Notes under the pieces: generated by a model
Database searches by the model: none
Told to the model about the DNA's origin: nothing
The model's input: the letters and a program-made list of their open reading frames with translations, nothing else
DNA from: a virus
DNA length: 64,000 nucleotides
Direction: 5' to 3' (one strand)
IMG/VR virus record: IMGVR_UViG_2931359275_000001
Shown here: one piece after another, positions 1 through 64,000 of the stretch
Position numbering within the stretch: position 1 is the first letter of the stretch
Layout of the letters: each line of letters opens with the position of its first letter
Program-made: the position numbers and the translations under genes

Positions 1-164
1 AATGCTTCGTGGTCTTTTTTGCCTTCGAGCTGGTCAAAAAATTCTTTCACTTGCGGGCGCGGCAGATGCTTGAATTCAATAGTGACTTCGACTTGCTTGT
101 CTTGCCCCGGAATCGAGAGCGCGATTTTGGCTTTGAAAGTCGGTTTTGGCTGCAATTTAAACAT
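1..164 (-). CDS. Tail assembly chaperone (Phage_TAC_4-like), 3' end runs off window
   Basis: Not in ORF track; translated by hand as MFKLQPKPTFKAKIALSIPGQDKQVEVTIEFKHL, AAGGA RBS, directly after tail tube gene. Confidence 0.7.
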   Translation of the reverse strand, partial: MFKLQPKPTFKAKIALSIPGQDKQVEVTIEFKHLPRPQVKEFFDQLEGKKDHEA

Positions 165-206
165 CGGGAATTCCTTAAAATGAAAAAGACTCGCGAACGA
201 GTCTGA

Positions 207-232
207 TTAAAAACCCGCCGCAATGGGCGGGT
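207..232 (-). terminator. Intrinsic terminator-like hairpin after tail tube gene
   Basis: ACCCGCC/GGCGGGT stem with A tract on the left (U tract on minus strand). Confidence 0.5.
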
Positions 233-253
233 CTGGGCTTTAATGTGGCGTGA

Positions 254-898
254 TTACAAGGTGTAGCGTGGTGCGGAGGCTTGCGTAATGCTCACCGTAG
301 CGGTGTGGACTTCATTACCACCGCCTTCGGGCGTACCCGAAAAACCGATGTAACCGAAGAACAGCATTTCAAGGCCGTTAGGGTATTGAATTTTCATTGC
401 CAACTTTTGGCGGGTGTCCGACGCTTGGCGCAAGCGCACTTGCACCGCATCCATTGGGTCCCACAAGACTTTCACTTGGGTTTCGATGCCGTCTGTTTCA
501 GTCGGAATTTTGCGTTTGGTGGTTTCAGACAGCACCTTGTATTCGGCAAACTGCTGACCACCACCGCTGAAACTAAATTCGCTGGCAGTGGTTAATTCAG
601 TGCCCAGTGTGACGACTTGCATCTGGCCTGAAATCAGCGCGGAATAGCCAGTGGTGTCTTGGTCTTTGAGTTCAAACGTCTTAGCTGGGCCGTTGACGTT
701 GGCTGCTTTAACTAGGCCATCGTTCAACTGGCTTGGGCCAACCATGTTTAAAAACGCAACGTAATCACCATTGGCTGGTGCGGTGGTTTGTGCTGTAGCC
801 ACTGGCGGCTTAGCCAGTGTTAAGCCGGTGACGTTTTGTGCGGCGCCGATGGCGGATTGAATAAAGATTTTCGATCCGGCAGGAACATAAATAGCCAT
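254..898 (-). CDS. Major tail tube protein
   Basis: 214 aa, position in siphovirus tail order, resembles the lambda-like Phage_tail_3 family. Confidence 0.75.
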   Translation of the reverse strand: MAIYVPAGSKIFIQSAIGAAQNVTGLTLAKPPVATAQTTAPANGDYVAFLNMVGPSQLNDGLVKAANVNGPAKTFELKDQDTTGYSALISGQMQVVTLGTELTTASEFSFSGGGQQFAEYKVLSETTKRKIPTETDGIETQVKVLWDPMDAVQVRLRQASDTRQKLAMKIQYPNGLEMLFFGYIGFSGTPEGGGNEVHTATVSITQASAPRYTL

Positions 899-941
899 GT
901 GAAGCTCCTAAAAATGGTGATTTAAAAATAAGGTAAAACAA

Positions 942-1358
942 TTAAATACGGCGACCGCGTTCGGTCAGATACGTCGCCTGCCAGACCACGCGTTTGATTG
1001 CGTAGTTGGCGTCTGACATTTGCGAATGCTCCCAACGATCACCTAGCCATTGCCAGCGCACGGCATCGCCCAACTGCGGCGAGTCACTAATGACAGCAAA
1101 CAAAGCACTGTCCATCAGCTCAATCATTGCGACCGGATCGCTACCGCGCGCAATCAGTGCGATGGAGAACGGCTGCTCGACTGCGTGTTTGCTCATCGGG
1201 TAGCCGTTAACGGGCTGGGCATCGAGTGGCGAAATCACCACCGCGCGCGTGACTGAATTGGCAAAAGCGGCTTCTTCAGTCGTGACCACCGGCACACCAG
1301 GGAGCGTGGTGATGGTCAACCCCGCGAGCGCGTCGCGAATCCGTTGGAGGGCGGTCAT
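942..1358 (-). CDS. Putative tail terminator/completion protein
   Basis: 138 aa, synteny just upstream of tail tube. Confidence 0.55.
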   Translation of the reverse strand: MTALQRIRDALAGLTITTLPGVPVVTTEEAAFANSVTRAVVISPLDAQPVNGYPMSKHAVEQPFSIALIARGSDPVAMIELMDSALFAVISDSPQLGDAVRWQWLGDRWEHSQMSDANYAIKRVVWQATYLTERGRRI

Positions 1359-1648
1359 GGGTTTACCTTTTGGATTTGCGCTTTGATGAATGCGCCGTTG
1401 TCCATCGGGGCGCGATGAATCCGCCAGCGCTCGCCACGAAATGTCAGCTGAACATCGACATCAAGTAGCAATGCCGATTTGGCAAATTCAAGCGTGAGTG
1501 ATTCGGCCGACATAAATTCAAAAGTCGGCACATCGTTTTCACTCACCCCCACATCCACGGTCACATCACCACCTTGCGCATGGATCACCGCCGATTCCAG
1601 CAAGCCATGCCGCGCAAATGTCGCCATAAAGCGTGCTGGATCAAACAT
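1355..1648 (-). CDS. Putative head-tail joining (head closure) protein
   Basis: 97 aa beta-rich, synteny, overlapping stop/start. Confidence 0.55.
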   Translation of the reverse strand: MFDPARFMATFARHGLLESAVIHAQGGDVTVDVGVSENDVPTFEFMSAESLTLEFAKSALLLDVDVQLTFRGERWRIHRAPMDNGAFIKAQIQKVNP

Positions 1649-1980
1649 CAGCGGATCGATGCGTCAAGTACGACACGGGCAGTTAAATCACCATTGGCCT
1701 TGGCGGCGGTGAATACGCCGATCAGGGCATTGGATGCCACCGTAGTGGTCACGCGGCGAGCAGCGTTATCCCAATACGCTTTTGCACCAACAGTAGCGAC
1801 ATCGGTATTCACTGCGGTTAAGTCGTAAACGCCATAACGGCGAATTTCGACGGGGGCATTAATCGCTGCGGCATTTGTAGCGATACCAAATAAGCTACCG
1901 AGTAAAACACCATCGCCAGAAGCCACGGCATACGGCGCCAATACGGAAACGACTTCGCCCTGCTGAACATAGTTTTTCAT
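1648..1980 (-). CDS. DUF2190 family capsid-associated protein
   Basis: MKNYVQQG...GDGVLLGSLFGIA N-terminus typical of DUF2190, directly after capsid gene. Confidence 0.85.
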   Translation of the reverse strand: MKNYVQQGEVVSVLAPYAVASGDGVLLGSLFGIATNAAAINAPVEIRRYGVYDLTAVNTDVATVGAKAYWDNAARRVTTTVASNALIGVFTAAKANGDLTARVVLDASIR

Positions 1981-2063
1981 GTTGTTTTCCTAAAATTAAA
2001 AATGGCCCACCGCAGTGAGCCAATAAACCTGCGTGAGGTCTTATGACCCCACATCCAAAAAAC

Positions 2064-4037
2064 TTAAGCGCCTGGATTGCGATACAGACCACGGAAGTCA
2101 ATCGCTTTGGTGGCGAAGTCTTCACGCGCCATCACTTCAACGCCTTCAAAATCGTTGCCCGAGCTGAACGCATCGCGGGTGAAGATTTGCAAACCTTCAG
2201 CGCCTTCGAGGTAAGCGTATTCAACGGTATCGACTAAGCCAGGATTCGCTGCCAAGTACCACGACACTGCCGATGTTGCATCGAGGCGCGGTTCGACAAT
2301 CAATTCCAGCGATTTAGCGAATGGATTTACGCCGCCTGAGGTATTGGCGGTGATTTGCGCCAAGAATTGCTCAGCTTCGGTTTCTTTACCCGCCGGCACA
2401 ATCAAGAACGAAGGCAGCAGGTTGAGCGGTTCTTTGCTCGTCGGGTCTTTTTGCAAGCGCATTGCCGCGCGGCCTGCTGCCAAAGCGGCCACCGAAATTG
2501 CCGAACCCGCACCCGCCAAATTACCGCGAGAGGCATGGAATAAGGCCACACCATCGGCCATCACAGGATTACCTGTCAGGATGCCGTACACCATTTGGCT
2601 TTCCATTTGCAGCGCGCCATTGGCGAACGCTAAAGGAATACGGCCAAACACATCTAAGTCATCATTGATAATAACTTGACGGGTAATGCCGATTTTCTTA
2701 GCGTAGCTAGCGAGCTGGATTTGTTCGCCTGCATCATTTAAGAAGCCCTGTTTGATTTCACCATGTTCACCAACACGCTCTAATTGCGCTGCTGATGAAA
2801 TTGTGACGCGAGTGGATGGGCGGAAATCGGTCAGATTCCCTTTACGCGCCCAACGCTCGAATGATTTTGGCGCTGCCTCATAGGCACCACGCAAGACACG
2901 ACCGACCGCATTACCCAAGGCAATCGAGAAATCGGTGGTACCCATCAAGGAACGCTGTACGATTTCAGGACGGCTCAAGCCACGCACATCGATACCTTGT
3001 TTTTCCAAGCTGTAACGGGCCAATTCTGGCAAAGTAAAACCACGGAATTCACGCGCTGTATCGGGCAAGTCTTTTAGCTGGCCTGCACGGTGCATCACTG
3101 AAGCCGCAATCGCTTCACGGCGAATATCGGTTTCATCCGCCAAGGTTTCCACGCGCGGTGTGCGGATTGGATTGGCGTTGCTGCGTTCAGCCAATTTAGC
3201 GAGCACTTCTTTCGCTGCTGCGTCAGCAGAAACACCACGCTCAATCAGATCATCGGCGATGGCTTGATCTAGGCCGACGCTGCGCACTTGGGTATTGATT
3301 TCGGCAGCGCGAGCGCGTTCTTGTTTGACTAAGGCCTCATCAGCCGCACGTTTTTCGGCTGCTGCAGCGGCGATTTGTTCTGGAGTCATATTTTCCTCAC
3401 TACGTTGATTAAAATCGGCGGATGCCGTGTTTACTGCTACTGGGTCAGCGGTGATTTGCTGGCCTTCATCACGCCCGACATCCGCCGTGCGCTCGATGAT
3501 TTCGACGGGATATTCACGAATACCCTCGGTTTTTTCGCTGCGAGTACCGCAACCGGCATCCGCTGGAATCGGTACCAAGCTAATCTCGTGCGGCGTCCAG
3601 CCCACAGCGCGATAAATCCAATTGCCTGCATCGTCTTGCGTCATTTGCAAGCGATCTACTGAATAGCCGACCGAGACATTGCGAATCACGCCGGATTGCA
3701 CGTCTTTCCATAAGCCTTCGAGTTCGGGGCGTTCAGAGAAACGCACTTCGGCCAAACCTTCACCGTTTTCAATCCATGCACGTTCGACTACACCAACGAT
3801 GTCGCTTAAATCCCAGCTTGAATGCGTATTGAGCAAGGGCGCGCCGTTATTCAGTCGCGTTAAATCAATCGCCTCAGGTGTGACATCGAGCAATTCTTGG
3901 TAATAGCGATCATGGCACCAGTCATAGCGCCGCACACCCGCGCCCGTAGTCCAAACCAAGGTGATAGTGCGAGTTTCCGCATTCACACTCGATACTGGCG
4001 CTGCACGGGTGGCGAGCGGTAAGGTGGTTTTTGGCAT
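2064..4037 (-). CDS. Prohead protease / major capsid protein fusion
   Basis: N-terminal HK97-type protease motifs (PLLNTH, VSVGY, EISLVPIPAD) fused to a Mu gpT-like capsid domain; 657 aa. Confidence 0.9.
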   Translation of the reverse strand: MPKTTLPLATRAAPVSSVNAETRTITLVWTTGAGVRRYDWCHDRYYQELLDVTPEAIDLTRLNNGAPLLNTHSSWDLSDIVGVVERAWIENGEGLAEVRFSERPELEGLWKDVQSGVIRNVSVGYSVDRLQMTQDDAGNWIYRAVGWTPHEISLVPIPADAGCGTRSEKTEGIREYPVEIIERTADVGRDEGQQITADPVAVNTASADFNQRSEENMTPEQIAAAAAEKRAADEALVKQERARAAEINTQVRSVGLDQAIADDLIERGVSADAAAKEVLAKLAERSNANPIRTPRVETLADETDIRREAIAASVMHRAGQLKDLPDTAREFRGFTLPELARYSLEKQGIDVRGLSRPEIVQRSLMGTTDFSIALGNAVGRVLRGAYEAAPKSFERWARKGNLTDFRPSTRVTISSAAQLERVGEHGEIKQGFLNDAGEQIQLASYAKKIGITRQVIINDDLDVFGRIPLAFANGALQMESQMVYGILTGNPVMADGVALFHASRGNLAGAGSAISVAALAAGRAAMRLQKDPTSKEPLNLLPSFLIVPAGKETEAEQFLAQITANTSGGVNPFAKSLELIVEPRLDATSAVSWYLAANPGLVDTVEYAYLEGAEGLQIFTRDAFSSGNDFEGVEVMAREDFATKAIDFRGLYRNPGA

Positions 4038-4053
4038 TGCTTACCCTCAAAAA

Positions 4054-5523
4054 TTAAGCCCCGCTTTTGGCTGGGCTGTTTGGTTGGTCGGTGGCGGTTT
4101 CCGCCTCAGAAATCGTCACACCGGCATAACTCAGAGTGACACCGGCCTCTTGCGCTTTCTTGTGCGTTTTGACGACCTTTTCCCATTGAATATCTGGGTC
4201 AAGACCGCGCCCAATTTGCAAGTCGGTCAAATCCAAAACACCGGCAGCGGCTAACATCAGCTCGCCTTTCGCGTCTTTAATCGGGTCAACGTATTCCCAA
4301 CGCGGTACAAACCATTCCACCGTTGGATCGCCTTTTACCTTGCGCGAGAGCTTGGCCAGCTGCAGCCAGCGCCGTGCGATGGGGCGTAAAAACAGCGGAA
4401 TAAACGTCAGCCAGCGCCATTGCTCGGTCACAGCGCGGTAATCAATCAAACCGACGCGAGCCGAGCTGTAATTGACTTGGCTTAAATCGCCAGTGACTTG
4501 CTCATACGTTGAATCGGTGCCCGCAGAGATCGTGCGCAATTGGCGGCGGGGAAATTCACCGTCGCTACTGGCGGATGGGCTGCCAAAATCAACTGATTCA
4601 CCGGGCTTGAGGTATTCAATTTGCCCCGGTGCAACGCGAGATTTGCGAGGGCCGACACCTTTGCCATCATCGGTTTGCGCGCCAAGTGATCGGCCTTGAT
4701 CGTTTGAAGTGACAAAGGCGGTAAAGCAGGCCTCGATTTTCTTGCGCACCATTTCGGCGTCGTCGTAATCGTCTAAATCGCGCAATTTCATCAGTACGGG
4801 CGCCAAACGCGGCACGCCACGCACTTGCCCAGGGCGGGTTTTCTTAAACACCAATAACACATCAGCAGCATCGACCCGCGATGGGCTTAGCGGCTTAAAC
4901 AAGATCCCTGCTTCACCTGGGTGTCGATTAAACAACCAGTACGCGACCACTTTGCCGATGGCGTCAAATTCCACGCCGTTGATGATGTAGCCGCCGTTTT
5001 TGAGGTCTTCGGTTTTGCTGTGATCGAGAAAATCCGGCTCAAGCAGCTGAATTTGCATCGGCACCGGCAAACCATCTTCGGGGCGGCGGGTGCGCATTCG
5101 CACAATCACCTCGCCCGACTCTTCCATCGTGCGAGCGGCCAAGGCTTGCAGGCCGTTAAAATCAAGATCGTCTTCGGCGCTGGCGACTTCGCACCACTGA
5201 TTCCATAAAGCGGTGACGTCTGGGTCACTCCAACGCGCCGTGATACCGGTGCCGATGGCATGACCAACAAATTTATTAAAAATACTGACCGCATGCGGAT
5301 TATTGCGTGCCAGATCGCGGGAACGATCCCGCAACTTGGGCAGTGCTGCGCTGATTTCAGCGTTGGCGCTACTACCCGACGCTTGCCAACCCGAAGTGCG
5401 GCGGCCTTGTTTGGCCCCATCGTAAGCACGAACTTGATCGAGCGTTTGCCGCGCATAAGATCGCCGCAAACCGGATTCGGGCGCGAAGTAGCCAATTAAT
5501 TTATCAAGCCAAATATCAGCCAT
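4054..5523 (-). CDS. Portal protein, lambda family
   Basis: LRDRSRDLARNN, QVRGVP, NYSSAR motifs. Confidence 0.93.
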   Translation of the reverse strand: MADIWLDKLIGYFAPESGLRRSYARQTLDQVRAYDGAKQGRRTSGWQASGSSANAEISAALPKLRDRSRDLARNNPHAVSIFNKFVGHAIGTGITARWSDPDVTALWNQWCEVASAEDDLDFNGLQALAARTMEESGEVIVRMRTRRPEDGLPVPMQIQLLEPDFLDHSKTEDLKNGGYIINGVEFDAIGKVVAYWLFNRHPGEAGILFKPLSPSRVDAADVLLVFKKTRPGQVRGVPRLAPVLMKLRDLDDYDDAEMVRKKIEACFTAFVTSNDQGRSLGAQTDDGKGVGPRKSRVAPGQIEYLKPGESVDFGSPSASSDGEFPRRQLRTISAGTDSTYEQVTGDLSQVNYSSARVGLIDYRAVTEQWRWLTFIPLFLRPIARRWLQLAKLSRKVKGDPTVEWFVPRWEYVDPIKDAKGELMLAAAGVLDLTDLQIGRGLDPDIQWEKVVKTHKKAQEAGVTLSYAGVTISEAETATDQPNSPAKSGA

Positions 5524-5524
5524 A

Positions 5525-5695
5525 TCAGCGGCCTTTGCGGTTACGCCGCTTTTGTGCGCTGCGCTTGGCAGCTGCTACGCCGCTACTACGACCACCACCA
5601 TGAACGGGGCGAGAGTGAACCGTCAGCGGCATAAACCAAGGCGAGGCTTGCGAAGCCAGCATCACGCAAGCAGATAACATTCTTAAAAATGACAT
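5525..5695 (-). CDS. Small basic hypothetical protein (56 aa)
   Basis: Hand-translated MSFLRMLS...AAAKRSAQKRRNRKGR; fills the gap between gpW and portal exactly. Confidence 0.5.
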   Translation of the reverse strand: MSFLRMLSACVMLASQASPWFMPLTVHSRPVHGGGRSSGVAAAKRSAQKRRNRKGR

Positions 5696-5697
5696 CG

Positions 5698-5904
5698 TTA
5701 ATCCCTCGAAAATTCAGCCACCGCCGAGGTGGGTGTAATGGTGGATGGGCTTTGCTGTGCGATTTGCCCAAAGACAAAATTTCGCGCTTTCATAAGCTCG
5801 TCGATAGATCGGTACTTAATCCGTTTACCGTCGTACTCAACTTCAAGCTCGCCAGTGGCAATCGCGCCATCTAGCGCATCGAGCTGGGCTTGAGTTACTG
5901 CCAT
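5698..5904 (-). CDS. gpW-like head-tail joining protein
   Basis: QLDALDGAIATGELEVEYDGKRIKYRSIDELMKAR motif between terL and portal. Confidence 0.85.
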   Translation of the reverse strand: MAVTQAQLDALDGAIATGELEVEYDGKRIKYRSIDELMKARNFVFGQIAQQSPSTITPTSAVAEFSRD

Positions 5905-5908
5905 GGCT

Positions 5909-7909
5909 TTACTCCAACCAGTTATCCGCTCTCCCAGCTAGCCAATCATCATTCGATTTGCTGTCTGATTCGAGGGCATTAAAAAACCCGCCATCGGGCG
6001 GGTGCTGTGTTTCGGGTATTACTTCGGGCGGTTTATCCGTCAATGGCTGCGAGGCAATACTGCTTGGCTCCATGGCTGCGCCAAATAGGTCATCAACCCT
6101 TGGTTGCAGCATGTTTTCAAGCTGCTGCCAATCCCATTCACGGCAGGCATGAATGCGCAGATCAGGATGCAGCGCGGCGGCGTAGCCATACACCCATGTA
6201 TCGAGGGCTTCGTTGCGTTTGCCTTTGCGCTTGACCCACTTGTTTCGCTCGGGATCAAACACTTCAGCGGTGAGCATGTCGTAATATTCCAGCGTGAGAT
6301 CACTAGAAAACCGCACTTTATGCGCGGTGATTTCGGCTTCACCGTCTGAAATCAAACGACCCATCAGCGTTGACTTGGCTGTATCGGTACCGACTGGCCA
6401 GAGCTGAACGCCGTTTTTGGTCAGTTGGCCTTTGTGGTCCACGTCTTGCAGGGTGGGCTTGCCGAGCACCGCTTTATTCGGTGTGCTCACGCCTTTGACC
6501 GCAATCACGCGCTCATGCTGCCACCAGCGCACATAGTTATAAACGTCGTGCGTATGATGACCACCGGAGTCAATCGCTGTGGCCATGACCTTCATCGGGA
6601 TGCCAAATTGATTGAGTACCGCTTGCTGGCGATAGTGCGTGAGCTTTTCCCATGTTTCATCGAGCGATGGATTGCCCCAAATAACGTGGTAATCGAGCAC
6701 CCAGCACGTTTCGCCCCGACCCCAACCGAGCAGCTGGCACTCTAAGCGGTCGTCTTGGGTATCGACGCCCAGTGTGAGCAGTAAGCAGCCCAGTGGAATG
6801 GTGCGCAATTTGAACGGTACCGCACGCGCTTGCAGCGCATTGGCTTTGACTTGGCTGCTGCGGTCTTCCCAAGTCTCACCAAGGCAGGTATTGACGAAGC
6901 GTTTGAGCTCAATCGTGTTGCCTTGGGCGTTCAAAAAGCCTTGCGCCCGTTCTTTCCAAGATCGCCCTAAGCCCAGCGGCGAATACAGCGAATTAATGTG
7001 GTACCCGCGAACGCGGCGATCAGGGTATTTTGGTACCCAGCGGCCTGCAGCAAGCATTTGCGGTTTTTTGTGTTCTTCGATATGGCTGCCACATTCACGG
7101 CAGACATACCACGCGCTGCCAACCTCGCCTGCTTCGTTGAGTTCCCACTTTAAATTCCCCCAAACCAAAGTTTGGTATTCACCGCAGTGCGGGCAAGGCA
7201 CATGGTAGCGGCGTTGGTCGCTGCGTTCGTACTCGGTTTCGATGCGCGAGGCATCTTTGATCGTTGGCGTACTGATTAAGAAAATCTTGCGGCGTGGGAA
7301 GTTGTTGGTCCGCTCTTCTGCGAGGCCAACCGGATCGCCCTCACCGTCCAAATCGCCTGGATAAGCATCGACCTCATCCAAGCCCAAAAACTTAACGGGC
7401 ATCGAGCGCAAACTGGCGGCGGAATTGCCACCGGCCAAGCGCAAAATACCGCCAGGGAATTCTTTGAGTAAGGCTTTGTTCTTTTTGTCGCGACTTTGCT
7501 GCCCAAAGCGTTTAGACAAACTGGGCGAAGCGGCGAGCATATTGCTCAAGCGTTGCTGACTGAATAATTCGGATACTTCAATCGTTGGCTCAACGACCAA
7601 CATGGGGCCGCCATACTGCCCCATCACCGCGCCAATCCAGTTAATCAGGCATTCAGTACCGCCAACTTGGGTGGATTTGATAAACACCACGCGCTGCACA
7701 TCAGACCATGGCGAGAGGTTATCCATGATTTCGCGCAGGAAGGGTAAGCGATCAGTCCGCCATTGCCCTGGTTCACTGGTTTCGGATTCAGTCAAAACCC
7801 GCTGTTGATCTGCCCATTCGCTGACGGTAATCCGTGGCGGACGACGCAACCCCGCCGCCCAAGCGTCGCAGGTAATGCAGTAGGCGTCGGGGAGGTCGTT
7901 TGGGTTCAT
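5909..7909 (-). CDS. Terminase large subunit (GpA family)
   Basis: KSTQVGGTE Walker A, LDEVD Walker B, GVDTQDDR nuclease and NEALD motifs. Confidence 0.95.
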   Translation of the reverse strand: MNPNDLPDAYCITCDAWAAGLRRPPRITVSEWADQQRVLTESETSEPGQWRTDRLPFLREIMDNLSPWSDVQRVVFIKSTQVGGTECLINWIGAVMGQYGGPMLVVEPTIEVSELFSQQRLSNMLAASPSLSKRFGQQSRDKKNKALLKEFPGGILRLAGGNSAASLRSMPVKFLGLDEVDAYPGDLDGEGDPVGLAEERTNNFPRRKIFLISTPTIKDASRIETEYERSDQRRYHVPCPHCGEYQTLVWGNLKWELNEAGEVGSAWYVCRECGSHIEEHKKPQMLAAGRWVPKYPDRRVRGYHINSLYSPLGLGRSWKERAQGFLNAQGNTIELKRFVNTCLGETWEDRSSQVKANALQARAVPFKLRTIPLGCLLLTLGVDTQDDRLECQLLGWGRGETCWVLDYHVIWGNPSLDETWEKLTHYRQQAVLNQFGIPMKVMATAIDSGGHHTHDVYNYVRWWQHERVIAVKGVSTPNKAVLGKPTLQDVDHKGQLTKNGVQLWPVGTDTAKSTLMGRLISDGEAEITAHKVRFSSDLTLEYYDMLTAEVFDPERNKWVKRKGKRNEALDTWVYGYAAALHPDLRIHACREWDWQQLENMLQPRVDDLFGAAMEPSSIASQPLTDKPPEVIPETQHPPDGGFFNALESDSKSNDDWLAGRADNWLE

Positions 7910-7913
7910 AGGC

Positions 7914-8198
7914 TCATTCTAAAACTGCAAAAATATCGTCTTCACGCATCACCAAGAGTTCAACACCATCAACCTTGACCAATTGACCACTGTACCTGCC
8001 CATCAGGACCTTATCGCCAACCGCCACCGACATCGGCTGCAACTCGCCGTTTTCACGCTTGCCTTTACCGACTGAGATCACCACACCCAAATCTGGTTTC
8101 TCAATGGCGCTGGATGCTAAAACAATGCCAGAGGCGGTTTTTTCTTCTGCCTGAATGCGTTGAATCACAACACGGTCAGCTAGAGGGCGAATCGACAT
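7914..8198 (-). CDS. groES: Co-chaperonin GroES (Cpn10), phage encoded
   Basis: [22 protein letters not shown] mobile loop, [19 protein letters not shown]; AAGGA RBS before ATG 8198. Confidence 0.95.
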
Positions 8199-8226
8199 TT
8201 TTATATCCTTGATGTTGAGTTTAAGA

Positions 8227-8802
8227 TTATTGTTTATTGCTCGCGGCAAACATCGTTGGCAATTGCTCAGCGGTGCGCACTAATTCATCCAGAATTCGCC
8301 CGATTTCTTCATCAAGCAATTGATACACGACGGTAGGATCAGTCTCAGCCGCCAGCACTGGGGCGATTCGGTCAGGCATTCGCTCCAAGGCCGCACGCAT
8401 GGCGGCACCGTTATCGGTCATCGCTTGGCGAACCATGTTCACATCGACCAGATTACCCATGCGTTGCTGCTCGTCCATCTCAGCAATCTTGGCCATGTGC
8501 GTTTCACGCTTGGCGCGGGCAACTTGAAAATCATATTCAAGGGTAATTTCAGGCGGCACAATCGAATGGCAGGATTGATGCGTGGCCGCAGGCGGTGAAT
8601 AATCATCACCACGCTGCTCTGCCCAACGATCTTTCACACCTTGCTTGCTGGGGTCGGCGGTTTTATCAAGCAGAGCATCAGTTGCATCCACATCGACCTT
8701 ACCTCCCGACATCACCAAGCGATTCTCTTTGCCTAGCTTTCCCACATATTGACGCGACCATCCACGAAGCTTGGCGTAGTCCGATTTGCTGAGCAGCGCC
8801 AT
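8227..8802 (-). CDS. Terminase small subunit
   Basis: N-terminal HTH ([16 protein letters not shown]) plus coiled coil, first gene of packaging operon. Confidence 0.85.
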
Positions 8803-8817
8803 AGCTTAAACCTATAT

Positions 8818-8938
8818 GTAAACCGAAAAACAAGACCAGTAAACCACTGTAAACCGTGTCAACTAACTTTGAAAACCTACGCCTAGCGGAACAGCGGGGT
8901 GCGAATTACCCTCGAGGCTTAAGGGCTGGACAGTACCT
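8818..8938 (-). promoter_or_regulatory. Putative cos/packaging site of prophage 1
   Basis: GTAAACC at 8818, 8839 and 8849, plus a block (minus strand GGTACT..CCAGCC..GGGTAATTCGCACCCCG..CTAG) just upstream of terS that recurs upstream of terS2. Confidence 0.55.
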
Positions 8939-8950
8939 TTTCCGTTTGCC

Positions 8951-9700
8951 TCACGACTCAAGCGCAGCGATGAAGTAACCCTTGAACTTAGCGTCAACCG
9001 TCTTTTGCACCTCGTTTCGCCAGTTTAACTTCGGTTTGTAGTTCGCCTTGCGCACGAAGATCAGCACTGGATCGAGATCCCATGTCGTTTGCTGTTGAGT
9101 CACACGATAGATACCAGGCTGTTTGATCTTGGCACGATCAAAACCCTGACGATTACCCACTGGCACCACCAAGAAACCGCCATGCTTTTTATAAGCACGA
9201 GCCTGCTTCTTATCGTCACCTTTAGTCGAGCCGCCATAACCACCATTTGAAAGCTGCCGCATCATCGCCACCAAGAATGTACGAGAAATATTCCCGTTTG
9301 CATCCATCGGCGCTTTCTCACCCGGCACAGTCACATACCCATTCGGCAACAACCCTGCCGCAGTCAATGCACGCTCATAAGCCTTAGCTTTACGCTGGCC
9401 ACCATCAATCTCTTTACCCACATAACTACTCTGCCGCTTAGGCATCGACAACTCAGCAGTGAAATCCCGCACCGTCGCAGACTTAACCCGCACTGCCGAC
9501 CCTGTGAACCGAGTCGGCCGATCAAACACGCCATCAATAACCGAAGCAAAATCTTTCTTATGTTGAGCAGCTGTCTTAGTCAGCGCAATCGCTGCACAGC
9601 GATTCACCTTCTTGACCTGCTTATCAATCACCGATTGAACCTGTGATCGATCAATCTCAACAGTAATCCGCACCACACCCCCCCCCCAATAAGGAGCCAT
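8951..9700 (-). CDS. Conserved phage protein, remotely gpZ (minor tail Z)-like; start may be GTG 9676
   Basis: Basic ~240 aa protein upstream of terS; counterpart at 50890-51600. Confidence 0.5.
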   Translation of the reverse strand: MAPYWGGGVVRITVEIDRSQVQSVIDKQVKKVNRCAAIALTKTAAQHKKDFASVIDGVFDRPTRFTGSAVRVKSATVRDFTAELSMPKRQSSYVGKEIDGGQRKAKAYERALTAAGLLPNGYVTVPGEKAPMDANGNISRTFLVAMMRQLSNGGYGGSTKGDDKKQARAYKKHGGFLVVPVGNRQGFDRAKIKQPGIYRVTQQQTTWDLDPVLIFVRKANYKPKLNWRNEVQKTVDAKFKGYFIAALES

Positions 9701-10118
9701 GGCTGCGCAATCAAGCGATTATCGGCACAAGGCCGGCCACGGCAAAACGACAGCAGACAACAGACAACAGCATCCGCACTGGTAAGCGCCCCGCGTGCGG
9801 TATCGCACAATCGGGAGGAAGAGGAAGCGAACAACTCGGTCAGGAGTCACACGGCGACGCTCACCACTGCAAACGCAAAAGCCCCACACTGATCACTCAA
9901 TGCAGGGCTCTCTTGAAACCATATATTTTTAGGCAAGTCGATTCTGTTAATTGGCCGCCACACCAAATGGTACGATGCGCCTCAGCGCCACTTTTGCCTC
10001 TCACCCAGCTAGCAACCCTACCGCGCACGGCCGTAGACACCGAAACTACCTATCAGCTATTTACCCATCATCAACCCCTAAAAGTTAACCCGCTAAAATT
10101 AGCCAATCGCGCAGCCGC

Positions 10119-10154
10119 AAAAAAGCCCCTGCATCTCTGCGAGGGGCTTTTTTT
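10119..10154 (-). terminator. tR'-like terminator downstream of Q-like gene
   Basis: AAAAAAGCCCCT/AGGGGCTTTTTT inverted repeat. Confidence 0.7.
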
Positions 10155-10217
10155 AAATCCATCTGAACGCAACTTTGTTCACGATAGCTGAATCTTAAAC
10201 AAGTGGGCGACATTCTG

Positions 10218-10700
10218 TCAAGCATCATTGGCACAAATAAATTCACGCTGCAAAGAAACCCGACCCAACACCCCACAACCAGCAGGCAATTTATAACCCT
10301 GCATCATTTCAATCCACGACCTACTGAAATGAATCACCGCCGCATCACGTCGCGATTTAAACGTTGACCACGGCGCACCCACCATCCGCGCCTTGTCGCG
10401 CAAATCACCATACGTCAAATACACCAGCTTCAACATCTCACGATGTTTAGGGTTAGCCAACCGCGCCAACAAGCCCCAAGCCGCATCCAACTCCTCACGC
10501 GTAAACACATAAGGCCGATCATCCGCCCCCGTTACCCGCACTTGATAGACCAAGCCACTGGGCAACATATCAGCACAAGCACCACCACCCGACACTTCAC
10601 CATACTTCGCCTGGGCATATCCCGCTGAGCGATCCATCTCAAGCTCTTTCAACCGAGCCAAAGCCTTTAACTGCGCATCAAATTTCATCAACAACATCAT
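10218..10700 (-). CDS. Putative late-gene regulator (Q-like position)
   Basis: GGAGG RBS before ATG 10700; C-terminal HTH-like segment; lies between origin and late operon. Confidence 0.5.
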   Translation of the reverse strand: MMLLMKFDAQLKALARLKELEMDRSAGYAQAKYGEVSGGGACADMLPSGLVYQVRVTGADDRPYVFTREELDAAWGLLARLANPKHREMLKLVYLTYGDLRDKARMVGAPWSTFKSRRDAAVIHFSRSWIEMMQGYKLPAGCGVLGRVSLQREFICANDA

Positions 10701-10835
10701 TATGCCTCCCGTCATACCCACCGGAAGCCACCACGCGGTGCAGTCATAGCCGCAACGCTTTGTATTTACAGATGATTTTAGCACGTCAAAAAGCCAAATC
10801 AACAATATAAAGCTGTTTAATCCCTTGGTAGTTAT

Positions 10836-11068
10836 GGTTGTTATTAGGTTGTTACGCCACAAGCCGCACAAATACTTAATCTAACAACCATAACAACCAT
10901 AACAACCTATTTTAAACATACAGAGAGACAAGATATAAATAGGTAGACGTAAAAAAACCCGCGTATATACGCGGGTGCGCGAAAAGGTTGTTATGGTTGT
11001 TAAAGCCAACAACCACGCGGCCTAGAGCATCACAACAACCGTTTTTCATAGGTTGTGATTAGGTTGTT
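10836..11068. repeat. Iteron array, putative replication origin of prophage 1
   Basis: Ten GGTTGTT/AACAACC heptamers in both orientations around the 20-bp palindrome ACCCGCGTATATACGCGGGT (10957-10976). Confidence 0.7.
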
Positions 11069-13484
11069 AGAAGTCATTCGGCACATCCACGCTGGGTATG
11101 GCTTGCGCTGGCGGCAGGTCAGTTACAGGCCTGCGGTAATACCGCTTGCCGTCTGACTTCTGCTTAGGGTCAGCCCACCCTAGCCGTTTTAAAATACCAG
11201 CCACGCGCATTTGATCCTGCCGAGTGTGTTTTTCAACCGGAATATTCAACGCCCTACGCATCAAATCACCATTAGTAATTTCATAAACCACACCAGTATG
11301 CCCGTCTGGATAGTTATTAGACGGAGCACGCCCATCGATGTAATCAAGAATATATTCAATCCAGTTATCCTCAATGTACCGCGCATCCTGCAAATCACGC
11401 GCAGCATCTTTAGGGAAATCCCACCACTTAAACCCTGCACGATACTTCGCAACCGCCTCAGCCCACATTTGCGAACGGTTGTGCATGATGCACTCCAAAT
11501 TCACAACATCACCACAGCGAACCGGCAAAAATCGACGGCCGCCAGTTGGATCACTTAAATACTGCCCAGCATTTGTTGTGCCGACAAAAACACATTGCCG
11601 TGGATGACTACTTGCACGTTTATCATACGGCGCACGAAATGTATCATCACGACGCGTCACCGCCATTTTTACTTGATTCAAATCGGCCTTACTAAAAGAA
11701 TTCATTTCACCGATTTCCACAATCCAACGTCCCTGCAGAGTGATATAAAAATCTTTACCGCTTGGGTTTTCACTCGACTCCAAATACCACTCAGAACCGC
11801 ACAATAAATTCACCGCAGTGGATTTACCCGCCCCTTGCCCACCTTCAAGCACCACCATTTCGTCTACTTTACAGCCCGGCTCAAAAATACGCGCCACCGC
11901 TGAAACTAACCAACCACACCCCACATACGCATTAAAATCACTTTGCTCAGCAGCAAACACATCAGCCAACCAAAATGGTAAGCGCTCAACCCCATCCCAC
12001 ACCAAATCAGATAAATAAGAACGAACCGGATGAAACCGATTGTCATAAGCCACAGTTTGCGCGGCCTCGTCAACGATCGAACTCGCCTTCAAAAACAAAC
12101 GGTGCTGCTGCTGCAGCCAAATTAGAGCCTTACTACTATCACTATCCGCCCACAATCCTGCCTCAGCACCCTGCCATGGCGGCGGCTTCAATTTATGCAC
12201 CGCACCACTAAATTCATTAAACGCCAGCACACCAACCCAAGCCGGATCGTTTTTCAATATTTCATACGCATTAGAAAAAACAGGCCGCAAACCCGTTTCA
12301 GACCAAAGCAGTGATTCACTCCAATCATCAGAAGCCACCCCCCCCTTAGACTGCGCTTGCGCTGGCTCAGGATTAATCTTTTGCCCTGCGCCAGCCGATT
12401 TAGGGGTAGAAATGCCATTTGCGATAAATGCACGACACTGATCAGCAGACCAACCATCCAACTCAATCGCATCAGCAATATCCCATCCACCCACATAAGT
12501 ACCAGGTACAGGAAGCTGCGCAACCATAACTTTTGTATTCGGTTCAATCGCACAAACCGCCGCTGCCACTTTCGCCATAGCGACACTACCAGGCTGCAAA
12601 GCCAGCTCAAGCAAAGGCTTACTCTCAGGATCGACATCAGCCTTTTTCTCTTCAGCAGACAATTTCACGCGCTGCGCATCGGCATCAGGCCACTGGATCA
12701 ACTCACGACCCGCCAAAGGAGAGAAATCAACCTTACCAACTCCGTTACATCCACCAGGCCACGACACCACAGCAAATTCAGACAAATGCAGCGCAGCCAC
12801 ATCACGGCATTTTTCCCCTTCCACCACCAATACGGGTGCATCAGGCTTAGCCGCCAAATCATTCAGACCATACAAAGGGCGCGGCTCTGGCCATTGCTTC
12901 CACTTCCACTCCAACGCCCCTGATGTTTTATGGCGCCACAACGTATGTGGTATATCCTCCTTACCGCCATCGCTAGTGCGAAATCGATAGATGTACCCCA
13001 GTACATTATTCTGAGCATCTTTATAACAACGCACCGCATCAGGCCGCCCGCGCTTGATATGCGCCACATGCGGCTCAGGTGCATCATCAGGCACAGGAAA
13101 AACATTCACCCACGGATCATCGTTTTCCCCCTTGACTGGGCTAGCGCTTGGCGCGGGGCTAATCCCATCCTGCGCAAAAGGCACACCCAAACGAGAATGA
13201 AGTTCACGCGCACCATCTAATGGCGAGCAACCATTCAAATAGCAATACAAGCTAATCAAATCAGCACCACCATCATTGGTCGCAAAATCTTTCCAAACGC
13301 CCTTGTTAATCGAAATCGAAAATGAGCCTGCATTTGAATCTTTACGCATCGGATTCGGGCAAACCCATTCACCATTCACGCGGCGGCCAAGCGGCAACCA
13401 TTCCGCAAGTAATCGCTCAGCCGCATCCAAAGTAGCTCTGGATACAGCCTTAAAATCAACCTTTTCAAATTCACGATTACCCAC
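11067..13484 (-). CDS. Primase (Toprim)-VapE/SF3 helicase fusion replication protein
   Basis: VVEGEKC and WPDAD Toprim motifs; LEGGQGAGKST Walker A, EIGEM Walker B, RAPYDK..HPRQCVFVGTTN; GTG start at 13484 with GGAGA RBS. Confidence 0.88.
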   Translation of the reverse strand: MGNREFEKVDFKAVSRATLDAAERLLAEWLPLGRRVNGEWVCPNPMRKDSNAGSFSISINKGVWKDFATNDGGADLISLYCYLNGCSPLDGARELHSRLGVPFAQDGISPAPSASPVKGENDDPWVNVFPVPDDAPEPHVAHIKRGRPDAVRCYKDAQNNVLGYIYRFRTSDGGKEDIPHTLWRHKTSGALEWKWKQWPEPRPLYGLNDLAAKPDAPVLVVEGEKCRDVAALHLSEFAVVSWPGGCNGVGKVDFSPLAGRELIQWPDADAQRVKLSAEEKKADVDPESKPLLELALQPGSVAMAKVAAAVCAIEPNTKVMVAQLPVPGTYVGGWDIADAIELDGWSADQCRAFIANGISTPKSAGAGQKINPEPAQAQSKGGVASDDWSESLLWSETGLRPVFSNAYEILKNDPAWVGVLAFNEFSGAVHKLKPPPWQGAEAGLWADSDSSKALIWLQQQHRLFLKASSIVDEAAQTVAYDNRFHPVRSYLSDLVWDGVERLPFWLADVFAAEQSDFNAYVGCGWLVSAVARIFEPGCKVDEMVVLEGGQGAGKSTAVNLLCGSEWYLESSENPSGKDFYITLQGRWIVEIGEMNSFSKADLNQVKMAVTRRDDTFRAPYDKRASSHPRQCVFVGTTNAGQYLSDPTGGRRFLPVRCGDVVNLECIMHNRSQMWAEAVAKYRAGFKWWDFPKDAARDLQDARYIEDNWIEYILDYIDGRAPSNNYPDGHTGVVYEITNGDLMRRALNIPVEKHTRQDQMRVAGILKRLGWADPKQKSDGKRYYRRPVTDLPPAQAIPSVDVPNDF

Positions 13485-13668
13485 AGCCTTTCTCCCAATG
13501 CTCACGGCAAATTGCTGCCGCCGCCTTGGCCGTCGTTTGATTAAACGCCAGCCACTCACCCCGTGGATGCCACGCCGCATACATCGGCACACCATCATCG
13601 ATATGCTTTACCAGTCGATACCCCTCAAGGCTCTCTGCGTAAAACAGGCCTTTCTGCTCAAACTTCAC
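13477..13668 (-). CDS. Hypothetical phage protein
   Basis: 63 aa, overlaps both neighbours in the operon. Confidence 0.6.
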   Translation of the reverse strand: MKFEQKGLFYAESLEGYRLVKHIDDGVPMYAAWHPRGEWLAFNQTTAKAAAAICREHWEKGCG

Positions 13669-13835
13669 TTCTTACCCTGCATCACTTTGGCCAACGAGCG
13701 TTTACGCTTGCGGCGCAATCGAAGCATCAGCGCCACATCGATCTCAGGCTTAACCGCATCAATCGCCGCTTGCCGCTTAGCGCGCTCTAAATTGATATGA
13801 GCCTGCTCAAACGTAGGGTCGCGATAAGCGCTCAT
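13665..13835 (-). CDS. Hypothetical basic phage protein
   Basis: MSAYRDPTFEQAH..., ATGA overlap with next gene. Confidence 0.55.
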   Translation of the reverse strand: MSAYRDPTFEQAHINLERAKRQAAIDAVKPEIDVALMLRLRRKRKRSLAKVMQGKK

Positions 13836-13992
13836 TTCAACAATTCCATCAGCAACAACACCACTTGATGTGCGGCCTGCTTCTTTTCTGCCGGCCTCGC
13901 TTTGCGCACCGCCCAAGCTTTTTTCCGTAAATACAGCAAACCAAAACTCAAATTTGGATCAACCCGACGATTCACGCAGACTGATCGGGCTT

Positions 13993-14469
13993 TCATTTTG
14001 CCGCGCCCAACACCGCAGCCTTAATCCCCTGCAGCATCTTGATTTGCTCATCAATCCCAGCACCGACCGCGACAGCCTCATGCTTTTCTACTTTCAAATC
14101 AGCAAACGTTTCTGCCAACAACGATCCGGTCACCGCCGCCGACCCCATATGGCCGCGTAAAACATTCATCGCCAACTCAGCTGGTGAACCTGAAAACGAC
14201 ACCACTAAATTTTTACCTGGCAACACCACGCAACCGCACAAATCCGCCAACGACTGCACCAAGGCCACGTCTTTTCGTTCGGCAATCATGTGAATCAACT
14301 GCAACGCAGTAAATTGATAGGTTGGCAAATTAGGATTAGCCGCATTCATCATCATGCTTTCCGAGCGATCAAAAACCTCACTCGCTGTACGAAAACCAAA
14401 GCATTTCGCTAGCTTTTGAATCGCCAAAACTTGCGACCGATATCGATCAGAAAGCGTGGTGTTATCCAT
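13993..14469 (-). CDS. CII-like phage regulatory protein
   Basis: Directly after cro; ANPN...FTALQL pattern of the CP76/YmfL family. Confidence 0.65.
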   Translation of the reverse strand: MDNTTLSDRYRSQVLAIQKLAKCFGFRTASEVFDRSESMMMNAANPNLPTYQFTALQLIHMIAERKDVALVQSLADLCGCVVLPGKNLVVSFSGSPAELAMNVLRGHMGSAAVTGSLLAETFADLKVEKHEAVAVGAGIDEQIKMLQGIKAAVLGAAK

Positions 14470-14579
14470 GACTAGAACTCCGTTAATTAATCTCTAGTTG
14501 CGAACTAAAAAACCCAACTAAGATTTGCTTTGTAAAAAACACCTGTGGTCAGACAGGTGAAGAGCGGCGTGTGGGAGCG

Positions 14580-14816
14580 CTACTCGGTGGAAATCTTAGT
14601 GCCGCGCAAGTAAGCCCAATTTGCATCAGGGCGTAAAAATTCACAGCGGACGCGCTTATCAGTTTGTTTTTCAATTTCAGGGCAGAATTCAGCAGGCACA
14701 TTGCCGCGCTTTCGCCACGCAGATACACGAGCAGGAGAAGCACCGATGCGCCTCGCTAATTCATTGACGCCACCCAGCAACTCAATGGCTTTATCTAGTG
14801 CAGTTATTTTGTCCAT
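14580..14816 (-). CDS. cro: Cro-like (YdaS family) regulator
   Basis: ALDKAIELLGGVNELARRIG...VPAEFCPEIE...LRPD motif, divergent from repressor. Confidence 0.9.
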   Translation of the reverse strand: MDKITALDKAIELLGGVNELARRIGASPARVSAWRKRGNVPAEFCPEIEKQTDKRVRCEFLRPDANWAYLRGTKISTE

Positions 14817-14822
14817 GCGGCA

Positions 14823-14889
14823 ATTATCAACAATCGTTGATTTAAAGTCAACAAGAGTTGTTGCAAAGGGTCAACATTTGTTGACTAAT
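14823..14889. promoter_or_regulatory. OR/PR of prophage 1: three operators and a lambda-like PR
   Basis: TCAAC-N4-GTTG(A/T) at 14827, 14848 and 14871; minus-strand TTGACT-17-GATAAT lying 6 nt before the cro ATG (leaderless). Confidence 0.8.
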
Positions 14890-14895
14890 AGCACT

Positions 14896-15414
14896 ATGAA
14901 CATGGGAAAACGTATCGCCTTACGCCTTACTGAACTCAACTGGGATCAAGTTGAGCTATGTAATCGCGTCGAAGGTTTAGAACCGCAAGCCTTATCTGCC
15001 GTGATAAAGCGAGATAGCGGCCGCAGTAAATTTGCAGCAGGTATTGCCCAAGCGATGGGCGTAGACCTGAATTGGCTAATGACTGGTGAAGGGAAAAAAG
15101 AAACAACAGGGCAAACGACCAACAATTACCCGCGTGAAATTGAAGTGATCGTCTCTGCTGCCATGCATGCCTACAATTCAGGCGCACTATCAACCGAAAT
15201 GGCAGAGGCTCATGCTGGATTATTTCGAGCGCTCGTCTCTTCAAGCACGTCACGCAAGGTCAGCACAACCAGCAACGACATCAGCGCCGCCACCCTGATG
15301 CAAATCGCAACGGCCACAGATCAAAAGACGGAATCGGACAAACTGTATATAGATAACTCGCCAAAGCGCGCCAAAGCCGAGGCCGCAGCGTCAGAGCACA
15401 AGAAAAAAGCCTGA
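14896..15414 (+). CDS. cI: CI-like repressor, HTH with no S24 peptidase domain
   Basis: XRE HTH ending GVDLNWLMTGEG, divergent from cro; C-terminus has no LexA-type motifs. Confidence 0.8.
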   Translation: MNMGKRIALRLTELNWDQVELCNRVEGLEPQALSAVIKRDSGRSKFAAGIAQAMGVDLNWLMTGEGKKETTGQTTNNYPREIEVIVSAAMHAYNSGALSTEMAEAHAGLFRALVSSSTSRKVSTTSNDISAATLMQIATATDQKTESDKLYIDNSPKRAKAEAAASEHKKKA

Positions 15415-15435
15415 TTTTTTTGACCGATTAGATCA

Positions 15436-15843
15436 ATGACATCGCCAGCTCGTGTCGTACATCATGCCGGCATGACAGGAAACGACATCCGATTGCTACA
15501 CATTCGCCGATTAATTGCACGCTATGAGACAGCAGGCGAGTTCAGTATTGCAGTTGGGATCCCGCAAGAAACCCTCTCACGCTGCATCGGAAAAACACCG
15601 TCTCGCCCCATTAGCGACGACATCTGCGACAGAATTGAAGCGGCGTTAAAATTACCATCTGGCCGTTTGTCTGATTTTTTCGCTCTTTTTGACGTTGAGC
15701 GTCAAATATCCCCCTCTGACGTTGCAAAGCTTACAGCCGCACAAGGTAAGCTTGTCACAACTTTGATACATTCACCGCCTCCTGACGAAGCCGCGGTTTT
15801 GCTTACCCAATTAGTCGCGCAGTTTCGATTAGGAAGCCGATGA
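15436..15843 (+). CDS. Second repressor-like HTH protein
   Basis: DIRLLHIRRLI...RPISDDICDRIEAALKLPSGRL pattern of phage XRE HTH domains. Confidence 0.7.
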   Translation: MTSPARVVHHAGMTGNDIRLLHIRRLIARYETAGEFSIAVGIPQETLSRCIGKTPSRPISDDICDRIEAALKLPSGRLSDFFALFDVERQISPSDVAKLTAAQGKLVTTLIHSPPPDEAAVLLTQLVAQFRLGSR

Positions 15844-15862
15844 ATATGATCAAGGTTTTTCC

Positions 15863-16618
15863 GTGTTTGTTTTACGCCCAGAGCACTTTGCCGGTTGTAT
15901 CGGCCCACTAAGCAACGGCTTTGCCGTTGCTAAAATAATCGACCCGTTTTGCCACGACATTGAACACGAAGTGCATATTAAAGTTGCACCGGTCAGTAGT
16001 CGCGCCCATATCCACTGTTGGCTGCGTTGGCTACTGGCTGGCGGATTAGGTATTCCCCAGCCCGGTGAAGCATGGTTCATGGTCATCGACGCCGATGACG
16101 CCGCCACGTTACATCCAGACAAAACATGGATTACTGGCAAACTTTATGTCGCCATAGCATTTAGTGCGCCAAGCGGCGGTGAAGCCCCGCCCGTTCGCTA
16201 CGATGACATTCCAATCTCACAGCTTGACGATATAAAACGCTGGCCAGCGATTTACGATCTAATTGCCCTCGATCTATGGGGTGCACGCAGCGCATCACAG
16301 TATGCCAACTGGTGGGAATTAAGCCGAGGCCAATACCTGCACTTCGACGGTAGCGATTGGCTTGGTGGTGAATATTGCACGGACTATCATTCGCTACTCT
16401 GTAAGCATCAGTCACTCGCAGAGCTAATCGTCACTGATGACATCACTCGAGCTCGCGTCCAGCGCGCAGCTAAACGCCATCGTCTCGCCCTCTCGTCGGC
16501 CAGTCCAGAGATTATCAAGTGGGTGACGCTAGTTGTTAATGAAGATGTAGGACATGACATCTACGATACATTGCAAAGCCGAATCAACTTAAGAGGCACT
16601 GCGTATGCCTTCAATTAA
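15863..16618 (+). CDS. HipA-like (HipA_2-type) kinase-fold protein, predicted catalytically dead
   Basis: HIK40, LLAGGLGIPQP, ALDLWGARSASQYAN, LHFD162; catalytic Asp position is Ala144 and alphaC Glu position is Cys52. Confidence 0.65.
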   Translation: MFVLRPEHFAGCIGPLSNGFAVAKIIDPFCHDIEHEVHIKVAPVSSRAHIHCWLRWLLAGGLGIPQPGEAWFMVIDADDAATLHPDKTWITGKLYVAIAFSAPSGGEAPPVRYDDIPISQLDDIKRWPAIYDLIALDLWGARSASQYANWWELSRGQYLHFDGSDWLGGEYCTDYHSLLCKHQSLAELIVTDDITRARVQRAAKRHRLALSSASPEIIKWVTLVVNEDVGHDIYDTLQSRINLRGTAYAFN

Positions 16619-17420
16619 TGACGATGCGATCAACAGACTGCTAGCCGAGTCATATCGCACGGTACCGCAGTTGCCGCAGCAAATCACAGCGATGCAGGCC
16701 GTCGTCAATTTATGCGGTGCTGGCGTTGGATCAGAAATGGGCGCCATCGGCGCAATTTTACAATTCGATGATTCGCACCATCGCAAAACACAAATGATGC
16801 TTGTGCCCACCGAGCGCATTATTGCCAATTTGGCACCCAATTTTAGCGAGCAAACATTAGTTCTGTGGTCGCGTGCTTTAAATGAACTGCATCTACGCTA
16901 CGACAATTCACAGATGAGTATGAATGACGGATTGCCCTGCTCGCCAACGCCCGATCTCATTCAATTCCATTGGCTAGGCCAAGCAAAGGGATTTAAACCC
17001 AGCCAGATGCTAGAAAGCTGGTTCAATACTCGTTGCGGATTTCACTTGCTAGCCAGCAAAACCAAAGCCAAGGGCGGCGACGGCAACAACCCAGCGCTAC
17101 CGACCTCGCAGTTAATCCAAGTTTTGCGCAAACGGCTCAGCGGCATGGAGTTGATCGAAAATAATGAGCACTGGCACTTGTGGCGCGGCAATGGCCGCTC
17201 TGTTGCGCTTTTGCACGTAAACCCGCATGAGTGCAGCAAAGAACAAATCAGCAACGCCGCAGGCATACTTTGCCAAATTGCCCCCGACGATAACAAAACG
17301 ATCTGTGTGGTATGCGATGATGCCGAAACCATTAAAGCCGCAGACCGATTCATCGAGCAGCTAAAGATAATGGCTGTTGAATTAGAAGCATCCGACAATC
17401 CCGCCGACTTAATGCTGTAA
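16605..17420 (+). CDS. Partner of HipA-like protein (DUF3037-like N-terminal region)
   Basis: Overlaps kinase gene; PQLP...VVNL...GSEMGAIGAIL pattern resembles partners of HipA_2 kinases. Confidence 0.5.
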   Translation: MPSINDDAINRLLAESYRTVPQLPQQITAMQAVVNLCGAGVGSEMGAIGAILQFDDSHHRKTQMMLVPTERIIANLAPNFSEQTLVLWSRALNELHLRYDNSQMSMNDGLPCSPTPDLIQFHWLGQAKGFKPSQMLESWFNTRCGFHLLASKTKAKGGDGNNPALPTSQLIQVLRKRLSGMELIENNEHWHLWRGNGRSVALLHVNPHECSKEQISNAAGILCQIAPDDNKTICVVCDDAETIKAADRFIEQLKIMAVELEASDNPADLML

Positions 17421-17511
17421 GCTCGCAAGCATTACACATCAACAGATGCTCAAATCAAAAAAACAAACAATAAATCCATAGTGGCAAAACTGGCGAAAAC
17501 CCGTGATCTGA

Positions 17512-17570
17512 TTTACAAAATTACTTTATGTATGTATACATCAAGCAACGTGCTCAATACATACAATAAA
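17512..17570 (+). promoter_or_regulatory. Putative sigma70 promoter with overlapping imperfect inverted repeat
   Basis: TTTACA-17-TATACA (17512-17540); TTTATGTATGTAT...ATACATACAATAAA. Confidence 0.45.
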
Positions 17571-17603
17571 CGCAAGCCGTAATCGCAAGAAGATGCCTAT
17601 TAT

Positions 17604-18416
17604 TTGGCACCACCCACACCAGTAAAAAAATATATGAAGCCAAACAAGCAGCCCGTCACAAATTCACTTTTGGATCAAATTGACGCTTTATTTTCCAATG
17701 GACAACGCCTCTCATCTAGCGACATTCGCGTGCCCAGAGCAAGGGCCGAAATCAAAAAACTAACTCAGTCATCCGATATGAGGCTGCGAGCAGATGGCTA
17801 CATGCTTGAAACAGGGTTGAATTTGTTAATCGGCAACGACGTCCTAGCTAAAGAACTAGCGCATAAAGCGCTAACAGCATCTTTCCATTCAAAAACAATT
17901 GCAATCCAGTTGGCGCAATTTTTTTGTAAAGCTGCTATGTTTGAAGACGCACTAGATATAACCAACGAGTACTTGCATACAGCTGATCCAGAATACTTAT
18001 CTTGGCAAGCACAACTTAGCCACGTACTGCTCCTAACAAACACAGCCCAAAAGGTAGTGGAGATGAATAGAAAATTAGGGAGCCCGGACATGCCAAAAGA
18101 ATTTGCGGAGTTGCTAGGAAAAATTACGCGCACAATTGAAGATTGGAATTTAAATCCTGAACAAATGCAGCAAATGGTCGCATTGGCTTTTAGCATTGCT
18201 AAGCAAGACAATAAACTGCTCAATACTACGCCAGCGCTGCAGCTAGATAAAAATCAAGACCTACTTTGGTACCACATACCGGTGCAAGCATCACCAGCAG
18301 CAACCAGAAAATTAAACAATCAATTCATTGATTCGCTTTTCGAAACGATGCCAGATGCTCCAATAGAAAACTTTCATGTTTCATTCGTAACGGAAGACAA
18401 ACATGGACCACAATAA
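17604..18416 (+). CDS. Hypothetical protein, helical TPR-like N-terminus and small alpha/beta C-terminal domain (start may be ATG 17634)
   Basis: 270 aa ORF with amphipathic helical hairpins; overlaps HEPN gene. Confidence 0.65.
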   Translation: MAPPTPVKKYMKPNKQPVTNSLLDQIDALFSNGQRLSSSDIRVPRARAEIKKLTQSSDMRLRADGYMLETGLNLLIGNDVLAKELAHKALTASFHSKTIAIQLAQFFCKAAMFEDALDITNEYLHTADPEYLSWQAQLSHVLLLTNTAQKVVEMNRKLGSPDMPKEFAELLGKITRTIEDWNLNPEQMQQMVALAFSIAKQDNKLLNTTPALQLDKNQDLLWYHIPVQASPAATRKLNNQFIDSLFETMPDAPIENFHVSFVTEDKHGPQ

Positions 18417-18819
18417 CCTCATTGCGTGGGCAGAGACAGCTCTTCAAAATATAGTAAATAACCCCGTTCAAGGTGATTTAGCAGAGTCAACATACAGAGC
18501 AGTGGGTAGTCGCGCTTATTATGCAATATTCCATGCAAGTCAAAGCCTATGCAATCGACTATTGTTACCACCATCTGCAAAAGATGATTCAATCAAAGGC
18601 TCACATGAAAAGCTCTATCAACGCATGATTGAGTGCACCAGCACTCGGCATACGTCTCACGTAACAATAAGAAAATTGGCTTATCGTGCACGGGGCGATC
18701 AAAAAATGACAAGAGTCCACGCTGACTATAATTTCACTGACGAATTTACATTAGCACAAGCTAGCGACATCCTAAATGAAGCAAAAACAATGATTGCAGA
18801 AGCTGACAAGATTACCTAA
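18403..18819 (+). CDS. HEPN domain protein (UPF0332-like)
   Basis: SRAYYAIFHA, GSHEKL and RVHADY motifs. Confidence 0.85.
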   Translation: MDHNNLIAWAETALQNIVNNPVQGDLAESTYRAVGSRAYYAIFHASQSLCNRLLLPPSAKDDSIKGSHEKLYQRMIECTSTRHTSHVTIRKLAYRARGDQKMTRVHADYNFTDEFTLAQASDILNEAKTMIAEADKIT

Positions 18820-18837
18820 ATACCAAAAGCAATACCC

Positions 18838-18861
18838 AACCCGCCTCGGCGGGTTTTCTTT
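18838..18861 (+). terminator. Intrinsic terminator
   Basis: AACCCGCC/GGCGGGTT stem followed by TTCTTT. Confidence 0.75.
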
Positions 18862-18936
18862 TGCATGCCATTCCTGTAAATTTCAAGACACTTACCAATT
18901 AATTTACCTAAACCAAAAAACAAAGAGAAAACACTT

Positions 18937-20724
18937 ATGGAACCCTTATTACTAATCCCACTTATTGTTTTACTTTTTCTATACATTAAAGAAAAAAAAT
19001 CCCACCAAACAAACATAAAACTCGCCAAATTAAGAGAGGATGAATTAAAGTCGCTACAAGAACTGGCTATCAAAGAAGCTGAATCAAAAAATAAAATACT
19101 AAACGCAGAGAATGATGGTCTTAAGTCAAATATCGAGAAACTTAGTAAATACCAATCCATCGCTGACATCGACGAAGAAATAAAAAAGAAAATAACTGAA
19201 TCGCAAACAATCATCGACAGAAACAAAACGCATGCACAAGACATTGTAAATAGCGCTAAATCAGCAGCAGAAAGCACCATTCAAAATGCAAACATCAACG
19301 CTGCAGAACTTAGAAACAAAGCAAACTCACTACTTATCAGTGCGCGTACCGAATCAGAAACCATAGCCAATTCGGCAAAAGCAAACGCAGAACAAATACT
19401 AAAAACCGCTAGAACCAACGCAGCCGAACTTCGCAACAAAGCAGACCAAGCGCTTAACGCTGCCAATAGCCAAGCAGCAGAAATCACACAAAGAGCGCAA
19501 AACAACGCGACAAGCATCGCTGGCGACGCTTATACAGCACTAGAGCGAAGCAAAGAAATCCAAGCCACTGTCACCGCTATGGAAAATGTAATAAAAGGCT
19601 ACGGCATCAAATACCTCAAACCCACACAAAGCCTACTTGATGATTTAGCTGATGGATTTAGCCATACTGACGCAGGATTGCAGCTAACCGCAGCCAGAAA
19701 AAACAGCAAATTACTCACCGAGACGGGCAAGGCTGCCGTGTGTGACTATGTCGAAGTCAATCGAAGCCAAACGGCAATTGCATTCGTAACCGATGCATTT
19801 AACGGCAAAGTAGATTCAATTTTAGCCACCATCAAAGCAGAAAACATCGGAAAACTAGAGCAGCAAATTCATGACGCATATAGTCTAGTGAATCATCTAG
19901 GCAAAGCATTCAGAGACGCCCGAATTACACCCGCCTATCTAGAGTCTCGATTACAAGAACTTAAATTAGCCGCCACAGTAGTAGCATTGCGCGATCAAGA
20001 GCGTGAAGAACAACGCCAAATCAAAGAACAAATCCGCGAAGAAGAAAAAGCCCGTCGCGAATATGAGCGCGCAATTAAAGATGCAGCCAAAGAAGAAGAA
20101 AATATTCGCAAGGCCATGGAAAAAACAGCAACACAAATTGCCAAGGCCACCGATGAACAACGCACTGAATTCGAACTTAAATTGGCAGAGTTACAAGAAA
20201 AACTCACCGAGGCAGAAGCTAAAAATCAACGCGCACTCTCAATGGCACAACAAACCCGTGCTGGACACGTTTATGTCATTTCAAATATTGGTTCATTTGG
20301 CGAAACCGTATTCAAAATCGGCATGACGCGTCGACTAGAGCCGATGGACCGCGTCAAAGAATTAGGCGACGCCTCCGTACCTTTTACTTTTGATGTTCAT
20401 GCCATGATGTATAGCGACGACGCCCCAGGTCTTGAGCGTGAGCTACATCGCCGCTTCAACCTACAGCGTATGAATATGGTTAATTTCCGTAAGGAGTTTT
20501 TCTGTGTCGATTTACAACAGATCAAAAACAGCATTACTGAACTTACCGGAGGTGATTTACTCAAAGAAGCGCCTCACTTCACCCTAACCGCTGCCGCGCA
20601 TGAATACCACGAAACTCAGGCGATCAAGCACATGAACCAAGAAGAGCGTAATCAACATCTAGCACGGCTTCTAAACTTAGAGGCGCTTACGCCACTTGAA
20701 GAACTCAGCGAAGAAATTGAATAG
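18937..20724 (+). CDS. Membrane-anchored DUF4041 + GIY-YIG (T5orf172) nuclease, PD-lambda-1/SNIPE-type defence protein
   Basis: N-terminal TM helix, long coiled coil, AFNGKVD DUF4041 region, GHVYVISNIGSFGETVFKIGMTRRLEPMDRVKELGDASVPFTFDVHA. Confidence 0.88.
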   Translation: MEPLLLIPLIVLLFLYIKEKKSHQTNIKLAKLREDELKSLQELAIKEAESKNKILNAENDGLKSNIEKLSKYQSIADIDEEIKKKITESQTIIDRNKTHAQDIVNSAKSAAESTIQNANINAAELRNKANSLLISARTESETIANSAKANAEQILKTARTNAAELRNKADQALNAANSQAAEITQRAQNNATSIAGDAYTALERSKEIQATVTAMENVIKGYGIKYLKPTQSLLDDLADGFSHTDAGLQLTAARKNSKLLTETGKAAVCDYVEVNRSQTAIAFVTDAFNGKVDSILATIKAENIGKLEQQIHDAYSLVNHLGKAFRDARITPAYLESRLQELKLAATVVALRDQEREEQRQIKEQIREEEKARREYERAIKDAAKEEENIRKAMEKTATQIAKATDEQRTEFELKLAELQEKLTEAEAKNQRALSMAQQTRAGHVYVISNIGSFGETVFKIGMTRRLEPMDRVKELGDASVPFTFDVHAMMYSDDAPGLERELHRRFNLQRMNMVNFRKEFFCVDLQQIKNSITELTGGDLLKEAPHFTLTAAAHEYHETQAIKHMNQEERNQHLARLLNLEALTPLEELSEEIE

Positions 20725-20743
20725 TAAAGAAACAACCAATTTG

Positions 20744-20767
20744 AACCGCCTTAGGGCGGTTTTTTTT
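20744..20767 (+). terminator. Intrinsic terminator
   Basis: AACCGCC/GGCGGTT stem plus T tract. Confidence 0.8.
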
Positions 20768-20786
20768 CGTCCCAAAATCAACAATG

Positions 20787-20846
20787 CCAAATATTGTTGA
20801 TTTTTAATCAACTTATGTTGACTAACAATCAACAATTGTTTATCTT
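20787..20846 (+). promoter_or_regulatory. OL/PL of prophage 1
   Basis: Same operator as OR (TCAAC-TTAT-GTTGA at 20808, near-matches at 20787 and 20829) over TTGACT-17-TATCTT (20818-20846). Confidence 0.8.
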
Positions 20847-20930
20847 TAACACATCACCCCAGCGCAGCGGTGCTGATGTGGGTGTTCAGCCAGTACCAAA
20901 TTCCCCCGCTGCGCTTTTTTGGATGCCCAC

Positions 20931-21305
20931 TATGCGTTCAGCAACAGACACCCTACGCGACATTGCCGGCGGCGAGCTGGTCGAGGATCTCGGCGAAGTC
21001 ATCCGCGAGCTAAACACAGCTATCTCCCTCGTCGACAACGGCAAAGGCGGCAGCATCACCGTAAAAATCAATATCAAACCCGCAGGCCGTCAATCTGGCG
21101 CGATGCGTGTGGGTTATGACATCAAGCTCAGCAAACCAAACCAACCACGCCGCGAATCGATCATGTTTGGTACGCCAGAAGGCGACCTACTCGCCACCGA
21201 TCCAACCCAACGCCAGCTCGACCTACGCGACATCAACGCCACCAGCCCGACCACGGTGCGCGATGTGAACACCACCCCAATCACCCTTAAACAAGTCACC
21301 GCCTA
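20931..21305 (+). CDS. Conserved phage protein preceding DUF2303
   Basis: MRSATDTLRDIAGGELVEDLGE...KGGSITVKI; paralog at 58920. Confidence 0.75.
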
Positions 21306-21320
21306 ATCCGAGGAAAAACC

Positions 21321-22223
21321 ATGCCAGCAGAACAAATCGAAGCCGAACTCGTCAGCCAACCCAGCGCTGTTGCACAAATCTTAAAAGCCGCCCAAAAGCC
21401 GTTTCAAGAAAACGTTGAATTAGAGGCTTATCGTGAAGGGTATCGCCCTGTAGTCTTTATCCCTAATGGCTACAAAGCCGAATACCCCGACTTTGAAAAG
21501 CACCTAGACACCCCGCTACGCAAAACAGGCACCGTGCGCTTAGATGATGCCGAATCATTCGTTTGGTACTTGAAAGAACACGGCCAAGCCAACCGCACCC
21601 GCACCTATCTACAAGCCGATTACGCCGCAGGCAAAGTCAGCTTCACCGCGCTACTCAACGACCACCAAGGCGGCTACACCGAGCAAAACTGGCGCGACCA
21701 TAAAGCCCTATTTACCCCGGCTAATTCCGTGGAGTGGAATACGTGGACAAAGAACAATCGCGAACCAATGATGCAAACCGAGTTCGCCACCTTCCTCGAA
21801 GACAACCTCGCGAATATTTGCGTCATCGAAGGTTTACCGACCGCCACCGACATGATGGAAATGGTGCTCAACTTTGAAGCCACCAACGAAAAACGCTTCA
21901 AATCCGCCGCGCGCCTGCAATCTGGCGGCATCAACTTTGAATACATCGACCAAGAAGACTCCGTCACCAGTAGCAAGATGAAAGTGTTCGAGCGCTTCGC
22001 GATTGCGATACCGGTATTTGTCCAGCCGATTGCCGCCACAGACGCCATCGTCGGCTACCGCATCGATTGCCGCCTGAAATACCGGATTAAGAGCGGTGCA
22101 TTGCTGTTGTGGTTTGAACTGGTACGCGAAGACAAAGTGTTAGAGGCCGCCGCCAAAGACATCGTCGCGCAAATCCAAAACGACAGCGGTTTCCCACTGA
22201 TTGCCGGTAACCCATTCGCCTAA
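21321..22223 (+). CDS. DUF2303 (YfdQ-like) family protein
   Basis: SVEWNTW...MMQTEFATFLEDN and FKSAARLQSG motifs; paralog at 59525. Confidence 0.85.
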   Translation: MPAEQIEAELVSQPSAVAQILKAAQKPFQENVELEAYREGYRPVVFIPNGYKAEYPDFEKHLDTPLRKTGTVRLDDAESFVWYLKEHGQANRTRTYLQADYAAGKVSFTALLNDHQGGYTEQNWRDHKALFTPANSVEWNTWTKNNREPMMQTEFATFLEDNLANICVIEGLPTATDMMEMVLNFEATNEKRFKSAARLQSGGINFEYIDQEDSVTSSKMKVFERFAIAIPVFVQPIAATDAIVGYRIDCRLKYRIKSGALLLWFELVREDKVLEAAAKDIVAQIQNDSGFPLIAGNPFA

Positions 22224-22299
22224 GCATTCCCAGCGTCCAGCCGTTTGAATCAGCACCTACAGACGGCTTGGCGATGTGAATCAAAACAAGGACAGCATC

Positions 22300-22440
22300 A
22301 TGCATACGCTCACAGTTGAATTAATCGACAGCACTGAAGACTTTTTTGTTTTGCGCACTTGGCGGCTACGCGGATGGCGCATTACCCACAAAACGGGTGA
22401 TCGCTATCAAGCCACCCAAACCATCAAGGTGGCAGCATGA
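22300..22440 (+). CDS. Small hypothetical protein (46 aa)
   Basis: AAGGA RBS; ATGA overlap with dNMP kinase start. Confidence 0.5.
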   Translation: MHTLTVELIDSTEDFFVLRTWRLRGWRITHKTGDRYQATQTIKVAA

Positions 22441-23081
22441 AACCTCAAATCATCATTGGCCTTACGGGCAAAGCAGGCGCAGGCAAAGACACTGTTGCCG
22501 ATTACCTCGTGACGCAAAAATTCACCAAAATCGCTTACGCTGATCGTCTCCGTGACGACGTGTGCTTTGCCTGGGGCATCGCGCCCGAGCTACTCACCGA
22601 GCGCAGCACCAAAGAAATACCCCAAACCGCGCTCGCGATATCGGGCTGTCAAGACAGCCGCTTCTTGCAACACATTTTGATCGTGCTAGCCGGTGATGAT
22701 CGCTCGCAATGGGAAATCGAAGCCCGCATGCCGCGAGCACCGCGTTGGATTATGCAGCGTTGGGGCGACTACCGCCGCGCCCTATTTGGTGCCGACTATT
22801 TCTTGATCGAGCTCGCCAACAGAATCGCCGAAATCGACGGCCACATCGTGGTCTCTGACGTGCGCTTTGATAACGAAGCCCAACAGCTGAATCAATTAGG
22901 TGCATGGCTATGGCAAATCCAACGCCCCAACCTCACCGCCGTAACCCAACACGCCAGCGAACAAGGCATCAAATCAGACTGGATTGACTGCGACATCAAC
23001 AACCACGGCACCATCGACGACCTAATCGAAAACACCGCAGATAAATTGACACTGGCGATTTTTGGGGAGAAAGCAGCATGA
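22437..23081 (+). CDS. Deoxynucleotide monophosphate kinase
   Basis: IIGLTGKAGAGKDTVA P-loop, AYADRLR, PRWIMQRWG, VVSDVRFDNEA. Confidence 0.88.
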   Translation: MKPQIIIGLTGKAGAGKDTVADYLVTQKFTKIAYADRLRDDVCFAWGIAPELLTERSTKEIPQTALAISGCQDSRFLQHILIVLAGDDRSQWEIEARMPRAPRWIMQRWGDYRRALFGADYFLIELANRIAEIDGHIVVSDVRFDNEAQQLNQLGAWLWQIQRPNLTAVTQHASEQGIKSDWIDCDINNHGTIDDLIENTADKLTLAIFGEKAA

Positions 23082-23590
23082 GTAAAAAACACACACCCAC
23101 GCTTTGGGCATTTTCAGATACCGATTACTTAAGCGCAAACGGCGTAAAGGCTCGTTTTTGTGAAATTGTAGAACAAACAAAAACGTTTGCGCACTACCGT
23201 CTTTTTGAGGTGCAAAACCCAGCAGAAGACAAAGTCATCGCTCTCTTGGGCTGTGGGCCTGCTAGTTACGACAACGCTCGCCGCATCGTGGCCTGCGTAA
23301 ATCGCCTTACCGCATTCACTACAGAAGACATCGAAAATCCAGCAATCGATTTATTTGGTATTTCCGCATCACAACAGCGAATCTGGAACGCAGAACAACA
23401 GCGCGACGAGCTACTGGCCACGCTAAAAAAACTAGCCGTCGCAACATCACACTATCGAGTCGAATTAGCCGCATTCGTCGGGTTTGGCGCAAATCAACCC
23501 TGCGACGCCGAACGAGCAGCGTATATCGCCATCGCCAAAACGAAAACACGCTACTCATCCGACGTAGAAAGCGACGGTGGTGAGATATGA
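23078..23590 (+). CDS. Hypothetical protein ending in RYSSDVESDGGEI
   Basis: ATGA overlaps on both sides. Confidence 0.7.
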   Translation: MSKKHTPTLWAFSDTDYLSANGVKARFCEIVEQTKTFAHYRLFEVQNPAEDKVIALLGCGPASYDNARRIVACVNRLTAFTTEDIENPAIDLFGISASQQRIWNAEQQRDELLATLKKLAVATSHYRVELAAFVGFGANQPCDAERAAYIAIAKTKTRYSSDVESDGGEI

Positions 23591-24195
23591 AAGTCAAGCT
23601 AAAAATCAATAATCCAGCCGCCGCTATCGCCAGCGCCAAGCGCGTGAAATCGGTACTTGACCGCATCGAGGGCGACTTGGTCATCACCACCGATCACAAC
23701 ACCATCATGACGAGTGAATACACCGTTGCAAATATCTTTTTTTCCTACGCAGCCAAGTACGGCATGCTCGTTAAAGTTGAGGGCGAAGGCACTCAAAAGC
23801 GTCAGGTTTGGCGCAAAACAGGTGAATTCCCCGAGTTTATCGCTCCCGAAATCAGCGAAAGTAAACGCCTTCAGCTCGAAAACCAAGGCCGTGGCCGTGG
23901 TGCAAAACGCACTAAACCCGCCGCAGACAATCAGCAAGTCGCAACGTATTCCAGCGCCAAACAGCGCGCTAACGCGGCAAAAAGCAGCGCCAAACAAGGC
24001 AACGGCTCGGTACTAAAACCCAAATTCAACCACTCAATCAGCCCAGCCAACGAGCCAAAAAATTACGATTTATACGATCGCTACCAGCCCAGCCGCCTAG
24101 GCATCATGAACGAAATCGAAGACAAAGGCGGCTACCAACACCACGTGCACCAGCCAGCCACCACAGGCCGCGTGTTTAGCAAGGGGAGATATTAA
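23587..24195 (+). CDS. Hypothetical protein
   Basis: 202 aa, in-operon ATGA overlap. Confidence 0.65.
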   Translation: MKVKLKINNPAAAIASAKRVKSVLDRIEGDLVITTDHNTIMTSEYTVANIFFSYAAKYGMLVKVEGEGTQKRQVWRKTGEFPEFIAPEISESKRLQLENQGRGRGAKRTKPAADNQQVATYSSAKQRANAAKSSAKQGNGSVLKPKFNHSISPANEPKNYDLYDRYQPSRLGIMNEIEDKGGYQHHVHQPATTGRVFSKGRY

Positions 24196-24196
24196 G

Positions 24197-24448
24197 ATGA
24201 ATACCGCTTTTTTATTAATGGCGCAATTTGAAACGCCACTAATCCCGATTGCCAAAGTCGGCGAATTCCTTGGGATGAGCGAACACCAGATCAACGTGCA
24301 AGCCAGCAAGCATCAGTTGCCGTTCCCAGTGATTAAGCTCAGCGATTCACAAAAAGCCCCGCGCTTTGTACGCATCGAAGACCTAGCGAGCCATATCGAC
24401 CAGCAGGCAGAGAAAGCCAAGACGGTTTGGAAGCGGAATCAGCTATAA
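24197..24448 (+). CDS. PrtN (pyocin activator)-family / excisionase-like DNA-binding protein
   Basis: MNTAFLLMAQF...LPFPV...SQKAPRFVRIEDLASHID motif. Confidence 0.85.
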   Translation: MNTAFLLMAQFETPLIPIAKVGEFLGMSEHQINVQASKHQLPFPVIKLSDSQKAPRFVRIEDLASHIDQQAEKAKTVWKRNQL

Positions 24449-24601
24449 GCATTTCCTATGTAGTTAGTCGCAGCGCCATTTGCTGTTTTTGGTCTAGCGT
24501 TGCTACTGAATAAGCACGCAACTGGACGTAAACGGAAAGTAACCACAGATTAACAACGCAACTGTTCGAAGAGTCCGAACTGTTTAGATAAAGGAAAGAT
24601 C

Positions 24602-24970
24602 ATGGAAAGCGCAAACGTAGAATTATCAAAAGAAGAAAACCAAAAAATCATCGATCAGATGCGAGCGCATCAAGCTGAGCGTAAAGCCGCCACTGTCGCG
24701 GCCCAACCTGCTTTGATACGTCTGATGGCAGTGGCCGAGCGTGACACGGGGCAAAGCCGCGTCATCGCCAAGTTCTTGCTGGGCTGCTACAACGGCAACC
24801 GCTTCCCCTTCGACTTGACGGACTTTCGCGTTCTCGACCACGCCTTGTTTAATGACTGCATGCTTGTTTTATCGATGGACTCTTACTGCACACAAGAGAT
24901 TCATTGCTACTTTGAGAATGGCGGTCAACGCTTCGAGAAATTGGCCGATGACTGGAACTTAAACAAATAA
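24602..24970 (+). CDS. Conserved hypothetical protein (DTGQS family)
   Basis: DTGQSRVIAKFLLGCYNGNRFPFDLTDFR motif, recalled from mobile elements. Confidence 0.7.
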   Translation: MESANVELSKEENQKIIDQMRAHQAERKAATVAAQPALIRLMAVAERDTGQSRVIAKFLLGCYNGNRFPFDLTDFRVLDHALFNDCMLVLSMDSYCTQEIHCYFENGGQRFEKLADDWNLNK

Positions 24971-24986
24971 CAAGGAAAGTCGAATC

Positions 24987-25178
24987 ATGGAAAATGCAAT
25001 TATTGGCATCAATCCAGATACACGAATTTGTGAAGAAGTCGCACTAGCAACTGATAAACAAGCGCGGCAGAACATGCTGCAAAGTGGGCTAGTGATCGGC
25101 GAAACCACAACGGACGTTGCTCGAAAACTGTTGGGTGAAAAAGTAGAAATCACCGCACCGTATGCGTTCGCAAATTAA
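24987..25178 (+). CDS. Hypothetical protein
   Basis: 63 aa with AAGGAAAG RBS. Confidence 0.6.
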   Translation: MENAIIGINPDTRICEEVALATDKQARQNMLQSGLVIGETTTDVARKLLGEKVEITAPYAFAN

Positions 25179-25188
25179 AGGAAAGTCG

Positions 25189-25938
25189 ATGGTAAAAATT
25201 CCAGTCCCGATCTCGGGCGGCAAAGACAGTCAAACCTGCTTGGAGCTAGCAATCGAGCTGGTCGGCGTTGGGCATGTGCAAGGATTATTTTGCGACACAA
25301 AGTTTGAGCATCCACTGACGTATGAACACATCGACTTTATTCGTGACCACTATCGCGTTCAGATTGATGTGGTCAATGCGGGTAATGTACCCGATAAAGT
25401 CCGTAAGTATGGGCGATTCCCAGGTGGTGGCGCACGGTTCTGCACTGACGAGCTAAAGATAAAGCCGACGGTGATTTATGCCAAAGCGCTTGCTACGGCA
25501 CAGGGTGGCTTTGAAATTTGGTATGGAATGCGCTCAGATGAAAGCACTGACCGTGCCGCGAGATATAAAGACCGCGTGAGTGACGAACTCTATACACCTC
25601 ACGAATATATGGCCGGAAAATACCCGAAATATCTAGCAAGAATGGGCGTAATGGTTCGATTGCCAATTCTCGACTGGAGCAAGCATCAGGTGCTGCACCA
25701 GTTGCAAGATCGAGCCAATCCGCTGTATGCCGCAGGATTTGACCGCGTAGGCTGCTTCCCTTGCTTTGCATCGGGTGATGTTCACAAAGAGCGCGCATTT
25801 GGATTCGACAAGTTTGGCAAGCAGCAAAAGGTGATCGCCCTACAACTTGAGCGCGAAATTGGTAAAAGCATCTGGACCAGTCAAGGCGGCAGCCAGCGCA
25901 ACAATCCCGATCAGATGTGCATGATTTGCCAGTCGTAA
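25189..25938 (+). CDS. Phosphoadenosine phosphosulfate (PAPS) reductase-family protein
   Basis: ISGGKDS PP-loop, FCDT..EHPLTY, RFCTDELKIKP, GMRSDES, RVGCFPC. Confidence 0.88.
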   Translation: MVKIPVPISGGKDSQTCLELAIELVGVGHVQGLFCDTKFEHPLTYEHIDFIRDHYRVQIDVVNAGNVPDKVRKYGRFPGGGARFCTDELKIKPTVIYAKALATAQGGFEIWYGMRSDESTDRAARYKDRVSDELYTPHEYMAGKYPKYLARMGVMVRLPILDWSKHQVLHQLQDRANPLYAAGFDRVGCFPCFASGDVHKERAFGFDKFGKQQKVIALQLEREIGKSIWTSQGGSQRNNPDQMCMICQS

Positions 25939-25971
25939 TTGTAGGAATAAATAACTAAGGAAAGCTACATA

Positions 25972-27093
25972 TCACCGCCGATCACTACGCCCATCCATCA
26001 CGATGGGCGTTTTTACTTCCCGATGTAAATCCTCTGCCTTCAATTGCGTATAGCGCGCCAAGTTTTTCCAGCTCTTATGCCCCGACACCAGCGCCACCTC
26101 TTGAATCTGATAACCTTGCTCAAACAAACGGCTAATCGCCTCATGCCGCAAGTCGTGGAACGTCAGGCCGTCAATCTGTGCCAAGCGACACAGCCGCTCA
26201 AACCGCGCTCTAACGCCATCAGCGGTATACGGAAAAATGCGCGCATCAGTACGCGGCTGGGCTTGGATGATTGCCAAAGACTCACCCAATAACGGCACGC
26301 GCTGATTATTACCAATCTTTTCTTTGGGGTCTTTTCGATCTCGAATCACAATCGCTTTTTTGGCCTCATCCAAATCAGACCAGAGCAGACCGACAATCTC
26401 ACCTTGTCGCATCCCCGTCTCAATCGCAAAGCGCACGATATCGGCGATGGGGATAAAGCCTTTGTGTTTCCATTTTTCGGCCTGCACTAAAAATGCCGCC
26501 AACTCCCCAGGCAATAAACGTCGATCACGCTCTACCGATTTAGCCAATAAACCCAAAGACCAGCACTCATCACGACCCAATTCAAACTCGGCCACCGGCA
26601 CATCTAAGCCAAAAAAAGCCTTGGCGCGACGCAGTGCACCACCTAAATACACAATATCCTGATTCACAGTTTGCGGCTTAGCGCCCTCAGCACGCCGATC
26701 ACGGCAATATGTAATCACTGCAGCGGGCGTTATATCGACCAATGGCAAAGCGCCAATTCGTGAGCGAGCCACAATCCCCAGTGAACTGCGCTTGGTATCC
26801 CCTAGCGGCTTATCTTTTTCTAAAAACGCAATGTACTTAGCAATCAAATCAGCAACAGTCAGACCCCGTAAACTACGCACGCGAATAGATTCATCATCTT
26901 TCATCGCCTCGGTAAGCCGTGCCGCCCAATCCTCAGCCTCGCGCTTCGTCGCAGCCTCAGCCCTTGGCCCCTTACCCATCACCAAAAAACTACGCGACTC
27001 ACTCAATACCGTCTTACCATTACGAAATAAGCGCACCGAGGCTTTAAAACTAATCGAGCCGTCTTTGTTTTCTTTGCGTAAAATAGTAGCCAT
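25972..27093 (-). CDS. int: Tyrosine integrase, dusA-associated type
   Basis: ETGMRQGEI, FHDLRHEAISRLFE, SGHKSWKNLARYT catalytic motifs; divergent dusA 5' mimic next to it. Confidence 0.92.
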   Translation of the reverse strand: MATILRKENKDGSISFKASVRLFRNGKTVLSESRSFLVMGKGPRAEAATKREAEDWAARLTEAMKDDESIRVRSLRGLTVADLIAKYIAFLEKDKPLGDTKRSSLGIVARSRIGALPLVDITPAAVITYCRDRRAEGAKPQTVNQDIVYLGGALRRAKAFFGLDVPVAEFELGRDECWSLGLLAKSVERDRRLLPGELAAFLVQAEKWKHKGFIPIADIVRFAIETGMRQGEIVGLLWSDLDEAKKAIVIRDRKDPKEKIGNNQRVPLLGESLAIIQAQPRTDARIFPYTADGVRARFERLCRLAQIDGLTFHDLRHEAISRLFEQGYQIQEVALVSGHKSWKNLARYTQLKAEDLHREVKTPIVMDGRSDRR

Positions 27094-27103
27094 AGCCGCG
27101 CCA

Positions 27104-27152
27104 TTTGCACCTTGAGAAATTTTAGCCCTCTAAGTTACAGTCAAGGTGCAAA
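27104..27152. repeat. 12-bp inverted repeat, putative integrase arm sites
   Basis: TTTGCACCTTGA (27104) / TCAAGGTGCAAA (27141); related ATGCACC at 27364 and TGTAGCACT/AGTGCTACA at 27351/27407. Confidence 0.55.
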
Positions 27153-27194
27153 TTTTGCAAACCAATACGCAGCAAACCCAATAAAACTGAAAAA

Positions 27195-27308
27195 ATGTTA
27201 AATAACGAAACCCTAGCAAAATCAAGCCAAAACCCAGCAAACCCAATGCCTGCAAGGGGTAGAAGGTTCTGCATCGCGCCGATGCTCGATTGGACGATTA
27301 AAAAATAA
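27195..27308 (+). pseudogene. dusA: Phage-supplied dusA 5' fragment containing the att core; not followed by the rest of dusA
   Basis: 37 codons ending RRFCIAPMLDWT-IKK-stop; APMLDWT is the conserved DusA N-terminal motif. Confidence 0.8.
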
Positions 27309-27416
27309 ACACTATATTTATCAACAATCTAAGCACAGTTAAAAATAAATGTAGCACTACCGAATGCACCAATTTTTTTAAAAATCGCTGCACATTATCA
27401 AAAACAAGTGCTACAC

Positions 27417-27437
27417 AGCCCAGATGGGCTTTTTTTT
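27417..27437 (+). terminator. Intrinsic terminator
   Basis: AGCCC/GGGCT stem plus T tract. Confidence 0.55.
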
Positions 27438-27493
27438 ATCCGTTCTGCATAGCGCCTACGATACGTAGAACTGAACGTTTTTATCTTTTCAGC

Positions 27494-28294
27494 TCAAAAC
27501 AAACCACACAATGCCCCAGCATCCCAATTGGTGATCACCAGCTCTTTGCTGCTTTTCACTTGGGCTTGCTTTGCATTGTTGCCATTGCTGTATTTAATCT
27601 TGAGCTCTTGAATCGTTAGCCCGGCAAATGCTTCACGGATGTCGGGATGATCGTTGATGCTGACCATCACCTTGCCTTCGCAGCTTTTCATAAACTCAGC
27701 CATGGCCAGATATTGATCAAATTCAAATGGCACGCCGTACCCTTCGGTTTGCCAATACGGCGGGTCGCAATAAAAGAAGCTGTGCTTACGATCATAACGA
27801 CGCATGCAATCGAGCCAATTCAAATTTTCAACGGTGGTACCGGCCAGGCGTAAATGGGCGGACGAAAGATTCTCTTCAATTCGACACAGATTAATAATCG
27901 GTGCAGTCGTCGCAGTACCGAAGCTTTGCCCATCGACCTTGCCGCCAAAGGCATGCTGCTGCAAATAAAAAAACCGCGCAGCGCGCTGAATATCGGTGAG
28001 TGTTTCGGTTTGGGTGGCCTGCAGCCACTTAAATACTTGCCGTGACGACAACGCCCATTTGAATTGACGAACGAATTCTTCTAAATGATGCTGCACGACA
28101 CGGTACAGATTAACCAAATCGCCATTGATATCGTTAATGACTTCAACTGGGGCAGGAACAGGGCGTAAAAAATACAAAGCGCCACCACCGCAAAAGACTT
28201 CAACATAACAATCGTGCGGTGGGAATAATGGCAACAGGCGGTCAGCCAGTCGGCGCTTACCGCCGAGCCAAGGAATGATGGGGGATGTAGACAT
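27494..28294 (-). CDS. dam: DNA adenine methyltransferase (Dam/D12 class)
   Basis: PWLGGKRRLA, YVEVFCGGGA, VINDIN, FFYCDPPY; GGAG RBS before ATG 28294. Confidence 0.92.
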   Translation of the reverse strand: MSTSPIIPWLGGKRRLADRLLPLFPPHDCYVEVFCGGGALYFLRPVPAPVEVINDINGDLVNLYRVVQHHLEEFVRQFKWALSSRQVFKWLQATQTETLTDIQRAARFFYLQQHAFGGKVDGQSFGTATTAPIINLCRIEENLSSAHLRLAGTTVENLNWLDCMRRYDRKHSFFYCDPPYWQTEGYGVPFEFDQYLAMAEFMKSCEGKVMVSINDHPDIREAFAGLTIQELKIKYSNGNNAKQAQVKSSKELVITNWDAGALCGLF

Positions 28295-28451
28295 TAGCAA
28301 CTCCAGAGTCAGATCCATGATCGGGATCGAATTGGAGGCTCGAGGCCTTCAGATGATTCAGTGTTCCACACCGGGGACACTTGATAGACAGCTCAATAAA
28401 CCGCCCTTCTGCGAGCTTTTTATTGCATTGAGAACAACGTATATTTTGCAT
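28257..28451 (-). CDS. com: Com-family zinc-finger regulator (Mu Com-like)
   Basis: IRCSQCNKKLA...IKCPRCGTLN, overlapping the methylase 5' end. Confidence 0.88.
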   Translation of the reverse strand: MQNIRCSQCNKKLAEGRFIELSIKCPRCGTLNHLKASSLQFDPDHGSDSGVANVYIPHHSLARR

Positions 28452-28492
28452 AGCATATTATAGAACAAACGTTCTTTTTATGTTTGTAAAAT

Positions 28493-28535
28493 GCAAAAAA
28501 AAAGCCCACCCTTGCCATGTAAGCAAGGGTGGGCT
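28493..28535 (-). terminator. Terminator at end of lysis operon
   Basis: 13-bp stem AGCCCACCCTTGC/GCAAGGGTGGGCT with A tract. Confidence 0.8.
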
Positions 28536-28632
28536 GATTATTTTTTAGTCACGACGTTCAAGCCGCGCTGGCATTCGGTTTGATCCGCTTATCTACTACT
28601 TATCCACAACATTAACCTCAGATCTTGTGGAT

Positions 28633-29199
28633 TTAAAATACCCATCCCGCTCGAACGCGAGCGACGTTTTGACCGGCTGGACTTTGCGCCAGATCTAAGC
28701 CCAAACGTACACGTGACAAATCGCGCTCGAGCCAAATGCCTTTTTCACGATCACTGCTATAACTCACACCCACGGCCCAAACTTTAGCCGGCGGTGGGAT
28801 ATAGCTGGCCTCGAGTGGCATATCAATGGCACTGACCACTTCGCCATCTTGCGAGCTCGCGACGATGCGCCGACCATCGCCCGATTGCACTAAGCTCAAA
28901 TCAACCGATACCGGCGGACAATCTAGCCCCGAGGCTTTATTTGCAGCTGGTTTTGGCTTCACAGTTACCGCAATCCGCCGCTCTTCGCGGCTACCCGCTG
29001 GCAAAACATGCGGTGCTGACGACGGTTTGGCCACTGGGCTTCGCGCAGCAATCACACTACCGTCGCTTTGTTGCACAGCGGGTAATGTCGTCACCACTTC
29101 GGTAACAGGGTGGCGATAATCACCGAGCAAATACCCCAGCCAAGCCACAAACAGCAACGCAAGCAGTACGACGACATTTTTAATAGTCAGTTGTTTCAT
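28633..29199 (-). CDS. Putative spanin-like lysis protein (N-terminal TM, C-terminal amphipathic beta strands)
   Basis: ATGA-coupled to endolysin; TM VVVLLALLFVAWLGYLL; ends VARVRAGWVF. Confidence 0.55.
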   Translation of the reverse strand: MKQLTIKNVVVLLALLFVAWLGYLLGDYRHPVTEVVTTLPAVQQSDGSVIAARSPVAKPSSAPHVLPAGSREERRIAVTVKPKPAANKASGLDCPPVSVDLSLVQSGDGRRIVASSQDGEVVSAIDMPLEASYIPPPAKVWAVGVSYSSDREKGIWLERDLSRVRLGLDLAQSPAGQNVARVRAGWVF

Positions 29200-29630
29200 C
29201 GCGCAGTCCGCCATTCTTTACGCTCATAATGCGGATAGTCCGGCGTTTTCCAGCGCCCGCCCCACACCAAACCAAAGCGCTCGCCAATCGGGCCTAGGCT
29301 TAAATAAAAACCCAATTCTCTGGCGTTATTGCCTTGCAAATATTTGCCGTTTTCAAACACCCCGACATCGAGCGCCTCAGCGTCGCCATGCGGCGTTTCG
29401 GGCAAATCGGTGTTATGGGCGCTGCTTTGGGTCCATGTCACTTTGGGGCCGGGCTTAGTTCGCCCTTGCGCATACAAAGCATTTTGCTCAGACTGCGGCC
29501 GCCAAGTGCAGGTTAAACGCACTTCAAGTGCTGGATTTTGCTGTTGTAACGTGGCATTGGCTTCGGCAATAAATTGCTCAGCAAGCCCACGGATGCTGGC
29601 GTGTAAATCTTTGAGTTCACGACTAGACAT
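29196..29630 (-). CDS. Endolysin, peptidase M15 (L-Ala-D-Glu peptidase type)
   Basis: WRPQSEQNALYAQGRTKPG, SAHN...ALD, WGGRWKTPDYPHYE. Confidence 0.92.
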   Translation of the reverse strand: MSSRELKDLHASIRGLAEQFIAEANATLQQQNPALEVRLTCTWRPQSEQNALYAQGRTKPGPKVTWTQSSAHNTDLPETPHGDAEALDVGVFENGKYLQGNNARELGFYLSLGPIGERFGLVWGGRWKTPDYPHYERKEWRTAR

Positions 29631-29693
29631 GAGTTTTTCCATAAAAAAACCCGCCAATCCATACAGACAGGCGGGTCGTTGAGCGATGACGTA

Positions 29694-29975
29694 TTAACCG
29701 CCGTTGATTTTGTTGGCTTGCTTCTTAAACCAGAGCTCGACAAATTGCGCGCCAACAATCCCCAATGCCGAACCAATGCCCAGTAAAGCAATCGGGTGCA
29801 AATTGGGGATCTGAATCAACGCCAAACCGGCAATCGACGACGTTGCCGCGCCTAAAATTGAACGCCCAAAACACAGGCGAACTGTCAATTCTTCTTTTGA
29901 AACCAGCAACTTACCCAGCCCGATCAAAGCGCCCGCCACTAACACGCTGATTAATGTTTTTTCATGTTCTTGCAT
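29694..29975 (-). CDS. Holin, P2 gpY-like
   Basis: EKTLISV...LGKLL..E.LT.RL..GR.ILG...GIGSALGI.G.Q pattern matching P2 gpY. Confidence 0.88.
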   Translation of the reverse strand: MQEHEKTLISVLVAGALIGLGKLLVSKEELTVRLCFGRSILGAATSSIAGLALIQIPNLHPIALLGIGSALGIVGAQFVELWFKKQANKINGG

Positions 29976-29981
29976 ATCGCT

Positions 29982-30572
29982 TCACCGATCTTGAGACGTA
30001 AAAAAACCCGCTTTTGCGGGAGGTTGATTTTCTGTTTTGCCCCGCTGCATTAGCGGACTAAACCGATGACAAATCGGGATTCGCTCAGTCGGATCGCGTA
30101 GCAAATTACCCAGCTTCCACCCGACGCGAATATTGATGCAGCGCCCAAACAGCGACGGCCATGTTGCCGAAAACTCAAACGCGCAGCGACCTTTTTGATC
30201 AGTCACCAGCGTTAAATACGCGCCGGGGATATACGTCGGCACGCGCCGCGCCTGCAGATTGCCCCAATGCCGCAAAGTCGGCCGATCAAACGTTTGCCCG
30301 AGCCAAAAAGAAAAGCCCGCAGCAGGATTGCGCCACTGCCACAGCACATACGTCCACCAACTGGCGGTGTGCGACGCACAAAAACCGGCATCGCCATTGC
30401 AGCCATCCATGCGCGAATCGGGCGTTTGAAACCACCATAACCAGCGCGGCAAATAACCATCGCGTCGAACAAAAAGCGCAATCACCGGCGCCAGCAGCAT
30501 CGCCAGCACTGTAAACAGCACATCCATCACGGCCAAAAATGGCCACATCATGATCAGCCTCATGCTGGCCAC
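29982..30572 (-). CDS. Conserved hypothetical Trp-rich membrane protein
   Basis: N-terminal TM, LPRWLWWFQTPD, WQWRNPA motifs. Confidence 0.6.
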   Translation of the reverse strand: MASMRLIMMWPFLAVMDVLFTVLAMLLAPVIALFVRRDGYLPRWLWWFQTPDSRMDGCNGDAGFCASHTASWWTYVLWQWRNPAAGFSFWLGQTFDRPTLRHWGNLQARRVPTYIPGAYLTLVTDQKGRCAFEFSATWPSLFGRCINIRVGWKLGNLLRDPTERIPICHRFSPLMQRGKTENQPPAKAGFFTSQDR

Positions 30573-31054
30573 CCCACAACAAAGCCCGCCAGCGCTTCAC
30601 CGCTCAACTTTTCGACTTCAGCTTTCATGGTGCGCTGGCGATCGTGGATCCGAAAACCTTGATTAAAAATCGCTTGGTCATGCGCTGCGATGAGTTGTTG
30701 CAGCTGCTCTAGCGTCATCGGCACATCGACGTTATTAGCGTCAGTCCAATAAAACCCAGCTGGCAACCACGGCATTTTGACGCTGTTTTGTAATCGCGTC
30801 GCAACCGCCACGCCGCCGTCCCATGTGTGTTCTGCGTGGCCAAAGACAAAGCCTGCTGCTTCTTGCTGATCGCGCCAAGTGTTTATTTTAGTCACCATTC
30901 CTTGACGCAATTCTTCGTCAGTCTCGACAGTGAGCGGCACGCCGCCTGCTGCGAGCCACGTTTCATAGTCATTAAACCACCGGTGCCCGCGAGGGATTGA
31001 CGCACCATTCTCGATTAAAATAACTATGTCGGGATTTTTCGTTAATTGATACAT
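30560..31054 (-). CDS. Tail fibre assembly chaperone (DUF4376-like)
   Basis: Directly after tail fibre; INTWRDQ...WTDANNVDVPMT pattern. Confidence 0.7.
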   Translation of the reverse strand: MYQLTKNPDIVILIENGASIPRGHRWFNDYETWLAAGGVPLTVETDEELRQGMVTKINTWRDQQEAAGFVFGHAEHTWDGGVAVATRLQNSVKMPWLPAGFYWTDANNVDVPMTLEQLQQLIAAHDQAIFNQGFRIHDRQRTMKAEVEKLSGEALAGFVVGWPA

Positions 31055-31065
31055 ATCAGCTCCTC

Positions 31066-33030
31066 TTACAATTCTGCGTCCGCAGTCCACTCGATCTGCA
31101 AAGTATTCCCAACTAAGCTCGAAGCTGTCATCGTCGAAAGCAAACTCAAACCGTCAATTTGTTGCGATTGGACAGAGGTATTTGTACAGCTCTGTGCCGC
31201 CGCCTGATTCCATACCTGAGCACCCGCAGCGCCGGGGCTATATAAAACAACGCCAGGAATTGTTCTTTTTATTGCTTTAAAAATAATTCTGATCCCTCCC
31301 TGCACGCCGTTTGGCGCAGCGCTTTGCGAGAAAGTCCCAACGCAAGTTGACGCCCCTTTATTTGACTGTATCGGCCCAAACACAAAACTCGTTTCAAAAT
31401 ATCGCTGACACCGAGCAAGTTCAACATCTGCAGGCCGCATCTCAAATGCCGTCGCCACTGCACCTTGCTCAATCTGCGGCATGCTGAATGTGCCGCCGGT
31501 GAAACGGACAACGGCATTTGAGTTTGCTGACAGAGTGAAAGATGCACCTTTTGCGATAGCAGTACCTGCGACTGTCGCGGTTGCTGTTCCGGTCCAATTG
31601 AGCACATACGTACCGCCGATAATATTGGCACCCTCAATCACTTGCTCAACGCCACCCGCTGGCGCCGTCATCACATTGACTGCACCACTCGCGGCCCAAC
31701 TCAGCGACTGCCCCGCGACCACTACGCGCCAGCGGTCAAGTGTGTACTGATTTGCTGTCGTCGTCGGGGAACCAGAAACATAAAAGCGTTGATTGATCGT
31801 GCCAGCGGCGTTGATCAACAAATTGCGAAAACTAAACCCGCCGTCCGTGCCGACTGCAGTTGCGATTGCGGCCATATTCGCGATTTGAGTGCTGTTTATA
31901 GAACGTGCCGCATTCGGCGCACGTGGTACGCCGGTTAAGTTGACGTCCTGAAAATCGGTCAATGCATCAACCACATTCGTGCCATCGCAATACAACGACC
32001 ACGTCCGATCCTGCGTGACGACCACACCGCTACCCGCTGCAGTTTTGACTGTCAGAGTGAACGCGCCGGTGGTTTTGTTGGCAATGGTCCATTTGCCCGA
32101 ACCAGTCGGCACCACTACCGCGATATTGGCGGTCAAAGCGCCTGTGAATTCCAAAATCGCAACACCGGCCTCGGCGGCGGTGAGCGTGACGGTTGCCCCG
32201 CCTGCTACCGATTTAACGACCTTGCCATTCACGGTCGATTGCACAAACTGAGTGTTGGCGATTGAGCCGTCGTTATCGCCCAATGCTGGGGTTGGCGTTG
32301 TTGGTGAACCGGTTAACGCAGGACTGGCCAGCCCGGCTTTTTGCGCCAAAGCGTTGGTCATTGTCGTTGCAAAATTAGGGTCATTGCCCAGCGCTGCTGC
32401 TAACTCATTCAGCGTATCGAGCGCAGCGGGTGATGATGCCACCAGCGCAGCAATTGCCGCAGCGACACCAGCAGGATGCACCGCGAGCGAAGTGCTGGCA
32501 CCGGCGACAGTTTCGGCGTTCGTCGCCAGCTCGACTTTGCCTTGTACGGTTTCGCTGGCATTGGGGACTGTCGCCGCGATGTCAGTAATGCCATAGCCCG
32601 CTACTGTTGTTGGCTTACCCGTGGTGATTTTTGCCCAATCAAGCGCCGGAATATCCGTCGCCGCGAGCGAGGCACCACCAGTCACGCGGCCTTTGGCGTC
32701 AACCGTTACTTTTGGATACGTGCCAGCGGCAACGCCAGTATTGGCCAGTGTTAATGTGGCAGAGACATTCGCTGACCCGTCAAAGTTGACCGAAAACGAC
32801 GCATCACCAATCATTGCAATGCTGCGTGCGATGCTTAATTTGTTGGCTTTCCCAGCGGCAACCATGCCGTTTTCGAGCTCGTCGACGTGCTTTTTTAGGT
32901 ATGCAGTTCGATTGGCGAGCTGCCGTGTTGGTACATTATCAATGCCAGACGGGCCACCTTCTACGGGGTCGCTGGTTTCCCATTGATAAATTCCGCTTTC
33001 CCATTGTCCTGTTTCTTGTAAATCGGCCAT
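31066..33030 (-). CDS. Tail fibre protein
   Basis: WESGIYQWETSDPVEGG..GIDN....QLANRTAYLK N-terminus; GTYPKVTVDAKGRVT; LDTLNELAAALGNDPNFATT. Confidence 0.92.
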   Translation of the reverse strand: MADLQETGQWESGIYQWETSDPVEGGPSGIDNVPTRQLANRTAYLKKHVDELENGMVAAGKANKLSIARSIAMIGDASFSVNFDGSANVSATLTLANTGVAAGTYPKVTVDAKGRVTGGASLAATDIPALDWAKITTGKPTTVAGYGITDIAATVPNASETVQGKVELATNAETVAGASTSLAVHPAGVAAAIAALVASSPAALDTLNELAAALGNDPNFATTMTNALAQKAGLASPALTGSPTTPTPALGDNDGSIANTQFVQSTVNGKVVKSVAGGATVTLTAAEAGVAILEFTGALTANIAVVVPTGSGKWTIANKTTGAFTLTVKTAAGSGVVVTQDRTWSLYCDGTNVVDALTDFQDVNLTGVPRAPNAARSINSTQIANMAAIATAVGTDGGFSFRNLLINAAGTINQRFYVSGSPTTTANQYTLDRWRVVVAGQSLSWAASGAVNVMTAPAGGVEQVIEGANIIGGTYVLNWTGTATATVAGTAIAKGASFTLSANSNAVVRFTGGTFSMPQIEQGAVATAFEMRPADVELARCQRYFETSFVFGPIQSNKGASTCVGTFSQSAAPNGVQGGIRIIFKAIKRTIPGVVLYSPGAAGAQVWNQAAAQSCTNTSVQSQQIDGLSLLSTMTASSLVGNTLQIEWTADAEL

Positions 33031-33611
33031 TAATTGCTCCCGTGTTTATACGTTCGGTCATACCGTGCGACGCCATTGCGCCGCACTGGTACGGCGCGAT
33101 ATTCGATGCTGGCTAAATGGCAACGTGCCGGCGCGAAGTTGCGTAATAATTTTTCAAGTCGATCGGCCTGATCAATCGTCAACACCCGATCGAGCATCAA
33201 CACTCGGTACGAGGCCCAGTCAACCACATTGCCTCGCACCATCATGCCGTTTCTTTTTCTCTTGCCATCGTGCAGGCAGCGAGAAATGCTTTCGATAATG
33301 TCCACCTCGCCAAAACCCAATCGGCGAACAATGTCGCGAATTGCACTTGGCGTACCTTTGCGCTTATGCAATGCAATAGCACCGACGATTAATTCACGTT
33401 GCGCGGTATCTGATTCAGCCAGCTCCCAACCATCGCTAATTAAACTAAATTGATCAGCCAACCACGGTAAAACATCGCTTTTTACTGTTTGCGAGCGGAT
33501 AAGAAAAAGCCGCGTCAGATCTAAACTGAGGCGGCTTTGTTGCATCTGGGCCAGCGCGTTAAACCGTGGATCGCTAGCCAGTGGTGGGACCAGATCAGGA
33601 AAATCAGCCAT
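33030..33611 (-). CDS. Baseplate/tail protein I (P2 gpI-like)
   Basis: LPWLADQF...AIALHKRKGTPSAIR. Confidence 0.88.
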   Translation of the reverse strand: MADFPDLVPPLASDPRFNALAQMQQSRLSLDLTRLFLIRSQTVKSDVLPWLADQFSLISDGWELAESDTAQRELIVGAIALHKRKGTPSAIRDIVRRLGFGEVDIIESISRCLHDGKRKRNGMMVRGNVVDWASYRVLMLDRVLTIDQADRLEKLLRNFAPARCHLASIEYRAVPVRRNGVARYDRTYKHGSN

Positions 33612-34716
33612 CCTCGACCCCCGTTAAGTTAATGGCCACCGCAGTACAGCGCGACCATTGCGTTTGAGCGACCGCCTTATAAATCAACCCTGGCAATTCA
33701 ACGCGCTTCACGCCAGGCACTTGCAATGCAGCTGTGATCTGACTGGGGACAATATCGCTGCCAAGCTGACTACGCATTTGCAGCAATAAGGCATCTAAAC
33801 TGGCTCTCGCTGCGCTCAGCGTTTGCGGCACATTCGCGCTGCTATATAAAGTCAAATTAGCGCCCACACTAAACGCGATCTCGGTTGGTTTAATCGCACT
33901 GACGCTGTCGCACAATGGCCGGCGATCTTCACTTGAACACTTCAACAGCACGGCATCCAAAATGCTTTGCGATGGCAAACCACTGCGCATCAGCGGATAT
34001 AAAGCAATCGAGCCTGGCTGCGGTGTAGCAACGTGAACGTCGATAATGTCGGGATGCGCCGATTTAGCAAAAAATCGATAAGCCCCCACAGGACCAGCAA
34101 CGCTATACGCCTCTGGTGCATCCAGCAGCCGATCACGAAAGCGCGCATCATCTTCAGCTTCGCTACCATCACGGGTTTCGGTCACATTGCGCACCGCTGG
34201 CGTAGCGCCTGCAATCCCCGTCAATAACTCAGTAATTTGCCCTGCGATATAACCATTACCAGCAACACCGGCATCCATCGACGCGCTCGCAACGACAATG
34301 GTTAAACTGCCTGCAAGCAATGTGGCATTGTGTAAGGTCGCCATCGTGACGCGGCCATTTTGACTGCCAACACGAGTACCAGCTGGAATGACGAGCGGCA
34401 CAGCCAGTGGCGCGCCAAGACTGAATTCCAAATCGCAGCGTGCCGATTGCGCCGGTAAACGTGCAACTTCATCATAATTTTTAGCGATTTCATCGAGCAT
34501 TTCCCCGCGCGCAAAGCGCACTAAATTTTGCAGGCCAGCATCTTGTACCGCTTCGCGCAGCAATACTTCTCGATACGCCATAAAGTTAATAAACAGCATT
34601 TCCGGCTGCGCTGGGTACAGTGTTTTTCCCGTTAACCGCTCAAACTCAGCAATCATTTCGAGGGTGATTTTTTCAGGATCACGATCAATTAATTGCGGAA
34701 TGGGTGCATTCACCAT
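33604..34716 (-). CDS. Baseplate J-like protein
   Basis: LYPAQPE, EDDARFRDRL..APEAYSVAGPVGAY. Confidence 0.9.
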   Translation of the reverse strand: MVNAPIPQLIDRDPEKITLEMIAEFERLTGKTLYPAQPEMLFINFMAYREVLLREAVQDAGLQNLVRFARGEMLDEIAKNYDEVARLPAQSARCDLEFSLGAPLAVPLVIPAGTRVGSQNGRVTMATLHNATLLAGSLTIVVASASMDAGVAGNGYIAGQITELLTGIAGATPAVRNVTETRDGSEAEDDARFRDRLLDAPEAYSVAGPVGAYRFFAKSAHPDIIDVHVATPQPGSIALYPLMRSGLPSQSILDAVLLKCSSEDRRPLCDSVSAIKPTEIAFSVGANLTLYSSANVPQTLSAARASLDALLLQMRSQLGSDIVPSQITAALQVPGVKRVELPGLIYKAVAQTQWSRCTAVAINLTGVEDG

Positions 34717-34720
34717 CAAA

Positions 34721-35086
34721 TCACTCACGATAAAACACCTCGGTTTGTCGTGGCTCGCCCCCTGCTGCGGGTTGCCAAACAATTTTAAAATTCAGCCAGT
34801 GCAAATCAGCCGCCTCGACTTCAATCCGCAATAACACAATGCGCGGCTCCCACATCGACAATGCATCAATCAACTCGCGAATCACTAACGGCCGCACTTG
34901 ATTGATTGGCTTATCTAAATGCTGCCAAATATCGCAGCCAAATAAAGGCCGATGTGGATCACTGCCTTTAGGGGTGCGGATAATAATCCGCAGGCATTGA
35001 TCGACATCGGCAAAGGCTTCAACGACCTGATCAAACTGCCCTAGCGCCATACTCCACTCGCTGCTTTGAATCTCGGTCACGTCCAT
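34721..35086 (-). CDS. Baseplate wedge protein W/gp25-like
   Basis: TPKGSDPHRPLFG...WEPRI. Confidence 0.88.
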   Translation of the reverse strand: MDVTEIQSSEWSMALGQFDQVVEAFADVDQCLRIIIRTPKGSDPHRPLFGCDIWQHLDKPINQVRPLVIRELIDALSMWEPRIVLLRIEVEAADLHWLNFKIVWQPAAGGEPRQTEVFYRE

Positions 35087-35089
35087 GCT

Positions 35090-36136
35090 TTATCCTTTTT
35101 CTTGAATCGCCCCCAGCCGTTGTAAAGTCACCGCCGTTTCGTAGCCAGCGCTGCGCTGTATCGTGTGCCGACTGAGCGTAATCTGATACTGCCCATCGAG
35201 TACGCCCATATCGAGCACATCGAGTGAATTGCCAGCAATGGCGCGCACATCACCGATTAAAGTCACTTCACCCTCAGTGGCCTTTAAGTTTTTCTCTTTC
35301 AACGCCGCTCGTGCCATCACTTCGGCTTGCTGTTTATTTTCAGCTCGCGCATTCAGCTTGAGCACATCAGCGTGTTTTTGCTTGGCCAGCGCTTTGTCAT
35401 GCGCGGTAAATTCAAGCAATTTATTACTTTTAGGGTCGAGATAACTCACCGTGGCCGCACGATAAATTGCACTGGTTTTGTCAGTAAACCGATAGCGTTT
35501 CATTTGTTTACGATGTACTTGCAGCACGCTTTGTCTATCCATCGTTGATTCGCGCTGACTAAAAAACAGCTGTTTATCACGTACCGCCACTAGATAACCG
35601 TATTGGCTGGCAATGCGGCTTAAAAACGCCAAATCAGTTTCTTGGTTTTGCGTGACACGCCCCAAATAAATCAACTCCACATCGCCCACTTTTTTCAAGC
35701 CATGCTTATCAGCGACTTGCTTGGCCAGTGTGTCCAAATCCATGCCATCGTATGCTTTACTGATTTTGGTCCGAACGGCCTTAGACACCGCCGCTGCCAA
35801 ACCTTTTAGTACCACTGTATCTGGCGGGCCTTCTAGCTCGATTTCATCGACTTCAAACACCCCGCAGTCGAGCATGGTTTCGCCCTGATAGCCCATGGTT
35901 AAGCGCAATTGATCCCCTTTTTGCGGATACCATGCCCCACGCCATAGGCCAGCACGATCTTCTAAACGCAATTCAAGCTCATCAGCCTCGCCCGTTAATT
36001 TGTCGACATACGTCACCGACAACAGATACGGCGTCAAATACGCAGTAATGTCTTTTTTATCGTACTCAACAAAAAAAACCGGGCGACGCGGCCCGGCATA
36101 CTTGTTTTCAGCGGCGGTTTTTTCTATCTCTTCCAC
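35090..36136 (-). CDS. Tail hub protein D (P2 gpD-like)
   Basis: DKLTGEADELEL, QNQETDLAFLSRIA. Confidence 0.9.
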   Translation of the reverse strand: MEEIEKTAAENKYAGPRRPVFFVEYDKKDITAYLTPYLLSVTYVDKLTGEADELELRLEDRAGLWRGAWYPQKGDQLRLTMGYQGETMLDCGVFEVDEIELEGPPDTVVLKGLAAAVSKAVRTKISKAYDGMDLDTLAKQVADKHGLKKVGDVELIYLGRVTQNQETDLAFLSRIASQYGYLVAVRDKQLFFSQRESTMDRQSVLQVHRKQMKRYRFTDKTSAIYRAATVSYLDPKSNKLLEFTAHDKALAKQKHADVLKLNARAENKQQAEVMARAALKEKNLKATEGEVTLIGDVRAIAGNSLDVLDMGVLDGQYQITLSRHTIQRSAGYETAVTLQRLGAIQEKG

Positions 36137-36345
36137 GGCGGCAAATCCTCAAAAGCAGCTTGATCGCTATCACCCGCTTCTAAAATCGGGATGCGTACAC
36201 GTAAACCACCCGACAGTGCCGGCAAAATGCGCAATTGCGGATTGGCATCTAATATCGGTTGATATAAACATGCATCTCCGTAATAGCGCCAAGCCAGATG
36301 ATCCCAGCGCTCGCCTTCCGCGCTTCGATGCTCAATAAATTCCAT
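36124..36345 (-). CDS. Tail protein X
   Basis: GERWDHLAWRYYG...ILDANP. Confidence 0.85.
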   Translation of the reverse strand: MEFIEHRSAEGERWDHLAWRYYGDACLYQPILDANPQLRILPALSGGLRVRIPILEAGDSDQAAFEDLPPWKR

Positions 36346-36890
36346 TAATTTCGCACCTCATCAATCTTAGTAAACGACACCCCATCACGATTGGTCTCGG
36401 TCCGCGTGGTACTGGACTTTTTAGCCGTAACGGGCTGCTTTTTACCGGGCTTATTTTTGCTTTTACGTGCTGGCGCATTTTCTTTTTGCTTACTTTTTTT
36501 GGCGGTCAGTGGGTCATCTTCAACAAATTCTTTAAGCGATAAACTTGCAGAAATCGACTGCAACGTCCCCAACTGATCGGTTTTTTGATGTGTGACCTCA
36601 ATCTTCTCAATCACAAAGCGCCCAACAATCACACCACTGCCGTAAACAAACGGCAGGGCCTCATGCTTTAAGCGGGCTTCTTGCAATTTTTTGAGCTCAA
36701 CTTCGGGCTCACAAAAAAAGTGATGAAATGACAATTCAATCGTCACCTCATCCAGCGCATCCCCCATCAACTGCAAACGGGGCTTACCTTCAATCACATC
36801 ATGCTGCGCAAAATTGGTCGCTGACGTGGCTTTTAAACCGTCAAAGTAAGTAATTAACTGAAACTCAACATCACCCAATACGGCATACAT
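36345..36890 (-). CDS. Tail protein U (P2 gpU-like)
   Basis: MYAVLGDVEF...FAQHDVIEGKPRLQ..G..LDE. Confidence 0.85.
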   Translation of the reverse strand: MYAVLGDVEFQLITYFDGLKATSATNFAQHDVIEGKPRLQLMGDALDEVTIELSFHHFFCEPEVELKKLQEARLKHEALPFVYGSGVIVGRFVIEKIEVTHQKTDQLGTLQSISASLSLKEFVEDDPLTAKKSKQKENAPARKSKNKPGKKQPVTAKKSSTTRTETNRDGVSFTKIDEVRN

Positions 36891-39229
36891 TAAGCACCCC
36901 CTGCATAGCTCACACGTTGCTGTTGTTGCATAGCCCGAGCAATCATGGTCTGAATCTCGGTTTGATGCTCACGCAGCATTTTGGCAAATTTCTCTTTCGT
37001 GCCTGGCAAAGGGTCGCCTTGAATGGTCAGCTGCGGGCTGTACGTCATTTGCATGATTTGTGATGGCTTGCTACCGCTACCGTTTGCCACTGGATTTAAT
37101 GGCGGACTCTTTGGCGCAATATTGGCTGCCGCAGCATAAGTTGGCGCAACAGGTGCGGCTTTCGCTGGCAGACTCACTGGCGCATGAGGTAAAGGCTTTG
37201 GGTTTTGCGCTACATTTTGCGCCGGTGCTAATGCAGGGGCAGCCTTAGCCACCATCACCGGATCAGCATTAGCTTTTACGCTGGATGCTGCGGCATAAGC
37301 GGGTATAACGCTTTGTACGACAGGCGCGGCAGTGGCCGCCGCATAACTTGGCGCTGCGGCACTCAAAGCGCGCGGTTTTTCAGCTTGATTAAATGTTTTA
37401 GCACTCATCTCACCGAGCTTTTGCCCCAAACTACTGCCGACAAAGCCACCAATTAAACCACCCAAAGCCCCGCCAATCGCGGTGCCAACTCCAGGCGCAA
37501 TCAGCGTGCCAATCATCGCACCGCCTTTTGCACCCAAGACCGCACCACCCCAAGCGCCACCCGCGCCACCCACAATGCCACCGGCTTTTTCTACTTTTTG
37601 CGCGGCGCTCATTTTTTTATCGGTCGATAATTCATAAGCACCATACGCCAAACCTGCAACAGCAGCCGCCGCGCCAGCGCGTCCAGCCCATTTGCTCACG
37701 CCGCCGGCCATTTTCCCCCAGCGGCTGGGCTTAGCCGCGCCTGCAGGTCCTGCCGTACCGACTGCACCGGCGTTACGACCAAGATCAGGCACACCGACTC
37801 CGCCACCGGGCATATTGACGACAAACACGCGTTGAACCGCCGCACCGGCTAAAGCCGACGCAGCATCGGCAACGCCAGCGCCTTTTTTCTTACCAAACAA
37901 ACCACCCAGCGCCGCGATGGGCTTCATCACGCCGCCGGCCATTTTGGTGATCAAACCCAAAGTCATCGCCACTGCACCACCGGCCAGCAATAAGCCGCCC
38001 AGCGCCAAAGTACCAATGCCAATCGATTTGGCGAGCATTGGGTTTTGCTTGATGAAGGTATCTAACTTTTGCGATAAGGTGCCAAAGAGTTCGGCGGCTG
38101 ATTTCAATTCAGGCGCCATCGCTTCACCAAAACTAGCCAGCGCATTGGTAAACGTACCTGACGCGGCATCCCAAAGGTTTTTTAACGTACCGAGCTGCGC
38201 ATTCACCCGTTGCTGCAATGTGGCTTGCCGCGACAATTTATCAACGACTTCGTTGTAACCGCCTGCGCCTTTCTCAATCACCTTGCCAAGTACCTGCATG
38301 GTTTCGGCATCATCGCCAAAGATTTCTTTTAACGCGGCCAAACGTGTGACCGTATCAAGGTTTTTCATTTTGTCGAGCTGGGCCATTAAATTGCCCATAC
38401 CGCCAAATTCACCCTTGCCGTCAGTAAAATCAAGCTTGATGCCTTGCGATGCCAGCGCAGCATTGGCTTTAGCGACTTTCTTGGTGTCTAAGCCCAACTG
38501 AATGGTTTTGCGTAAGGCATTACCTGCTGCTTCGCCCTGCATGCCCATCTGATCGAACATCACCGCGAACGGGGCCATTTCTTTGGCGGCATCCGCGCCC
38601 TTGCGCTTCATGGTATCCATGGCGGGGGCCATCTTGGCGTAAAACGCCAGCATATTGTCGTCTTTCACCCCCAAATTAACCGAGCGCTGAATGGTGTCCA
38701 TCAGCGACATCATGTCTTTTTCGGTCGTCCCCGTGGCATCTTGCATCTTGGCGGCAAATTCCGCCGCTTGCTCAGGCGATTTTTTAAGCAAAACGCCCAT
38801 GTAAGCGGCTGATTCACCGACACCACCCAAGATTGCGTCGTAGCTCATCCCTTGTTTGACCAAGGTGGACATCATGTTTTGAAAGTCGGCGGTCGTACCC
38901 GGTAAGGTCGTTCCCAGCTTTAAAGCTTTGGCATTAATTTCATCGAATTTTTTATCAACAACACCGCCAGCGCCCATCATGGCGACTTTTAAACCCGTCG
39001 CTGCGTCTTCTGCATCAGCAAAAGCAGCAATTGGCTTCGTCATCAAGCCCGTTAAAATCGCGCCGTCGGCCATCATGCTCATGCCTTTGCCTGACAGCTT
39101 TTGCGACACCGCATCAAACTTTTTTTCTAATCGATCTAAACTGCCAATCGATTTATTTGCGGCGCCACTGATCACCGATGACATGTGATCAAACGCTTTG
39201 AGCTGAATGCCGAGCTGTAACATATCCAT
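36890..39229 (-). CDS. Tape measure protein
   Basis: 779 aa Ala/Gly-rich, TP901-type core. Confidence 0.9.
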   Translation of the reverse strand: MDMLQLGIQLKAFDHMSSVISGAANKSIGSLDRLEKKFDAVSQKLSGKGMSMMADGAILTGLMTKPIAAFADAEDAATGLKVAMMGAGGVVDKKFDEINAKALKLGTTLPGTTADFQNMMSTLVKQGMSYDAILGGVGESAAYMGVLLKKSPEQAAEFAAKMQDATGTTEKDMMSLMDTIQRSVNLGVKDDNMLAFYAKMAPAMDTMKRKGADAAKEMAPFAVMFDQMGMQGEAAGNALRKTIQLGLDTKKVAKANAALASQGIKLDFTDGKGEFGGMGNLMAQLDKMKNLDTVTRLAALKEIFGDDAETMQVLGKVIEKGAGGYNEVVDKLSRQATLQQRVNAQLGTLKNLWDAASGTFTNALASFGEAMAPELKSAAELFGTLSQKLDTFIKQNPMLAKSIGIGTLALGGLLLAGGAVAMTLGLITKMAGGVMKPIAALGGLFGKKKGAGVADAASALAGAAVQRVFVVNMPGGGVGVPDLGRNAGAVGTAGPAGAAKPSRWGKMAGGVSKWAGRAGAAAAVAGLAYGAYELSTDKKMSAAQKVEKAGGIVGGAGGAWGGAVLGAKGGAMIGTLIAPGVGTAIGGALGGLIGGFVGSSLGQKLGEMSAKTFNQAEKPRALSAAAPSYAAATAAPVVQSVIPAYAAASSVKANADPVMVAKAAPALAPAQNVAQNPKPLPHAPVSLPAKAAPVAPTYAAAANIAPKSPPLNPVANGSGSKPSQIMQMTYSPQLTIQGDPLPGTKEKFAKMLREHQTEIQTMIARAMQQQQRVSYAGGA

Positions 39230-39244
39230 GAGAACCCCCTTTTA

Positions 39245-39412
39245 TTAATCTGGCTGGCGATGCAAATGGTTGTGATAAGCCACGGCCTCAGCACAACAAG
39301 CAGCCAATTCATCAGCGGGCATCGCATCAACCGCAGCTTCTGACCAGCCGTACGTGGCATACAAGTGCGATATGGTCAGCAGCGAAGGGTGATCACTGAT
39401 CAGAGCTTTCCC
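39245..39412 (-). CDS. GpE'/gpGT-like -1 frameshift extension of tail assembly chaperone
   Basis: GGGAAAG slippery site at 39406-39412; -1 frame is open and reads YGWSEAAVDAMPADEL, a GpE'-like motif. Confidence 0.8.
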   Translation of the reverse strand, partial: GKALISDHPSLLTISHLYATYGWSEAAVDAMPADELAACCAEAVAYHNHLHRQPD

Positions 39413-39693
39413 AAGGTCACTTCAATCAATAAATTGACGTCAACAGCAGTGAATTCGTCCAGCTCTTCAGCAACAATGCCTTTGCCGTCGATTTTAGTAA
39501 TTTGCGCAATCATGGCAAACAAATAATCCGCGCCGCCAGCTTGCGCTCGACGAGCCAATTTAATGTGTTTGCCCATGGGTTCAATTTGCTTGGCACGCTT
39601 ACCGGATGGCAATAAAAAACCGCCATCATCGGCGGTTTTCTGATTCACTTGCTCGGTCACTTGATCGGTTGCTTGCTCGGTTTTTTCAGTCAT
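39400..39693 (-). CDS. Tail assembly chaperone (GpE-like)
   Basis: Between tube and tape measure, ends at slippery site. Confidence 0.8.
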   Translation of the reverse strand: MTEKTEQATDQVTEQVNQKTADDGGFLLPSGKRAKQIEPMGKHIKLARRAQAGGADYLFAMIAQITKIDGKGIVAEELDEFTAVDVNLLIEVTLGKL

Positions 39694-40209
39694 TTAAAGC
39701 CCCAGATTGTTACGAAACTCCGGCTTAACGTCCTTGCCGGCGATTTTAAAAATATTGTTGATCAGATCGATTTCGATCACATCAACCCCTGCGCACACTT
39801 GCTTTAAATACATCACTGAAAATTCAGTTGGGTATTCACTGGCGTCTTGCGGTTTATGTTCGCCCAAGGGGAATTTTTTGCAAGTGCCGGTTAGGAACGT
39901 CACCAAGGATTGCTCTTCAAATACCCCTTCAACGGCATTCCAGCTTTCAACGCTGGAACGCACTTGCAACGCCACCGCTTTATACGGATTGGCATATTGC
40001 AAAAACGTATCGCGGTAAAAAGCATTCCACTTGATTTCGGCAGACAGCTTATCGATACCACCGGGCAATTCCAGCGTGCCAATCATGCCGAGGCCTTTGC
40101 GCTCATTCATCTTCATGGCAATTTCTGGCAGTTTGCATTCCGACGCTTGACCGACGCAGTTATTACCACCGACGTAGACGTTGGCATTGGTTACTTGTTT
40201 CACTTGCAC
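39694..40209 (-). CDS. Contractile tail tube protein (FII-like)
   Basis: VTNANVYVGG...KLPEI..K....KGLGM. Confidence 0.9.
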   Translation of the reverse strand: MQVKQVTNANVYVGGNNCVGQASECKLPEIAMKMNERKGLGMIGTLELPGGIDKLSAEIKWNAFYRDTFLQYANPYKAVALQVRSSVESWNAVEGVFEEQSLVTFLTGTCKKFPLGEHKPQDASEYPTEFSVMYLKQVCAGVDVIEIDLINNIFKIAGKDVKPEFRNNLGL

Positions 40210-40221
40210 GATGCGCTACTC

Positions 40222-41640
40222 CTATTTCACGCTGGCAGCGTATTCGCTGGTCAGCTCAGATTCAAACGTACCGCGCTCAAACGGCGGTGGCGGCATCAAT
40301 TTGTAGTTAAACGTCAAATGCCCATTGGCAAATTCAGTCTCTGGATTGCGCGCCACGTCATACCAGCACTTTCCCCCCAACAACGCCCCATCACCGATCA
40401 GCTTATTGATGAGTTGATTGATCGAATTCACCACGGCATCGACCAACGCCTGATTTTGCAAGCGATCGATATATTGCAAAGTGAAGTAGCGAATCGATTC
40501 ATCAATAATGTCTTGGGTCCGCGTCACACTAATAAACGTACTCAAACCGGATTCACTCGGGAAATTCGCGTTGCGATTGCCCCACAAGCGATAACCGGTA
40601 CCGAATGAATTAAACACCGTCACGATGCCAACTTCATTCAGTGCGTTGACTTCGGATTGTGGATCGTCGATTTTTGCAGTGAGATTGCGCTCAAGGCCGA
40701 CAATGCCGTTAATCTCGGTATTGCTCGGGCTCCACCAATAGCCTTTTTCAACGTCTTTTGCCGCCATCACACCAGCAGCGCGTGCTGATAGCGGCTGCAA
40801 TACCACCGTATCGGTAACGCTGTCATAAACCTTCACATGCGGATAGCACAGCATGGCCGCATCATTGGAGGTATTAAAATTACTATTGGCAACAGGGCCA
40901 CGGCTACTAATGACCTGCGCGACAGTTAAACCCAGCGGCGCATCAATCAAGGCTTTGCCACCCAATTTATCCGCCGCAGCGATCAGCTCGGTCGCCACAG
41001 TGGCCAATGTGGAATAGCCGGTGGCAATTAAAATCTTCGGCGCAAAACCAAACAGCTGATAACAATCGGCCAGTGCTTTTAAACCTAAGCGGCGGCCTTG
41101 CGCATCGATCGTGCCATTGATTTCGGCAGCGGTGATTTTGCTTGGATCGGCATAGGTGTAAGCCAGTTTTAAACTGGCATTAGCAGGCATCGTTGACGCT
41201 GGCGTGCGCTGGCAACGCCCAGTTAACAAGTCAACGGTGTAATCGGTACCTACGGCATACGTTGGCGTGCCACCCGAGCCCGTCACCACCAAGCTGCTGA
41301 CCACAGGAAATACCGTTTTAAATTGCCCGCTAGCATTAACGGTCGAATTTTCAGTCGCAATGGTGGTTTTATGAATCGCCGGATCCAGCACATTCACTAC
41401 CACTACGGTGGCATCGCCTTGATCGTAAATGGCATCCAGCGCATCAGCACAACTAAAGCCAGCTAAATCAGGGCCAAATGCGGCTAAATCTTTATCACTT
41501 AACAATAAAGTTGGCGTATTCACCGGCCCCATCGGCGCGGTACAAATCAAGCCAATCACTGCCGATTTCACAATATTCACCGCGCGCGGACTACGATCAA
41601 CGCGCTGGGTTTCAACCCCGTGCAAATAATTAGCCGCCAT
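40222..41640 (-). CDS. Tail sheath protein (FI-like)
   Basis: MAANYLHGVET, WWSPSN..INGIVG, YRLWGNR. Confidence 0.93.
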   Translation of the reverse strand: MAANYLHGVETQRVDRSPRAVNIVKSAVIGLICTAPMGPVNTPTLLLSDKDLAAFGPDLAGFSCADALDAIYDQGDATVVVVNVLDPAIHKTTIATENSTVNASGQFKTVFPVVSSLVVTGSGGTPTYAVGTDYTVDLLTGRCQRTPASTMPANASLKLAYTYADPSKITAAEINGTIDAQGRRLGLKALADCYQLFGFAPKILIATGYSTLATVATELIAAADKLGGKALIDAPLGLTVAQVISSRGPVANSNFNTSNDAAMLCYPHVKVYDSVTDTVVLQPLSARAAGVMAAKDVEKGYWWSPSNTEINGIVGLERNLTAKIDDPQSEVNALNEVGIVTVFNSFGTGYRLWGNRNANFPSESGLSTFISVTRTQDIIDESIRYFTLQYIDRLQNQALVDAVVNSINQLINKLIGDGALLGGKCWYDVARNPETEFANGHLTFNYKLMPPPPFERGTFESELTSEYAASVK

Positions 41641-41863
41641 GATTTACCCCTTTGCCGGTTTTAACCGGTGCTTTGCTTGCCTCATCGGCACTATTTTCAG
41701 GCTCTTCGACGATGGTTAAATGCCCTAAGCCTGCGAGCATTTGCACTCGCTCATGCTCAACCGGCAATTGCACCGTCATGCCATTGATCAAGACCAGCTC
41801 TTGGCCTTCTGCCAAATGCAAGCCGGTAATTGGCCCTTGGTAGCGATAGTTCGCTGTTTTCAT
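41630..41863 (-). CDS. Small hypothetical tail-region protein
   Basis: 77 aa in operon. Confidence 0.6.
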   Translation of the reverse strand: MKTANYRYQGPITGLHLAEGQELVLINGMTVQLPVEHERVQMLAGLGHLTIVEEPENSADEASKAPVKTGKGVNHGG

Positions 41864-42348
41864 GGTTTCTCCACGGTAATTTGATGCCCATCATCCCGCG
41901 CAAACGTCATTTTTTTCAGCGCAGGAGCGGTATCGGGAACGGGGGTTTCGGTTAAATAAATCGGTACCGAAAAAGTCAGGGAGTAAATAAATAAAGCATC
42001 TTCAAAATCGGGCGGACTGTCATCGACATGCGTAAATGGCTTAATCGCAAAACGCGGTTTAAAGCCAACAATGGCTTGCTTGACCATATCAATTAACGCC
42101 AATGACACACCCGATTGAGGCCGCCAGCGTAGCAATAACACCCAAGTGGTTTGTTGCTCTTGCCGAATCAAATCCAGCGCCATGCCATGCTTACTAGATG
42201 CCCCGCCAGCATAAGCGACCAACACCTCGGGGCGTTTTAATGGCCGCGTCGGCGACAAAACGGCATCTTGACTACTGACCACGTCAACGCTAGACCCCAG
42301 CTGCGCTTTCAATCGCTCGATTAATGCTTTTTCGATTTCATAGAGCAT
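41860..42348 (-). CDS. Tail terminator/completion protein (Mu gp37-like)
   Basis: GAGG RBS before MLYEIEKALIERLK; synteny. Confidence 0.6.
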   Translation of the reverse strand: MLYEIEKALIERLKAQLGSSVDVVSSQDAVLSPTRPLKRPEVLVAYAGGASSKHGMALDLIRQEQQTTWVLLLRWRPQSGVSLALIDMVKQAIVGFKPRFAIKPFTHVDDSPPDFEDALFIYSLTFSVPIYLTETPVPDTAPALKKMTFARDDGHQITVEKP

Positions 42349-42355
42349 GGCGGCC

Positions 42356-42727
42356 TCAATCTTGCGCGGCGGATAACTTGGCTTGATAAATTGAGCCATC
42401 ACCGACCGCTTTAACTTGCCGAACGGCATACAGGCCATGCGGTTTGCCATCGACAGAGATCGAGAGCTCTTCGTAATGCCCCGCATCCACGCCGGCTTTT
42501 AAGCCAGCAAAGGCATCATTTGGATAGGTCACAACAAAATCGGCATCCGGAATCGATAAATCAAAGCCATCGCCATGCGCATCGAGATGAAAATCACGCG
42601 TTGCCGATTCAAACAACACCGCGTGATTGAGTGGGCTACCGCCCGAAAACGGTAGCCACTCAGCTTCAGCACCAAAAGCTTCGGCTAATTCATCCAGTGC
42701 GGCAGCTTGCTCTGCCGCCCAGCTCAT
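42356..42727 (-). CDS. Head-tail joining protein (gpFII-like)
   Basis: Synteny after capsid, beta-rich 123 aa. Confidence 0.6.
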   Translation of the reverse strand: MSWAAEQAAALDELAEAFGAEAEWLPFSGGSPLNHAVLFESATRDFHLDAHGDGFDLSIPDADFVVTYPNDAFAGLKAGVDAGHYEELSISVDGKPHGLYAVRQVKAVGDGSIYQAKLSAAQD

Positions 42728-42930
42728 TGCTCGTTACCGCCACCGCCGGTTTTGTCTAGGCTTTGATCTTCGCCCTGATTTTCAACCGGCTTTTCAGACG
42801 GCTTGCTGGCTTTTTCTGCCAACTGAAGCTCAAGCAATTGCTTGGCATCAGCGGCGGCGGCATCAACGATATCGCCCGGCGCATACGCACCGTTTTTATC
42901 GGTAAAGCTGCAATTCAATTTGATCCACAT
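42724..42930 (-). CDS. Small head-associated hypothetical protein
   Basis: MWIKLN...YAPGDIVD...AKQLLELQLAE. Confidence 0.6.
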   Translation of the reverse strand: MWIKLNCSFTDKNGAYAPGDIVDAAAADAKQLLELQLAEKASKPSEKPVENQGEDQSLDKTGGGGNEQ

Positions 42931-42940
42931 GGCTTTCCCC

Positions 42941-43960
42941 TTACAGTACCGAGGCCGACAAACTGGCGTTAACACGATATGGCACAATCAGCGGTGCTGA
43001 TTGCATCAGTAACCAGCGCACCGACGGGTCTTTTTCTAGCCACGATTTAGAGAAATACGGCAAAGCTTGATAGCCAGATTCTTCATCACGAATTGCGCCA
43101 AAAGCCCGATAGCCTTCAAGGCCCGCTGATGAGCTCATCACCACCGAACCGGTTGGGAACATCGCTTTTTCAGTATCATCCATCGGATCCACAAACCATT
43201 CGGCGTAGGTATAAATCTCAAAGCCGTCGATTGCGCCCATATATTTACCGCCTTCACCCGCTGCGGCTGGCGTGAGCGTCGCAATATTGCTATTGAGGCT
43301 ATTCCAGCGCTCTTTTACTGCCGCATTGTTGCGGAATACTTTCCATGCATCAGGATCGAGCACGACCTTATCTGGGTATGCGCCTGATTTTTGCAGCACC
43401 AATAAAGCCCAGGCTTGCAAATCATCGAGCGGATTCACCCCGCCATCCGTCCATTTAGTGCCAGCACCTTTCACGACGCGCAGCGCGGGGTCGCGCTGGA
43501 AATCCACCAGTGCGGCTGGATAGTTATCGCCAACAATGGTGACCTTGCCGTACAGCAGTACTTCTTTTGCCATCCATTCCAGACGGCGATTCACCATCTT
43601 GATTTGATCGGCCAAAGACGTGCGCAAATTGATTTGAATGCGCTGTTCTGGCGTGTAATTGCCGCCAATGGTTTCGCCTAGTGCGCGACGTAGCGGTGCC
43701 GACGGATCAAAGCGGCGTTTATCTTTGATGTAGGCCGGTTTTAAGCTGTTCACGACGCGGCCATTATCCCCAACGACTTTACCGGCCACCAATGGCGACA
43801 CAAACGGCGCCATACGGCGGCGACCACCTTCAACTTCAAAATGAATTTCTTCAGTCGTTTCACGCTGCTCGAACGGGAAAAACGTGCTCAACAAAAAATT
43901 ACTTGGTAGCGGCAATGCAGCAACAACGTGGCCGAGGACGGCGGTGTTAAAAATATCCAT
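42941..43960 (-). CDS. Major capsid protein E (lambda-like)
   Basis: RRMAPFVSPLVAG, KPAYIKDK, DPSVRWLLMQSAPL. Confidence 0.92.
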   Translation of the reverse strand: MDIFNTAVLGHVVAALPLPSNFLLSTFFPFEQRETTEEIHFEVEGGRRRMAPFVSPLVAGKVVGDNGRVVNSLKPAYIKDKRRFDPSAPLRRALGETIGGNYTPEQRIQINLRTSLADQIKMVNRRLEWMAKEVLLYGKVTIVGDNYPAALVDFQRDPALRVVKGAGTKWTDGGVNPLDDLQAWALLVLQKSGAYPDKVVLDPDAWKVFRNNAAVKERWNSLNSNIATLTPAAAGEGGKYMGAIDGFEIYTYAEWFVDPMDDTEKAMFPTGSVVMSSSAGLEGYRAFGAIRDEESGYQALPYFSKSWLEKDPSVRWLLMQSAPLIVPYRVNASLSASVL

Positions 43961-43972
43961 GAACCCAACCCC

Positions 43973-44332
43973 TTAAAGAATGAAAATGCTTTTAGCGCGC
44001 AGACCATCGAAAATCGATGCCACGCTATGCCCGACACCCAACGTCAACGCGCTGGCATTGAAATCACCGCGCAAATAAATCAGCGCTTCTTTATCACCAC
44101 CGCTGGCATCAACGTCTTGCTGCAAGATGGCATCCGGCACTTGTGAGCCATCCGAAGAGGCGCTGGCCGACAGCATAAATTTGCCGCTGGCGGTGATCTT
44201 GCCGATCACGGCACCACGCTTTAAGTTTTGCCCCGATGCAATGGTGCGCTTCACCACCACGACATCGTCTTCTGATCCCGCCATCAGATTGTCTGGCGTA
44301 AAAACGCCTTCAGTTTTGTTTTGTGCAAACAT
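43973..44332 (-). CDS. Head decoration protein D
   Basis: SGQNLKRGAVIGKIT...DGSQVPDAIL. Confidence 0.88.
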   Translation of the reverse strand: MFAQNKTEGVFTPDNLMAGSEDDVVVVKRTIASGQNLKRGAVIGKITASGKFMLSASASSDGSQVPDAILQQDVDASGGDKEALIYLRGDFNASALTLGVGHSVASIFDGLRAKSIFIL

Positions 44333-44335
44333 CGC

Positions 44336-45598
44336 TTACACCCCCGCAGTTAAAATTTGTTTGGCCATCGCTTCAGCCGTCGTTGCGGCAGACGCATCAC
44401 CACCATCGGCCCCGACGGCTGGATTACCCAGCTCAGCCATAGCCGCAGCAAAATCAGGCTTGCCCGAATTGGCCGCAGGGGTCGCTGGCGTAACGGCAGC
44501 TGCTGGAGCCACTTCAAGTAAACCCGCTACGGCATCGGCAGGCATATCGGTGGTCATGGCTAACTTACGCGCCAATGCTTCGCGCCCTTGGGCTTGCGGC
44601 AAATCTAAAATGGCCGAAATGCGGGTACGTTCTGCCGATTTGGCGCTGGCCGCAGCGGCTTGCTCAGCGCTCGCCAATTGCGCCGCTGTAATGGTGTTTT
44701 CTGCTTGTGACATCGAGTTTCCCTTCAGGTTAAAAACAACAGATTGCGGTTTGGCCGCATCGGAGAGCATTTGCACCGTGTCTTCAATCGACGCGATGCC
44801 GTCTGCAAAACGGCCTGCCACTGCATCATCTGCATTGAGCAAACCTGCTTGCGTGTCGATCACGGCGTGTCGATCAAGCGAGCGACCTTGTGCCACGTGA
44901 TCAACAAACATGCCGTACAGCCGTGTGACTTCGCGCTGAATATCTGAGCGCGTAGCATCATCCAGCGGTGAATGACTATTGCCAGCGGCTTTTTTATCGC
45001 CAGCAAAAATCGGCGTATAGCTAAGGCCTTGCGCTTTATCGCGCTGACTTTGATCAACGTGCATCGCAATTACACCGACTGAGCCGACCATCGCCGTACT
45101 CGGCATGTAGATTTTTTGCGTCGCGCTGGCAATGGCATAGGCGGCGGAAAAAGCCCCTTCATTGGCGTAAGTCCAAATGGGCTTTTGCTCACCCATGGCT
45201 TTAAGCCGAGTCGTTAAAGTGAACATGCCAGCGACACTGCCACCGGGGCTATCGACCTCGAGCAACACGGCTTTGACATCGCGATCGCGCATCGCCGAAT
45301 CGACCAAGGCGGCGACTCGGTCATAGCTGGTCATGCCACAGAGCGCATCCATCCAACCACCGCGTTGTAGCAATGGCCCCATGACAGGAATAATGGCAAC
45401 GCCATTCCCTGCGATCACATAGGGTTTACGCTCGCTCGTTGGCCCCGCACTGGGGGTAAAACTGTCGGCCATCGCTTTGCTGGGCAAACCACCCGACAAG
45501 GCCATATTCATTGCCATGTGCAGCTCTTCGGCTTTATCCAAAGTCAGCATCAGCGGCGTGTTATAAAGCTGGCCGATTAAATGCGGCAGCGTTTTCAT
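44336..45598 (-). CDS. S49 capsid maturation protease with C-terminal scaffold region
   Basis: LEVDSPGGSVAG, AFSAAYAIASA, VGSVGV. Confidence 0.92.
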   Translation of the reverse strand: MKTLPHLIGQLYNTPLMLTLDKAEELHMAMNMALSGGLPSKAMADSFTPSAGPTSERKPYVIAGNGVAIIPVMGPLLQRGGWMDALCGMTSYDRVAALVDSAMRDRDVKAVLLEVDSPGGSVAGMFTLTTRLKAMGEQKPIWTYANEGAFSAAYAIASATQKIYMPSTAMVGSVGVIAMHVDQSQRDKAQGLSYTPIFAGDKKAAGNSHSPLDDATRSDIQREVTRLYGMFVDHVAQGRSLDRHAVIDTQAGLLNADDAVAGRFADGIASIEDTVQMLSDAAKPQSVVFNLKGNSMSQAENTITAAQLASAEQAAAASAKSAERTRISAILDLPQAQGREALARKLAMTTDMPADAVAGLLEVAPAAAVTPATPAANSGKPDFAAAMAELGNPAVGADGGDASAATTAEAMAKQILTAGV

Positions 45599-45762
45599 AC
45601 GGCATACCGCGCTAAATTTCGCTGCATTTGGCGAACACGCCGCGTCATTTCACGAAAGCCACAACCCGACGGGGCCCAGTGCCGCCGTGGTTTTGATCGA
45701 GCCCGAGCCGCACTAAAAAAATCAAAGAAATTTACAAATAGGGTGGATAACAAAAAAGACAT
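45595..45762 (-). CDS. Small basic hypothetical protein (55 aa)
   Basis: Hand-translated MSFLLSTLF...GFREMTRRVRQ; GGGAG RBS, ATGA overlap with protease. Confidence 0.6.
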   Translation of the reverse strand: MSFLLSTLFVNFFDFFSAARARSKPRRHWAPSGCGFREMTRRVRQMQRNLARYAV

Positions 45763-45775
45763 ATCAAACTCCCAT

Positions 45776-45801
45776 AAAAAAACCCGCCATCTAGGCGGGT
45801 T
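45776..45801 (-). terminator. Terminator-like hairpin after gpV gene
   Basis: AACCCGCC/GGCGGGTT with A tract. Confidence 0.65.
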
Positions 45802-45817
45802 AAAAATGAAGGGGTAT

Positions 45818-46420
45818 TTACTTGGGCACTCCAGTGCTACTGCCTCCGGTCAATACACCCCCATGGGTATGCTGCTGTAAACTAATCGAACCGGCTTTCA
45901 CATCACCGCTGGCCTGAACTGAACCACCGAATGTGGCATTACCACCTGCACCACCAGAACTCAATGCACCGGTGATTGTCGTCATTGGCGCATCCAGCGT
46001 AATTGCTGGCGCTTTTAAGGTAATCGACTCAGCGGCAATAATTTCTACTTTGCCACCGGCATCAATGCTGACGTCGCCAATGGCTTTTAAGGTGTATTTG
46101 CCATTGCTGCGGTCGTATTCAATCTTGCCGCCGTCTTCAAACTCGCGCACTACCTTATTCACGTCACTGGTCGGTGGCGCATTGGCATCGGTATAAACGC
46201 AACCGATTACCACGCCAAATTCCATATTCACATCCATCAAGCAGGCGACTGGCTCGCCCAATTTGGGCAAGTCAAAGTGCCGATCACCGATGCTGCGAGC
46301 AAAAATCACCTGCAGCGGCGCACTAACCATACCGTCCAAATCAGCAAACAACACCCTAACACGCGGCGATTCAACAGCACTGACACTGCCAAACTTCAAT
46401 TGCCCTGCTTGTTCAGACAT
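45818..46420 (-). CDS. Baseplate assembly/spike protein V
   Basis: OB-fold start, LPKLGEPVACL, EFEDGGKIEYDR, SLQQHTHGGV..G. Confidence 0.9.
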   Translation of the reverse strand: MSEQAGQLKFGSVSAVESPRVRVLFADLDGMVSAPLQVIFARSIGDRHFDLPKLGEPVACLMDVNMEFGVVIGCVYTDANAPPTSDVNKVVREFEDGGKIEYDRSNGKYTLKAIGDVSIDAGGKVEIIAAESITLKAPAITLDAPMTTITGALSSGGAGGNATFGGSVQASGDVKAGSISLQQHTHGGVLTGGSSTGVPK

Positions 46421-47981
46421 CGGCGGCCTCCTCAATCGCGCCAGGCACTGCTTCTTTTTCGGTCGCCGTGCTATCGAGGGCAATTGGAATTTCTGGGTGC
46501 ATTGGATCTGGCAAGCCCAGCTCAGCGCGTTTGGCTTTTTCTCGGGCTTGCTGCTCGAGTACTTCTTCCCAATCGCTACCTTGTTCGGCGCATTCGGCTT
46601 CTAAGGTGGAAATGCCCGATTTCAATCGGACATCAGCGGCTTGAATTTCTTTCAGCGGATCCACCCAACCACGCCCAGGTCCAATCCATTTGCTGCGGGT
46701 ATATGCGGCACGTTGCTGATAAAAATCAGCACCATCGACCTTGCCAGTATTAATGGCCTCTTCAAGCCACAATTCATAAACCACTTGCGCCCAATAATCG
46801 GCCAGTTTTTCACGCCGCGAGCGGAAATATCGCCACGCCTCAAGCAAGGCCGCACGCGCTGACGAATAATTGGTTTTGGAGAAGTCTTTCAGCAGCAGCT
46901 CATACGGCAAACCCATACTGGCGGCGATTTGCCGCATCACCGCTACGGTGAAGGCTTCAAATTGTGCCGCCGGCCGCGCTGGCATAAATGGCGCCATCTT
47001 TTCGCCCGGATACAACGGGATAATGCTGCCGCTTTTGAGTTTGGCGCGGCTTTGATTGCGCTTGGCCATCACATCATTGACGCCATCACTACCGCCAAAC
47101 ATTTCTAGCAGGCCTTCGGAATCCATCGGCGTTTCAATGAAAGCGGCCATCATGGCGTTGATGACCGCTGCATCAAGCTCCGCACCGTTGTATTTATCCA
47201 GCTGGCGAAACTGTTGCAATACCGAAGAAATTAGCGGCTTGCCACGCGCTTGGCCAGCGCGATCTTTATCAAATAAATGAATGACTCGAGGTCGCCCCCA
47301 GTTGGTTCTGGCCGGAATACGCTCCCATTCACCGGCTACCGAACCGGCGATCCCGACATAATCACCGGGATGCGTTTTACGGATCCAATAGGCTTGCGGT
47401 GCACCGTAGGTATCAAACTCAATACCGCCACGCAATGTGGCCGAATCAGGCTGACCGTTTGGATTGCACAATCGATCGGCTTCAATCAATTGGAAAGTGG
47501 TGGTAAATCGGGTACCGGGGCGCTTTAACCACAGCGGCAATGCAATGGCATCACCATTGAGTAATTGCGAGCGAAACATCAACTCGGTGAGTCCGGCAAA
47601 ATTCAGCGATAAACCCGCATCGCAAAACGTCGATTTTGTCCATTCGCGCCATAGAGTTTCAACATTGCGTTGCCAAGCCAACGCCCAAGCAGCGTCTTTA
47701 CCCAGCGTTTTCCAATCGGGCAAAGCCGACAAACGCAGGCCAATCCCCACCACGTTATCAACTAAGGTTTGTACGCCAGAGGCGGCAATGCCGTTGTTGC
47801 GGCTAATATCGCGAGAGCGGGCGACCAAAGTACCTAGTTCAGGTAACAAATCGGCATCGGCGCTGCCAGCCATTGGCATCCATGACGCCATTTGCGGTGT
47901 CGTCATCGAGGCACCGGTATGGCTGCTGGCATTCATTCGCAATTGTTGTGACAGCGAGCTGTGTTTGCTACCGGTTTGCAT
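46413..47981 (-). CDS. Portal protein, lambda family
   Basis: LVARSRDISRNN, QARGKP, TNYSSARAALLE, GRGWVDPLKE. Confidence 0.93.
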   Translation of the reverse strand: MQTGSKHSSLSQQLRMNASSHTGASMTTPQMASWMPMAGSADADLLPELGTLVARSRDISRNNGIAASGVQTLVDNVVGIGLRLSALPDWKTLGKDAAWALAWQRNVETLWREWTKSTFCDAGLSLNFAGLTELMFRSQLLNGDAIALPLWLKRPGTRFTTTFQLIEADRLCNPNGQPDSATLRGGIEFDTYGAPQAYWIRKTHPGDYVGIAGSVAGEWERIPARTNWGRPRVIHLFDKDRAGQARGKPLISSVLQQFRQLDKYNGAELDAAVINAMMAAFIETPMDSEGLLEMFGGSDGVNDVMAKRNQSRAKLKSGSIIPLYPGEKMAPFMPARPAAQFEAFTVAVMRQIAASMGLPYELLLKDFSKTNYSSARAALLEAWRYFRSRREKLADYWAQVVYELWLEEAINTGKVDGADFYQQRAAYTRSKWIGPGRGWVDPLKEIQAADVRLKSGISTLEAECAEQGSDWEEVLEQQAREKAKRAELGLPDPMHPEIPIALDSTATEKEAVPGAIEEAADV

Positions 47982-47989
47982 GGCTTATC

Positions 47990-48223
47990 CTAAAAGTATT
48001 GCTGCATCACGCGTCGACCTGTGCCACCACTGGCAACGGCAATTTCGCCTTTCAACGTGCTGATATAGCGATCAAGTTTGTCGATATCGGCGCGGGAATA
48101 GGTGATTTCCGTACCTGCGCGGTTAATTCGCTCACGCAGCGAACCCGTGATTAATTTATGCCGCGCGTTTTCTGCTTCGACTAAGCGTTGCCGCAAGGTG
48201 CTTATATCAGTCATCAAAGTCAT
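47990..48223 (-). CDS. gpW-like head-tail joining protein
   Basis: ARHKLITG...ITYSRADIDKLDRYI. Confidence 0.8.
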   Translation of the reverse strand: MTLMTDISTLRQRLVEAENARHKLITGSLRERINRAGTEITYSRADIDKLDRYISTLKGEIAVASGGTGRRVMQQYF

Positions 48224-50225
48224 CCATCATGGAAACCGATTGCAAGGGTATAAACTCAGCAACGGGTTTGGTTTTTGTTTCAAAAAGCGGCGTTTGGCGC
48301 AATTGATTTTCGAGCTTGGCCCAATCTGCTTCAGACTTTAAATGCAGTTTGAGCGCACGTGCGCCGTGCAAGCAGTAGACCTCGCAATCGAGCGCTTCAT
48401 TGCGTTTGCCTGCTTGCTTTTGCCACACCAATTCAGCGGAGTAATGCCCGCCGTTTTTTCGTTTAGGGATTTTTCGTTCAGAAAGTAATTGTTCGCAGTA
48501 GTCTTCGCGAACGTGTTTGGTGAAATGAAAGCGCCCTGGTCCATGGCCTTCGAGTGACAGCCGACCGTGCGAGCCAATCAGTATGTCTTTGGCCTTGCTG
48601 GTACCGACGATAAATACCCGCAAACCATATTTTGATGCTTTGGTATTTCGGTAATCGGTATCGATGCTGATTCTGGGTTTGCTAAATATTTCTAACCCAG
48701 CCGAGACCCCGCCTTTGACCGCCATCACCAGCACATCAGGGCGGCGTTTATTGGTTCGTACCCAGTCATACACCACATCGGATGTATTACCGTCCGAGCT
48801 ATCAATGCCCACAGCGGAAATATTCAGATAAAAGTCATCAATATGCCGAATCGGCGCAAACAGCATGGCTTCTAATTTTTGCCACACCGTAACCCGAGGG
48901 TTGCCATCATCATCGGTGGGGCGAACATCGAGCGGATTGCCTTGAATTTCAGTCCACTGCACTAGCCAGCTTTCTTCTCCACGACCCCATGCCCGAATCA
49001 CGACAGCCAATCGATCATGCTGCACATCGACCCCGGCAGTCAGTACCAAACCACCGCGTGCCACCGTCATCGGCGGATAATCCAAGCCGCGCTCTTTGAG
49101 GGTATCGGGCTTTTCACTACCGTCTTTGAATTCCCAAGAGAGCCCCAAGGTCGCGTTAAAAAACACGATCATTTCTGAGGCGTCACCGGCTTTGAGCTTT
49201 TTATTGGCTTTGATGAATTTCTCAACCAGTACTTCAAAGCGGCTATTGTGCATTTGGCTGTACAACTCATTCAGCGCCAAACCCACCGTCCCCCGAAATG
49301 GTGCCGTTTCGACGGGTTTACCAGCCCGAATCGCGGCGTTTTTCTGTACGTCATTCCAGTGTGAGCCGCAATGCTGGCAAACATAATGTGCCGTTGCTGG
49401 TTTATGCTGGCCTAGATGTTCGTCATTGAGCTCAGGGTCTTTGCGCCATTGGATTTGCTCCCACACTAGCGGCTGAAATTCATCGCAATCTGGGCAAGGC
49501 ACATACCAATAACACTGATTGCTGTGAGCATATTCATCTTCAATACTGCTGATGCCTTTAATCGATGGCGTGCCACCGATGAGCATTTTCATATCGCGAA
49601 ACGATTTGCCGCGCTCCTCGAGCAATTTGATTGCATCGCCTTGGCCACGCAGATTCAAATTGCAATCGTCTGGCTCTTCGACAAATAAATAACGCGCTGA
49701 GGTTGATTTCACGTCCGCGATCGAATTACTACCAACAAACTTTACAAAGCCACCGACAAAGTTTTTAAACAGCTGCTTATTGTCTTTAGTGCGGCTCTTG
49801 GTGGGAATAATCTCCGATAATTCAGGCGTACCCTCGATCATCGGCTCGAATTTTTCAGCGTTAAACGATTGTGCTGCACCCTCTTTGGGAAACATCACAA
49901 TCGCAGTGCCTTTGCGGATATGAATCAACCAGCCCAACACATTCAAGATGGCCGCTTGCGTCCAGCCGACCTGGGCTGATTTAACGCAAACGATTCGATT
50001 CACATCGCGCCGCATCATTTGCTCAAGCAGCCATTCCAGATACGGATTCACATAAAACGAAAAACGGCCAACAATGGCCGATTCTTTTGCGCTCATGCGT
50101 CGATATTGCTTGCCCCATTCTGCTGGGCTGATTCGAGGTGGCGGTCTAACGATCTTCTTCAATAATGTGGAGATTAAAGCCTTCGCCGTATTCTTGGGCA
50201 ACGTGGGTACAGTATTCATAGTCAC
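48207..50225 (-). CDS. Terminase large subunit (GpA family)
   Basis: KSAQVGWT, FVEEPD, GVDVQHDR, RNEALDC. Confidence 0.95.
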   Translation of the reverse strand: MTMNTVPTLPKNTAKALISTLLKKIVRPPPRISPAEWGKQYRRMSAKESAIVGRFSFYVNPYLEWLLEQMMRRDVNRIVCVKSAQVGWTQAAILNVLGWLIHIRKGTAIVMFPKEGAAQSFNAEKFEPMIEGTPELSEIIPTKSRTKDNKQLFKNFVGGFVKFVGSNSIADVKSTSARYLFVEEPDDCNLNLRGQGDAIKLLEERGKSFRDMKMLIGGTPSIKGISSIEDEYAHSNQCYWYVPCPDCDEFQPLVWEQIQWRKDPELNDEHLGQHKPATAHYVCQHCGSHWNDVQKNAAIRAGKPVETAPFRGTVGLALNELYSQMHNSRFEVLVEKFIKANKKLKAGDASEMIVFFNATLGLSWEFKDGSEKPDTLKERGLDYPPMTVARGGLVLTAGVDVQHDRLAVVIRAWGRGEESWLVQWTEIQGNPLDVRPTDDDGNPRVTVWQKLEAMLFAPIRHIDDFYLNISAVGIDSSDGNTSDVVYDWVRTNKRRPDVLVMAVKGGVSAGLEIFSKPRISIDTDYRNTKASKYGLRVFIVGTSKAKDILIGSHGRLSLEGHGPGRFHFTKHVREDYCEQLLSERKIPKRKNGGHYSAELVWQKQAGKRNEALDCEVYCLHGARALKLHLKSEADWAKLENQLRQTPLFETKTKPVAEFIPLQSVSMMDDFDD

Positions 50226-50655
50226 CTAATGCCTGCCGAATCTCGGCGATCATGTCTTCAAGTGCGGCATGTTTAGCATCCAAACTCTCCGCAGTTTCAA
50301 AGATTTGTGCATATTTATCTGGTAGGCCCGTCAATAAGGCCACCGCGTCAGAAAAGAATTGCGACAGTGCTGGCTCAATATCCGCCACCGTCACCAGTTG
50401 CCTGGCTTCGATTTCCATTTGTCGCTCAATCTGGTCACCGCGCAAGCGATCAAGACGATCTTTTGCTGATTCCGATGAGCCAGTCAGCGCTTTAGCGATT
50501 CGCCAGCTCAAAACTTGGGCGGTGTCATATTGGTTGGACGTGCCACGGCCTTTTGAAAGCACCATCGGCATGCCAGCACGCTGCCACTCTGTTAGCGTCC
50601 TTTCAGACACCCCGACGATTTGCGCCAGTTCATTTTTATTTACGATTTTTCCCAT
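50146..50655 (-). CDS. Terminase small subunit (Nu1-like)
   Basis: VNKNELAQIVGVSERTLTEWQRAGMP winged HTH. Confidence 0.88.
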   Translation of the reverse strand: MGKIVNKNELAQIVGVSERTLTEWQRAGMPMVLSKGRGTSNQYDTAQVLSWRIAKALTGSSESAKDRLDRLRGDQIERQMEIEARQLVTVADIEPALSQFFSDAVALLTGLPDKYAQIFETAESLDAKHAALEDMIAEIRQALGDYEYCTHVAQEYGEGFNLHIIEEDR

Positions 50656-50759
50656 GATCTGCCGGTAGGCCATACCGGCCATTTTTATGGTTTATAAGTG
50701 CATGTTTAATAAGACTTTTTTTGCATCAAATAGGAAGGAAGGCTATAGACAACCCGCAG

Positions 50760-50816
50760 CTAGAGAACGCGCGGGGTTGCCAATGACCCATGCTGGCGGA
50801 AGGCTGGGAAGGACCC
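50760..50816 (-). promoter_or_regulatory. Putative cos/packaging site of prophage 2
   Basis: Minus strand GGGTCCTTCCCAGCC..GGGTCATTGGCAACCCCGC..CTAG aligns with the block upstream of terS1. Confidence 0.55.
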
Positions 50817-50889
50817 GCTGTTTTCTGATCGAAAGCCAGAAAACCCCAGATTTCCACACATTTTCCTGATAACGACCAAGAGTTCGCGC

Positions 50890-51600
50890 TCACCGCGCCG
50901 AGGCGACGGCAGCAGCGAGCGCTTTCTTGAACTCATCAATGAAAATTTCCTGAGCATCGCGGTCAATCCCTTGCGGCATGCTATAGCGTGGTGTGTACTT
51001 CGCCTCATCGCGAAACGAGAACACCTGCACGATTCGAGGCCGATTGCCTTTGTTAATACGCCGCCAGATACCTGCACCACCATCGTAACCAACTGGCTTA
51101 CCCACAAACAAACGATCTGCCTCGGCCGCCGCGAACTGCTTCACCTTGCCATTCTTACTTCTGAACTGCTGTAACTGATTACGACGCGGACCAGTAAAGC
51201 CAGCCTGCGATGCCAACTCAGCCCGAATTCGCTTAATGAAATTATTCGTTGCATTGCCGTACTGATTACGCCGAGTGCTTTTACCAGGCATCAGCAACGC
51301 CGTCTTACGTGGGCCGCGTGCGCCACCTTGAATCTGATAGCGCATGTACTCAGCCTGCTTTGGCAGCCAGCCCACAGTCGCAATCAAATTACGTTTACGC
51401 GATGGGTTTACCGCAATACCACGCTGAGTGAATGGCGTTGGGCTTTGAATATCCGCCCCTAACTGCTTCAGCATTCGCTTTTGCACTTGCTTAGCCGTTC
51501 TATTCAACGCTTGGCTTGCTGCAAACGGCACCTGCTTTGTTTCCAAAGCATTCAGCGTACGCATAATCCGCTGTAAATCTGATTGAAACGACTTTTGCAT
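50890..51600 (-). CDS. Conserved phage protein, remotely gpZ-like
   Basis: KQVPFAASQALNRTAK...PTPFT; same position as 8951-9700. Confidence 0.55.
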   Translation of the reverse strand: MQKSFQSDLQRIMRTLNALETKQVPFAASQALNRTAKQVQKRMLKQLGADIQSPTPFTQRGIAVNPSRKRNLIATVGWLPKQAEYMRYQIQGGARGPRKTALLMPGKSTRRNQYGNATNNFIKRIRAELASQAGFTGPRRNQLQQFRSKNGKVKQFAAAEADRLFVGKPVGYDGGAGIWRRINKGNRPRIVQVFSFRDEAKYTPRYSMPQGIDRDAQEIFIDEFKKALAAAVASAR

Positions 51601-51614
51601 AGCGAGCGCCCAAC

Positions 51615-51640
51615 AAAAAACCCGCTACATGAGCGGGTTT
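51615..51640 (-). terminator. tR'-like terminator
   Basis: AAACCCGCT/AGCGGGTTT with A tract, directly after Q. Confidence 0.7.
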
Positions 51641-51644
51641 GGTT

Positions 51645-52121
51645 TCACTGGGCGCAACAAAGCACCCGTAATGGGGTGCATTCACGCCGAAGCGGTAGTA
51701 GATTGTTAAGCGACATCTTCCTGATTTCTTTACTTGGCGTCAAGCCCCAGTAATTAAAATAATTCTGAAACGCCTTAACAGCCTGTCGAACATGCTCAGC
51801 ATAATCTCGCAACGGCAAACGCTCTTTACGGCACACTACCGCTGGATTCAGCTTCTGTAAATAATGCGCGTTCAGCAAACGAGAAAACATCGCCAGCTCA
51901 GGCCGTCTCAACATCACCGATAAAACCGCATCGACCCGCATTGCCGCTTGCTCATCAACTCGATTACTCGGTCGATCAGCAGGCCCTAAAATCGCCCGTT
52001 CCTCTGGGCTCATATATTGAGCATAGCCCGAAGACTTAGCCCGACCATCAAACCCCATAAAATACCGAGCCCAATTTTCCAATGCTGAGCCCGCTTCATC
52101 CAAAGATTTTAATTCAACCAC
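51645..52121 (-). CDS. Antitermination protein Q-like
   Basis: LENWARY...DEQAAMRVDAVL...LLNAHY pattern; synteny. Confidence 0.75.
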   Translation of the reverse strand: MVELKSLDEAGSALENWARYFMGFDGRAKSSGYAQYMSPEERAILGPADRPSNRVDEQAAMRVDAVLSVMLRRPELAMFSRLLNAHYLQKLNPAVVCRKERLPLRDYAEHVRQAVKAFQNYFNYWGLTPSKEIRKMSLNNLLPLRRECTPLRVLCCAQ

Positions 52122-52227
52122 GTTCGCCTCCGTGATACCCGCTTGGAGGACTCCTTAGCCAGATCAATGCCCAGCTTTATATATATCTCGATTTTAAACT
52201 AAAAAAGCACCGCCAATTCATTTGGGG

Positions 52228-52522
52228 CAGGGTTAACAGGCCTTGGGGCATAGTTTCAAATCAACCCTGACCCATGCCAAAGCCTTACGTTTACTAGCTT
52301 TAACCTTTATTTGGTCAGATTGACAGGGTTTAAATAGAAGTTACCGTGTATATATTTTTTACCGCCAATAAAACTAAATAAAGGTAAGGAGTAAAAGCAA
52401 CTATACGCGCACACGGAAACCACAGCGCCAACCCTGCCAAAAACGCAAAAACGGCGCGAAGCCGCGCCGTTCCTTGGTTTGTCGTGGGTCAGGGTTAGTT
52501 AAAAACTATGCCACAAACCCTG
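52228..52522. repeat. Iteron array, putative origin of prophage 2
   Basis: Six CAGGGTT/AACCCTG copies alternating in orientation (52228, 52263, 52324, 52430, 52490, 52516); hairpin 52450-52471. Confidence 0.7.
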
Positions 52523-52538
52523 TCCACTCTGCCCCACA

Positions 52539-54047
52539 TTAAATGAAATCACCCTTGATTCTATCTTCAAATCGTTCACACTCAGCGGTCAACCAGCTCG
52601 ACAAACTCACCCCCTCCGGAGGCGCGCCCACAATAAAGACCATTGCCTTTTTGCGATCATACCCACCATGCAAATGCTCGCGTGATTTATTCAATCGAGA
52701 CGACATTAGCATCGAAAACTTAGTCAGCGTCAGCTTACACGATCCAGACTCATCCACCAACCACTTCTTATACGCCACAAATAAATCCTTAGTGCGGCAA
52801 GAGCAATACGGCACCCATAATTCATCATTCACCCACTGGCGATAAAACACCTGCCATTGCGGCAAACCAAAGCCAATCAATCGCTCTTTGGCATCGGTCA
52901 TCACCGGCTTAGAACGCTCATTAAAGCCTTCATCAATTTTATAACGCAGCAAAAAACCATAAAATGCAGCAACAGCGCCACGCTCAATCGCCGATTTAAT
53001 TACCTCTTGATTCTGTAACGTCAGCAATGTTTTTGGCTCAATCACCATAAAGCGCCGATCATCCAACTCTAAATGCAGCGGCTGCACCTCATTACTTAAA
53101 AAAACCAAGTTGGCATAATTAGCCTCTTCGCGCTCAGGCATGTTTTTTTCATTGATACGCACGGTGCGGCCCGTGACTAAATGCTTAATCGTACCAATAT
53201 GACTGTACTTCTCAGCCCGACCCACCACCTCTTCAGCCAAAACAAATAAACGCCGTGATTGCCAAGCAGTAAACTGACTATCTAATTGATGCTGACCAAT
53301 CGTCGTACCGTACTCACCGTAAATTTTCTTAATCACCCCCTCAAAAAACAGTGACTTACCAGTCCCTTGCTTTTCACCAAACATCAGCACCGATGTATCC
53401 ATTTTGCTACCCAGCTGCTGCAAGGGCAAAGCCAGCCATTGCATTAGCCAATGAAACACTTTCTGATCAAAGTTACACAAGTGCATCACCAAGCCAATAA
53501 TCGGATCAGCCAAATCTTCATCAAAAACAGGCTTTAGCGGTACACCTGCAAATAAATTAACATGCGTATCTAAATCAACCAGCTGCTTAGGATCAAACAC
53601 CAAATTTTCGGCATTAATCATTTTTCGACATAAATTCTCTTGCCAAAACTTAACCGAATCACCACCGTAAGCGGCACGCAACGCTGACAAACTCAGCACC
53701 ATTCGATTTTCAGCATCCCACACAGTCTCAGTGCCATACAGCAAGGTATAACGCGCCAGCAACATCGCGCTGGTACTCATCGTCGCCTCATCAACGGCCT
53801 TACCGCGTTTAATCTTTGGCAAATCACTTTGGCGCATCGTGCGCTTATCAACTCGCGCCTCCCATTCAGACGCCAAACCCCGACCGACCAAGGCCGCATA
53901 CGCAGGCCACTTCATGACCATTTGCTCGACCGAATCCCAAACCCGTCGCTCACCAATAATCAATGAAAATCGCGCCAATAAACCAGCCAGCGTAAATCCG
54001 TCCTCCCCCGCCCCCCGTTGGCCGCAGCAGGCGCGGCGAAAGCGGTA
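52539..54047 (-). CDS. SF3 (D5-like) helicase domain; frame open from 54047, probably the C-terminal part of a primase-helicase
   Basis: GEKQGTGKSLFF Walker A, LAEEV Walker B, DDRRFMVI; only a weak TTG start at 53978. Confidence 0.85.
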   Translation of the reverse strand, partial: YRFRRACCGQRGAGEDGFTLAGLLARFSLIIGERRVWDSVEQMVMKWPAYAALVGRGLASEWEARVDKRTMRQSDLPKIKRGKAVDEATMSTSAMLLARYTLLYGTETVWDAENRMVLSLSALRAAYGGDSVKFWQENLCRKMINAENLVFDPKQLVDLDTHVNLFAGVPLKPVFDEDLADPIIGLVMHLCNFDQKVFHWLMQWLALPLQQLGSKMDTSVLMFGEKQGTGKSLFFEGVIKKIYGEYGTTIGQHQLDSQFTAWQSRRLFVLAEEVVGRAEKYSHIGTIKHLVTGRTVRINEKNMPEREEANYANLVFLSNEVQPLHLELDDRRFMVIEPKTLLTLQNQEVIKSAIERGAVAAFYGFLLRYKIDEGFNERSKPVMTDAKERLIGFGLPQWQVFYRQWVNDELWVPYCSCRTKDLFVAYKKWLVDESGSCKLTLTKFSMLMSSRLNKSREHLHGGYDRKKAMVFIVGAPPEGVSLSSWLTAECERFEDRIKGDFI

Positions 54048-55123
54048 TCAGGCAGAGGTGCGGAGATGGCAGGCACCACATCATCAACAGCCACAACAGC
54101 AGGCGGTACAACAGGCGCTTGCAAACTCACGATCGCGGCATCAATCTGCTGCGTTACCAGCGCAATTCCTTCAGCCACATGCAAATCATTAAAATCAGTC
54201 AGTTTAGGCAATGATTCATCGGTATCAATAGCACGGCGTTGCACAGCAAAGTTTGGCAGCACATACCCTGCATTATTGACTTCAAGCGCAGCCGCAGTCG
54301 CTTTCTTCATGCCGGTATAGTTATCATCACCTTTCTTGGTAGGCAGATAGTCATCATCAGCCAAAAACAGCATCGGGCTCGCTGGATACTTGGCGCGTAA
54401 AATGCGCGCCACATGCGGCAAATTGCCACTATTGAGCGCCACAAACACCGGATGCAGATAATCCACGGCCTCACGCCCCGTTGCCGCTGTTGCATAGCCC
54501 TCAGCAATCAAAATCAGATCACCATCCAGCGGCTCATCACCCAAGCGGCATGCCGCGCCAACCACATCCATGCCTTTATTAAAAATCTTGTCATTGCCAT
54601 CGGCCAACGGCGTCGGGGATATTTTTTGCGAACCCACAATCTCACCACGGCCATAATGAATCAGCGGCAAAATAATCCAACCCGCATTTGAGCCCTGCAT
54701 AAATCGCACCGACTCAGGCTTTTTAACCAGCTTGCGCGCCAAATACGCCGACTCACCACTGCGACTGGCGGCATGCAATTGCGCTTTAGCACGATTTGCG
54801 GCATCAGTACGCAGCTTCTTTTGCTTGGCTTGATAGTCTTGCTCTTTCTTGGCCCACTCAGCTTGAGCCGCTTGGCGCTCCTCGGGCGATATTGCCTCAA
54901 AGCCCTCATGCTCAACTTTCCAAAATTCGTCTTTATAGCCAAAATAGCCAGACACCCACACCTTGCCTGATTTTGGCGATACATATTCATTTAAGCGGTA
55001 CCAGGCTTTTTTCTTGGGGCCATAGACATTTTTATGCCCATCAGCTTTTAAATCAGTGCTGCCAATATCTGGCATGCCCCGATCACGAAATTGATTCAAC
55101 ACACCATCGATTAATGCACCCAT
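53960..55123 (-). CDS. Toprim-domain primase
   Basis: YLARK, ILIAEGYATA, VALNSGNL, FLADDD. Confidence 0.9.
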   Translation of the reverse strand: MGALIDGVLNQFRDRGMPDIGSTDLKADGHKNVYGPKKKAWYRLNEYVSPKSGKVWVSGYFGYKDEFWKVEHEGFEAISPEERQAAQAEWAKKEQDYQAKQKKLRTDAANRAKAQLHAASRSGESAYLARKLVKKPESVRFMQGSNAGWIILPLIHYGRGEIVGSQKISPTPLADGNDKIFNKGMDVVGAACRLGDEPLDGDLILIAEGYATAATGREAVDYLHPVFVALNSGNLPHVARILRAKYPASPMLFLADDDYLPTKKGDDNYTGMKKATAAALEVNNAGYVLPNFAVQRRAIDTDESLPKLTDFNDLHVAEGIALVTQQIDAAIVSLQAPVVPPAVVAVDDVVPAISAPLPDTAFAAPAAANGGRGRTDLRWLVYWRDFH

Positions 55124-55168
55124 TACTTCCCCGCTTATGCTTTAAACTGGCAGCTCAAGGAGCACACC

Positions 55169-55510
55169 ATGACACTCGAACAACTGACAGAGCAATTCAC
55201 GCAGCTACAACAACGCCACCAATTGCTAGAAAAATCATTTAACCTGCAACAGCAAATGCTCGAACAACAGCAGCAACAATACGCACAACAAATCGGCAAC
55301 TTCATTGGCCTGCAATCGATGACCGTCGCGCTGGTGCGTTGCCTACCGGATCAACAACTATTTATTGCAACGCTCAAACTCGAAACTGAAGACACCATTG
55401 CGACCTTGCTTGCTGAATCCACACTGCCGCAAAACACGCTGAATCAATACCAAACGTTTATCGAAAACGCCGTCACTGAAATCAACACCCAACCGTCAGC
55501 GCCAATCTGA
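55169..55510 (+). CDS. Gln-rich coiled-coil hypothetical protein, opposite to its operon
   Basis: AAGGAG RBS, 113 aa, no competing minus-strand ORF. Confidence 0.65.
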   Translation: MTLEQLTEQFTQLQQRHQLLEKSFNLQQQMLEQQQQQYAQQIGNFIGLQSMTVALVRCLPDQQLFIATLKLETEDTIATLLAESTLPQNTLNQYQTFIENAVTEINTQPSAPI

Positions 55511-55681
55511 ACGCCGCGCCAACAAAAATTTAGCCACCCCTGCACGCCGCCGCGCAATTTTGATTCGACGATCTTGCTGCTGATTCAAACGCAAACGTTG
55601 CTGCTCGACGCGTTTAAACTCAGCGCTTAATTCAGCGGCAGGGCCAAATTGGGCAACAACCAGTTGGGCTAATAAACTCAT
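55496..55681 (-). CDS. Hypothetical protein
   Basis: 61 aa, ATGA overlap. Confidence 0.5.
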   Translation of the reverse strand: MSLLAQLVVAQFGPAAELSAEFKRVEQQRLRLNQQQDRRIKIARRRAGVAKFLLARRSDWR

Positions 55682-55884
55682 CGTTCCGTCCTTTTTAACT
55701 GACCAGCCAGTGCCAAACGCACTAACCGTTGAATCCGTCTGGCTTTCATCGCCCGATAGGCAGGATCAGCGCGCCGTACCGCTTGGCGCTCTTGCCATTC
55801 AGACTCTAATCGCTGCCGCCGTTGCGCTGCTGCTTCACGGCCAGCCACAATGTCAAACGTCGGGTCTTTGTACATATTGGCCAT
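55678..55884 (-). CDS. Hypothetical basic protein
   Basis: MANMYKDPTFDIVA resembles MSAYRDPTFEQAH at 13835, same syntenic slot. Confidence 0.6.
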   Translation of the reverse strand: MANMYKDPTFDIVAGREAAAQRRQRLESEWQERQAVRRADPAYRAMKARRIQRLVRLALAGQLKRTER

Positions 55885-56016
55885 TAGCCTGTTCCAACAA
55901 ATGTTTCAAACCAGAAACCAGCGCCGCCACAGCGGCCTTCTTCTCTTTACTGGGCGTTCGTCGAATGCCCCACGCCTGCCTCACCAACTTTTGCTGCTGA
56001 AACGGGCGCGGTGGCA

Positions 56017-56484
56017 TTACTCAGCCATCCCATCAAGCAACGCCACCAACTCATGCAGCGCAGCAATATTGCGATAAACATGCTCACGCACTTGCTGCAC
56101 TTCAATTTTTTCCACCTTGTTATCAGCCAGTGTTTCGTCGACGGCCTGCCCAACATGACCACCCAAGCGCCACAAGCGCGTCACGGTTTCCAACACCGTC
56201 ACATCGCAAGCAAACTCGCCATCATTGAGCATCGGCACACACACCATGCCGTGATTGATCGCCAGCGCATGCAAGATTGATTTATCGCCAGTCAAGCCGA
56301 TCAAGCTATCCGCCTCAGCCAGCGTCAAATGGTGGGTGCGGGTGGAAGGATTCAATTTATTGCGCAATACCTGCGCCCCAACCCGCATTCGTGGCGCTAA
56401 GGATTCAACGCCACCCGGGTAATTGTGCGCAGCGTGATAGGCTGCATCTTCAACACTGGTGATCTGCATCACGTTTTTTTCCAT
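56017..56484 (-). CDS. CII-like phage regulatory protein (CP76 family)
   Basis: YPGGVESLAPRM...LRNKLNP...HHLTLAEA. Confidence 0.88.
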   Translation of the reverse strand: MEKNVMQITSVEDAAYHAAHNYPGGVESLAPRMRVGAQVLRNKLNPSTRTHHLTLAEADSLIGLTGDKSILHALAINHGMVCVPMLNDGEFACDVTVLETVTRLWRLGGHVGQAVDETLADNKVEKIEVQQVREHVYRNIAALHELVALLDGMAE

Positions 56485-56580
56485 TGATCAACAAACGTTT
56501 TTAAAACTAGCCACACGGTCTAAAGTCCACCCTGCAGCATCAATAAAAAAGCCAGGCAAAAGCACTGGCAAAACCAGCGT

Positions 56581-56781
56581 TCAAGCGGATGCAACGCCAG
56601 AGGAGGAAACTTTTGGTGGCACCGCTTTCCCATTGCGAATCAGCTCATCTACTTGATAAGCACGCAGCGGCGGCAAATTTTCGCCCCATTGCGACACCGC
56701 ACATGGCGTCACGTGCAAGGCTTCAGCCAAGGCTTTGACCGTGCCCCCGAATAATTCAAGCGCGTATTGTTTTTTCATCAA
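56581..56781 (-). CDS. cro: Cro repressor
   Basis: ALELFGGTVKALAEAL.VTPCAVSQWGENLPPLRAYQV. Confidence 0.88.
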   Translation of the reverse strand: MMKKQYALELFGGTVKALAEALHVTPCAVSQWGENLPPLRAYQVDELIRNGKAVPPKVSSSGVASA

Positions 56782-56792
56782 ACTTCAGCTCA

Positions 56793-56870
56793 CTTAATTT
56801 TACTGGCCTTAATTTATCACGCTTAATTTATTAAAACAAGCACAATAAATTAATTATGCTTTAGGATACT
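56793..56870. promoter_or_regulatory. Putative OR of prophage 2
   Basis: CTTAATTT at 56793, 56808 and 56822 between cro and cI; similar AT-rich repeats at 57930-58005. Confidence 0.5.
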
Positions 56871-56873
56871 TAA

Positions 56874-57569
56874 ATGAACTTAAGCACCCGACTCAAACAA
56901 GCCTTGTCCGCTTCCAGCCTGAAACAAAAAGATTTGGCGAAACGCATCGGCGTCACGCCCAGCGCAATCACGCAATGGAAAACGGGCAATATCAAGCAGC
57001 TCGAAGCCAGCAATTTGCTGAATATCGCGCGCGAGCTAGGTATCAACCCAGAATGGTTAGCAACGGGGAAAGGTGAGATGAGCAGCGAGAAACATGCACT
57101 GACCGTAATTCAAACCAGCGCTTTAGATATTGAGAACGAAAACATAGCCAATTCGCACGTATTCATTCCAGAGCTGAAAGTCGCCCCAGTGCAAGGCACC
57201 GCCATTTGGGACACGAACCCCGCCCACCAACAGGCGTTTGACGCTGAATGGGCGATGAAAATACACTTGAATCCAACGCATTGCGCTTGGCTCAGCAGCC
57301 CAGACCGCGCCATGGAGCCCCGCATTCAAGAAGGCGACTGCATGGTCGTGGATTACCATGACACCCAACCGCAATCGAACAAGGTCTATGTGTTAGCCAC
57401 CAATGGTGAGCTTGCTGTGCGCCGTATTCATGTGGAATTGAATAAATCCCTGAGCATCCGCGCCGATAGCAGCGACAAAAAGAGCTATCCCGACAAAGAG
57501 GTCGCGGCGGATCAAGTCCACCTAGTACAGATCATTGGTCGCGTCATTGCGGTGAGTGGCGGGATTTAA
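56874..57569 (+). CDS. cI: CI repressor, HTH + S24-like domain lacking catalytic residues
   Basis: XRE HTH; DRAMEP (Ser to Ala146) and AVRRI (Lys to Arg183), 37 residues apart as in LexA. Confidence 0.9.
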   Translation: MNLSTRLKQALSASSLKQKDLAKRIGVTPSAITQWKTGNIKQLEASNLLNIARELGINPEWLATGKGEMSSEKHALTVIQTSALDIENENIANSHVFIPELKVAPVQGTAIWDTNPAHQQAFDAEWAMKIHLNPTHCAWLSSPDRAMEPRIQEGDCMVVDYHDTQPQSNKVYVLATNGELAVRRIHVELNKSLSIRADSSDKKSYPDKEVAADQVHLVQIIGRVIAVSGGI

Positions 57570-57598
57570 GTTAAACTAAACAATACGGAGGGCCTGAA

Positions 57599-57880
57599 AT
57601 GAGCAGCATTACTTTTGATACGCTGAAATTTGCCAACCGCCTTGAAAAAGCAGGCATGCCACGTGAGCAAGCCGCCGCAGAGGCCGAAGCGCTGCAAGAT
57701 GCACTAGGTGAAATTCAATCTAGCCTACAGGGCACACAAGCCAGCAAATACGACCTGAAAGAGCTGGAGCTAAAACTAGAAGCCAAGATTGAATCGGCAA
57801 AATTTGACCTACTCAAATGGATAGTCGGATTATTGCTAGCACAAACTGGCATCATTGCCGCCTTAGTCAAACTGCTGTAA
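57599..57880 (+). CDS. DUF1640 (CCDC90-like) protein
   Basis: FDTLKFANRLEKAGMPREQA..., C-terminal TM helix. Confidence 0.85.
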   Translation: MSSITFDTLKFANRLEKAGMPREQAAAEAEALQDALGEIQSSLQGTQASKYDLKELELKLEAKIESAKFDLLKWIVGLLLAQTGIIAALVKLL

Positions 57881-57898
57881 AAGCAACAACACCCCTCT

Positions 57899-57922
57899 AA
57901 CCGCCATTTGGCGGTTTTTTTT
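57899..57922 (+). terminator. Intrinsic terminator
   Basis: AACCGCCA/TGGCGGTT plus T tract. Confidence 0.8.
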
Positions 57923-58011
57923 CGGCCTAAAATTAATTTAAATAAATTTATCTTGCGCAATTAAGTTAATCAAGCTAAATTTATAGCATCTTAAATTAAT
58001 TACTACGCCAA

Positions 58012-58770
58012 ATGACCCAACTCAAGCTCAGCATCAACCCCGAACTCACCATGTCTAGCTTGGAAATGGTGGACTTTATCAACGCCAGCCGCAAAGAAAG
58101 CGAAGCCGAACTACGCCACGATCACTTCATGGCGAAAGTACCCAAAGTTTTGGGCGAAGAAGCTGCCCCAAATTTTCGGGGCAGCTATCAGGGCAAAGAC
58201 AAAACCGAACGCCCTTGCTATCACTTCCCCAAGCGCGAAGCCTGCTTGATGGCCATGTCGTACAGCTACGATTTGCAAGCCAAAGTCTTCGACCGCATGA
58301 CTGAGTTAGAAGCAAAAGTCACGCTCGCCAGCCCAGCACCGAGCAGCAAGCCTTTGCTGCTATCGCCAAGTAAAGAATTCCGCGAATTATTTGGCATCGC
58401 TCGCCTAATTGGCCTCGATAAACCCGCAGCCGCCATCAGCGCCAATCAAGCCACGCTGAAAAAGACGGGCGTCAACTTGCTTGCCGAGCTGGGGCACGAG
58501 CAATTCGAATCCCCCAATAACACGCAATTCTTCACACCCACCGAATTAGGCAAGCGCATTAATGTATCAGGCCGCCAATTCAATCTGTTGCTAGCAGAAG
58601 CCGGATTGCAAGCCAAAAAGGGCGAAGACTGGAGCACGCTCCCCGCCGCAGAAGGGTTTTGCCGCGTACTCGACACCGGCAAGCGCCACGGCGATGGCGC
58701 AATGATTCAGCAAATCAAATGGGCGGAAAACGTCATCGCCCTACTCAAAACCAACGAAGCCGAAATCTAG
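58012..58770 (+). CDS. Antirepressor (Rha-like N-terminus, KilAC/ANT-like C-terminus)
   Basis: TMSSLEMV...RHDHFMAKV; FTPTELGKRINVSGRQFNLLL. Confidence 0.8.
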   Translation: MTQLKLSINPELTMSSLEMVDFINASRKESEAELRHDHFMAKVPKVLGEEAAPNFRGSYQGKDKTERPCYHFPKREACLMAMSYSYDLQAKVFDRMTELEAKVTLASPAPSSKPLLLSPSKEFRELFGIARLIGLDKPAAAISANQATLKKTGVNLLAELGHEQFESPNNTQFFTPTELGKRINVSGRQFNLLLAEAGLQAKKGEDWSTLPAAEGFCRVLDTGKRHGDGAMIQQIKWAENVIALLKTNEAEI

Positions 58771-58779
58771 GAGCATGTA

Positions 58780-58902
58780 ATGAGCCAAACCATCCCTTAC
58801 GACAACGTCGCTGACGACTACGCCGAAATCGCTGCTTTAGTCGCAGCCGGCTGGCGCGTCACCACCAACGGCGAAGTCTTTATCGCCACCAAACCCCAGT
58901 AA
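58780..58902 (+). CDS. Small hypothetical protein (40 aa)
   Basis: AGGAG RBS, fills gap in operon. Confidence 0.5.
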   Translation: MSQTIPYDNVADDYAEIAALVAAGWRVTTNGEVFIATKPQ

Positions 58903-58919
58903 ACCCAAGGAGCAGCACC

Positions 58920-59294
58920 ATGCGTCCAGCAACAGATACCCTGCGCGATATCGCCGGCGGTGAACTCGTCGAAGACCTCGGCGAAGCACTACGCGAACTC
59001 AATAACGCCATTTCATTAGTAGACAGCAAAAAAGGCGGCAGCGTGACACTTAAAGTCACCGTCAAACCTGCAGGGCGGCAATCTGGCGCGCTAAACGTCA
59101 GTTATGACATCAAGACCAGCAAGCCTAGCCTGCCGCGCCGTGAATCGATCATGTTCGGCACCCCTGAAGGCGACATGCTAGCGACAGACCCAACGCAGCG
59201 TCAGCTTGATCTACGCGACATCAATGCCACTAGCCCAACTACGGTTCGGGATCTTAGTGCCACAACCCAAACCACCGTTAAACAAGTCGCTTAA
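58920..59294 (+). CDS. Conserved phage protein preceding DUF2303
   Basis: Close paralog of 20931-21305. Confidence 0.8.
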   Translation: MRPATDTLRDIAGGELVEDLGEALRELNNAISLVDSKKGGSVTLKVTVKPAGRQSGALNVSYDIKTSKPSLPRRESIMFGTPEGDMLATDPTQRQLDLRDINATSPTTVRDLSATTQTTVKQVA

Positions 59295-59308
59295 ACCAAG
59301 GATGCATC

Positions 59309-59509
59309 ATGGCTATAGAAGTGAATTCCGAAAATCTCAAAGCGCAAATTGAACAAATGGTTCCAGACATTAATTCCTTTTGCGTCTCCACGGAAATCAA
59401 TATCGGTGAGATTGATGGCGCTGTAATTACCCTAGTGGTGCAGAGACCGTCCGAACTAGATGAATACGACGGAATTCGCCCTGAGTTTGAGTGCGTTCGT
59501 AAAATTTAA
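59309..59509 (+). CDS. Hypothetical protein
   Basis: 66 aa; absent from the prophage 1 copy of this module. Confidence 0.65.
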   Translation: MAIEVNSENLKAQIEQMVPDINSFCVSTEINIGEIDGAVITLVVQRPSELDEYDGIRPEFECVRKI

Positions 59510-59524
59510 CCCTAAGGAAACATC

Positions 59525-60406
59525 ATGGAAGCCAAAGATTTAAACAATATTGCCGAAACGATTCTCGCCGCCGCGCCTAAACCGTTTCAAGAAAACATTG
59601 AATTAAAAACCTACCGCGAAGGGCATCGCCCTGTCGTCTTTGTTCCCAAAGGCTACACAGCAGAATACCCCGACTTCGAAATGCACCTCGACACCCCACT
59701 ACGCAAGATCGCAACAGTGCGCTTAGATGATGCCGAATCATTTGTCTGGTACCTGAAAGAACACGGCCAATCCGACCGCACCCGCACTTATCTACACGCC
59801 GACTATGCCGCAGGCAAAGTTAGCTTTACCGCGCTGCTCAATGACCATCAAGGCGTATACAACGAGCAAAACTGGCGCGATCACAAAGCACTGTTTACCC
59901 CTGCCAAGTCGGTGGAATGGAATACCTGGACTAGCAATAACCGTAAGCAAATGAGCCAAACCGAATTTGGCAACTTCCTTGAAGACAATCTAGCAAACAT
60001 TCTCACCATCGAAGGCCTGCCTAACGCCACTGAAATCATGGGCATGGTGTTGAACTTCGAAGCCACCAACGAGAAACGCTTTAAATCGGTATCTCGTCTG
60101 CAATCGGGCGGTCTGAACTTCGAATTTATCGACCAAGAAGACGATGCTACTCGCCAAAAAATGCAAGTATTCGAGCGATTCGCCATCGCCATTCCAGCGT
60201 TCGTGCAACCCCTTGCCGCCACAGACAGCATCGTTGCTTACCGAATCGATTGCCGCCTGAAATACCGCATCCGCGATGGCAAATTGGGGTTGTGGTTTGA
60301 GTTGGTGCGCGAAGACAAAGTGCTAGAGGCCGCCGCCAAAGACATCGTCGCGCAGATTAAAAACGACAGCGGATTCCCGCTGATCGCAGGTAATCCGTTC
60401 GTCTAA
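59525..60406 (+). CDS. DUF2303 family protein
   Basis: Close paralog of 21321-22223. Confidence 0.85.
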   Translation: MEAKDLNNIAETILAAAPKPFQENIELKTYREGHRPVVFVPKGYTAEYPDFEMHLDTPLRKIATVRLDDAESFVWYLKEHGQSDRTRTYLHADYAAGKVSFTALLNDHQGVYNEQNWRDHKALFTPAKSVEWNTWTSNNRKQMSQTEFGNFLEDNLANILTIEGLPNATEIMGMVLNFEATNEKRFKSVSRLQSGGLNFEFIDQEDDATRQKMQVFERFAIAIPAFVQPLAATDSIVAYRIDCRLKYRIRDGKLGLWFELVREDKVLEAAAKDIVAQIKNDSGFPLIAGNPFV

Positions 60407-60516
60407 GCCCTAACTAACTGACCTTTGCCCATCACGCGGTGGGCAATAGTGAGCTAGGTATAAACCACCAAGCCAAATAATAAAAAGCCTGCAGCAATAT
60501 ACCTATAGGTAAATAC

Positions 60517-60693
60517 ATGCGAACCAATTACAAAACCCTCAAGCAGCAACGTGATTTGGAAGCCAGCGAGCGCCAGCACGAGATTGCGATTACCCAAGCC
60601 CACGCCGAGAAATTCGCTCAGCGCCGCGCTGCACGCAATGCCTTGCAAGAGCGGCATGAATTTGAACAACGCAACAAAGAGGTATGGCAATGA
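60517..60693 (+). CDS. Small hypothetical protein (58 aa)
   Basis: Hand-translated MRTNYKTLKQQRDLE..., ATGA overlap. Confidence 0.55.
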   Translation: MRTNYKTLKQQRDLEASERQHEIAITQAHAEKFAQRRAARNALQERHEFEQRNKEVWQ

Positions 60694-60899
60694 GCTTACT
60701 CATCAGCGCGGCCGACATGCTGGAAAACGAAGCCAAGATCATCAAAGCCGCCAACACTTTTGAAGGTCGCTGGATCAACAACCCTGAAGCCGAAGTGTTG
60801 CATCAAAAATGGGTCAAAACGGCCAAGGGCCTGCGGGAATTACAAGCGCAGCTCAATCAAGTCAACAAAACGGTAGAGGCCAATTATGACTTCGCGTAA
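60690..60899 (+). CDS. Hypothetical protein
   Basis: In-operon overlap. Confidence 0.6.
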   Translation: MSLLISAADMLENEAKIIKAANTFEGRWINNPEAEVLHQKWVKTAKGLRELQAQLNQVNKTVEANYDFA

Positions 60900-61326
60900 A
60901 CCCAACGCACTACGCGGCCGCATCGTTCGCCCTACCATTTTTGAAGTTAACCAAGCATTTGATCTCATCGACCAAATGGTCGACCAGCTCATCGCCGGTG
61001 AGTTGGAATACGCCAGCGATAACGGCGTCGATGTGCCGGTATTTCGTACAAAATCCGGTGCCGAGCCAATGATTCCGCCACTCGAAGGCTGGATCGCCGT
61101 CTGGCAACGCTTTGCCGATGGCTTTGGCTTTGAACTGGACCAAACCGCGCTCACCACCTTAATCAACAAGCTCAGCAGCAATGAAATCTTGCGCCTAAGC
61201 GAGGTTGCCAGCGTGCAGCTGTGCGTCATGCAGCAACGGGCCATTTATCGCCAACTCGACGTCTACCGCATTCGTAGCTACGCCGTTACCGAGCAAATCG
61301 CCATTCAACTGGAGCAAGCCGCATGA
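60886..61326 (+). CDS. Hypothetical protein
   Basis: 146 aa, ATGA overlap. Confidence 0.65.
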   Translation: MTSRKPNALRGRIVRPTIFEVNQAFDLIDQMVDQLIAGELEYASDNGVDVPVFRTKSGAEPMIPPLEGWIAVWQRFADGFGFELDQTALTTLINKLSSNEILRLSEVASVQLCVMQQRAIYRQLDVYRIRSYAVTEQIAIQLEQAA

Positions 61327-61577
61327 AAACCGCGTTTTTGCTGATGGCGCAATACGAGCGCGCCACCGTACCGCTATCTGAAATCGCCGAGCAATACCTG
61401 GGCATGACTGTACCCGTCGCCCAGCGCGAAGCCCTGATGAATAACCTGCCGATCCCAACGTTTCGGCTCCGTGAAAGCAATAAATCCCCGCTCCTCGTGC
61501 ACATCGATGATCTAGCCGAGCACATCGATAAAGTACGCGCCACAGCAAAAAGGGCGTGGGAAAAGAGCCAAGTTTAG
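61323..61577 (+). CDS. PrtN-family / excisionase-like protein
   Basis: MKTAFLLMAQY...LPIPTFRL..SNKSPLLVHIDDLAEHID. Confidence 0.88.
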   Translation: MKTAFLLMAQYERATVPLSEIAEQYLGMTVPVAQREALMNNLPIPTFRLRESNKSPLLVHIDDLAEHIDKVRATAKRAWEKSQV

Positions 61578-61794
61578 GAAAACCATGCGTCGTCACAACC
61601 TCACCCGCCATTTAAACCAAGCCCAACGCCGCGCGCGCCGACTGGCTTATTTTTTGGAGCATCGCCATGCGCGATAAAACCTTGGAAAACATCTTGTATT
61701 ACAGCGCCTACACCATCGCCACCGCCAACATCGCGCTACTGGCTGTCATGGCCATCGGCGCCTATCGCTTTTTTAAACTCTTTGGCGGTGCAGC

Positions 61795-62028
61795 ATGAGC
61801 CTCAGCCCCATCATCATTCGTTTTCACGCCCTGCCCCAACTGGGGCGGCTCAAGTTAGAAGCCGATATCTCACTCCCTAACGGCCAGTACTTGAGCTGCA
61901 GCCGATGCGCCATGCCTGCTAGTGAATGCGACACTTACGACACCATGCCTAATGGCATGAACTGTCTTCGAGGCGAATATCACTACGTTTCTGCCGATCA
62001 ATACATCACCGGAGGCGATCAAGCATGA
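61795..62028 (+). CDS. Hypothetical Cys-containing protein
   Basis: CSRC..C...C; ATGA overlap. Confidence 0.55.
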   Translation: MSLSPIIIRFHALPQLGRLKLEADISLPNGQYLSCSRCAMPASECDTYDTMPNGMNCLRGEYHYVSADQYITGGDQA

Positions 62029-62630
62029 CCAAAATGGACATTATTTTTTTATCTGGCGAAGCCCAGCCCATCAAACTTTGCACTGAAGATCGGCGCTTTA
62101 CCATCGTGCAGCGCATGCTACGCATCAACCAATGCACCGACGCGGCAATGTGGTACGCCGACAAAGTCGGCCAATTAGTCCCGTTTTTTGGCGCATGGAG
62201 CGACGGCTATAAATCCCGCGAAGACGCTGGCCACACCAACATCGTCAAATTCTCGGATGCGGAGATTGTAGAGATCCGCTCGAAACAGCAATCGAGCAAA
62301 CCCACGCTAGCGCTATTAAAAAGCCTCATTACCGCAGCCAATCAAGGTAAGCGAGCCTGCATTGACCCCGATTCTGGTGAAAACGTATTTTTCTCTCACG
62401 AAGACGATCACCAAGAGCAGCGGCCCCCGCAACTACGCCCAGCCAGTGAATACCACGAAGATTATCACGATGTAATTTGGTTTCACTTCCACAGCTTTGA
62501 AGAATGCCCTGAAACTTTTATTGGCAATTCTCAAGAAAGTAATTTTGAAGAAGAGTATTGGACGCATTTCATCCAGTTTGATTTCAATTCAATTATTAAC
62601 CAAGCCGAAGCGATGGGGGTTATGCCATGA
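62025..62630 (+). CDS. Hypothetical protein
   Basis: 201 aa, GGAGG RBS. Confidence 0.65.
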   Translation: MTKMDIIFLSGEAQPIKLCTEDRRFTIVQRMLRINQCTDAAMWYADKVGQLVPFFGAWSDGYKSREDAGHTNIVKFSDAEIVEIRSKQQSSKPTLALLKSLITAANQGKRACIDPDSGENVFFSHEDDHQEQRPPQLRPASEYHEDYHDVIWFHFHSFEECPETFIGNSQESNFEEEYWTHFIQFDFNSIINQAEAMGVMP

Positions 62631-62793
62631 AAATCAAACCCTGCACCATCAGTGAAAAACATAAATGGGCATTCGTAAGAAATGTTGAACGTCGCAGCGC
62701 GACCATTAATCACCAAGGTACAAGAATGAAAATATCTTGGAATGGTTTTTATCAATGTCCGTGCGGTCAATCAAAATACGGAATAACAAAACA

Positions 62794-63360
62794 ATGAAAA
62801 CCTTCTACCTCGACACCGAAACCACCGGCCTCAACCGCAACGGCGAAGATGAAATACTTGAAATCGGCATCATCGACCAAGACGGCGAAATTATCCTGCA
62901 CAGCCTACTGCGCCCGACCGCCCACACTGTATGGCCCGAGGCCGAAGCGATCCACGGCATTACCCCAGTGATGGTCGCCACCGCGCCCACGCTAAAGCAA
63001 ATCACCCCGCGCCTCATCGCCGCGCTAATCGAGTGCGACGAACTGGTAATTTACAACATCGAATATGACTTGACCTTTTTGCCGAGTGTAGTGCGCCACA
63101 TGTTGATAGATCGCTGCATTTTATTAAATTGCGCAATGCAACATTTCGCCCATTTCAATGGCGTTTGGGATGCAAAACGCGGCAACTACAAATGGCAAAA
63201 GCTCACCGTCGCCGCTGAGCGCTTTGGACACATCTGGGAAAGCCAAGCCCATCGCGCACTGGCCGATTGCTACGCCACTAAAACCGTGTGGGAAGGCATG
63301 CAAAAAGCCATTTCATCGCGCTATTCATCCGATGTAGAAAGCGATGGTGGTGAAATATGA
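62794..63360 (+). CDS. 3'-5' exonuclease (DEDDh, epsilon-like)
   Basis: LDTETTGL, AIHGIT, YNIEYD, AHRALADC. Confidence 0.92.
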   Translation: MKTFYLDTETTGLNRNGEDEILEIGIIDQDGEIILHSLLRPTAHTVWPEAEAIHGITPVMVATAPTLKQITPRLIAALIECDELVIYNIEYDLTFLPSVVRHMLIDRCILLNCAMQHFAHFNGVWDAKRGNYKWQKLTVAAERFGHIWESQAHRALADCYATKTVWEGMQKAISSRYSSDVESDGGEI

Positions 63361-63758
63361 GCGACCAAGCCCAACTAACCGCGTTTCAAGAAAAATTCCC
63401 ACTCGATTTATTTTCTTCATACAACGCCTTTGAACAGCTTGCCGCCGAATGGGCTGAGCAACAAATACAAATTGGCACACTTAATTATGAAGTGGCAGAA
63501 CAACGCCGCATTCAAGACGATATGAGTGAAGAACATGAGCAGGAATTGATGAGCATTAGGACTGCGATCAACTGGACTTTAACCAGTGACGGCGGCATCG
63601 ATGACGAAACCACCGTCCTCATGGCACTCAAAGACCATGAAGTTTGGCCGGGCTATCGCATTGGCCAGCAATGGTTTTACGCCAGCGGCGATCCATGCAC
63701 CGAAATCCCAACACACTGGATGGACATTCCACGTCACCCAATGGACACCGCACCATGA
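63357..63758 (+). CDS. Hypothetical protein with DUF551-like C-terminus
   Basis: Ends PTHWMDIPRHP. Confidence 0.65.
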   Translation: MSDQAQLTAFQEKFPLDLFSSYNAFEQLAAEWAEQQIQIGTLNYEVAEQRRIQDDMSEEHEQELMSIRTAINWTLTSDGGIDDETTVLMALKDHEVWPGYRIGQQWFYASGDPCTEIPTHWMDIPRHPMDTAP

Positions 63759-64000
63759 GCCAAACCACTACAACGCCAAGATATTTACCTCCCGACGTGA
63801 GAGCCACAATGTGGCACTACGCACGGTTATCTGCATCAAAGGCACGCTACGCAGCCAAAGAAAATGGCGATCTATTCTGGGACGCAGTTTGCCAAAAATG
63901 TGGACTACCGCACGCAAAAATAGAATGCCACCCATATATGTACGAGCTTGGGGAGGTAAAAAGCGAGCGCAGCCAAAATCTGCACCGCAACAAAATCCCA
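63755..64000 (+). CDS. Hypothetical protein, truncated by window end
   Basis: ATGA overlap, open to the window edge, CQKC motif. Confidence 0.5.
   Translation, partial: MSQTTTTPRYLPPDVRATMWHYARLSASKARYAAKENGDLFWDAVCQKCGLPHAKIECHPYMYELGEVKSERSQNLHRNKIP

Follow-up and report, generated by a model that had tools for sequence, protein, structure and literature searches.

Two proteins of unrelated sequence share their 13 C-terminal residues; they are encoded by two tandem prophages of one chromosome. The question raised by this locus is whether the shared peptide is a functional C-terminal tag or a by-product of the way in which genes are exchanged among these phages. Both sites are located in the window, the whole 64,000-nt stretch of DNA that was analyzed, and the host belongs to the genus Deefgea. 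Copy A (23549–23590, plus strand) forms the last 13 codons and the stop of a 170-aa hypothetical protein of phage 1 (23078–23590, plus strand; no Pfam or PHROG match), and copy B (63319–63360, plus strand) forms those of a 188-aa DEDDh 3'-5' exonuclease of phage 2 (RNase_T; 62794–63360, plus strand; Pfam and phrog_192). An identical 13-aa C-terminus had been reported for these two proteins in a sequence-only reading, and both segments do translate in frame as RYSSDVESDGGEI-stop.

A recount of the two 42-nt segments, referred to here as J1, gave 38 of 42 identical nucleotides. The four differences (TAC/TAT, GAC/GAT twice, and GAG/GAA) are the third-codon synonymous changes noted before, and all of them are transitions. 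On either side, the sequences could not be aligned (340-nt alignment around each site and blastn of the surroundings). The genes that follow are also unrelated, in agreement with the earlier reading: a 202-aa hypothetical protein after copy A (23587–24195, plus strand) and a 133-aa DUF551-like protein with a variable N-terminal half after copy B (63357–63758, plus strand), for which the DUF551 label is weak and rests on a D. piscis relative. A degenerate pattern with up to three mismatches matched the window at these two sites alone, with no match in 100 dinucleotide-preserving shuffles of it, and copies A and B are the only J1 sites in the 3.58-Mb genome. When the whole prophages were compared, the only other DNA common to both consisted of the backbone genes phrog_204 and DUF2303, at about 80% identity; J1, at 90%, lies above this level.

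Several further islands were observed in the same DNA. A 37-nt repeat, 92% identical between 27259–27295 of the window and L036 12023–12059 (past the window end) and also found in D. piscis, is located at prophage ends and would fit an att core common to tandem prophages. An island shared between prophages at 20744–20781 contains a hairpin and T-run resembling an intrinsic terminator, and a 65-nt segment at 20850–20914 is common to phage 1 and to the prophages of D. piscis and of another Deefgea genome (G029). The immunity-side cargo region of phage 1 also encodes a 595-aa protein (18937–20724) with DUF4041 and T5orf172/MUG113 (GIY-YIG-like) domains.

Part of the J1 peptide is explained by signals for the next gene. 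Tag codons 9–13 (D-G-G-E-I) coincide with a Shine-Dalgarno-like GGTGGTGA (23576–23583, plus strand, in copy A; 63346–63353 in copy B), a 3-nt spacer, and an ATGA in which the upstream stop overlaps the ATG of the next gene, placed at 23587 in copy A. The presence of the next gene's ribosome-binding site and ATGA in the segment had been stated before and is confirmed. Translation signals thus fix five of the 13 residues, and only for the first eight codons is such an explanation lacking. In arrays of related metagenomic phages, ATGA overlaps link nearly all neighboring genes, and GG-x-x-stop is a common ending; the C-terminal di-glycine occurs there because it is encoded by the Shine-Dalgarno site of the next gene. 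These arrays (L041, L043, and L044) contain DUF2303, the dNMP kinase, and many small genes. Copy A also has a stop in each of its three forward frames (TAG at nucleotides 17–19, TGA at 32–34, and the final TGA), so that, whatever its frame, an upstream ORF that runs into J1 would stop no more than about 25 nt from the next start, an arrangement estimated to arise by chance in about one in five random 42-mers.

A further view is that J1 is conserved as some other nucleic-acid element, namely an RNA structure, a promoter or terminator, or a site for protein binding or for site-specific recombination of the attC type. The identity of 90% at the DNA level, compared with 80% for the shared genes, would fit this view. 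However, all four known J1 copies fold like their shuffles (z of +0.10 to −0.70), the coding strand of J1 contains no site resembling a promoter or terminator, no Rfam family matched there, and the differences fall at third codon positions, which points to a constraint on the coding sequence. We consider such an element very improbable.

The carrier proteins were then compared with their relatives, and the tag is an add-on that apparently belongs to neither carrier family. The exonuclease is a clear RNase_T protein (PF00929, E=3.8e-18, 67 bits against a gathering cut-off of 24) with D7, E9, H153, and D158 invariant in 33 homologues. Its Pfam match extends to about residue 163 and its last helix to about residue 175, and J1 supplies residues 176–188. 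In the AlphaFold2 model built with 33 homologues, the mean pLDDT is 92.9, with 55 for residues 181–188, and the acidic tail is of low confidence and is not packed on the domain. The exonuclease was considered as the native owner of the tag and was rejected, as only 2 of its 56 homologues (E<=1e-20), those of the window and of D. piscis, carry it. Homologues that are 80% and 75% identical stop a few residues past the last conserved helix, and the ortholog in G029 likewise ends without the tag.

A similar result was obtained for the 170-aa protein. An exhaustive profile-free search yielded 60 other cluster representatives of its family, none with the full tag; these relatives typically end "...AIAK-x-x-GG-x-x". 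The closest relative of the C-terminal half stops a few residues past the "IAK" motif and past the last conserved helix, and the same-family homologue in a further genome (G014) is also without the tag. A partial match was seen in a distant family member, P0083 (39% identity), which ends VESEGGEA-stop with an ATGA overlap, and a remote origin of the tail within this family is possible.

To describe where else the tag occurs, codon-degenerate patterns were scanned in several collections, with an exact match demanded over most of the peptide. Among 56 genomes of the host family, additional copies were found only in the genome of Deefgea piscis (G023, n=2), the species that also provides the nearest named exonuclease homologue. 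Two scans of IMG/VR returned D. piscis prophages only, and two patterns run against 185,579 species genomes, where close relatives may be masked, returned no tag. Two JGI metagenome matches (L007 and L008) were rejected; they are internal to unrelated ORFs rather than C-terminal, and about this number was estimated by chance. A DNA comparison of 22400–24500 with phage GenBank records gave no match. A homology search with residues 121–170 of the 170-aa protein retrieved the query alone and missed even the exonuclease of the window, and such a word-based search is therefore insensitive to a match of 13 residues. Among the collections scanned, the 13-aa tag is therefore rare, with true copies only in the prophages of two Deefgea species.

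The two D. piscis copies differ in their context. One ends the orthologous exonuclease, reads RYSFDVESEGGEI, and is followed by a DUF551-like gene. The other ends a 65-aa ORF (L003 1498–1695, minus strand), reads RYTSDVESDGGEI, and occupies the slot that the 170-aa gene holds in the window. The dNMP kinase (22437–23081, plus strand, in the window) borders this exchanged slot on the left, and the 202-aa ortholog borders it on the right. The flanks of this slot are 92% and 85% identical between the window and D. piscis, and the bodies of the 170-aa and 65-aa ORFs are unrelated. In D. piscis, an additional DUF551-like gene lies between J1 and the 202-aa ortholog. Altogether, four prophages from two Deefgea species each contain one copy of J1. 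Three different bodies (the 170-aa protein, the 65-aa ORF, and the exonuclease) enter it in the same frame, and it is followed by the 202-aa gene or by DUF551-like genes with unrelated N-terminal halves.

The origin of the 65-aa ORF affects how many exchanges have to be counted. Over its first ~25 residues, it is similar to the N-terminal end of the 202-aa gene located 5' of the exonuclease in the other prophage type, and residues ~31–42 show a weak likeness to the last motif of the exonuclease. The ORF may thus be a deletion derivative in which an N-terminus of the 202-aa family was fused to the 3' end of an exonuclease with its J1. In that case, the number of independent events at the 5' edge would be smaller, perhaps two or three overall, which weakens the argument from recurrent breakpoints at that edge.

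The four copies fall into two allele types. The type TAC/GAC/GAC/GAG is located in the dNMP-kinase slot of both the window genome and D. piscis, and the type TAT/GAT/GAT-or-GAA/GAA is located in the exonucleases of both. As each type is common to two host species, the divergence between the types is older than events within this genome. The tandem position of the two prophages on one chromosome would favor a recent crossover or gene conversion between them as the source of the shared segment, but copies A and B differ at 4 of 42 positions, and each allele is closest to a D. piscis copy rather than to the other resident copy. A recent exchange of this kind is extremely improbable.

Selection on the peptide was evaluated from the same alleles. 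On the four-allele tree, 7 synonymous and 3 nonsynonymous changes were counted (P=0.003 against neutrality); the tag peptide, which is translated, is not free to vary. Between the exonuclease copies of the window and D. piscis, two substitutions, S>F and D>E, and no synonymous difference were counted, a pattern that suggests relaxation of the tag in this context instead of constraint. Between copies A and B, the tag has a pS of 0.46, compared with 0.58–0.62 for the shared backbone genes; no nonsynonymous change is present where about 2.6 would be expected at the backbone pN (P about 0.07, our own Poisson estimate). The neighboring genes have pN/pS values of 0.09–0.25, and the constraint on the tag does not appear to be stronger than theirs. 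A pattern of four synonymous and no nonsynonymous changes is often expected of ordinary coding DNA in these phages. The proposal of the sequence-only reading that the tag is a portable peptide under protein-level selection gains no support from these values or from the S>F and D>E changes in the exonuclease ortholog. That reading had also held that a portable peptide should not be confined to the two window genes and that its changes in homologues should be biased to synonymous sites: more than two genes do carry the tag, but the homologue changes are not consistently synonymous.

These results bear on the explanation that the peptide is a portable functional C-terminal module selected on several early proteins, either an acidic tip with a hydrophobic last residue for docking to a partner shared by its carriers, of phage or host origin, or a proteolysis or stability signal. 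The lack of nonsynonymous changes between copies A and B, the synonymous bias over the four alleles, and the common frame in all carriers are what such a module would produce, and the ending of P0083 may be added to them. The acidic, unpacked tail also resembles known docking tips. The C-terminus of SSB and the tip of T7 gp2.5 are short, acidic, and disordered with a hydrophobic last residue, features which the J1 peptide has as well. Those tips, however, are conserved throughout protein families and across taxa, whereas the J1 peptide is found in two Deefgea species only, wide scans giving just two internal chance matches, and the homologues of its carriers almost all lack it (54 of 56 for the exonuclease and all 60 representatives of the 170-aa family for the full tag). 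The relaxed pattern in the D. piscis exonuclease, a constraint that appears to lie within the range of neighboring genes, and the five residues set by the Shine-Dalgarno site, spacer, and ATGA also count against it, and the same sharing of a peptide is seen at a second junction, described below, with no need for a tag function. A functional tag is therefore quite unlikely. A combined version, in which the acidic tail brings several unrelated early Deefgea-phage proteins, the exonuclease and small proteins without assigned function, to a common partner or gives them a common lifetime while the 42 nt doubles as a coupling signal and recombination patch, is slightly less likely still.

Breaks in homology coincide with edges of J1 in four prophage loci. 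When phage 1 of the window was compared with D. piscis prophage 1, homology breaks at both edges of J1, and the homology of the dNMP kinase to the D. piscis prophage (about 92%) stops exactly at its stop/ATGA. When phage 2 was compared with D. piscis prophage 2, homology spans the exonuclease and its tag and turns into noise right after the ATGA. No jump in identity is visible at the 5' edge of J1 between these two exonuclease loci, and the peak of divergence lies in the middle of the gene (63011–63130). The exonuclease genes are about 95% identical at their 5' end, and identity goes down to about 50–70% over the 120 nt of this segment, which suggests an internal mosaic patch in the exonuclease gene.

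A second junction with the same properties, J2, is located about 400 nt 3' of J1 copy B, at the end of the DUF551-like gene, and recurs 270 nt further on. Its first copy (63726–63759, plus strand; 24-nt core 63735–63758) encodes HPMDTAP-stop with an ATGA overlap, and the second, at the window-equivalent positions 63995–64028 (L002 2177–2210), is 88% identical over 34 nt. Between these direct repeats lies a 90-aa ORFan (63755–64000 in the window, plus strand, running past the window to 64027), and the D. piscis prophage is without this gene. Three Deefgea genomes together contain five J2 copies. Four different genes follow them: the 90-aa gene, a small membrane protein at two of the copies, the 202-aa ortholog, and the exonuclease, the last of these in G029. 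The 202-aa gene thus follows J1 copy A in the window, and its D. piscis ortholog follows J2 instead. Because J2 precedes four different genes, including the 202-aa ortholog and the exonuclease, the genes in this region behave as cassettes that are able to follow either J1 or J2, and an upstream protein therefore takes over the peptide of whichever junction it lands on.

Another account of the shared DNA has to be weighed against these observations, namely that J1 is a one-off passive relic, 42 nt of an older gene left behind by a single illegitimate in-frame replacement. In this account, J1 would not serve as a homology patch, and too little time would have passed for it to be lost. Few independent events are strictly needed, the exact runs of identity are now too short for efficient homologous recombination, and the carriers belong to two species only. 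On the other hand, J1 is not young, as the pS of 0.46 between copies A and B indicates, each of the two allele types is common to the window genome and D. piscis, and several of the pairwise comparisons show breakpoints at its two edges. The pattern recurs at J2, where a direct repeat also surrounds an insert. We regard a passive relic as unlikely.

The explanation that we favor, and consider probable, is that J1 is a gene-junction module of cassette exchange and that the peptide is its translated passenger. J1 would be a module within a tightly packed, translationally coupled early accessory operon of this group of Deefgea prophages. It would give any upstream ORF its last 13 codons and any downstream gene a strong Shine-Dalgarno site, a spacer, and an ATGA stop/start overlap. 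The cassettes on either side would be replaced, inserted, or deleted with breakpoints at its two edges, and unrelated proteins would therefore gain the same C-terminal peptide. J1 would be kept mainly as a translation-initiation and coupling region, and possibly also because it offers a short stretch of homology (a Botstein-type linker) for later exchanges; the tag peptide itself probably has no function of its own. Of the two roles that had been proposed for the segment, a portable peptide or a gene-boundary linker, the linker gains from the breakpoints and from J2, and a docking motif or degron loses from the rarity and the apparently ordinary constraint of the tag.

In the account given above, the joints themselves would have arisen by homology-guided recombination in J1. 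Illegitimate recombination followed by filtering for a downstream initiation region may also explain them, and several observations count against an actively used linker. The longest exact run of identity is 11 nt for copies A and B, and no pair of J1 copies exceeds 17 nt, and minimal efficient pairing segments (MEPS) are 23–27 bp for Red-beta and 31–34 bp for RecA (PMC3945230), so that the present J1 copies would recombine poorly with one another. Full identity may have existed between older alleles or ones outside the sample. No phage recombinase was recognised in the subset of early ORFs scanned against PHROGs and Pfam, and the possible deletion origin of the 65-aa ORF points in the same direction.

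Comparable junctions have been described in other phages. In mycobacteriophage Island3, the 18 C-terminal residues of an ORFan match those of an unrelated gene product (gp67/gp68), also in the DNA; the authors explained this by recombination between gene-end sequences of about 50 bp, and one phage has the insert whereas its relative lacks it (Pope et al. 2011, PMC3029335). This case closely matches J2 with its 90-aa gene and matches J1 in principle. In Island3, the copies are on adjacent genes of one phage, whereas J1 is located in two prophages here and in two host species overall, and it differs further in having three upstream bodies and an explicit Shine-Dalgarno and ATGA coupling signal.

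The boundary or 'linker' sequences of lambdoid phages (Susskind and Botstein 1978; Clark et al. 2001) are presented, in the accounts that cite them (PMC3233612, PMC3029335), as proposed targets of homologous recombination. As far as these accounts describe them, they are, like J1, short and conserved sequences at gene boundaries with non-homologous modules on either side; unlike them, J1 lies within the upstream ORF and is translated, and its own use in recombination is putative. J1 is a conserved island, recurs in different contexts, and has breakpoints at its edges, as boundary linkers do, but its present copies lack exact identity of MEPS length (about 23–34 bp). The PeSL cassettes of T4-type phages are intergenic elements of about 100 bp with a sigma-70 promoter and a stem-loop (Arbiol et al. 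2010, PMC2839356). [quoted passage not shown] Unlike them, J1 is coding, and neither a promoter nor a stem-loop was found in it.

In summary, J1 provides a well-bounded natural case in which junction recombination gives unrelated phage proteins identical C-terminal peptides. It also calls for caution in motif searches, as a shared peptide with synonymous changes only can ride on a junction that carries the ribosome-binding site of the next gene. With two resident prophages and two types of junction, the locus offers a small system for the long-standing question of whether mosaic joints are homology-guided or are illegitimate and then selected. Set beside Island3, the lambdoid linkers, and the PeSL cassettes, J1 is a new and tidy example of a known phenomenon of phage mosaicism, not a new kind of system.

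Follow-up and report, generated by a model that had tools for sequence, protein, structure and literature searches.

A candidate one-protein substitute for the Rz/Rz1 spanin pair at the end of a prophage lysis cassette

Organization of the lysis cassette

Analysis of the window, a stretch of 64,000 nucleotides from IMG/VR virus record IMGVR_UViG_2931359275_000001, revealed a lysis cassette on the minus strand whose final gene, P0001 (28633..29199), encodes a protein of 188 aa that belongs to an unannotated phage family. The P0001 reading frame starts with an ATG at 29199 and ends with a stop codon at 28633-28635. The cassette further comprises a holin (Phage_holin_3_2/phrog_175; 29694..29975) located upstream of a Peptidase_M15_4 endolysin, for which the longest open reading frame spans 29196..29657 and the ATG of MSSREL at 29630 is the likely start. 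The TGA of the endolysin and the ATG of P0001 overlap in an ATGA (29196..29199), indicative of translational coupling, and a strong intrinsic terminator, composed of a 14-bp stem and a T run (28503..28535), closes the lysis operon 100 nt downstream of P0001. Judged by these signals, P0001 is transcribed together with the endolysin, to which it is also coupled in translation. In line with this, the original prediction, made from the DNA letters alone, had placed the gene last in a holin-endolysin cassette and coupled to the endolysin. In the prophage of the window, just three further open reading frames encode membrane proteins, namely those for the holin, for a DUF7338 protein and for the tape measure protein.

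Distribution and synteny of the family

The P0001 family comprises at least 485 clusters at 50% identity and is found on more than 100 IMG/VR viral contigs, with diverse sequences and hosts from at least two orders. Pfam, PHROG and NCBIfam hold no model for it (there was no Pfam match for any of 134 members), and tblastn searches of 50,697 GenBank phage records with four diverse members returned no match. No protein longer than 330 aa scored in our searches, which is weak evidence against fused forms. Look-alike models from Bacteroidota phages, i.e., DUF6808, DUF6549 and a Cellulophaga phage protein, may represent further branches; DUF6808 was not found in 401 Pseudomonadota genomes or in control genomes.

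Synteny analysis placed the homologs immediately behind at least six unrelated types of endolysin, or no more than two genes away: GH24 lysozymes (11 loci), Tlde1/YkuD-type enzymes (11 loci), GH19 (10 loci), M15_3 (6 loci), M15_4 (3 loci) and GH108 (one genome). The Rz slot of a lambdoid-type cassette is taken by a homolog. In one locus (L121), holin, lysozyme and homolog follow each other with 4-nt overlaps up to the end of the prophage, and in another (L122) a holin-lysozyme-homolog cassette with a 4-nt overlap is followed by the terminase and portal genes, as is the case for lambda Rz. In a P2-like locus (L006) the homolog is located between a K-like lysozyme and GpR, which corresponds to the lysA/B/C slot.

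Natural exchange with Rz/Rz1 and searches for an o-spanin

A second prophage in the same genome carries an endolysin gene whose product is 89% identical. Behind it lies Rz, a match to PF03245 at 73 bits, and nested within Rz is an Rz1 that has the lipobox LALSAC. The DNA identity of the two cassettes stops exactly at the stop codon of the endolysin, and a BLASTP comparison of P0001 with the Rz of the sister prophage gave an E value of 11. Judged from the two sequences, Rz/Rz1 and P0001 thus appear to represent a clean natural module swap behind a near-identical endolysin.

The lack of an Rz1-like lipoprotein gene near P0001 had already been part of the original prediction, which also proposed a survey of homolog neighborhoods. 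The absence holds at larger scale: no open reading frame with a lipobox was detected in any frame of the P0001 gene or in the window, and in 80 viral loci none was nested within a homolog or located next to one. Moreover, PF03245 was absent from five viral records that carry a homolog, and a lipobox scan of two complete viral genomes revealed no credible o-spanin. In the genome that harbors P0001, spanin families match in the sister prophage only, and searches with PF10721 and PF06085 returned just the sister-prophage Rz and one sub-threshold chance match.

Because the position after many types of endolysin is conserved, Rz/Rz1 are exchanged for P0001 relative to the sister prophage, and no o-spanin was found, a role of P0001 in place of Rz/Rz1 is well supported, and we consider it quite probable that the protein has a spanin-equivalent function in the outer-membrane step of lysis. 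The original proposal of an inverse one-protein spanin is upheld in this part, whereas for its second part, the bridging of both membranes by an inner-membrane helix and an outer-membrane barrel, the data are consistent with the proposal and go no further.

A predicted uncleaved N-terminal anchor

The AlphaFold2 model of P0001 contains only one helix, formed by residues 6-27 (29119..29184), while the remainder of the protein folds into eight beta strands. The helix is predicted to act as a signal-anchor that is not cleaved. Its periplasmic end carries a conserved Gly22-Trp/Tyr23 pair; among 270 sequences, Gly22 is found in 184 and Trp/Tyr23 in 195. Across the family, the uncharged stretch has a median length of 22 residues and a mean Kyte-Doolittle value of 2.2 over the best 19-residue window, and a GxxxG motif is present in 172 of 260 sequences. 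P0001 carries no Cys within its first 93 residues and a lipobox is absent from the N-terminal regions of the family, in agreement with the predicted transmembrane helix without a lipobox Cys. Signal-peptide heuristics suggest that the helix may be retained: few signal peptides would have an uncharged stretch as long as the family median of 22 residues, an Ala-X-Ala site is absent, and Gly22 and Trp/Tyr23 are conserved. A releasable helix of the SAR type is unsupported, with a combined Gly, Ala, Ser and Thr fraction of 0.21 in P0001 and a family median of 0.37.

These features also bear on the possibility that P0001 is not a lysis effector and instead acts as a regulator, such as an antiholin or an endolysin modulator, or as an accessory envelope protein in superinfection exclusion or surface modification, possibly as a secreted outer-membrane protein with a cleaved signal. 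Accessory genes do occur beside lysis genes, e.g., lambda bor, which adjoins Rz1, and in several of our loci a small membrane protein is encoded between the endolysin and the homolog. However, the 22-residue uncharged helix, its conserved interface residues and the missing Ala-X-Ala site speak against this reading, as do the coupling to at least six endolysin families in mosaic phages and the exact replacement of Rz/Rz1. Moreover, the phages concerned would otherwise have no gene for outer-membrane disruption. A role other than that of a lysis effector appears unlikely.

A folded periplasmic domain with a conserved cysteine

Residues 31-130 (28810..29109) are predicted to form a compact periplasmic beta domain (pLDDT 91, pTM 0.81) which has no solved look-alike; coevolving pairs at positions 51-124, 73-110 and 64-102 support the predicted fold. 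The original prediction had described the region behind the helix as a Pro/Ala-rich linker. This description does not apply to most of the region, which is modelled as folded, but it remains valid for two segments, namely a variable-length insert at residues 82-93, which behaves as a linker and ranges from 4 to 33 residues across the family, and a Pro-rich hinge at residues 128-140 (28780..28818), which is non-helical in the AlphaFold2 model and joins the beta domain to the C-terminal strands.

Cys94, part of a DCPP motif (codon at 28918..28920), is the sole periplasmic Cys in most members. Among 253 sequences, 207 contain this residue and 152 have exactly one Cys in their periplasmic part. 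Together with the GxxxG motif of the helix, this conserved single Cys suits a dimer, with eight C-terminal strands, at least as well as a trimer.

Since the helix adjoins the folded domain almost directly, the supposed linker being folded, the compact protein looks too short for a periplasm of 20-25 nm, with a length that we estimate at roughly 10 nm. A model in which P0001 bridges both membranes therefore requires an extended intermediate.

The C-terminal four-strand unit

Residues 141-188 (28636..28779), which end with GWVF, form a four-strand amphipathic beta meander (pLDDT 92; strands at 141-147, 153-161, 164-172 and 178-186) that we propose to be the outer-membrane-inserting unit. All four amphipathic strands named in the original prediction (VWAVGVSYS, KGIWLERDL, RVRLGLDLAQ and VARVRAGWVF) are found in the AlphaFold2 model, and their pattern is shared by the whole family. 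In ~270 sequences, the 15 alternate positions of the presumptive outer face are 97% hydrophobic and 0.3% charged, and the opposite face is 41% charged and 26% Gly; strands of the N-domain are far less amphipathic. The turn between b6 and b7 is constant at three residues, and the remaining two loops vary in length. The terminal aromatic residue, also noted originally, is conserved as well, with F, W or Y as the last residue in 150 of 167 homologs. Positions 182, 184 and 186 are hydrophobic, and a conserved Gly is located at -3, compared with -5 in the canonical beta-signal. Counting against a reading as outer-membrane strands is an invariant Arg159 on the hydrophobic face.

Coevolution analysis showed that b5 and b8, which are three strands apart in an open sheet, are coupled as strongly as adjacent hairpins, whereas the N-domain lacks any coupling to the C-terminal unit. 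The b5-b8 signal hints at closure of the sheet and gives no copy number. As the monomer offers only four suitable strands, a closed barrel of at least eight strands would need oligomerization. A monomeric eight-stranded outer-membrane protein similar to OmpX or Lom was rejected, as fold matches are confined to residues 139-188 and the N-domain has weakly amphipathic strands and, searched alone, no outer-membrane protein match (best Z 2.7).

Fold searches with residues 139-188 identified the trimeric autotransporter anchors of AtaA and Hia, which superpose over 50 residues with an rmsd of 2.0-2.1 at Z 5.7-5.8, as well as KdgM, LptD and Tom40; these matches are generic, at Z ~6, and sheets of soluble methyltransferases score equally. 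In a family-profile search of all PDB sequences, the AtaA anchor ranked second with a non-significant E value of 0.84. An hhalign comparison of the family with 19 YadA anchors gave P 0.0039 at a probability of 8.6%, compared to P 0.27 for the reversed control, and none of 134 members matched the YadA_anchor profile PF03895 at E<0.1. Thus, of the likeness to trimeric autotransporter anchors that had been predicted, the four C-terminal strands and the terminal aromatic stand, whereas membership in the YadA_anchor family is undetectable and the helix that precedes the anchor strands is absent.

Taken together, an inner-membrane helix combined with an oligomeric outer-membrane barrel is consistent with the strand and loop statistics, the terminal aromatic, the coevolution of b5 and b8 and the weak likeness to AtaA and Hia. 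Insertion into the outer membrane as an oligomeric barrel fits the conservation, the coevolution and the weak similarity to trimeric autotransporter anchors, and overall we give it slightly less than an even chance.

The same unit could serve the outer-membrane step of lysis without being inserted beforehand. P0001, tethered to the inner membrane, would then insert its hairpins into the outer membrane from the periplasmic side after loss of the wall, either as a large multimeric beta pore to which each subunit contributes four strands, in the manner of gasdermins and MACPF proteins, or as a sheet that disrupts the leaflet. All context evidence for a role in lysis applies equally to such a late insertion, which would require neither BAM nor a resting state that spans the periplasm, and gasdermin, C8 and aegerolysin pores are among the top structural matches to residues 139-188. 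However, an aromatic that is strictly conserved as the last residue is a hallmark of BAM substrates and not of pore-forming toxins, and the short, constant turn on the periplasmic side together with variable outer loops suits a resident outer-membrane protein. Moreover, as the helix is strongly hydrophobic and not of the SAR type, it is unlikely to leave the inner membrane, and it provides a short tether. We regard late insertion as rather improbable.

Even less probable is that P0001 functions as an i-spanin-like inner-membrane protein with a host partner in the outer membrane, e.g., by docking of its C-terminal sheet through beta-augmentation onto BamA or another host outer-membrane protein. 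Its topology, an N-terminal transmembrane domain followed by a periplasmic domain, is that of an i-spanin, a conserved periplasmic Cys is also present in Rz, a phage o-spanin was not found in the loci and genomes scanned, and BamA and BamD bind C-termini that resemble beta-signals. In contrast, the diverse sequences and the hosts of at least two orders argue against one specific partner, a 97% hydrophobic face over four strands exceeds the need of an edge-docking motif, and the coevolution within the C-terminal domain suggests a closed unit.

A model for outer-membrane disruption

The best explanation of our data, which we favor tentatively and at a little under even, is that P0001 is a one-protein functional substitute for the Rz/Rz1 pair that is built on a different plan. 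In this model, the N-terminal helix would serve as a type II anchor that stays in the inner membrane, and a disulfide formed by the conserved Cys of the beta domain would join two copies, which is also the case for Rz and Rz1. The last 48 residues, with their four amphipathic strands and the terminal aromatic, would be delivered to the outer membrane by the BAM machinery, where a small closed beta barrel, with 8 to 16 strands, could be assembled from two to four copies, so that each oligomer would tie both membranes together through the peptidoglycan mesh. To our knowledge, there is no precedent for a BAM substrate whose own N-terminal helix keeps it anchored in the inner membrane. Once the holin has fired and the endolysin has removed the wall, the complexes would become mobile and could adopt the compact fold predicted by AlphaFold, and this folding would draw the membranes together until the outer membrane is ruptured or fused.

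More tentatively still, the family may constitute a fourth, previously unrecognized class of phage outer-membrane disruption: a homo-oligomeric, probably disulfide-linked "beta-spanin" with an inner-membrane helix and a BAM-inserted outer-membrane barrel of four strands per subunit, in which folding of the periplasmic domain after loss of the wall would drive fusion or rupture.

The P0001 family is widespread, is invisible to Pfam, PHROGs and NCBIfam, and is located exactly in the spanin slot. About 15% of the phages of Gram-negative hosts have no recognizable spanin (bioRxiv 10.1101/515445), and current surveys of lysis genes define spanins by a transmembrane domain plus a lipobox (PMC12596118), a definition by which the P0001 family would escape detection. 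If the model is true, the family would explain some of the "spaninless" Gram-negative phages, and P0001 would be the first case in nature of a protein that is integral to both membranes, with one end held by a helix and the opposite end by a beta barrel. Confirmation would extend the lysis toolkit by a new topological class, to the benefit of phage annotation, and would provide a natural dual-membrane polypeptide useful for studies of BAM delivery across the periplasm and of intermembrane fusion, as well as a compact one-gene lysis module for engineering non-enteric hosts. The two cassettes of the same genome, with near-identical endolysins followed by either Rz/Rz1 or P0001, represent a ready isogenic comparison.

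Relation to known systems

With lambda Rz/Rz1 (PF03245 and PF06085), P0001 shares the slot at the end of the cassette, where the two are interchangeable behind the 89%-identical endolysin. Further common features are an inner-membrane anchor at the N-terminus and a conserved Cys in the periplasmic part, through which covalent homodimers could form. In contrast, P0001 is a single gene without a lipoprotein partner and without sequence or profile similarity to the pair, its periplasmic part consists of beta strands where the pair has a coiled coil, and its contact to the outer membrane is proposed to be made by integral beta strands and not by a lipid anchor. Compared to i-spanins in general (PF03245/PF10721), it has the N-terminal transmembrane domain and the periplasmic part but lacks the coiled coil, a profile match and, as far as found, an o-spanin gene.

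The u-spanin gp11 of phage T1 consists, like P0001, of one polypeptide whose periplasmic domain is rich in beta structure and which is proposed to contact both membranes, is encoded by the final gene of the lysis cassette and works with various types of endolysin (PMC6139136). An extended intermediate is assumed for gp11 as well. However, the transmembrane domain is C-terminal in gp11 and N-terminal in P0001, which has no lipobox and whose C-terminus is an outer-membrane-protein-like four-strand unit ending with GWVF instead of a transmembrane helix. Moreover, none of 58 known u-spanins has a periplasmic Cys (PMC6139136), whereas it is conserved in the P0001 family.

The trimeric autotransporter anchors (PF03895; AtaA 9vnj, Hia 2gr8/3emo) resemble P0001 in their four C-terminal amphipathic strands with similar strand and loop lengths, their lumen-facing glycines and their terminal aromatic, and the profile alignment is colinear over 49 columns. 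In contrast to these anchors, P0001 has no preceding barrel-filling helix or coiled coil and no passenger domain, and it keeps its inner-membrane anchor. The disruptin gp28 of phage phiKT is reportedly a short cationic amphipathic peptide without a membrane anchor, whereas P0001 is an anchored beta protein of 188 aa. What the two would have in common is disruption of the outer membrane by a non-spanin protein in a phage that lacks spanins (bioRxiv 10.1101/515445).

P0001 ends a late lysis operon

The lysis genes of the window prophage lie on the minus strand in the order DUF7338/phrog_2143 membrane protein (29982–30572), directly followed by a Phage_holin_3_2 holin (29694–29975), a Peptidase_M15_4 endolysin (29196–29657), and the 188-aa candidate spanin P0001 (28633–29199), whose ATG overlaps the endolysin TGA as ATGA. 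A terminator with a 14-bp stem (28503–28535, minus strand) lies 3′ of the P0001 gene and is followed by genes for a Com-like zinc ribbon, a Dam-type methylase, and an integrase; P0001 is therefore the final gene of the late operon, close to the prophage end. The DUF7338 protein, also found two genes upstream of the P0001 homolog in loci L042, L043, and L048 (∼4700–5362), may be another lysis-associated membrane protein. Just past the terminator (27494–28451, minus strand), the gene for the Mu Com-like ribbon (PF10122, E 1e-16) overlaps the start of a D12-class N6-adenine DNA methyltransferase gene (PF02086). This com/mom-like arrangement, with a Dam-type methylase replacing Mom, suggests that the methylase is under Com-dependent translational control.

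P0001 and Rz/Rz1 are exchanged between two prophages

A second, tandem prophage lies about 38 kb to the left on the same chromosome, outside the window (G000:C1:2524339–2527692); positions 1 to about 14500 of the window look like part of it. Its cassette consists of a divergent Phage_holin_3_2 holin, an M15_4 endolysin 89% identical to that of the window, and Rz (PF03245, 73 bits) with an embedded Rz1 lipoprotein (lipobox LALSAC, Pro-rich mature part). DNA identity is high over the endolysin gene, beginning at an upstream hairpin with a T-run and ending at the endolysin stop codon, and the holin and spanin modules differ. Essentially the same endolysin is thus followed by Rz/Rz1 in one prophage and by the P0001 gene in the other, a clear case of lysis-module mosaicism inside one genome. 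Modular replacement of this kind marks functional analogues in lysis cassettes. The GC hairpin itself (CCCGCC ... GGCGGG, then seven T's) occupies the holin/endolysin gap just before the endolysin start (∼29655–29695, minus strand) and is kept in the sister prophage, at the start of the identity block; it could act as an internal terminator or attenuator, and was missed by our consensus terminator scan because of its long loop.

The original observation that no same-strand Rz1-like lipoprotein ORF accompanies P0001 held: we found no lipobox ORF in any frame across the gene and no credible one anywhere in the window. The other same-strand TM ORFs of the window prophage encode only the holin, the DUF7338 protein, and the tape measure, and spanin families match in this genome only in the sister prophage. 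Among 80 viral loci with homologs, no conserved lipobox ORF is embedded in, overlaps, or adjoins the homolog. Real lipoproteins lie 1.3–1.8 kb away in a handful of loci only; a conserved one of about 90 aa (starting MRYLGLMLLLTGC), encoded upstream of the homolog in L031 (4115–4387), L055 (4627–4899), L060 (287–565), and L069 (4555–4833), is absent from the other 76 loci and resembles a small folded protein more than a Pro-rich o-spanin. PF03245 is likewise absent from five homolog-carrying viral records, three of them complete, and scanning two complete viral genomes for lipoboxes revealed no credible o-spanin.

Homologs follow endolysins of many types

A phmmer search of 1.8 billion cluster representatives returned 485 clusters at E<1e-3, 271 of them at E<1e-10. 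Relatives are annotated as hypothetical in the named sources (Deefgea, Chitiniphilus, Chitinolyticbacter, Solimonas, and other Pseudomonadota), and are encoded by at least 103 IMG/VR contigs and one of 400 sampled Pseudomonadota genomes. Family members match nothing among the Pfam, PHROG, and NCBIfam models, and four diverse members have no match in 50,697 GenBank phage records; prophages and uncultured viruses are thus the only known sources of the family.

A recognised endolysin cluster lies at most two genes upstream on the same strand in 44 of the 80 viral loci, a count limited by crude ORF calling in GC-rich DNA. The enzymes comprise GH24 lysozymes (11 loci), Tlde1/YkuD-type (11), GH19 (10), M15_3 (6), and M15_4 (2, plus the window itself), and an unassigned cluster of about 320 aa (4); in addition, a GH108 enzyme precedes the homolog in genome G109 and a DUF5675 protein in L075. 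In many of the other loci, an upstream gene encodes a small holin-like membrane protein. Loci with dependable gene calls agree with this pattern. In Chitiniphilus, holin, lysozyme, and homolog are joined by 4-nt overlaps and followed by the prophage end. The same cassette in Solimonas precedes the small terminase, large terminase, and portal genes, like Rz in lambda, and in a P2-like locus (L006) the homolog sits between a K-like lysozyme and GpR, the position of lysA, lysB, and lysC in P2.

Coiled-coil proteins of about 110–190 aa with a single TM helix (C-terminal in most, N-terminal in one group) and no Pfam match recur beside the cassette, either after the homolog (L039, L042, L043, L048, L060, L069, L070) or before the endolysin (L016, L038), and may be the holins of those phages.

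Predicted membrane helix, folded domain, and four amphipathic strands

AlphaFold2, run on a 134-sequence alignment, models P0001 as one helix (residues 6–27) and eight strands (pLDDT 92.2, pTM 0.75). Across ∼260 homologs, the helix has an uncharged stretch of median 22 residues (10th–90th percentile 19–29), a mean Kyte-Doolittle hydrophobicity of 2.2 in the best 19-residue window, conserved Gly22 and Trp/Tyr23 at its periplasmic end, and, in two thirds of the homologs, GxxxG; it is not followed by an Ala-X-Ala site. It thus resembles an uncleaved anchor more than a signal peptide. Its Gly+Ala+Ser+Thr fraction (0.21 in P0001, family median 0.37) is not SAR-like.

The following region, originally described as a Pro/Ala-rich linker, is not a linker but a predicted domain: residues 31–130 modelled alone reach pLDDT 91 and pTM 0.81, and mean-field coevolution (215 effective sequences) recovers its internal contacts, e.g., 51–124, 73–110, 64–102, and 101–114. 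Searches for a solved look-alike gave none (best VIA Z 2.7, Foldseek E >1). An insert at 82–93 ranges in length between 4 and 33 residues. Of 253 sequences, 207 share Cys94, part of a DCPP motif, and 152 contain just one periplasmic Cys.

The predicted four amphipathic strands with a terminal aromatic were borne out as a meander, b5–b8 (residues 141–188), with coevolution confirming the b5–b6, b6–b7, and b7–b8 registers. On one face, 97% of the residues at the 15 alternate positions are hydrophobic or aromatic and 0.3% are charged, once the invariant Arg159 is set aside. The opposite face is 41% charged and 26% Gly, with near-invariant G144, G154, G167, and G185 and a network of W156, E158, D160, R165, and R183. 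The b6–b7 turn is constant at three residues, the b5–b6 and b7–b8 loops vary (6–9 and 8–18 residues), and 150 of 167 homologs end in F, W, or Y. By these statistics b5–b8 look like an outer-membrane protein.

Though three strands apart in an open sheet, b5 and b8 couple as strongly as adjacent hairpins, and no N-domain strand couples to the C-terminal unit. This is suggestive of a small barrel closed by oligomerisation, without fixing its register, and would speak against a hydrophobic face packed on the N-domain.

In fold searches only residues 139–188 match (Z about 6). Among the hits are gasdermin and complement pores, AtaA and Hia as anchors of trimeric autotransporters (rmsd 2.0–2.1 Å over 50 residues), and KdgM, LptD, and Tom40; soluble methyltransferase sheets score equally well. 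The first of these matches would fit an unlikely reading in which P0001 is a tethered pore-former and acts on the outer membrane only once the wall is gone. When all PDB sequences are searched with the family profile, the AtaA anchor comes second, but at E 0.84. In a profile-profile comparison, the four strands line up colinearly with those of 19 YadA anchors, but only at P 0.004 and a probability of 8.6%. We read this as pattern resemblance, not membership. The nearest predicted structures (BFVD, ESM Atlas) are uncharacterised phage proteins of similar size, including DUF6808, DUF6549, and the 'structural protein' R9ZZB8 of Cellulophaga phage phi17:2 (Foldseek E 1.2e-4); they have no detectable sequence link to P0001 and may be analogous proteins in phages of Bacteroidota.

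Proposed function and relation to known spanins

Position, translational coupling, independence of endolysin type, the swap with Rz/Rz1, and the lack of another candidate lead us to conclude that the P0001 family is probably responsible for the outer-membrane step of lysis. That P0001 is no lysis effector but a regulator, a moron, or a secreted OMP is unlikely, and that it docks to a host OMP is more unlikely still.

The mechanism is less certain than this role in lysis. The best-supported model, still tentative as a whole, is an inner-membrane anchor joined to an oligomeric outer-membrane barrel with four strands per subunit. The originally proposed trimer was copied from the autotransporter anchor, and the single conserved Cys and GxxxG would be equally compatible with a dimer (8 strands) or with two such dimers joined. 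Length is a difficulty: the folded periplasmic part would span an estimated 10 nm or so of a 20–25 nm periplasm, so that the model requires a chain kept stretched out through the wall. P0001 would stay extended until the endolysin acts, and its subsequent folding would supply the pull. The same extended-chain assumption was made for the 131-aa T1 u-spanin (PMC6139136).

Published classes comprise the two-component spanins, the u-spanins, which carry a lipobox at the N-terminus and a TMD at the C-terminus (PMC6139136; PMC12596118), and the disruptin peptide (bioRxiv 10.1101/515445). In contrast to all of these, P0001 is predicted to combine an N-terminal TMD with a C-terminal β-strand anchor. 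It is spanin-like in its predicted action yet fails the defining features of each known class, and, if it does integrate into both membranes, its family would constitute a new one.
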